Assembly (NCBI GenBank): GCA_002269645.1
Contig: NIVC01004547.1
Location: 1 to 42,378 of the forward strand
Direction of reading: 5' to 3'
DNA: 42,378 nt
From: Macrostomum lignano
Taxonomy: Eukaryota
Below, piece after piece: positions 1-42,378 of the stretch (position 1 is the stretch's first letter; the number at the start of each line of letters is the position of its first letter). The notes beneath the pieces are model-generated. The model was given only the letters and a program-made list of their open reading frames with translations, did not search any database and had not been told where the DNA came from. The translations under genes were made by a program, and so were the position numbers.

Positions 1-911
1 TGGGTCTGATTCAAAGTCTAACCAACTGCGGATGATGGGTTACGCTAAAGACGCTGGGGTCAAATGGCTGCGGTTGGAAATCCTGGCTTTTAACTCGCAA
101 GGCGATGGCTGCCGGTTCTCGAACATTTCATCTGTATGGCCCTCTTAGTCTCGACTTTTTTGTCACCAACGATCGTATGCTGCTGCCCTACACTGATATG
201 GTGGTTACGCTCACTCTGCAAAATTCGGGATTCGTTGTGGAGAATTCACGCCGAAGGGGTTGATGCAAAGTTGGTTCTTCAAAGTGCAAAATTACACGTT
301 CGTCGGGTAAAGGCTAACCCCCAACTGGCCTTGGAGATTGAAGAACAGCTGTCAACTCAGAATGCAGTCTACCCATCGAGCGCCTCGTTGTACACAACAC
401 CTCTGTCGCTGTAGGAGTTCGCGACGTGTCAATCAATAATATTTTCCCGGAGCAGAAGCCTAAACTTGTCATTATGGGAATGGTCAATAGTGCCGCATAT
501 AACCGGGTGGCCACCCATAATCCGTTCAATTTCGAGCCATTTGGGGCGGACAGTGTGGCCCTGTACAAGGACGGTGTCAGTCTGTGCGGTCAACCATTCA
601 CTCCAAGGTTCGCTGCCCAAAACTATGCTCGCGAATACGCCATGCTGTTTAAGAGCCTAGGAAAATGAATCGCGATTTGGACATTGACCTGTCATATTCG
701 GATTATCGCGCCGGTTACTGCTTATTTGCGTGGAATCTAATGCCCGACATGGAACTGGGTGGACATAGCATGCCTCGCGAGAGAGGGAACCTGACCCTAC
801 AATAAAGTTTTCTGCAGCCTACCTGCGGGATTAACGTTTTGGTGTTTGGTTACTTTGACAACGCGCGTGAAAATTACTAGAGGCCGCCAGCCCATTCTGG
901 ACTACGTATGA
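1..911 (+). CDS. Polinton major capsid protein (hexon-like), C-terminal part; frameshifted as given
   Basis: Joining frames gives ...GSRTFHLYGPLSLDFF...DRMLLPYTDMVVTL...KLVLQSAKLHVRRVKANPQLALEIEEQLSTQNAVYPIERLVV...SINNIFPEQKPKLVIMGMVNSAAY...NPFNFEPF...GYCLFAWNLMPD...GNLTLQ...GINVLVFGYFDN...RQPILDYV*. This follows the typical Polinton MCP motif order. Stop TGA at 909-911. Confidence 0.85.
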
Positions 912-1342
912 ACACGTTGGAAATTTTGGAACGTTTAAAACTACCTGTGGAAGTGCGCGTTTGCCCTCTTGACAGAATTCCTGCACCTGTTTACCCTGCT
1001 GCATACGTAATTAATTTTGACACGGGTAATCTGCCAGGCACCCACTGGGGACTGATTTGCCTACACGATGATAAGAGTGTGACATTTTTTGACCCCCTGT
1101 GTATTGAACCCGTGCCGGAATTGCTCTCGGCTTGGTTCTCGAAGCATGTACATTCACCTGCTGCTATGAATCGCCACCCTGTTCAACACCCTCTAAGTGT
1201 AGCGTGTGGGCTGCACGTGATTTTTGTGGCCGAAAAGCACTTTTTAGAGGGATTGTCGATTGAAAAGATTTTAAGGGAATGTTACTCTACAATCTGCTTA
1301 AATGATTTGATGGTTCGAAAACATGTTCTACAAATAAAATAG
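908..1342 (+). CDS. Adenain-like cysteine protease (virion maturation protease), 144 aa, intact ORF
   Basis: Motifs YVINFD-x5-GTHW, FFDP and VQHPLSVACG supply the His/Asp/Gln/Cys catalytic set of adenovirus/Polinton proteases. Confidence 0.92.
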   Translation: MNTLEILERLKLPVEVRVCPLDRIPAPVYPAAYVINFDTGNLPGTHWGLICLHDDKSVTFFDPLCIEPVPELLSAWFSKHVHSPAAMNRHPVQHPLSVACGLHVIFVAEKHFLEGLSIEKILRECYSTICLNDLMVRKHVLQIK

Positions 1343-1376
1343 TTTTTAATATTTGGAGTGTCAACTCGCCCTGAAA

Positions 1377-2005
1377 ATGTACCAAACAATTGATCCTGAC
1401 GCTCTAAAGTTTGCTCCAAATACTTCGGCGATTTTTGCTGGTGTTAACCAGAGCGGAAAAACAACTCTTGTTAAAGAATTGCTGCGAAACGAGTTTTTTC
1501 AGGACCCTAAGCCTGTTCGCGTTGATTGGTTTGGGCACTATCCAGACCCGGAACTGTTTGAATTACCGTACCCTGTCAATTTTCCTCGTCTACATTTAAC
1601 CCTGAAACCTATGTTCCCGCTCCGAATATTCTACTCGTTGTCGATGATCAAATGCAAGCCATGGAAAAAAAACGCTGCTTTTACCGCATTTTTCACTCGC
1701 AAAGTCAGCCATGTGGGATTCCGGCTTTGGTACCTTGTGCAAAACCTGTTTGCCAAGGGCAAGGAGCACCGCACTCAATCCCTTAACGCAAACTACCTTG
1801 TATTGTTCCGCAATGTACGGACGTTAGTACAGTCGCCCATATTGCAAAGCAGCTTGTCCCCGCTAACCCAAAAAGTTTTGTTCAAATGTACGAAGACGCC
1901 ACTAGGGAGCCCTACTCCTACCTGATTGTTAATTGCTTGCAGAACGCATCTGTTCGCTACTATGCTAATGTGTTGGGGCGCTACCCCGTAGTTTATGCTA
2001 AATAA
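1377..2005 (+). CDS. Polinton DNA-packaging ATPase (A32/FtsK-like); frameshifted as given
   Basis: ATG at 1377. Walker A GVNQSGKT. Walker B NILLVVDD lies in a second frame. Then FTRKVSH, YLVQNLF...RTQSLNANYLVLFRN, and the tail DVSTVAHIAKQL...MYEDATREPYSYLIVN...YPVVYAK* (TAA 2003-2005) in another frame. Confidence 0.9.
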
Positions 2006-2189
2006 AACACTGTTGGAGAGCTTTGCTCTGTTTGCCGGATGGCCTGAACCTGAAACAACTGAATTACGTGTTTTTTCTTTTCAATTCCTCTGCAGCCTGG
2101 GGGCTCTCTATCACTCACCGCCGGTCTGTCCCTCTACCACCCCGGCCTGGGGGAGCTCGCTGTCCCTCCGTGTGATTCACTGCCTCTCT

Positions 2190-2810
2190 GTCCCGCGCCT
2201 CCTGCCTGAGCTGCTCTCTCCGCGGGGTGTGTGACTCACACTCCCTCTTTGTCCACGCCGCGTGCTGCGACATGCAGGGCGGCTTCCTCTATCCCTTACT
2301 GCCTCCACGCACTCTCTGTCCCAGCACCCCGTGTCTCTCTGTACCCCTCACCCACCTCATACTGCTACAGGGGGCCGTCTGTTATCTGTCCCCTGCTACA
2401 GAGGGATGGCGGCTCTCCACGCACTCTCTGTCCCTCTCCTGATACAGGGGGCCGCCTGTTATCTGTCCCCAGCTACAGGGGATGGCCTCTCCGCGCACTA
2501 CCCCTCCTGCTACAGGGGCTGCTCTCTGTCCCCAGCTACAGGGCTGCATGCTCACTGTACAGGGCTGCGTCAGCATCGGGGGTTTCCTTCCTACACTAAC
2601 CGCGTGCACACAACATTGGTGGGAGGGGCGGGAATCCCCCCGCCGGATGTACACCCCGAGGGAGGCCCATGCGCTGAAGGTACACTCGCTGGACGCCCAG
2701 CCGGCCGGATGTACACTCGCGGGAGGCCCACCCCGCTGGAGGTACACTCGCTGGACGCCACCCCGCTGGAGGTACACCCCGGGGGAGGCGGTACACCCGA
2801 GGGAGCACCT
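2190..2810. repeat. Degenerate GC-rich repeat region (CTCTCTGTCCC...TACAGGGG and GGAGGTACACTCGCTGGACGCC-type units)
   Basis: Recurrent imperfect motifs are visible by eye; boundaries approximate. Confidence 0.45.
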
Positions 2811-3599
2811 TGCCGCGGTGCTAGAGGCCGACATCAGCCCGACGGACCTTCGCAAAATCAACGGATCTGCCAGTCCGTAGTAGTGGCGTCGTCTTCTAGA
2901 ACTAATGGAATCGGAGTCGTGTGCTCCTATCGGTTAATCTAGGATAACCAAAATCAATAACTCGATAATCCTCTAAGGGTATCGGAATCGGTCCGCAGAT
3001 CCTATCCAATCTCTTAGGAAAAGGGAGGCCTCAAACTCAATAGACTCAGTAAAAATCAACTGAACAGTAACGGCCGGCAATAAAATTGCTCTCAATAATC
3101 AAAATAACGAAGACTCAATCAAAGCTTACCAATTGGTATTTAATCTCTTCCTCAGAGATATAGCCTCGTTTGGCTGCTCTTGCAAAGCCCAAGATCTTTG
3201 GAGGCTGTTCCGAGTCTGAGATTTCAGCTCGAATTTTGCTTTTGTATTTATACACAATTTGTCTGCCTTGATTCGACCTTGAGCTCAGAACCGATTTTTT
3301 GATGAGTTCACGAAGGGAATATTATTATTTGACGGTGGGGTTTTTGAATAGAAAAGGGTGAGACTTTGGTCACATTCAGGTTAACATTTACCGTATTTGG
3401 AAGTTCTAAAAATAGATGTCGAGAACCGGTTTTTCGGACAATAGCATAGTCACTCGCTGTTTGCATGATATTACTGGTGTTACTAAAAATAGAGTATGAC
3501 GCATAGCTATTTTTAAATTTGTGTTCATAATTTTATCTTACTACTTCTAGTAGGCTACCATGTTTGGAGATCTCTACAAGGGTGGTCCGCCGGTCCGTC

Positions 3600-4914
3600 T
3601 TGCAGCGTGATCTTCCGTGGGGAAGAAAGTGGCTCGTCTTGTCGCCCGAAAGAACTGGATGAGCCGTGGGATGCTGTCGGGTTGGCAGACCTCGTCAGTG
3701 GACGGGTTCGGCCCGAGGTAGCGTAGCCGGTCTCTGGTAAAGAAAGGGCAGTGACAAACAAAGTGCTGAGCAAGCAGTGCCTGGCGAGGTAGCCATGGCC
3801 AGTAAAGGTCATGACAAGGGCTCGAATATCCTTCTGATTTTGGTTCAGAAGGACGTTTCTGAGCCTACGAGAGAGACACGGAACCACGGCACGAGATTGA
3901 TGACTGTCGAAGGCATAGGGACCAAGGGGGCAGGGCCAAAGAAAGAGCCAGAGCCGCCCCTCTTGGCGAGGGTCCCCGGAAAGCCTGCGTGCCCTGGGAT
4001 CCACTTCAGCCTGACAGTATTGCTACTGGCAGGAGGTTGAGCTGCCGGACGCAGTCGGCGACGGCCGGGAGTTCGTGTGGTGTGGCAAAGGGCCTGTAAG
4101 GCCGCTTGGCTTTCAGAGTGGATGACAAGTCTCTCCTCTCGTACCCTTGGCGTTCAGCTCTGCAGCGCAGGAGCTGATGGCAAGGACTTCGTTCTCGAAG
4201 ACTGTGGAGAGTCTACCAGTGTGCTGGGCATGCGTAAAAATGACGCGGCCGTTGATGATGATGCAGACCCCAAAGCCGGCGTGGCCGTCTTTGATGGATC
4301 CATCCGTGTAGCAATGGACCTCCTGGAAGTTCCAGTGGTCAGTGGCAGCATCCTTGAGGGGATGGTGACCTTGTAGCGCTGAAAGAGGTTGAGAGTGCGG
4401 CGTTCGCCGTCAGATAAGACGTGGAGCCCGCTCGCTGTCTCTCAAGTCTTTGAGGCAGAGGTCGGCGAGAGGCAGGAGCTTGCGCTTAGCCATGGCCCTT
4501 TGGGGCTGGATTCGAATGCCAGCGTCAATTAGACGGCGGGTAGTCTTAGCCGCTTCCCTGCGGACGAAGATGTCCAGCGGGGGAATGTTGAGGAAAGCGT
4601 TGTGGCCATCTTAGGGAGCAGACGGGGGGCGCTCATGATCATGCGGCATGCGCGCCCATGCGTTCTCCTGAGAGCCTCTAGACAGGTCTTTATCTGCAGG
4701 GCGCTAGCCCAGATCAGGCCGCCATACTAGATAGCGGGCCTAACCATTGCAGTGTAGATTCACCAGAGGCGCTTGGGGGTGAGCCCCCAGGTGGTGCCGA
4801 CAGCCCTGCGCAGTTGCGCGAGGACTACGAGGGCCTTTTTGGCTTTTGTTTGAACGTGGGGTGACCAGTTCAGCCTGTGCTCCAGGGTAATACCTAGACA
4901 TTTAGTCTGCTTGC
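3600..4914 (-). pseudogene. Retrotransposon ORF2, C-terminal part: RT thumb/connection plus RNase H
   Basis: KQTKCLGITLEHRLNWSPHV...RRAVGTTWGLTPKRLW*IYTAMVRPAI*YG, then the RNase H motifs HCYTDGS, TVFENEVLAI, IHSESQAAL, KWIPGHAG and TFTGHG. Stops at 4760-4762 and 4727-4729. Confidence 0.88.
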
Positions 4915-6711
4915 TTTAATGTGAGCATCTTACGTAAATTACCTTTAATTGTCATTAATTATTAATTAATGTTTTCGTTCTATTTTTGGATTTGTTTTCA
5001 TGGTGCTTTTTGTTAGTTAGAGTTTATTATTGCGAAACAACTAGACGCGTTCCAAAACCAGTTAAATCAGCCGAGGGCCGACAACCTGGTAGGAGCTTTC
5101 GGGTTTCCATTTTTCGGGTTCGGGGTAGAATCCGAACCCAAAGCTCTAACCCCGAACCCGGACCCAAAACCCGACCCAACCCGACCCCGAAATTCTACCC
5201 GAAAAAAACATCAATACTCAATCAGAATCAAAATAGTTGCACTATTTTTCGTATTCTCAACATTATTATTCGTATTAGTTGAGTCATGCTGACTGTCAAA
5301 AATTCAACTAAATTTTAGAAAATCACATTAATATAGTCCATTTTTCATTTTAACCAGAGACATGCTCAGAATTTGGAATCAGCAGATTCGTAAATAGAGG
5401 CACTGCGAACTATTAAGATTCTGTCAATAAATTATTTAATAATATGATTGCATAATAATAATATTAGTCAAGACATTCCTCAGCTCAGTATAATGCAAGC
5501 AATGCAAATGCACCAATATGGTCTTCTTTTGCTTGGAGAAGGCTATAATATTATATAAATTCATTTTTTTTCTAAACGAATTCTTGACGAAGCCTTAATT
5601 TATCATTTGTGTAAATTGTTGCGCATTATAAGGTAAGGTAGCATACTGGAATGATATTTAAGACGATTTAAAAAATTAAATATATGCGAAAAAACCTAGA
5701 AACACTCAGTTTACGCTTAATTTCGTTTCAACTCGTAAAAAATATAAAAAACCCGAAAACCCCGAACCCGGTACCAAAACCCGAACAACCGAAACCCGAA
5801 CCCGAATACACTACCCCGAACCCGACCTGAACGCCTACCCCGAACACCGAACCCGGTGTCAAAACCCGACTCTACCCGGCCTGAGAGCGCGCCGTGGGTT
5901 CAGTGCAATTTGGATATCGAGCGGTCAGCCAGACAGACATCCCGGTTCTTCTCCTTTTCGTCTGGTTGATCGTTTTCGTCTCCCGGCCGTTTTGCCATCT
6001 GCCGTGCTTTGAGGCGCTTTTATCGAGTCGAGCCCCGGCCCATATCTTGTTCCGCTGCCCGACCGCAGTAGCCTTGCCGGCGTAACAATCGCGACAACCA
6101 TGTTCAGAGTTTGTCGTCGGCAAGCGCGATATAGGTAGGAACTGTCGGTTTGACATAGTACGCGACCTCGATCCCGAGGGCCCCAGTGTTTCAATGAAAG
6201 GCATATCTGGTAGGATTTGGCGAGGGATTCGCTGAACCGTCAGGCCGTCAGTGTCCTCTTCTGAGAGTAGGACCTTGGGATTAGGCCAGGGGTGTGTAGG
6301 GAGCTTTTCCGTTGGTCCTGTGTTCTGGTTTCGCCTTTTCACTTCTTCCAGCATTGAGATCCACTCGCCGGAGTGCGTTGTTAATTTCATTTGTCAAGTG
6401 TTCAATTGCAAATTGCGTTATCTAATCTGTGTTAAAATTTGGAGTCAATCAAATATTAAGAATTCAAGTCTCAGTCAGTCTTTATGTCAGATTAGGATCA
6501 TCAATCTAAATCCATCTGGAATTGCTTTCTACCGCGTAATTCATTTACTTGTACCGTATCTGCGACTATTAGAGAAAGCTTGGTAGGACTCACCTACCCG
6601 CGATAGGCAATAGGAATTAATAGTTTTAAAATCTCCAATCGCTCCAGTAGGTTTGTCTAGGGCCTAAACTACGGCTCGTATTTGCCGTATCGCAATGTAT
6701 CCAATATTCCA
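4915..6711. other. 1.8-kb insertion splitting the RT coding sequence, flanked by a TTGC duplication
   Basis: Removing 4915-6715 rejoins minus-strand GREIPFC|KQTKCLGITLE in frame. TTGC is present at 4911-4914 and 6712-6715. Confidence 0.8.
5100..5883. repeat. Two clusters of AACCCG/CTACCCCGAACCCG motifs around an AT-rich core; probable non-autonomous DNA transposon relic
   Basis: Clusters at about 5100-5195 (both orientations) and 5750-5883, the latter ending ...TACCCGGCCTG. They resemble subterminal transposase-binding repeats; a matching left TIR was not found. Confidence 0.4.
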
Positions 6712-8480
6712 TTGCAGAAGGGGATTTCCCTTCCGTAAAGCGTGAGCGGCCGAATCTGCCACTTGGTCCTGCTGGTGAACATGATCGCTGCGGTCTTAGT
6801 CTCAGAGAGCCTTAAACCACAGCGGTCCGCCCATTGCTCAGCGGCGTAGATGAAGTTCTGAAGAAGGTCCCTGAGGGTATCAGGGGACGGACCAGATGCC
6901 ACCGCGGTGACATCGTCCGCATATCCAACTTTCAGAATGGGGTCAGGCCGAACATCCCGGAGGAGCTCATCGATGACCATATTCCAGAGAACTGGAGACA
7001 GCACCATACCTTGCGGGCTACCTTTGCAGACGATGACCGTCCTCTGGTAGTCCAGCAGACTGGCGGTGGCCGTGCGATGGCTGATCATGTACATGATCCA
7101 TCTGGTGAGATGTGAGTGCGTTTGCCTCTCACAAAGAGCTCTTCGGAACGCCTCGAAGAGGATGTTATCGAAGGCGCCAATGATGTCCAGGAAGATCCCC
7201 AGAGCGAAGCCGCAACCAAGCACGGCCTTCTCAAGTTATCGACCAGGACGTACAGCGCGATTTCAGTGGAGCGACCCGCCCGAAAGACGTGCTGGTTCTC
7301 GCTGGAAGGCTTGTTCTTCAGCTCTACGGAGAGAAGGCGCCACAGCACCAGTCTCTCCATCAGCTTGACCAGGGAGGAGGTCAGGCTGATCGGTCTGAAG
7401 GATTTGATAGAATGGCAGTCCGGGCGGCCTGGCTTAGGGATAAAAATCACCTTTGCCTCGGTCCATGCCTGCGGAACATAACGAAGCGTGATGCACGCCC
7501 GAAAAAGGCTGCAAAGTTTACGCAGGAAGCCTGGGCATTTAACCGCCTCTCTTAGAATGGCAGGTACGATGCCGTCGGACCCTGGGGCTTTGAAAGGTTT
7601 GAAGGAGTTAGCCACTCTCACGATGCGGTCCGTGATGATAGAGGCAGCCAGCGCGTGACCTCCCTCCGAGTGATCCGGAGTGGTCGGGCTAGCTGGCTCG
7701 TTGGGGAAAAACGCAGTGAGCATTTCATCAAGCGTTTCCCCTGGGTTGTCCGTGGACGTACCGTTGGTGCGTTTGACTGAGGAAAGCTTAGAAATTTTGT
7801 CCAGCGTAAGCGCTTTCGCAATTCTGGAGGTGGGGCGTGAGCCCTCTAGCTCCTCGCAGTATTGTCGCCATTTTTGAGCCTTTGCATTCCTAACCTGCCT
7901 TTTTCAACTCATGGATTGCTTCATGATAGGCGGTTTGGTCCGCTGGGCTCTTAGTTTTAGTTGCTCTGCGGTGGAGTCTCTTAGCTCTGCGACGGAGGCC
8001 AGATTAATGCCGGTGCTGCCCCAGTGAGTATGGTGGGCGTTGATGTCGCCGGCAACCATAAGCTCGTAGTTTTTGGCACAGCAGAGCTCCACCAGCGTAG
8101 CGAGGGCTCTGGGGACGACCGCAGAATCGCCTGTTAGGTAGACCGAGGCTATGAGGGTGGTCTTCCCAGGAAGGAGGTCCTCAGATTGGATGACGCAGAT
8201 GTCCCTGTTAGACAGGTCCGATCTGAGCCACGCACTGAACATGTTGACCGAAAAGATGCAAGCTCTGGGAGGCTGGTTGGCCTCGCGAAGGTATGTATAA
8301 AAACAGTTGTAGCTGGCAGGGGCGTTTTGAGGCTTACCTCTAAGAGTCCAGGGTTCCTGGACGAAGATGAGCCCTGGCGTGTCGAGCCCGGCGTGACGCA
8401 TAAGGTTGACCGAGGCTGCAACGCAGTGTTGCAGATTAATCTGCTAGCAATGGATTCCCTGGCTGCTGATCATTATCATG
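6712..8480 (-). pseudogene. Retrotransposon ORF2, N-terminal part: AP endonuclease (truncated) and reverse transcriptase
   Basis: APE motifs QINLQH, FVQEPW, ASVYL, AGDINAHHTHWGS. RT motifs KAPGSDGI, RPISLTS, QHVFRAGRST, FLDIIGAFD, GSPQGMVLSPVLWN and YADD. Confidence 0.93.
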
Positions 8481-8677
8481 CAGTTGGGGAATCGGTGAGC
8501 AGGTCATCCTCCTCCTTTTCAGGGGTGGTTGGCCCTCAGATCTCCATGGGAGTTTCAGCGTCCTCGGCAGTTAGGGTGGCTGCGGAGTCCTCCGCGGGTA
8601 TGAGCCCAGCATGGACGTTACCGTCGCCTCCCCTACGTGCTTCGGTGCTTCACTGCCCGTCCCCTCTGCCTCGTCGG

Positions 8678-9773
8678 TCAGGTCGATGCGGGTGGTGCCA
8701 GCCTCCTGGTGAGTCGCAGACTCGAACAGTCGGTCGGCGCCTTCCCGCCGACAGCCCGGCCTTCTGGCTGTTGGGGTGGAGCACGAGAAGCGCGGGCCTG
8801 GATCAGACCGGACCTCCGGGTGCTCCTGGCGGGTCTGCGATTGCGATATCCGGTTTTAGCAGCGCGAACTGCCTTACTGGGCTTGGGGTCGGCCGTTTGC
8901 CTCAGCTTCTTTGCCGGAAGAGCCTGGGCCCCAGTTCCGGTTTCGGAAACCTCGGCATGCTTGGCTTCATCAGCTTTCCGCTCCTTGCAACGGAGGATGG
9001 TCAGCTGAGTCAGACGAAGGTGGATTGTGGACTTAGGCGGCAGGCGCTTAGCCCAGTCGTCGGAGAGCCCAAGAATCACCGTGGCCCCCTTCTCCTTGCG
9101 GGAAGTGGCGTGGTGTAGTATCCCATTGACCTCAAGGCCAGGATGCAGCTTTAGCAGGATTTGCCTAAGCTGATCCCCGGACTTAATGGCACTGCCGGCC
9201 GGGATCCAGACGCAAAAGCGCTGGGTCTTTTGTCGCTCGCCCTCGCTGGCGAAGACAAGCTTGCCGAGCTTCTTGAGCCTGTTCAACTTTGGCAGAAGCT
9301 CGCGTAGACTGCGGCTGCTCTCCTCCGAGTTGCACCAGATGAAGATGCAGCCGTCGGTCTTGGTAGATTTGACCACGCTCACGGGCGTAGTTGGTGGCGG
9401 CGGTTCCCGAAGGCCCGGCCGCGCTGGTAGCAGGTTTACTGGGTGGCTCATCAGCGGGGGTTGTATCCTGGGGGCAGGGGTTGCTGTGGCTCCTTTCGGC
9501 CCAACGGCAGCCTCGCCCTCCCTAGGTTCCCCCTCCGCCGGTGGCCGGCCCGCAGTATCCCGCAGTCGCCGTCGCCGCTCGTTGCGGCGTTGGTTGCGGG
9601 CACGTCGGGCCTCTGCTGAGGGCCCGGGTGCGCGTGCGGGCATGTCACCGGCCGAGCCGGTGGCAAGCCCATCTGCCCCCGGTGGGGCGGCGCTGGTGCT
9701 AGAGTCACCGGCCGGAGTTGCCGGGGCCCCGGCTTCAGCGGGAGTTTTATGTTTTAGAGGCGGAGAACGCCAT
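8678..9773 (-). CDS. Retrotransposon ORF1 (nucleic-acid chaperone; basic N-terminus; LOA-type ORF1 domain suspected)
   Basis: Long open frame directly upstream of ORF2, with an Arg-rich RRARNQRRNERRRR segment. RFCVWIP...LRQILLKLHPGL resembles the DUF4780-type ORF1 of LOA elements (from memory). The likely ATG at 9773 needs a 1-base correction in an A4 run. Confidence 0.7.
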
Positions 9774-10303
9774 AGCTGAAAGCGGGAAGGAGTGAGCTGA
9801 GTCACAAAGGAAAGAGGAAAGAAGAAAAAGGAAAAGGAAGGACCGCTAGCGACCGGACAACCCCCCGGCCTTCCAGCCCATCGGCACAGTCAAACACCTT
9901 AGGCACGTTAAGCAGTACCACGGCCTGCAGGCTGGCGAGCCAGACCCGCATACCCAAGTTCGGCCGAAGCCACTCGATGCGTCGCCAGCGTCGGAGCCCA
10001 GTCAGTCCAGCAGCCCCAGGGTCTGCCTTGAACACACGCGGGGACGAGTACCCCTGGGTCCTGGGTACCCCTACTACTTGCGAGACAGCGTGGGGGAGGG
10101 TCTGCGGCTGCCAGCGGCAAATTGAGGGTGCAGACCTCCCACCAGCCTTAACCTGCGGATAGATAGGGGATAGGGGCAGGCGTGAAGCGTCGCAGACCAT
10201 AGCCCATAGGCCTGGTCTGTCTCATATTTCACAGGCGTGCTGAATACACCTTCGCATGCAATATATCCGCTACATTTACTTTAGTAATGGCGATACGCGA
10301 GAT

Positions 10304-10713
10304 CAGGGGTGTCGCCATGGATTTTTTGGTGGGGGGGGCACCAGACACTCATTTTGGCGCCGCAGGCACTCATTTTAGCGCCGCAGGCACTCATTTTAGC
10401 GCCGCAGGCACTCATTTTAGCGCCGCAGGCACTCATTTTAGCGCCGCAGGCACTCATTTTAGCGCCGCAGGCACTCATTTTAGCGCCGCAGGCACTCATT
10501 TTAGCGCCGCAGGCACTCATTTTAGCGCCGCAGGCACTCATTTTAGCACCGCAGGCACTATTTTTTTGCCAGCCTGACGCAAATTTATTGATTTCCATAA
10601 CGGGTCACATGGTGGGGGGGGGGGAGAAAGCATTGGCATGCCCCCCCAGATCTTTTACTGGGGGGGGGTAGGGGACACATGTCCCCCCTGTCCCCCCATT
10701 GGCGACGCCCCTG
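10304..10713. mobile_element. hAT-family MITE, 410 bp
   Basis: TIRs CAGGGGTGTCGCCA and TGGCGACGCCCCTG (14 bp, 1 mismatch). Perfect 8-bp TSD CGCGAGAT at 10296-10303 and 10714-10721. Subterminal GGGGACACATGTCCCC palindrome. Confidence 0.93.
10346..10555. repeat. 21-bp minisatellite (CACTCATTTTAGCGCCGCAGG) x10 inside the MITE
   Basis: Ten near-identical head-to-tail units with no spacers. Confidence 0.97.
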
Positions 10714-11179
10714 CGCGAGATAGCAATTAAATTAAAAGCGTTCTAACAAATCTGCAACCAAGGAACGAATTATTCTGTATATAACAATTTCCGGATCCAT
10801 GGCTATAATCAGAAGTTTCTACGAGTATTTTAAAAAAAATTTGGCTTCAATTAGTCCATCATTCGAGCGGTATTTTTGATAGAAAATGGATACTACACTA
10901 CAGATGCTAGGCTATAACTAGCTCAATATATAATGTGACTGAAATATTTCATGGACTTTTAATTTGCTTCCGCTGTCCCGATGTTATCTATGTAACAAAG
11001 CCGCAAGCTCAGGTATGGGCATGATTTAGTCTAGGGCACCGATAAGATGCAGTTTGCACGGCTGGAACAGGACCGCCTGGCTTAACCGAGTAAAGAATTC
11101 GGTAGTAACCAGTAAACAACTTGATAATTCTTGCCTTAGAAAATTGTTTAGCAGGCTGCATTAAAAACCGAAGTCGAAA

Positions 11180-14100
11180 ATGCGAGCCCGACTCCGCACG
11201 GTGACCGGTGCCGCTCAGGAGGTGGCTGGCATCACGAGAACTCACGGCTTGCTGCACATATTCCTGTCCAGAAGCACAGCTAGACGGCTCTTCTGGCTGC
11301 TTCTGTTCGTAGCTGCCCTGATCGGCTGCACCGTCCACCTGGCCAAGTTGGTGCAGAAGTTCACCGAGCACTCCGTTGAGTCGCAGCTGAAGCTGAGGAG
11401 CGAACAAGCCCAGTTTCCCGAGGTCACAATCTGCAACTTCAAGCCCCTTTCTGCAAGCGTAGGTCCTAATATTCTTGTAAGCAAATACTTTCCGACTTTC
11501 TGGGGCAATTTCGTCAACTGGTTCAAAGAGGACACCCCGAAGCGCCCGCAAGAATCGGATGAAAGCTATGAAAGCCGACTTGAGACGGTGTGCAAGAAGG
11601 TCCTAGACGTGATGTGGGTGTCGGACGACACCAGAGACATCTCCCACCTCGACGAGACCATGCTGCTGCGATGCCGCTACAACAACGAGCCATGCAGTCA
11701 CAAAAACTTTTCGCTTGTCCAGACGAGCCGGTTCTGGAACTGCTACACGTTCCACCCGGACCCAAAGCAGTCGTCCAGTGGTTCTGGGGGCAGAGGAGCC
11801 AAGTTGGACATGGTTCTCTTCACCGATGGATACATTGGCTCTTCTAGTTTTACCTACCATCGCAAATTTTCTAATGCTGTTTCAAAACTAGTATGTCTTG
11901 GTCGATTGGCTTTCAATATGATAGCTATAAGCCGGCTGCTGAACAACAACCAACCTCAGTCGAATGGATTGCGAATTTTCTTTCACGAAGCAAAAAGCTA
12001 CCCGTTGACTGGTACGTATTATTTAAAAAATAGATGTTTTGCCTAGTAAGGTTTTACTTTGCTTAGAGGGTTTATAATTGTCTTGATTTAGAACTGCAAT
12101 ACTTTCCAAATGCTCGAAAACTTCGAAGGTTCTATAAAAATGAACGATTCATCGAGCAAAAGATTCCAAATGCTCACTTTAGCTTTTATCGCTAAAACCT
12201 TTTACCCATGCTAAACTGCAGACGCCGAGTTCGTAGACGTGGCCTCAGCCAGAAGCACCTCCATCAAACTCAGGCCGATCCACAACCGGCTCGTATCGAC
12301 GCCGAGTCGCAGGTGTTCCGAGCCTCCTTTAGAAACCATCAACTACGTCAGATACTTCTCCAACGCCTCGACGAACGTTGTTAGCAAGGAGTACTTCAAA
12401 TCCATTTCAGATTTTGTATTCGAGGCACAGCAGAGCATCCTGCAAAGCAACTGCGGCTGCTACTCGCACCTGCTTCCGTTCTCGGTGAACACGAGCGACC
12501 TGTGTTACTTCGCTCCACCGCAGAATTAGATCACCCCATCAGATGCTGTGCTCAAAAGAATCAGCTGCCATGACCTCTGGTTTGAACACGCACAGAGGCG
12601 AGGTCAGGAGCTGGTGAAAGAGTTTCAGCACCGAATGCGGTGCGATTTTACCCAGCAACGGCCTTGGCAGCAGAGCCGCAGCTGGCCCCCGTTAAGCGCT
12701 ATTCAAGAGATCTCAGAAGAACTGATAGCGCCGCTGTTCAGACATGGAATGAAGTTCAGGCGGAGCAGGGATGGAAAATAACAGCACATGATAAAAAAAA
12801 TTCTACTTTTTTCCAGAAAGGAACATGTATTGTTGCATCTTCTTGATCAGGACTACTGGAATTGCACGGCTTGGTTCAGTTATAATAGAACTATTGATAA
12901 TACTAACACTTCCACACTCAACGAGCTTTTGGAAGAATACCTCGAGTCAGCACCGTACTGCCTTCAGCGTCGCTTATTGTCCAAAAACCTGGCAGCAGTC
13001 AGCATCAACTTGCAGAGTCCTGCGGCGGACGCTTACGAAGAGAAGTACAAATACCACTGGACTGAGGCTCTGTCGGAGGTGAGAGCTGCATTTCTGTTGC
13101 AATATTCCCGCAGGCTGCAGGTGACCAGACCCGCCTAGACCCACTAATTTTCATGCGAATTTTAAAAACGGCCTTAGCCCCTCCGTCCCGCCCTGGTTCC
13201 CTTAGCGACACTGAGCTGCTCCGCTCTGCCAATTCTTTTACCTCGTAAAATGCTAGCTAGCCCCATTACAAAGCTGCTTACATGTAGAAAGTATGTTGAG
13301 CAAACTGAGCTGCGCGAGCCTCAGAGCCGATTGGGTCGCGAGTCCTCCCAGTAAGCTACCGTCTTCCCATGGGTTCGCACCCGCTCCAACTGGCGTGAGC
13401 TACCGTCTTCCCATGGGTTCTCACCCGCTCCAACTGGCATGAGCTACCGTCTTCCCATGGGTTCTCACCCGCTCCAACTGGCATGAGCTACCGTCTTCCC
13501 ATGGGTTCTCACCCGCTCCAACTGGCATGAGCTACCGTCTTCCCATGGGTTCTCACCCGCTCCAACTGGCATGAGCTACCGTCTTCCCATGGGTTCTCAC
13601 CCGCTCCAACTGGCATGAGCTACCGTCTTCCCATGGGTTCTCACCCGCTCCAACTGGCATGAGCTACCGTCTTCCCATGGGTTCTCACCCGCTCCAACTG
13701 GCATGAGCTACCGTCTTCCCATGGGTTCTCACCCGCTCCAACTGGCATGAGCTACCGTCTTCCCATGGGTTCTCACCCGCTCCAACTGGCATGAGCTACC
13801 GTCTTCCCATGGGTTCTCACCCGCTCCAACTGGCATGAGCTACCGTCTTCCCATGGGTTCTCACCCGCTCCAATTGGCATGAGCTACCGTCTTCCCATGG
13901 GTTCTCACCCGTTCCAATTGGCATGAGCTACCATCGGGTGGCCATCTGCTTGCAGCTTACTCCTGAATGACTACGGAGTGACCGAACGCTTTGCAAGGTG
14001 CCGCCTCTTTGTCTCGGTGCTCAGTGCCCAGCTAACCAGTGCCCGAGCCCCACAGCAACACGGCAGCAGGAAGCTGCAGAGACCCCAAACCAGACATCTG

Positions 14101-14267
14101 CTCAAATTCGAGGACTTCTCCTCGAAATCCCGCAGATCGGTGGAGCTCTGGGACTTTGGCTCGGCATCAGCGTCGTGAGCACCTTCGAGCTGCTTGAGTT
14201 CATCTATATTCTGGTGCAGAGGTGCAGGAGAAACGATAGCGACTCGGATAGCGAAGAAGAGTCCTGA
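11180..14267 (+). pseudogene. DEG/ENaC (amiloride-sensitive/ASIC/FaNaC-like) channel subunit with two in-frame stops
   Basis: Exons approx. 11180-12011, 12222-13078 and 14136-14267, with GT-AG introns in phase. Motifs TRTHG, RRLFW (TM1), FPEVTICN, CYTF, CGC, SWP and ALSE|IGGALGLWLGISV (TM2). TAG at 12527-12529 and TAA at 12779-12781 interrupt one continuous frame. Confidence 0.9.
13353..13932. repeat. 44-bp minisatellite (GAGCTACCGTCTTCCCATGGGTTCTCACCCGCTCCAACTGGCAT), about 13 copies, in the last ENaC intron
   Basis: Near-identical tandem units with no spacers. Confidence 0.96.
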
Positions 14268-14876
14268 GTTCGAATCAGCAGCTAGCTCTCTGCATTGCGA
14301 TTCTGATCGTTCACTAGCTTTATTTTCACCGGCTGGTTTCTGACTTTACAGCGGCATTGCAAATGTCGTGCTGAGTTCGATGCCTTCAGCTCATCCTCGA
14401 TTTCATTTCAGAAGCGAAGATTGATAGAGAACTTTAGACGCATCGCTTCATCACTGCTCAATCTGTGAGAAATTCGTACCGCTCTGTTGACTGTTTCTAG
14501 CAATTCTTGATAAATCTCTGTATTTTACTGTCACAGCATGAAAAATCCCTGTAACTTACTGTAATTCACTGCAGTGATTTTTGTTCGAGTCCCGTCTGCA
14601 GCCTCTCTCAGGTGGGCACTGATGCAGCGCTCAGCTCTTCTGTGTCTTTTCAATATGGGGTCTAGTTTTTTTTAATATTAACAAGTGTGCAATAATTTTG
14701 ACTTTTTTTGTACCTCAAACTGCGAACCGATGTGTTGCGATCGCCAAAATACACCAACTCACTGCTAAATACTTTGCTACATCCTTTGTTTTGAATATTA
14801 AAAAAATTATACACCATTTTATTTTACAATTTTTAAACAAACTCGAACTCAATACAAACTGCTAAGACCTTCAATC

Positions 14877-15372
14877 CGCTGTGTCTGACCCTCAATCGGC
14901 TGTGTCTGACCCTCAATCCGCTGTGTCTGACCCTCAATCCGCTGTGTCTGACCCTCAATCCGTTGTGTCTGACTCCCAATCGGCTGTGTCTGACTCCCAA
15001 TCGGCTGTGTCTGACTCCCAATCGGCTGTGTCTGACCCTCAATCCGCTGTGTCTGACTCCCAATCGGCTGTGTCTGACCCTCAATCCGCTGTGTCTGACC
15101 CTCAATCCGCTGTGTCTGACCCTCAATCTGCTGTGTCTGACTCCCAATCGGCTGTGCTGACCCTCAATCCGTTGTGTCTCACCCTCAATCCGCTGTGTCT
15201 GACTCCCAATCGGCTGTGTCTGACCAGCAATCCGCTGTGTCTGACCCTCAATCCGTTGTGTCTGACCCTCAATCCGCTGTGTCTGACTCCCAATCGGCTG
15301 TGTCTGACTCCCAATCGGCTGTGTCTGACTCCCAATCGGCTGTGTCTGACCCTCAATCCGCTGTGTCTGACC
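14877..15372. repeat. 21-bp minisatellite (CTGTGTCTGACCCTCAATCCG / CTGTGTCTGACTCCCAATCGG variants), about 23 copies
   Basis: Tandem array with two interspersed variants. Confidence 0.95.
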
Positions 15373-15760
15373 TTCTATCCAGCAACAACACTTCGTGCTC
15401 ACCAATGCTAGACCTTATCAATCTTATCTGAGGTCACTGGGGAAACTATGTAGCTACCGGTAAGGCCATCAATTTCCACTTAGGCAAAATGGAATTCCCT
15501 ATTGGAAAATCTGGATGTTACAAATTTCACATCTTGAAATTGGTGAGTTGTTGAGAAATGAAATAAAAAAATGGCGAGTTCAAGTGTATAGTTTTCAATC
15601 AGTCAATCAATCACTAGTCAAGTGTTTGAGAAAATCGGATCAAGAGCACTCAATCAGAGACTTCATGACGATTTCTAATTTGTCGCCAATGATAAAAAGC
15701 GTGAAATATAAGCAGTGGCAGGGGGCCGCTTTCCAAACTGCAAATCTTCGCCGCATCGAG

Positions 15761-16786
15761 ATGGCCGAACCGCATCAGCAGATGCTGCTGTTCCTGCTTC
15801 TCGGGAGCCTGCTGCTTGTTCACGCTGAATGCCGCTCCGCCATAGCCAAATACGCTGTTGTCAGAGCTAGCCAGTGCCTGAACAAGTCAAAGTCGGTGTG
15901 GCAGATCAGCTCCGGGCGCTCCTCTTCAATGCTCGACTGCTTCATGTCGAGTCGGTCGTTCCGTCTCGGCAGCGTCGGCGTGGTGCAGCGGAACAAGCGA
16001 GACGCCTCGTGCACGCTGTTCCGCTTCGGTGAGGTCTGCCGCCTGCTCAACTTGAGCTCGATGACATCGACTGCCGGAGTGGCCCCTGAGAGCATCTGCG
16101 AGACCGTGGTGGATTCGGAGTACGACGTGATCGCTGCGAACGAGCACTTCAGCGCTGTGTGGGTCGGAGACAGGGGACCGGCGCTGGAGAACCTGGTGTG
16201 CAGCTCCGAGGGACAGAACAACCCCGTGAAGTCGCTCAATGTGACCTGGACGAGTGAGGGCGCTCGCATGGACGGAGTCTCGTCTCGGCTGTGGGTAAAC
16301 GACCCCACAGGTCTGGACTTCACGGCGTCCTACACCTGGGTGCCGCACCTGAAGAGAACTCCCGGAAGGCGGAGCTACATGTCATGGGGCACTTTTGACA
16401 GCGCCAGCAAAGAGGAAATTCAATTTTTTGAGAAGAAATCGCTAAATCTATGCTTAAAGTCAATTCCACCAACGAAAATTGTCTCCGGATCTCTCCTGCC
16501 CGCCAACCCTGACCGATTCTTCATTGTCGGTGTGGTCCGGGACACGGCCGCAGGCAGGATAAAATTCTTTGTCGATTCGGCTTTTCTGCGCGAGGAAACA
16601 AGTTTTGCTGCTTCAAATACGACTGCAAACAGTGGGAAGAGTTTCTGTTTGAAGATGGGCTGGCAGACTGTTTCTTCAGGCCGGAGCCTGTTGCTCAACG
16701 GAGTCATCCGGGCTGTCGCCGTGACAAGTCGGGTTCTGACTGAGGATCAGATCCGAATGCTTTTCCATGAGCAACTCGAATACTGA
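15761..16786 (+). CDS. Secreted protein, 341 aa, intronless: signal peptide, Cys-containing N-terminal module and C-terminal LamG/concanavalin A-like jelly-roll domain
   Basis: Hydrophobic leader MLLFLLLGSLLLVHA. LamG-like pattern MDGVSSRL...FTASYTWV...FIVGVVRD...IKFFVD...LNGVIRAVAVTSRVLTEDQI. N-glycosylation sequons NKS, NLS, NVT and NTT. Confidence 0.72.
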   Translation: MAEPHQQMLLFLLLGSLLLVHAECRSAIAKYAVVRASQCLNKSKSVWQISSGRSSSMLDCFMSSRSFRLGSVGVVQRNKRDASCTLFRFGEVCRLLNLSSMTSTAGVAPESICETVVDSEYDVIAANEHFSAVWVGDRGPALENLVCSSEGQNNPVKSLNVTWTSEGARMDGVSSRLWVNDPTGLDFTASYTWVPHLKRTPGRRSYMSWGTFDSASKEEIQFFEKKSLNLCLKSIPPTKIVSGSLLPANPDRFFIVGVVRDTAAGRIKFFVDSAFLREETSFAASNTTANSGKSFCLKMGWQTVSSGRSLLLNGVIRAVAVTSRVLTEDQIRMLFHEQLEY

Positions 16787-17170
16787 GTAAGGCACGGACG
16801 ACTCAAAGTGCGCCTAGAAGGCACCTGTTGTCAATGTTTCAAATCATCTTGCTTGTCAATCGACCCGAGTTGATGCACATGAAAACTGATAGAAACAAAA
16901 CATATTTCGCTTAATTATTCTTTATATAGCACATTGTCGTGTTTGTGGGATCAGAAAAACTCTATATGCTCTACTCTGCATATTACCTTTCGTAAAAAAT
17001 GCTAAAAAGTACACTTGAAACTTGACGCTTAAAAAAACTCCCTGCTTTAATGCACTCGATGGGTTTGCTTCACGCGAAATGACCAGAACTCATTAAATTA
17101 TTGCTAATATATATGCATAACGATAAGATCTTAAGATCGGCAATTCTCATTTTCATTCTTAGTGTAAATT

Positions 17171-17696
17171 GCTGAGGCCGATTCTCATGCACCCGATGGG
17201 CTGCTGAGGCCGATTCTCATGCACCCGATGGGCTGCTGAGGCCGATTCTCATGCACCCGATGGACTGCTGAGGCCGATTCTCATGCACCCGATGGACTGC
17301 TGAGGCCGATTCTCATGCACCCGATGGGCTGCTGAGGCCGATTCTCATGCACCCGATGGGCTGCTGAGGCCGATTCTCATGCACCCGATGGGTTGCTGAG
17401 GCCGATTCTCATGCACCCGATGGGCTGCTGAGGCCAATTCTCATGCACCCGATGGGCTGCTGAGGCCAATTCTCATGCACCCGATGGGCTGCTGAGGCCG
17501 ATTCTCATGCACCCGATGGGCTGCTGAGGCCGATTCTCATGCACCCGATTGACTGCTGAGACCGATTCTCATGCACCCGATTGACTGCTGAGGCCGATTC
17601 TCATACACCCGATGGGCTGCTGAGGCCGATTCTCATACACCCGATGGGCTGCTGAGGCCGATTCTCATGCACCCGATTGACTGTTGAGGCCGATTC
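17171..17696. repeat. 32-bp minisatellite (GCTGAGGCCGATTCTCATGCACCCGATGGGCT), about 16 copies
   Basis: Near-identical tandem units. Confidence 0.96.
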
Positions 17697-18132
17697 AATT
17701 TGAGAATCTGAATCCGTATCAGCTCGGCAGAAATGAGGGACATGTCCGTATAGCAGAGCATCCAGTGTCGAAGGATTGCCGTGAAACCGTCTCCGCCTGG
17801 CTTGGCGATGGTCTCGTGAACCGTCCTCCCTGCAGATCAACAAGTGGCTCCCAGTCGAGGGCTTTCAGCATTTCAATGAGCTGCTGCCCAGACTGGGTGT
17901 GGAGGGCCTGCTGGTCTTCAGGACTTGGTCCAACCTAGGCCAGATTTGGTCAGCCGAAAGTGGCATCTCCTGGCTTTGGATGATCAGAGCCGGCTTTCTC
18001 TTGGCCTCAGAGTCGGCAGATGAGGTGCCTTTCGATCTCTTCTGTGAAGTGATGCTACGGGCCTTTTTAGAGCTATGGGGCGCGCTACCCTGTTGTTCAG
18101 CCTATTCAGTGCTGTAAATATCAGGTTCTTAG

Positions 18133-18185
18133 AAGGGGTCGGCAAAATCTGGACCGCGGGCCACATGCGGTCTGCGAAGCCTCTC
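18133..18185 (+). mobile_element. Single terminus of a hAT-Charlie-like non-autonomous transposon
   Basis: AGGGGTCGGCAAA...CCGCGGGCCACATGCGG resembles Charlie-type left ends. No partner end or TSD was found. Confidence 0.4.
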
Positions 18186-18259
18186 CAACCGGTCCTGGGG
18201 TCCTTTGAAACTTTACAATAGCCAACCGGCCTGCTCGAGGTGTGTGTCTTTTTCAGCTC

Positions 18260-18446
18260 TCTTCTCTCCTTTAGTTTCTCTCCCCTCTCTCCTCTCTCAC
18301 TTCTCTCCCCTCTCCTACCTCCCCTCTCCTACCTCCCCTCTCCCCTCTTTTTCTCTCTCCTCTCTCTCCTCTCCTCTCTCCCCTCTTCCCTATCTTCCTG
18401 TCTCCCCTGTTCTCTCTCCCCTCTCCTTTCCCCCCTCTTTTCTCTT
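18260..18446. repeat. CT-rich low-complexity tract
   Basis: Degenerate (CT)n/CTCC runs. Confidence 0.9.
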
Positions 18447-18802
18447 TTTTATTAGAGGCAGGGGGGTTGTGTGCACCCAGGCACACTTTAAGCGACATAG
18501 GCACACAACCGGCGAGAGGCATTACTGCCCATTCCGCCGACTCCCCTGAGCAGGCACACAAGCGCGCGGATACGTACGCAGGCACACACTCACACAGGAG
18601 TGTACAGCGGCTCTAACTTTATTTTATCGTTAAGCATGTACACTTCACTGCGTCTTGGGGGTTGGCTCTCAAGGCCGTTAATTACACGAGCAGAGCCAAG
18701 CCGAGATTCCAATTTAGCCCCAAATTAATGTGACTGCACTTGGAATCGAGCCTGGGTCGCTGGCACACCAGAGCAGCTGCGCTACCGCTGGGCTACGGCC
18801 CC
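18447..18802 (-). mobile_element. tRNA-derived SINE, about 355 bp
   Basis: Minus strand starts GGGGCCGTAGCCCAGCGGTAGCGC (A box), has GGCTCGATTCC (B box) at tRNA spacing, then a unique body and an A-rich tail CTAATAAAAAA. Confidence 0.65.
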
Positions 18803-18990
18803 CCTCTCCCCCCTCTTGCCTCTCTTCTCTCCTCTCTCCCCTATCTCCTCTCTCGCTTCTCTCCCATCTCCTCTCTCCTCTCTCCCATCTCCTATCTCCT
18901 CTCTCCCCTACTCTCCCTCCCATCTCCCCTCTCTCCCATATCTCCCCTCTCCTTTCTCTCCTCTCCTCTCTCCCTTCTCCCTCCTCTATT
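18803..18990. repeat. CT-rich low-complexity tract
   Basis: Degenerate (CT)n/CTCC runs. Confidence 0.9.
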
Positions 18991-19205
18991 GCTCCTGGGA
19001 AGGCATAGAAGCTTTCCAGACTTTTAAATTTTGCTTGCAATTCTTTATTAATTAATCCATAGCTTCGAAAGCGGTTTTTACGACCTAATCCTTTCCTAAG
19101 CCTTTAGTTTATGGTCAGCAAGTGCATGTGCAAACGCAATCTTGCTCTATAAAATCATATTTAACTGCATGGCCTCAGATCTCAGATCTGATTCTCAAAA
19201 GCATC

Positions 19206-19508
19206 ATGAGACTCAATCTACTACAGCACTGCGTCTACCTCATTATGAACTTGTTCTCAGCAGCGATGATACTGACGGCATGTCCTGTTGGTATCCAATC
19301 CCTGCTGCTGATTAGGCACAGCTTGCCTTCGGCCTGCGTAGGGATGATCATGGCCATCGTCGGCCTGATGATTGCGGTGTCCTGCAGGGCCACGGCTCGC
19401 ATTGGCAAACGGCTCATTATCTACATGCCAGACAGGTATCTGGGGGAGCAGCGGAAGCAGACGGAGACACCCAGCGGGCGAAGCAGCACGAACAGCGACT
19501 TGCAATGA
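19206..19508 (+). CDS. Possible small membrane protein or terminal exon (100 aa, two hydrophobic segments)
   Basis: GC3-rich codons like neighbouring exons; two hydrophobic stretches and a polar tail. No recognisable family. Confidence 0.3.
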   Translation: MRLNLLQHCVYLIMNLFSAAMILTACPVGIQSLLLIRHSLPSACVGMIMAIVGLMIAVSCRATARIGKRLIIYMPDRYLGEQRKQTETPSGRSSTNSDLQ

Positions 19509-19609
19509 TAACTGTTCTATGTCTGTTTGCTTCCTACTAATTCGCTATGCCAGTACCTAGCAGATCTCAGGTATTCTGCTCACTTCGCTTTCCACCTCTC
19601 TTTCCGCTG

Positions 19610-22338
19610 CTCACTCCGCTCTCTCCCTCCACTGTTGCTCACTCCGCTCTCTCCCTGTTGCTCACTCCGCTCTCTCCCTGTTGCTCACTCCGCTCTCCCT
19701 GTTGCTCACTCCGCTCTCTCCCTGCTGCTCACTCCGCTCTCTCCCTGCTGCTCACTCCGCTCTCTCCCTGTTGCTCACTCCGCTCTCCCTGTTGCTCACT
19801 CCGCTCTCTCCCTGTTGCTCACTCCGCTATCTCTCTCCCTGTTGCTCACTCCACTCTCCCTGTTGCTCACTCCGCTTTCCCTGTTGCTCACTCCGCTCTT
19901 CCTGTTGCTCACTCCGCTCTCCCTGTTGCTCACTCTGCGCTCTCCCTGTTGCTCACTCTGCGCTCTCCCTGTTGCTCACTCTGCGCTCTCCCTGTTGCTC
20001 ACTACGCTCTCTCCCTGTTGCTCACTCCGCTCTCTCCCTGTTGCTCACTCCGCTCTTTCCCAGCTGTTGCTCACTCCGCTCTCCCCCTGCTGCTCACTCC
20101 ACTCTCTCCCTGTTGCTCACTCCGCTCTCTCCATGCTGCTCCCTCCGCTCTCTCCCTGTTGCTCACTCCGCTCTCTCCCTGCTGCTCACTCCGCTCTCTC
20201 CCTGTTGCTCACTCCGCTCTCTCCCTGTTGCTCACTCCGCTCTCTCCCTGCTGCTCACTCCGCCCTCTCCCTGTTGCTCACTCCGCTCTCTCCCTGCTGC
20301 TCACTCCGCTCTCTCCCTGCTGCTCACTCCGCTCTCTCCCTGTTGCTCACTCCGCTCTCTCCCTGTGCTCACTCCGCTCTCTCCCTGTTGCTCACTCCGC
20401 TCTCTCCCTGCTGCTCACTCCGCTCTCCCTGCTGCTCACTCCGCTCTCTCCCTGTTGCTCACTCCGCTCTCCCTGTTGCTCACTCCGCTCTCTTCCTGTT
20501 GCTCACTCCGCTCTCTCCCTGTTGCTCACTCCGCTCTCTCCCTGCTGCTCACTCCGCTCTCTCCCTGCTGCTCACTCCGCTCTCCCTGCTGCTCACTCCG
20601 CTCTCCCCCTGTTGCTCACTCCGCTCTCTCCCTGTTGCTCACTCCGCTCTCCCTGTTGCTCACTCCGCTCTCTCCCTGTTGCTAACTCCGCTATCTCTCT
20701 CCCTGTTGCTCACTCCACTCTCCCTGTTGCTCACTCCGCTTTCCCTGTTGCTCACTCCGCTCTCCCTGTTGCTCACTCCGCTCTCCCTGTTGCTCACTCT
20801 GCGCTCTCCCTGTTGCTCACTCTGCGCTCTCCCTGTTGCTCACTCTGCGCTCTCCCTGTTGCTCACTCCGCTCTCTCCCTGTTGCTCACTCCGCTCTTTC
20901 CCAGCTGTTGCTCACTCCGCTCTCCCCCTGCTGCTCACTCCGCTCTCTCCCTGTTGCTCACTCCGCTCTCTCCCTGCTGCTCCCTCCGCTCTCTCCCTGT
21001 TGCTCACTCCGCTCTCTCCCTGCTGCTCACTCCGCTCTCTCCCTGCTGCTCACTCCGCTCTCTCCCTGTTGCTCACTCCGCTCTCTCCCTGTTCCTCACT
21101 CCGCTCTCTCCCTGCTGCTCACTCCGCCCTCTCCCTGTTGCTCACTCCGCTCTCTCCCTGCTGCTCACTCCGCTCTCTCCCTGCTGCTCACTCCGCTCTC
21201 CCTGCTGCTCACTCCGCTCTCTCCCTGTTGCTCACTCCGCTCTCTCCCTGCTGCTCACTCCGCTCTCTCCCTGCTGCTCACTCCGCTCTCCCTGCTGCTC
21301 ACTCCGCTCTCTCCCTGTTGCTCACTCCGCTCTCCCTGTTGCTCACTCCGCTCTCCCTGTTGCTCACTCCGCTCTCTCCCTGTTGCTCACTCCGCTCTCT
21401 CCCTGTTGCTCACTCCGCTATCTCTCTCCCTGTTGCTCACTCCGCTCTCCCTGTTGCTCACTCCGCTTTCCCTGTTGCTCACTCCGCTCTCCCTGTTGCT
21501 CACTCCGCTCTCCCTGTTGCTCACTCTGCGCTCTCCCTGTTGCTCACTCTGCGCTCTCCCTGTTGCTCACTCTGCGCTCTCCCTGTTGCTCACTCCGCTC
21601 TCTCCCTGTTGCTCACTCCGCTCTTTCCCAGCTGTTGCTCACTCCGCTCTCCCCCTGCTGCTCACTCCGCTCTCTCCCTGTTGCTCACTCCGCTCTCTCC
21701 CTGCTGCTCCCTCCGCTCTCTCCCTGTTGCTCACTCCGCTCTCTCCCTGCTGCTCACTCCGCTCTCTCCCTGCTGCTCACTCCGCTCTCTCCCTGTTGCT
21801 CCCTCCGCTCTCTCCCTGTTCCTCACTCCGCTCTCTCCCTGCTGCTCACTCCGCCCTCTCCCTGTTGCTCACTCCGCTCTCTCCCTGCTGCTCACTCCGC
21901 TCTCTCCCTGCTGCTCACTCCGCTCTCCCTGCTGCTCACTCCGCTCTCTCCCTGTTGCTCACTCCGCTCTCTCCCTGTTGCTCACTCCGCTCTCTCCCTG
22001 CTGCTCACTCCGCTCTCCCTGCTGCTCACTCCGCTCTCTCCCTGTTGCTCACTCCGCTCTCCCTGTTGCTCACTCCGCTCTCTTCCTGTTGCTCACTCCG
22101 CTCTCTCCCTGTTGCTCACTCCGCTCTCTCCCTGCTGCTCACTCCGCTCTCTCCCTGCTGCTCACTCCGCTCTTCCTGCTGCTCACTCCGCTCTCTCCCT
22201 GTTGCTCACTCCGCTCTCCCTGTTGCTCACTCCGCTCTCTTCCTGTTGCTCACTCCGCTCTCTCCCTGTTGCTCACTCCGCTCTCTCCCTGCTGCTCACT
22301 CCGCTCTCTCCCTGCTGCTCACTCCGCTCTCTCCCCTT
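19610..22338. repeat. 2.7-kb CT-rich satellite, 21/23-bp units (CTGTTGCTCACTCCGCTCTCTCC), with higher-order structure
   Basis: Over 100 tandem units; diagnostic variants recur as a block three times. Confidence 0.97.
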
Positions 22339-22823
22339 GTGACACTTAGAAAACAAAGTTTGCTTTTCAAAGTTACAGTACTTTGTATAATTTTAATCTT
22401 TAACGATCAAACGTTTTTAAAGTGATCTGCTAGCTTGAGAAACCTGACCAGTTACAATTTTAATGTGAATATTCAAGGTGAATATTTAGTCCCAATGCTG
22501 ATAAGACACTGCAGTACTCGTAGTTACAATGGCTGACCACTCGCTCATGCAATTCTTTTTTAGGGTCAAAAATTGACCTTAGACGTTAGACTACGACGCA
22601 GTGCTCATGTATATGCACAGAGAACCTGATGACTGATATGCTCGCTTGACTGAGACAGTGAAAGTTTAGCATTTATAAGTTTCAGTCAGTTTAATGCCCG
22701 GTCGCGTCAATCGATTATAGCCACTGATTTGAAAGCAATTTCGAATATACATGTACATGTAAATTTGCGCACTACTCCACGTTTTTAACAGTTTTTAGCA
22801 TCTTAGCTACTGAGGGTCTGCAT

Positions 22824-23670
22824 GGGAGGCTGGCCCAGCAACTGAGAATCTAGGAGGCTGGCCCAGCAACTGAGGATCTGGGAGGCTGGCCCAGCAACTG
22901 AGGATCTGGGAGGCTGGCCCAGCAGCTGATGAGGATCTGGGAGGCTGGCCCAGCAACTGAGGATCTGGGAGGCTGGCCCAGCAACTGAGAATCTGGGAGG
23001 CTGGCCCAGCAACTGAGGATCTGGGAGGCTGGCCCAGCAACTGAGGATCTGGGAGGCTGATCCAGCAGCTAGCTGATAAGGATCTGGGAGGCTGGCCCAG
23101 TAACTGAGGATCTGGGAGGCTGGCCCAGCAACTGAGGATCTGGGAGGCTGGCCCAGTAACTGATGAGCATCTGGGAGGCTGGCCCAGCAACTTAGGATCT
23201 GGGAGGCTGGCCCAGCAACTGAGGATCTGGGAGGCTGGCCCAGCAACTGAGGATCTGAGAGGCTGGCCCAGCAACTGACGATCTGAGAGGATGGCCCAGC
23301 AACTGAGGATCTGGGAGGCTGGCCCAGCAGCTGAGGATCTGGGAGGCTGGCCCGGCAACTGGGGACTGAGGATCTGGGAGGTTGGCCCAGCAACCGATGA
23401 TCTGGGAGGCTGGCCCAGCAACTGAGGATCTGGGAGGCTGGCTAAGCAACTGAGGCTCTGGGAGGCTGGCCCAGCAGCTGATGAGGATCTGCGAGGCTGG
23501 CCCAGCAACTGAGGATCTGGGGGGCTGGCCCAGCAACTGAGGATCTGGGGGGCTGGCCCAGCAACTGAGGATCTGGGAGGCTGGCCCAGCAACTGATGAG
23601 GATCTGCGAGGCTGGCCAAGCAACTGGGAATCTGGGAGGCTGGCCCAGCAACTGAGGATCTGGGAGGCTG
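22824..23670. repeat. 28-bp minisatellite (GGGAGGCTGGCCCAGCAACTGAGGATCT) with 31-bp variants, about 30 copies
   Basis: Tandem array of the same family as 31569-31868, in the opposite orientation. Confidence 0.96.
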
Positions 23671-24135
23671 GTGACCTAAACAATACAAATAAAACAAAGC
23701 AGTGAACCAAGGGGCACTATGGATAAATGAAGAGAACAATTTTATTAATTTTGACATAAAATTGAATCAGTTGGCGGGCCACAGCTTAGTGAGCTGTCAT
23801 CGGGATAAGGGCTCAAACCGGATGTTTGATTAATAATAATCGGCATGAATAAAAACAACAAAGGTGGCTTAAATTAAAAGTACAAAAAGTGAGTTACACT
23901 ATACTTACTGGTTATCAAAGTCGAAGGCTATTTGAAAGTATTTTTAAGAATCATGAAAAACAGGTGCATATAAGTTATATCGGGAGAGATGATGTCAATG
24001 AACTAGCGAAGATATAAAAAAATTACAAAAAAAGAGAAATTTCTGGAATAATAATTATTTTAGGTTACGATTCGCTCAACTTGCTCAATGTTTATTGAAT
24101 CTGTCAGATTGTAAAGTGACAGCCTTTCTTTCAAT

Positions 24136-28136
<4,001 letters not shown>

Positions 28137-28515
28137 GATTTTAATAATTAACACAGATTAAAATACAGCAGCAGGGAATTTTTGCAACCACAAATACTAG
28201 AAAATAGACGAATAAACATAAAGTTAAAATATGTATAGTAATTGCTTAAGCGCATAAAACAAAACTCGTAATAATTGTATGTATAAAATAGGTAAAATAT
28301 AGAAATACGTAGGTGTTATAAATAAATTAAGTTATTTATTTTAAATAATTAGGTTATATCAGTTTAGACGAATTAAAACTATTGTTTGTTGATAAATTTA
28401 ATATCTCATCTTTCAAGATTTTACGTTCTTTCACCCCAGTGAGTCATAAGTAAATATTTTTACTACAGATCTGACGACCTGTCTCTTATCAAATTTTTTT
28501 AGTTCATGAAACACT
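28137..28515. promoter_or_regulatory. Short AT-rich divergent intergenic region; candidate bidirectional promoter
   Basis: Only 379 bp separate the cathepsin D ATG (minus) from the SCAMP ATG (plus). Confidence 0.55.
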
Positions 28516-31500
28516 ATGAGTGACTTTGGAGATAATCCGTTTGGTGATCCTAAAGCTAGCCAGAGCGCGGATCCCTTCTCTGTAAGTTGTAAATTCAAAA
28601 AAGTCCAGAATTATTTATTGGCAAAATGTATTTATTAGTACTTATAAAGCATATATTAATTTAGAAACCTTTTTATTCTACTAAAAAATAAAAAGCATGA
28701 TACTTAATTTTTACTAAAGGAAAAGCAATACTTCATACTTTCCTACATCATAGATAACTCAGGTCATTTAGCAAATTTATCAATTTAGCAAAAAATCTTC
28801 TTTAGTAAATAGGAGAGCAGATTCTTTGTTATTATTGAATAGATATTTTTGTATCATAAAATTGTAGTAGTAGGTTAGGCCTATGCTATAGAGGTAGAAA
28901 GCAATTTCTTTATTCTAACCATATTGGTCTTGTATGAAGTAGAGTTGGATCAAACATGACATTAATTAACAAATTAGCCATAATTTGTAAAATGTATAAA
29001 AGAAATAATAGTAAAACTGTAATATAACCTATTAAAAAGGTCATTTTTATTTCTATCCCCCCCAAATAATAGAGGCCTAAGGTCTTTTTTAAAACCTTAG
29101 GGCTTAGATCTTAAAAACTAAAAGTATACAAGATCCCTGACCGTCATGGTGATTGTGTCTTTGGTAATAGGCCTATATAAATAATTTTATATTTAATGTA
29201 TTTCTACAAAAAATATATTATGAAAGATAAAAATATAAGTCCTTTTTTACTTTTGAGTATATCTTAGGCTATTGAGGTGTGATTTCAAATTGGTTTTGGA
29301 TAGCTAGTACAACTTTTAATTTATCATTCAGCTTTAGATACTAATATAATTTGAGAATATATATTTTGCATAAAAATAGTTTCATTTAATGCAAGCATCC
29401 ATTTTGTAAATCTAATGCCATGGTTGAAGTCTATGAAAAAAATATTATAGCTTAGAACTTGTTGCATACTTTATTACAACTTTTATGTCAACTGAAACAT
29501 AGAAATTCTAGTATCCATTGAAAACTCTGTTATACTCAACATAGAAAGGACTTATAAAACACCTCTCATATAGGGATCTATAACATTAAATTGCAAACTT
29601 GGTAGAACTACATATAAAATAGAGAGTTAAAATTTTTAGCTCACATGCATTTCATCTTTGGCATATTTAAACTCAACTCATGCCTACTAAATCAGGACCC
29701 ATCAGTGCAACAGGCAGCAAGAGGTTCTCAGGCAGCCGCCGTTCAAGACTTCAATCCATTTGAGAAAGGTCAGGAAAGATCCGCGGTTGCTGGGCCAGCT
29801 GTTCTCCCAGCAACTGGTGGAGGCCCACAGCAGGCGGCCCCACCGCCTCCATACACGTCCTCTGCCCAGCAGCCCGCGCCATCCAAGATCAACACTGACG
29901 AACTGGAAAAGCGTCAGCGAGAACTCGACGCCAAGGCCAGGGAATTGGAGAGGCGAGAAGAGGAGCAGCGGCAGAGGGAGCAGGATCTGTCTGCTGGCGG
30001 ATGTGAGTGAGCTGTGCATCAACTGGGAAACTTTCAGATCCCAAATCACTCGGGACATTCAGATCCCAAATCATCACTCGGGACATTCAGATCCCAAATC
30101 ACTCGGGAAATTCAGATCCTAAATCACTCGGGACATTCAGATCCCAAATCACTCGGGATGTTCCGATCCCAAATCACTCGAGATATTCAAATCCCAAATC
30201 ACTCGGGACATTCAGATCCCTAATCACTCGGGATGAATTCAGATCCCAAATCATCACTCGGGACATTCAGATCCCAAATCACTCGGGACATTCAGATCCC
30301 AAATCATCACTCGGGACATTCAGATCCCAAAAACTTCACATCTGGATGTTCAGATCCCAAAACACTCGGGTCATGCAGATCCCTAAACACAAAAACAATA
30401 TTTTATTTTTCAGTCCGAGCTAACAACTGGCCGCCATTGCCTTCATTCTCTCCAATCGGGCCCTGCTTCTATCAGGACATCGATTTAGAAATACCACTGG
30501 AGTTTAGAAGGATTGTACAGTTGGCCTACTACCTGTGGATGGCTCACGCCTCTGTGCTGCTCATTAACATAATTGGAGCGATTACTTATTTTATTGCGGT
30601 GAAGGAGAACAAAGCCAATGCTGGCACAGTGTTTGGCGTATCGCTTATTGTGTTCGTCATCTTCACTCCAGCCTCCTTTGTGTGCTGGTTCCGACCGCTG
30701 TACAGGGCCTTCAAGTGAGCGCTGGCTGACATACAGAAACTAGGACAGGCATGAGAGATAGGCAGATACTATATGAAAGGCAGACAGACACAATTAAAGA
30801 TAGGCAGACACAATTAGAGACAGGCAGACACAATTAGAGACAGGCAGACACAATTAGAGACAGACAGACACAATTAGAGACAGGCAGACACAATTAGAGA
30901 CAGGCAGACACAATTAGAGAGAGGCAGACACAATTAGAGACAGGCAGACACAATTAGAGATAGACAGACACAATTAGAGACAGGCAGACACAATTAGAGA
31001 CAGGCAGACACAATTAGAGAGAGGCAGACACAATTAGAGACAGGCGGACACAATTAGAGACAGGCAGACACAATTAGAGACAGGCAGACACAATTAGAGA
31101 CAGGCAGACACAATTAGAGACAGGCAGACACAATTAGAGACAGGCAGACACAATTAGAGATAGGCAGACACAATTAGAGACAGGCGAACACAATTAGAGA
31201 CAGGCAGACACAATTAAAGACAGGCAGACACAATTAATTAAAGACAGGCGGACACAATTGGAGACAGGCAGACACAATTGGAGACAGGCAGACACTAAGA
31301 GAGACACACAAAAAACTAGAAGAGTTTTAACTATCTCTTCCAGAAGCGACAGCAGCTTCAATTTCTTTCTGTTCTTCCTGATGCTGTTTGTCCAATTCTC
31401 CATACTGACCATCCAATGCCTGGGCCTGGACTATCTGGGCTCCTGCGGCTGGATTAACGCCTTCGTCATGATGAAGGAGAGCACAGCTGTGGGCGTCCTG

Positions 31501-32053
31501 ATGCTCATCATCGCCATCGCTTTCACCGCTTTGGCTGCGTTGGACCTTCTGCTGCTGGTTCAGGTGAGTCCTCAGTTGCTGGGCCAGCCTCCCAAATCCT
31601 CATCAGTTGCTGGGCCGGCCTTCCAGATCCTCAGTCGCTGTGCCAGCCTCCCAGATCCTCCGTTGCTGGGCCGGCCTTCCAGATCCTCAGTCGCTGTGCC
31701 AGCCTCCCAGATCCTCCGTTGCTGGGCCGGCCTCCCAGATCCTCAGTTGCTGGGCCAGCCTCCCAAATCCTCATCAGTTGCTGGGCCAGCCTCCCAGATC
31801 TCCAGTTGCTGGGCCAGCCTCCCAGATCCTCAGTTGCTGGGCCAGCCTCCCAGATCCTCATCAGTTGCCGTGCCGCCCGCAGGTGCACCGCATTTACCGC
31901 AGCACAGGCGCCAGCTTTGCCAAAGCTCGCCAGGAGTTCAGCCAGGGCGTGCTGACCAACGAGGCAGTCAGGGGCGCCGCTGCAGATGCTGCAACAGCCA
32001 CCGCCAGGTCTGCCTTCACGGGTGGGGGCAGCGGCAGCGGAGGTCGGTACTAA
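28516..32053 (+). CDS. SCAMP: Secretory carrier-associated membrane protein (SCAMP), complete, 5 exons
   Basis: Exons 28516-28581, 29696-30002, 30414-30714, 31344-31563 and 31883-32053; GT-AG introns in phase. NPF repeats, coiled coil ELEKRQRELDAKARELERRE, NNWPPLP, E-peptide CWFRPLYRAFKSDSSFNF, four TM segments and VHRIYRSTGASFAKARQEF. Confidence 0.96.
30035..30385. repeat. 25-bp minisatellite (CACTCGGGACATTCAGATCCCAAAT) with 28-bp variants, in SCAMP intron 2
   Basis: About 13 units. Confidence 0.93.
30775..31292. repeat. 20-bp minisatellite (GACAGGCAGACACAATTAGA) in SCAMP intron 3
   Basis: About 25 units. Confidence 0.96.
31569..31868. repeat. 28-bp minisatellite (CCTCAGTTGCTGGGCCAGCCTCCCAGAT) filling SCAMP intron 4
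   Basis: About 10 units; reverse complement of the 22824-23670 unit. Confidence 0.94.
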
Positions 32054-34569
32054 CTGGCACCCTGAGACCTGAACCTTGGCAGAAGCCCTGTTTTACAATT
32101 TCTGTGTCTCCGTCATCATCTCTTCTATCTATCGGTAGAAGCTGATCTTCTAAATGCCTTGATTTTTATAAACTACAAAATTTATACAATATTCCGCTAA
32201 TTAATTTAAAAAAATGTTCCTCTGTCTACTCAGACTAATGATCAGTAGAATGTTTAAACTTTAATATTGGCTTCACTATATATTGTTTTTTATTGTTAAT
32301 GTTGTGTATAGTTGTTTTGCATGTCATACTACTGATCCTTTAAGTAGTATCATTGGTAAGAAATGTTTAGGCACTATGAAAATTGTGATAATTGAATTAT
32401 TAAAATATTACTGACATTCTATTCAATTCTTTTTTATACACTAACGATATTTTGGATTATTGTTCCTGCAATGCGCTGTTTATACTACTTACTTTCCTGT
32501 CTGTATTTTTTCTATTTAATATTCATATTCAAATTAAATAATCATTTAATGTCAGTAGTACGAGTAGACTGTGATTGCCATTTATTTTTAAATCGCTCAT
32601 AGGTGGCTGACTTGGCTTGTAAATTCAGTACAGTTTGTAATGACATTAATGCTGTCTACTGCCAATATTTTGTTTACATTAATGTTTATCAAGCCCTGCT
32701 AATGTGTTGTTGTTGTGGTATTTATTAATCTTCAATTTTTGTTTCTGCAATATATTATAGATTGAATCTTTACATTATTCTCATTTTGCGGACTTATTTT
32801 TATAGTTTTATAGTAACAATATGCAATGATGAAAATGACGTGACTACTTGCAATAGTATAATATATTCATATACTCGTAGAATGATGAAACAGCGCCTAA
32901 GGCACCCAGTTAAATGATTTTGTGTTACAAATTTCGGTTTGAATAAAAGATTTTGAGAATCGACCTAATCTTTTCTTTTAAATGTCGTTTTTTTTTATTT
33001 GGCGCCCTCCTCACTGGCTTACGAGTCTCCAAGGAAATTCCATGGAAATTCCGTGACTAGTTCTCTAAAAAGATTAAGATGGCAATATTTATGATAGTAT
33101 TGCGTCAGGGCGATCAGTCAAAAGGGAGTGGGGTGCACAGACGGCAGATGTACTTGTCAAAACATTTACCATGTAATCATCATGGACATGGTAGCTAAGC
33201 AAAGGCTGCAATTGTTCCAGGTACAGGGATTTAAAGGGCATGAAATTCATCGCAATACGATGCATGTACTTTTCTCGACCGCGTGAAGGCCTAAGGTAAA
33301 CCAAGGTTAGTGAAATTATGATTTTGGCAAGTTTTTGTGGTCATACAAGGAATACATGTACATGTAATTAATTGTTTGAAACGACTCCCTGAATACTTGT
33401 GAGGAGTTCATGGAACGCACTTCATTTGCTCTGACCTGGTGCTGCGTGGGAATATATCCCGTCAGAGGACACGGACTTGCAAGACGATCCGGTACGTGGT
33501 ATCAATTCCAGGATCGTGACTGCAGCAGACAACGTCAGGAGCGCAAGGCCTCTGCAGAATGCAGTCAACAAGAGGCCGACCTGTTACAGCAAACCGACGT
33601 CGGTCTACGCTCCCAATTTCTATCAACGTCGCTGACAAATATGTACTTTTACATTACATCGACGGATAACGACGTAATTCTCGCATACAATTGGTGAACA
33701 AAGAATTGGTGAACACAGCATTGGTTGAACACAGCATCGGTGTGGTGCGCAGCCTATGCGTTTACAATGCATTTTCTCTTGCTCTCTAGCCAACGTGCTC
33801 AGCACCCCAATGTATTGCGTAACTCATAGCTGCACGTCGGCAGCTGCGTGAATATATATCGCAAATATACGGCTCTTAGAGGCCAAGATTCTTACCCGCC
33901 AAGCGGACTACGAACACTACAATCGGTAAACACAGAATTGGGAACACAGCATTGGTATAATAACGGAATGGTTAACACAGCATTTTAAGGCTTTCAAGCC
34001 TGCAGTCAACCTACAGTCCAATTCTAAATTTTAAATTCCAGATTTTAGGCCCTAAAATAGATTTCTACTAATTCTTATTTTATTCAGACCTTTATGATAA
34101 TTGCCTGCTACGTGCGGTGCCAATTATTATGTTACAAAACCAAATTATTCTAAGAACAAAAGCTTCTTTTCAAGCTATAAGAAAAAATTAATACAACAAA
34201 CAATGTGTTTAAGTAAAAAGCTCAACTTAACTAACTGGCATGGCAACTAACTAACTGGCAGTTAAAACAATAAATGCGCATGCCATGCAGTGCCAAAATG
34301 GCTCGGTTAGTTCCATGTTGGATTTTTCGCTACATGTACAATGGCCTGTTACTATTTTTAGCCACGGCGTACGTTTGTTTAGTATCCGTGCTGGCTGCGC
34401 TGGCTTAGGAAGTTTCCCCCAGTTGACGACCATGGCTTTTTCACACCACGTAATGCCTATTTTTAATTGTTCGTTTTCCCAATATAGTTCCGTATTACAT
34501 GTAGCTGACGGTGCATTGCAGGCTACAAATACAAATTTCGGGCGCCGATTACAAGCCTTTGCTTTCGAA

Positions 34570-37500
34570 ATGGCCATGGAAATGGAAGAGTTCTTCGAGG
34601 CCAGTAATCAGCCTCAAGGCTGCGGTGGGAACTCCGAACAGTTCCTCAGCAGGCTGAGCAGTCAGCTACGACCTTATTTGGATGCCGCGGATGCCCTGAA
34701 AGCAGACAAGAGCAGCAGTGCTGTGAATTACCCCAGCATCGTTGTGATCGGAGACCAGTCTGAGGGCAAGTCGACGGTGCTGGAGGCGATATCCGGGGTG
34801 GAGCTGCCTAAAGCCACCAGTCTGTGCACCAGGTGTCCCATCCAGCTGCGTCTGAGGGAAGGCGACGAGAAGATTGAGATCAGGTAAGACCAAGATGTTC
34901 TGTGTGTGTGTCAGTGCCGAGTCTAAATTAAAAAATTGCTGCATGTATATGATAACTCCAGTTACGGGCAAGGCAGCAGCCTTCATCCGAAGAAAATTTC
35001 GCGTAACGACATTGCCCGCGAAATATCTATCTCCCAGGAGCACATTGTGTCATCTAGCGGGCTGGAGATCACTGACGAGACAATTTCTGTGCTCATCCAG
35101 ACGCCTGACGGGTTCAACCTAACTCTGATTGACCTGCCAGGCATTAACAGGTGATTTTAGAACCACCGGGTCATCTTCTGGACTTCGGATCTGTATTTGA
35201 TCTTGTATTTTTCCACATGTATTCTCAGCAACATCGAAAAGTCGCCATTACAAAAGATTCCATCTGTGCTTGCCACTTCTAAAGTTGCAGGTAAAGTCTG
35301 TCAATCTTTGCGAGTGACGCAACTCAGCTACGCCGCGGCAGACTTGAGTTGAGGAATGAAGTGGGGGGAGCGGTGTGCGAGGGTTGGACGGATTAAGGCT
35401 ACCCCGATCAGTTTTCTAGTATCTTTTATTTCAGAATAGTCTAAGAGAAATTTCTCACTGGCGCATAGAGTGGCCACTTTTCAATGTTGCTGCGTATATT
35501 CTGTTCTATTTTTTGTAAGACCCTGCTCAACCCAACTCAAATCAACTCAAGCCTACTCAACCACCCAATCCCACTCTAACCAACACAACCCAACTCAACC
35601 CCTGTCAACCCAACTTTACTAAATCAATTAAATTCAGGTTCTAACTATAGCTAACCCTAATTTTTCAATATACAAATAACCCTACGTGTAAACATGACAG
35701 AATTTGATAGATAATTTCCAGATGATTTAAGATAAGCTGTCACTTTTACTCCGAAAGCTTGAAACGAAAATACGAAAAATACGAAACGAAACTTGGGAAA
35801 ATACGGGTAAAATATTTGCAGGGACACGAACGACATCGAAGAACAAACCGTGAAAATCATCGAGCGCTACATAGAAAGCGAACAGACAATCATTACCGTG
35901 GTGTTCAAATGCACCACTGACGTTAAAGCAGTCAAGGCTTTCCAGCTCGCTAAGAAGTTCGACCCCGAGGGCAAGCGGACCATTGGTGTGATCAGTCACT
36001 GCGACACGCTGAGTGAGAACTGGGAGGAAGCGATTAGCAAGCTGGTGTCTTCACAATCAGGAGTCTTTATTCCTGTCGCTTGCCGAGACTACATTTCAGG
36101 CGGGACTTCCGCAGAGGAGAATGTGCTGTCTCAGCGTGCAGAGCCTGAAACATTCAGTCCCGATTTCTCACGCCAATCCCTGTATTTGGAGCCAAATAGC
36201 TCCCGTTAGGACGAAAACCTGGCCATTAGCATTTTGGGATCTCTATGGGGAGAAATGGGATAAATGAAAGGAATAGGAATTTTAAACGAAATAAGTAATC
36301 AAAAGTGTTCCAGATCTTGACAAGTTGAGAAAGCATACAAAAGTTTTTGCGGGTGGAAACGCTAAAAGTACGAGTTATACAGCTGTACAGCTGTGCTCTC
36401 AAAACTTATTTCACAAAGAATTCTTTTTTGTATAGCGCTAAATGGGGTTTTGCCATGGACGAACTCTTTTAGAAAATTACACAATGGAAATAGAAACAAC
36501 TTAAACCTTTGAAGCGATACGCTCGTAAGTTGCTTTTGTTACCTTCTCTTTTTAGCGAAAACGAACCGAACATCAAAACCAGCTGAATGACTTGCTCGAA
36601 GGAGAGCCGACAGAGGCGGCCGACTCCAGGAAAGTAGCCTGCGCTCTGCTCAAAAGATTTGCTCATGAGTTTGAGGCGCAGGTGAAAGAAGAGCACAGAA
36701 CGGAGAAAAATGTTTTATTTTCCGAATGTGAAAGAAACTTGGACGAATTCGAGCAATCCATTCGACAACTGACGGAGCCGAACGAGGACAATGATGAACG
36801 TGAGTTTTCTGTGGACGAGCTTCCATTGTTTTTTTCGCATCATCAATCACGCTATCTTTGATAAAATGAACATTTTGACAAATTACAACTGCAAATAACT
36901 TTGTTTCTTTAATCAGAAACATCAACTTAGTTTCTAAGGTTAACTGACCTGACTTACTCTCAAAGGTAATTCTTTATTGGTTATAGTATAACAGTTATAC
37001 TGATCGAGATTCAATTGGAGACCGTGCAACATTCCGACGTACTCGAATTCGATGGAAATCGCTGGTAAATTAGCATTTTTAAATTAAACCGGCGGATAAC
37101 ACTGGCTAAAAGTCAGTGTAATGTACAAATACCCCGTTTACCATGCCGCGACGTTGATACATGTTGTAGTCTTCGATTTCGTGTCAGCCGACGTCGCTGA
37201 GGTCACCGGAAGGAGGGTGAGGTTTGCGCTGATTAGAGTTGATGGTGAAGCGTGCAGCTGAGGAAAGAATTAATATTGAAAGACCAATCAGAAAGGTGTG
37301 AGAGGCAGAGTAAGAGATAAGAAGACCCGAATATCGAACCCCAGAAACCAAGAGTGGCCGGACAGTAATCAGAGAGACGCGGAAGAGAGCAGATGAGTTT
37401 AGGAGATGATTTCGAGAGTCGCGACAAACGGAAAAGGGCCGAAAAACGTCCAGCCGCAGGAGTGACATCGCATGGATAGTAGGACGTACATGTAAATACT

Positions 37501-39080
37501 CTGCGACTGGCTCCATGAAGATTTTCCAGAAGTGTTTTCTTGAGAAGCTAAACTTTTTTTGCTTTCTGTTTTGACAGAAACCTTTTGACAATTTTTTTTG
37601 AGAAGGCCGTCATAGCGAGAAACAACCAAATCTTTAAACGCATTTAGCTCCAGTCATTGTCGATCTCTGGATGCCATTCAATGCCGCTCCCTGTAATATT
37701 CAAGCACACATGAACAGCAGTGCACAACTGAGCTATTTTGTCTGCTCCCGGGCCAATTTACAGTGCTGAAGCAAGTCAAGGAGGAGTTCAAAGACCAGCG
37801 CGGTTGCGAGTTCAAACAGGTGGCCAATGTATTTCCGGTACTGCGCCGCATCGTAAAAAATCTGGTCAATGATAAATTCTGGCCATTGACAATGGGTGTA
37901 TTCGAGAAAATTTGCACCGCAGTGACTGACTACATGGATCAACTGGCCGACGTGAATTTTGGTAAATATCCGCCCTTCAGAGACTACATGAAGGAGAGGC
38001 TGACTAAAAAACAACTACGATCAAGACGGATGCCCGCAAGTGGCTCGAAATTGTCTTGAAAATGGAGGCGACCTGCGTTCAGACCCGGAACCGACAGTTT
38101 AATCGAGTTGGGTGAGAGAGTTTTTACTACTTTCAACATTCAATTTTTAGTTTATGATACATGTAAATGTCATTGGCATTGCCAAAATTTAACGAAACTC
38201 TTTGTCAACGTGTGAATATTTTTACGGTAGAACAGAAGCATAAAACAGCTTATGTATGAAATTATTGAAAATCCTATAGTACTTTGCATAGGCTTCAAAT
38301 ACTTGAATTTGATCATTAATGGAAGGCATCAGGTGATCTGTTTTAAATTCAATAGTACGAACAGTCAGTACGAACTCTACAATCATGACGCTCTTGTGAC
38401 TGTACAATCGTACTACATTATAACGTTGTATCGTCGTGTAACCTGACTTAAATAGCCGTCTACTGTAACAAATAGACGGATATCACCGCAGGACATAACA
38501 TTTTTTGTTTAGCTTAAGTACACTTCGTATGTCATTTGGCCGTCGGTGTAATGTAAAATAGTGATTTTCCATTGCCTGCGATTTATTACTCTAGATAGTT
38601 GCCCTGAGAATTACGAATTTATACTCGTACTACAGCGCAAACCACATAATAAAACCTCTCGATCGTAGTCACAATCCACCTGCACCGCGAGAAAGCTTCT
38701 CCAGTGAAGACCTCCCGGATCATGAAGAAGATGGAGAGCACAGCGCCGCTGATGACATTCCACAGTCGTTTAGACAGAGCATGGACGAAAATGAGCTATT
38801 AATCTATGTACTTCTAACAAAGTACCTGCTCATTCTCGCTGATCAAACTGTTGACAATGTGGCCAAAACAATCCAGTACCAGTTAAGCTACAAGCTGGCG
38901 GAAGAGATGGACTCGATTCACGCGCTCCTGCCCGAGTCCGACACTCTGCATGGGTTGATGAAAAATCCGGAAAAAGAGGATAAGCTACGCAAAGTCAGAC
39001 AACAACTCAAGTTTTGGAGCAATCTGGATGACAAACTAACGCAGCAGACGTCCGAATACAAGAGGGAATCTCGAGCTTGA
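34570..39080 (+). CDS. Mx: Mx/dynamin-like large GTPase (G domain, stalk, GED), 6 exons; one unresolved junction and one 1-bp frameshift, so possibly a pseudogene
   Basis: Exons 34570-34883, 34962-35150, 35822-about 36200, 36556-36799, 37764-38111 and 38669-39080. Motifs [51 protein letters not shown], stalk RGCEF...KMEATCVQT and [23 protein letters not shown]. No PH or proline-rich domain, so Mx-like rather than classical dynamin. Confidence 0.88.
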
Positions 39081-42054
39081 ACGGCATGACTGTATCCGGA
39101 TGATGCCAGGCGCGTCGTCTCTCCCAAATTACAATCTCCGTAGTAACTTTAATTGCACGCATGTACATTGAATAATGTTGTCTTTACTAAATACTTGTTA
39201 TAAATTTCCAATATTTGCTAAAATGATCACTAGAAGTACACTACATGTAGCTATAGTTAAGATCTGATTGTTTAACGAATATTCCGGATAATTAAGTTGG
39301 CATAATATTCAAAGTACGCTTGTATATGTGGAGACAATTGAACCAACGGAGCCAATTTAATACTCGTACTAGTCGATTTTACCAAAAAATACGTTCGTAA
39401 AAATGATATTGTAATATCATTTGATATCTTAAAATCAGTCATTTCATATTCTAAAATATCGTATTTTCATATTATTAATAATATTATAGAGTGACAGATC
39501 AATTTTCATTTAAAACCAGATGTTTTTATTGTTTATTTCCTTTACTGTTTTGCAGGTCTGTTTTAGTCTTTAGCTACATGTGATTGCTTTGATTTATTTA
39601 AGAAAATTTTATTAAAGAAAGAAAGAAAGAGTGTGCGGGCGGCGAGCCCCCACTATACCAGTAGACTTACTAATTCCAGGGGTGTGGTCGAGTGACTTAA
39701 CTTGATTTCGTGCTTCATATTAACCTACCATTAAAGCGAGTGACCTTTTTATTGAGATTTCCTATCGAGCATGGACACAACTATACTAAATATAGCCCAG
39801 TAATCTTCTTAGTGCTTAATTTAGACCTAATACATAAAGAATAAGAGCAAATAAACCATCGTCCCACCTTGAAGACGACCAGCGTCTTCATTCACTAGGT
39901 AGGTCTCTGGTAAGAAAAATCCCTCTAGTCTCTGGCAGTAAAACCATTAGATCAGTTTTTAGAGCAGTCGCGTAACAAAGCATCCAACAAGTACGCAATC
40001 CTTCCCGAACACTAGAACGATCTTGTTGGACTTTTGTTGTTCTCGGTTTGACTTTAGTAGGTTTTATACCCTACTGTTGTTGTACTTCTGATTTTGCCTT
40101 CAATTTTGTTTTAAGTTGCGAATTTTTGTTTTTTTGTGTCTACCTAAACTTTCGTACGAGCGTATTTGAATTTTTGTGCCCCGTTAAATTTATCAAATTA
40201 TTGCTGATTTATTAAAGCTATCGTAATCTCGGAAGCAATTTTTCGATTTTTTGGGACATTTAAAAAGGCTTACTGTGATTATTTGGTGTTTTTATCGTTT
40301 TAGCTGGACTTTAGTCACGCGTCAATAAAATCAGTTGATAGATTCGTCAGCAGATAAATAAAGAATTACCTAATTAATTATTGATACCTAAAGAATTACC
40401 AGATTAATAAAAGATATAGATAATGCTATAGATATTGATTGTTCTGAATCAATTTCATTAGTCAATATTAATTAGAATAGTTATAGTTATAATAGTTAGA
40501 ATCGTTAGGGGCTTTAAAATAAGCCAAAAATAATTACGCTTTCAGAGCTAAATGTGCTAATTCATTTCTTAAAGCTTTCTAGTCGAAGATTATGCCCATA
40601 GCACGAAATGTCGTACCTGCTTAAATCGCAGCCGCTTCGGTATAAAACACAGCATATTCGAATTAGAAAATCTCATTCATTTCAGTAATAGGAATGATTT
40701 TAGCTCGTATTACTGCTGCAATAGGGCTTAAATATTTTACTAATTTGCAATACGATACCATGATTACTTTATCACCATTTTTCTGTAATGAAACATTAAA
40801 ATTTTGCTACTGCCTAATATTAGTAATAAGTGTAGATTGGCTGGCCAATCACTGTTAGCGGGGCCGGGGGGTGCTTGCCGTCGCCCCGTGTTTAGGGTGC
40901 AGACTCTGAGCAAGACGAGCCTTGCCATGCACAGCCTTCAGGACATTCGTAACTGAAAACGGAGAACGAATTGCTGTAAAGCAGATTCAGATTCAAACGT
41001 GTCTGAAGACAGATTGTCGATATAAATATATATCGAATATTATATGTCCCGGTGCTCGTGGTAAAGTAACTCATTATCTTTCAAGACATTTTTTAATTTC
41101 AAGTTTTGTTGTATGCTAAAACTAATTTCTGCAGGTGCCTCCATTTTTACACAGGGGGTGTGTCTCGGGCGAGCCTTCTCATTCACAACCCCCTCGAAGA
41201 TTCTTGTAGAGTTTGCTGCAATGAGATGATGGCGTTTAAAAATTAGCCAGCTGAGCTTTAATTCATGATGGGAACTAGAATACCAGACAAGAACACGAGA
41301 GCTGAAATATACTTGTATCCGTAGAAATTTTTAAGACCGACAGAAACTGTGTTTTTGCTCTCATGATGCTAAACAAAAGGAGGTAATGGCGGTGGATCTG
41401 GGGCTGCTCGAAGACCGCTGAAGCCGCCGATGATGAGCTGGTCTGACAGCTGCGGCAGCGGACTCGCACTGCTTAGCGATGCCGACCTGACTGAAGATGA
41501 CACTGACAGCGACAGCGAGCGACCCGATATCGACACGGATATCTTCACGGAGCGAAGCTGCTTCGAAGTTAGCCGAAGATGGATATCCGTTATGATGTGA
41601 ATCTTATTGTTTTTAATCATGCGGCTAATAATTATACAAATATATATGGTAAGTAACTGTCTAGAAAAATCATGACGAACGACACAGAACTTTCGCATAT
41701 GTCACTGTAATGCAATCAGTTAGTGAGCATGCGATTATCCATCCTCACATGAAACGATGTGATGCCAAAGTTTGCCTGTAAGCCACAAGTAATAAATCAA
41801 GAGAAGTGATCGGTCTGCATTCAAAGCAATTTTAAAGAGCACAAAGCGCAGGCCGCTAACAGTTCACTCAGACCAGGGAAAAAATTTTCACCTTGAGCTA
41901 TCGTTGGAGCTGCATATTGAAAGCAGAATTCTAAGATTGTAGAAAGTATGATGTCGAACTTTTATGATTGAAATGTGGAGATATTTTACTCACAAAAGCA
42001 CTTCAATCCTACGCAGCATAGGGAATCTCAATCGTGACACAGCACAGGGAATTT

Positions 42055-42225
42055 TGTGATAGGGAGGGAGTGAGCGGGAGAGTGGGTGAGAGGGATAATG
42101 GGGGAGAGGGAGTGAGGGAGAGAGAGGGAGAGAGATGAGGAGAGAGATGAGGAGAGAGGAGAGAGGGAGAGTGAGAGGGAGAGTGGGGAGAGGGAGACAG
42201 AGGAGTGTGAGGGAGAGAGAGAAAG
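42055..42225. repeat. GA-rich low-complexity tract
   Basis: Degenerate (GA)n/GAGG runs. Confidence 0.88.
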
Positions 42226-42378
42226 AAAAGATAGTGAAGGAACGCAGAGACACTGGAGCAATGGAATTGGGGACTCTACTCACAATTCAACGATCTCTAT
42301 GAAGGGCACACATGGCGAGTTCGGTTGAGTGCAAAACTCAGCGGCAAGAAATATTAGCAAACTCGGACAAAAAAATGG

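Follow-up and report, generated by a model that had tools for sequence, protein, structure and literature searches.

The window analysed here, a stretch of 42,378 nucleotides, carries in its first 2,005 positions virus-like genes whose reading frames are broken in many places. The question that this locus raises is whether those breaks are decay in a dead copy of the element, or errors in the sequence of a young one whose genes are still whole.

Gene content and family of the left-edge module

Three-frame reading of positions 1-2100, together with protein searches, revealed three collinear genes on the plus strand within 1-2005, encoding a capsid protein (MCP), a protease and an ATPase. The MCP gene (2..911, +), of the double-jelly-roll, Maverick PY / F54H12.2 type, is cut in its 5' part by the window edge, with the 3' 304 of 427 codons (residues 124-427, the last 71%) being present and the first 123 of 427 lying to the left of the window. 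Its stop overlaps the start of an open frame of 144 aa (908..1342, +), identified by homology as an adenain-type (CE clan) maturation protease, and an A32/FtsK-type genome-packaging ATPase, of 209 codons in relatives, follows (1377..2005, +). Thus, the MCP is incomplete in the window, while the protease and ATPase genes are both complete in extent. The protease shows His, Asp, Gln and Cys motifs (1037-1048, 1082-1093, 1181-1192 and 1202-1210, all +), these four residues, which we take to be the catalytic ones, being unchanged in 7 of 7 aligned rows. Walker A (1440-1463), Walker B (1631-1648) and further conserved motifs (1737-1814) were located in the ATPase on the same strand, all motifs of both enzymes being therefore present in the window. 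Two AATAAA sites, at the 3' end of the protease gene (1333..1338, +) and overlapping the ATPase stop (2001-2006, +), are possible polyadenylation signals.

The sequence-only reading had seen in these genes the morphogenesis module of a Polinton/adintovirus, a claim borne out by the homology of MCP, protease and ATPase. Judged from its genes alone, the element is the capsid-protease-ATPase end of an integrated Polinton/Maverick of the adintovirus type. The double-jelly-roll MCP of Maverick PY type that characterizes Polintons was recognized through the fold of P0010, an intact relative with 80% identity on which the fold was tested in place of the window MCP, and through the alignment between both. 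The P0010 model (pLDDT 94) matches the MCPs of PBCV-1, iridovirus, Sputnik and mavirus (E 7e-18 to 4e-15). P0010 also scored 0.98 to DJR-like/F54H12.2 clusters, mostly eukaryotic, its nearest feature clusters being animal F54H12.2-like, and a profile of the three intact MCPs retrieved 1,190 representatives at E<=1e-30. An adenain-like protease with its catalytic residues, likewise expected of a Polinton, was also found, the model of the window protease (pLDDT 77) matching NEDP1 and adenovirus proteinase (E 2e-4 to 9e-4). The A32/FtsK ATPase is the third such feature, its family call running through distant relatives (P0018-P0022, 31-36% identity) that score on Pox_A32 (E 9e-6 to 3e-4, two of them above the cut-off). 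Pfam searches of the window fragments returned no informative match for MCP or protease and weak P-loop matches for the ATPase, and 0 of 3 intact MCP relatives gave a Pfam match.

Membership in the virophages or the nucleocytoviruses was considered and rejected, the MCP fold match being at 10-14% identity only. Sputnik, mavirus, PBCV-1 and adenovirus proteinase show the same DJR capsid or CE-clan protease folds as found here, but the 10-20% identity of virophages, nucleocytoviruses and adenovirus proteinase to the module reflects common ancestry, not membership. Animal Polintons are classed in the family Eupolintoviridae (Orthopolintovirales). In the accessible text of PMC8502044, animal Polintons/Mavericks, there called adintoviruses, show the same MCP, protease and ATPase types, encoded in compact, intronless genes on the same strand. 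The distant fused model P0132 likewise has an MCP adjoining the protease. In the window, the ATPase gene comes after those of MCP and protease on the same strand; vertebrate Mavericks, in contrast, carry it in the polymerase module, according to the part of PMC8097293 consulted. The Alpha or Beta class cannot be set from the window, in which no polymerase is present.

Close relatives and lineage

Searches with the protease ORF matched 7 of 11 candidates, six of them full-length (68-73% identity), while the 97-aa open piece of MCP matched 4 of 78, namely three intact 427-aa proteins and P0008. The ATPase matched 11 of 30 candidates, four of which are intact 209-aa proteins. In a frameshift-aware alignment of the window to intact relatives, the MCP is 79-80% identical to the intact P0009-P0011 over residues 124-427, and 89% identical to P0008 (UniRef A0A1I8I4M6, labelled beta-ureidopropionase of Macrostomum lignano); the ATPase is 81-84% identical to the intact 209-aa P0012-P0015, and the protease reaches 69-74% with its relatives. 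For all three proteins, the intact relatives (P0001-P0006 and P0009-P0015, from public contigs) have open frames and are 69-84% identical to the window. The close intact relatives sit on short public contigs of 0.5-3.9 kb, and equal values for the longest contig (3,422 for P0004, P0010 and P0012; 3,773 for P0001, P0011 and P0016) suggest that these proteins belong to the same three-gene block. P0016, an environmental ATPase relative, is 5'-truncated and has an unrelated N-terminus, as if it carried a frame break near the same gene region.

The MCP phylogeny was built as a quick tree of 41 rows, comprising the window MCP (with X at the breaks), P0008, P0009-11 and 36 of the 37 representatives P0023-P0059, with P0044 left out for its length. 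The window and P0008 are sisters (support 100) in a five-member clade (100), and the nearest representative outside this clade is 41-43% identical. On the evidence of the MCP, Macrostomum or a relative is the probable host. P0008 is a sister MCP, yet it belongs to another copy, showing 11% amino-acid divergence from the window and no gaps across the 304 compared columns. As read from its gene model, P0008 marks a second integrated copy of the lineage. Its residues 660-910, upstream of the MCP, resemble rve-chromo integrases (score 0.93), with no Pfam match, and a stretch also upstream of the MCP may, by eye, resemble a penton. The 1,804-aa model of P0008 is chimeric, with about 1,470 residues ending in the integrase-like part and the Polinton MCP, then a host CN_hydrolase; its name, beta-ureidopropionase, derives from the fused host domain and is a misannotation.

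Orthopolintovirales insertions in rhabditophoran flatworms are already on record (10.1101/2025.04.19.649669, in the text available). The accessible text of PMC8502044 and of its supplement gave no match to Macrostomum or flatworm, and a literature search with thin coverage of subscription journals found no description of Macrostomum Polintons. This tight lineage with a Macrostomum-labelled member is apparently new and undescribed. A scan of prokaryotic genome contigs for relatives confirmed 0 of 23 pattern matches.

Frame breaks as sequence error or as decay

Pairwise alignments to intact relatives located 11 firm breaks, eight in MCP (in 4 of 4 alignments) and three in ATPase (4 of 4). Those of MCP lie near 56-59, 91, 243-246, 376, 663, 803, 820 and 863 (intervals 55-61, 88-93, 242-250, 372-378, 659-668, 799-805, 813-833, the latter with one or two breaks, and 862-867, all +), and those of ATPase near 1584, 1670 and 1818 (intervals 1583-1586, 1665-1677 and 1817-1823, +). 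With a lower penalty the break at 820 splits in two and a protease pair near 1289 and 1300 is added, giving up to 14. Net losses of sequence make up 8 of the 11 firm breaks. Internal stop codons are absent from every aligned frame of the module, and the pairwise alignments of MCP and ATPase (8 of 8) are free of codon-sized gaps. That the breaks might be real and functional, through programmed frameshifting or editing, agrees with the position of one of them in an A8 run, but a single capsid gene with 8-9 shifts, some in each direction, together with close relatives that are all open (4 of 4 MCP, 4 of 4 full-length ATPase), make this most improbable.

The sequence-only reading had placed every break that it traced in a homopolymer run and had based on this, and on the lack of nonsense codons, its view of a young copy with breaks that are probably errors. 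The runs it named exist within ~1 nt of the places given (G 56-59, T 88-91, C 372-374, A 662-665, A 801-806, CC 818-819, A8 1665-1672 and GG 1819-1820), each at or beside an aligned frame break, so its entries are real, but it missed three firm breaks near 243-250, 862-867 and 1583-1586. All 11 breaks indeed touch a run of at least 2 (2 nt slack), but random sites do so in 10.2 of 11 cases (P=0.42), and runs of at least 3 occur at 7 of 11 breaks versus 5.4 expected (P=0.26; P=0.25-0.45 over settings). Runs of at least 4 are enriched, being found at 5 of 11 breaks versus 1.5-2.2 expected (P=0.012-0.049, 1-3 nt slack), at 7 of 11 with 4 nt slack (P=0.006), and at 5 of 14 in the 14-break set (P=0.04-0.09). 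Within 3 nt of three of the breaks (near 243-250, 862-867 and 1818), no run exceeds a length of 2. The enrichment of runs of at least 4 does not separate error from decay, because runs and single-base losses are favoured among natural indels as well; in the portion of 10.1101/529214 at hand, natural small indels are described as mostly single-base (67%), deletion-biased (~3 to 1) and run-associated. The homopolymer location of a break, taken alone, is thus no test of error.

The statement that no nonsense codon is present stands for internal stops, but it is weak evidence, since decay would produce 0.9-1.6 stops at 3-5 substitutions per indel (11 firm breaks), with a probability of zero stops of 0.21-0.39; at 10 substitutions per indel this probability is 0.04 (11 breaks). 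The protease, reported as unbroken, has an open frame but is three codons shorter than 6 of 6 relatives, lacking two codons near 938-941 and one near 1288-1301, where 6 of 6 relatives are gap-free; the latter is possibly a hidden pair of breaks. Zero stops, unremarkable at 3-5 substitutions per indel, and a protease three codons short are both compatible with a dead but recent copy, in which the breaks would be mostly real slippage-type indels in a host of low substitution-to-indel ratio, perhaps with a few errors among them. We consider this possible, if rather unlikely, the absence of large indels from MCP and ATPase speaking against it.

Amino-acid damage bears more directly on this alternative. 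In MCP columns on which all remaining rows agree, the window displays 7 private changes in 205, and the intact relatives 7, 12, 9 and 9 in 205-210, the terminal branch of the window MCP in the quick tree being 0.055 versus 0.07 for its sister. Intact relatives therefore equal the window in private MCP changes, which leaves little room for decay. With 5 substitutions per indel, decay giving 8-9 MCP breaks would add ~18-20 private changes (P<=0.002). At the C. elegans substitution-to-indel ratio of ~2.7 (10.1101/529214, from the text available), 10-11 added changes are expected; with no background the observed MCP count is not rejected (P=0.13-0.22), a point for a dead copy, while with a background of 3.5-7 P falls to 0.002-0.04. 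Decay at the C. elegans mutation ratio is accordingly disfavoured (P 0.002-0.22).

Two further observations count towards a dead copy. One private radical MCP change, at 504..506 (+), affects the single column that shows no variation in a folding alignment of 70 of 153 MCP relatives, with fusions and partials left out. Two short single-base runs meet at this codon, and the change is a genuine lesion or else a paired miscall. In addition, the ATPase shows 11 private changes in 164, four of them radical, versus 1-6 in relatives, although the window may be more distant from the four ATPase relatives than these are from one another; the decay test on ATPase (P 0.1-1.0) does not discriminate.

The position of the breaks along the window was also evaluated against its other sequences. 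Downstream of the module lies a decayed non-LTR retrotransposon (3555..9889, -), recognized by RVT_1 and Exo_endo_phos matches and made up of ORF1, endonuclease, RT and a probable RNase H. Its RT end is split by a ~1.8 kb insertion (~4913-6715), these limits and the RNase H being set by eye, as was a large deletion near 8000. The contrast that had been drawn with this retroelement holds in so far as it carries in-frame stops (TGA 4760-4762 and TAG 4727-4729, -), but by eye it also has ~13 frame switches. Its frames were read against known motifs, and switches in both the retroelement and the host exons (11-17 kb) were counted by eye, without homologue alignments. On these counts, the module has 11 breaks in 1,965 coding bp versus 0 frame switches in ~2,720 bp of host exons (Fisher P=7e-5), and the left part of the split retroelement (3.6-4.9 kb) has ~8 switches in 1.35 kb versus ~5 in 3.2 kb of the right part (6.7-9.9 kb; P=0.027). 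Break density thus climbs leftwards also in an unrelated element, by eye, which again goes against a dead copy. As a control, four tandem arrays at 10.3-17.7 kb showed 2 events in 1,844 bp (P=0.023); the two arrays outside this test carry 6 more, and all six arrays together give 8 events in 2,693 bp, with P=0.08-0.17 for 11 breaks and 0.02-0.05 for 14. The protease, with 0 net breaks versus ~3 expected at its neighbours' rate (P=0.03-0.045), argues against uniform error, unless its hidden pair of breaks is genuine.

Error is favoured because the MCP is free of excess private changes and break density falls away from the left edge. Thus, a young copy whose breaks are probably errors, the earlier claim, is upheld by amino-acid and position evidence and not by the homopolymer and no-nonsense arguments offered for it; we consider it likely, and the capsid and packaging genes look recently functional. 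In the full explanation, to which we give nearly the same credence, the copy would have inserted recently, and most of its 11-14 breaks would have arisen in base calling or consensus building, in a thinly supported left-edge stretch, the assembly probably stopping within this repeat. In that case the actual genes would be whole, or almost whole. By analogy with related viruses, the MCP would form double-jelly-roll trimers that build an icosahedral shell with penton, the ATPase would package a linear dsDNA genome, the cysteine protease would mature the particle, and the element would be integrated by an rve-chromo integrase and copied by a protein-primed polymerase. Young elements can take on a fossil look through frame breaks at the edge of a sequence.

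Extent of the element and neighbouring sequence

Within the window, neither terminal repeats nor other Polinton genes were found. A Pfam scan of 30 window ORF stretches gave no polymerase match, tblastn with P0008 detected no rve integrase, and penton (the minor capsid protein) is absent from the window. Since penton, integrase, polymerase, both terminal repeats and the 5' part of MCP are missing from the window, virion competence cannot be judged. Maverick ends are described, in the part of PMC8097293 available, as terminal inverted repeats with AG..CT ends and a 6-bp target-site duplication. No right-end ACTACT motif occurs on the plus strand between 2005 and 3539, the sole nearby one, at 3540, falling at the end of a retroelement ORF, and no target-site duplication is visible. 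The same source calls a Maverick intact when all core ORFs are open and terminal repeats and target-site duplication are present; as written, that definition does not cover a window with three genes only, MCP and ATPase being broken.

Between the module and the retroelement, 2006..2900 (no strand assigned) is a GC-rich, internally repetitive stretch, with degenerate repeats at 2100-2560 and a 31-nt array at 2628-2789, that may be the subterminal region of the element. Its two long ORFs have no Pfam match, tblastn with 12 query proteins gave no match to it, and it has no second copy in the window. Rfam at gathering thresholds yielded 0 matches.

The lack of a right terminal motif and the retroelement ~1.5 kb downstream suit a dead copy, as does the report, in the available text of PMC8097293, that 96% of vertebrate Maverick loci are degraded. 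The lack of terminal motif and of target-site duplication would also fit a Polinton stretch that is not integrated here and was joined chimerically to a host contig at a repeat, the reads of a different genomic copy, or of free viral DNA, giving mixed templates and a noisy consensus. The location of the stretch at the very edge of the window, followed by repetitive DNA, and the short public contigs on which close intact relatives are found point the same way. Nonetheless, a chimera is improbable: the sister copy is fused in its gene model to a host nitrilase-family gene (CN_hydrolase), implying that the lineage does integrate, and GC content, at 45-49%, is like that of host DNA in the window.

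Returning to the young copy with errors, its boldest form would place the module at the margin of a flatworm adintovirus that is complete and was active recently, with all breaks being errors, more than one young copy present and the lineage existing also as free virus, a proposal that we regard as doubtful. If true, the circulation of the lineage as free virus would account for 80%-identical intact relatives on short public contigs, and a laboratory flatworm would be a tractable host in which to seek natural virions of an animal Polinton, which would be the first. As far as the accessible text of PMC8097293 and PMC10748475 goes, no such virions had been seen when these papers appeared, which makes young copies in animals that can be cultured a useful point of departure. 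Intact Mavericks themselves are not rare, 134 being given for 17 vertebrate species in the part of PMC8097293 consulted.

Some other features of the window deserve mention. Within the insertion nested in the retroelement, CCGAACCCG-rich direct and inverted repeats at 5092-5190 and 5744-5881, ~650 bp apart, possibly represent a MITE-like or other non-autonomous element. A degenerin/ASC sodium-channel gene (11185-14270, +; Pfam E 1.6e-29) has an in-frame TAG at 12527-12529 and a 44-nt array at 13354-13932 within its span, and is either a pseudogene or unusually spliced. At 15760-16786 (+), a single open frame of ~340 codons has a hydrophobic N-terminus and a weak laminin-G/concanavalin-like match (E 0.06). 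An intron-containing dynamin/Mx-like GTPase gene, with Dynamin_N and GED matches, extends over 34570-39080 (+); by eye it seems to have an in-frame stop near 37695 and a frame switch at an A6 run (38006-38011), neither of which found confirmation in searches (Pfam and PDB for the frame switch). The window contains more than 10 distinct tandem arrays of 20-44 nt, and one 28-nt minisatellite occurs in it twice, inverted and ~8 kb apart, at 22823-23671 and 31569-31868.
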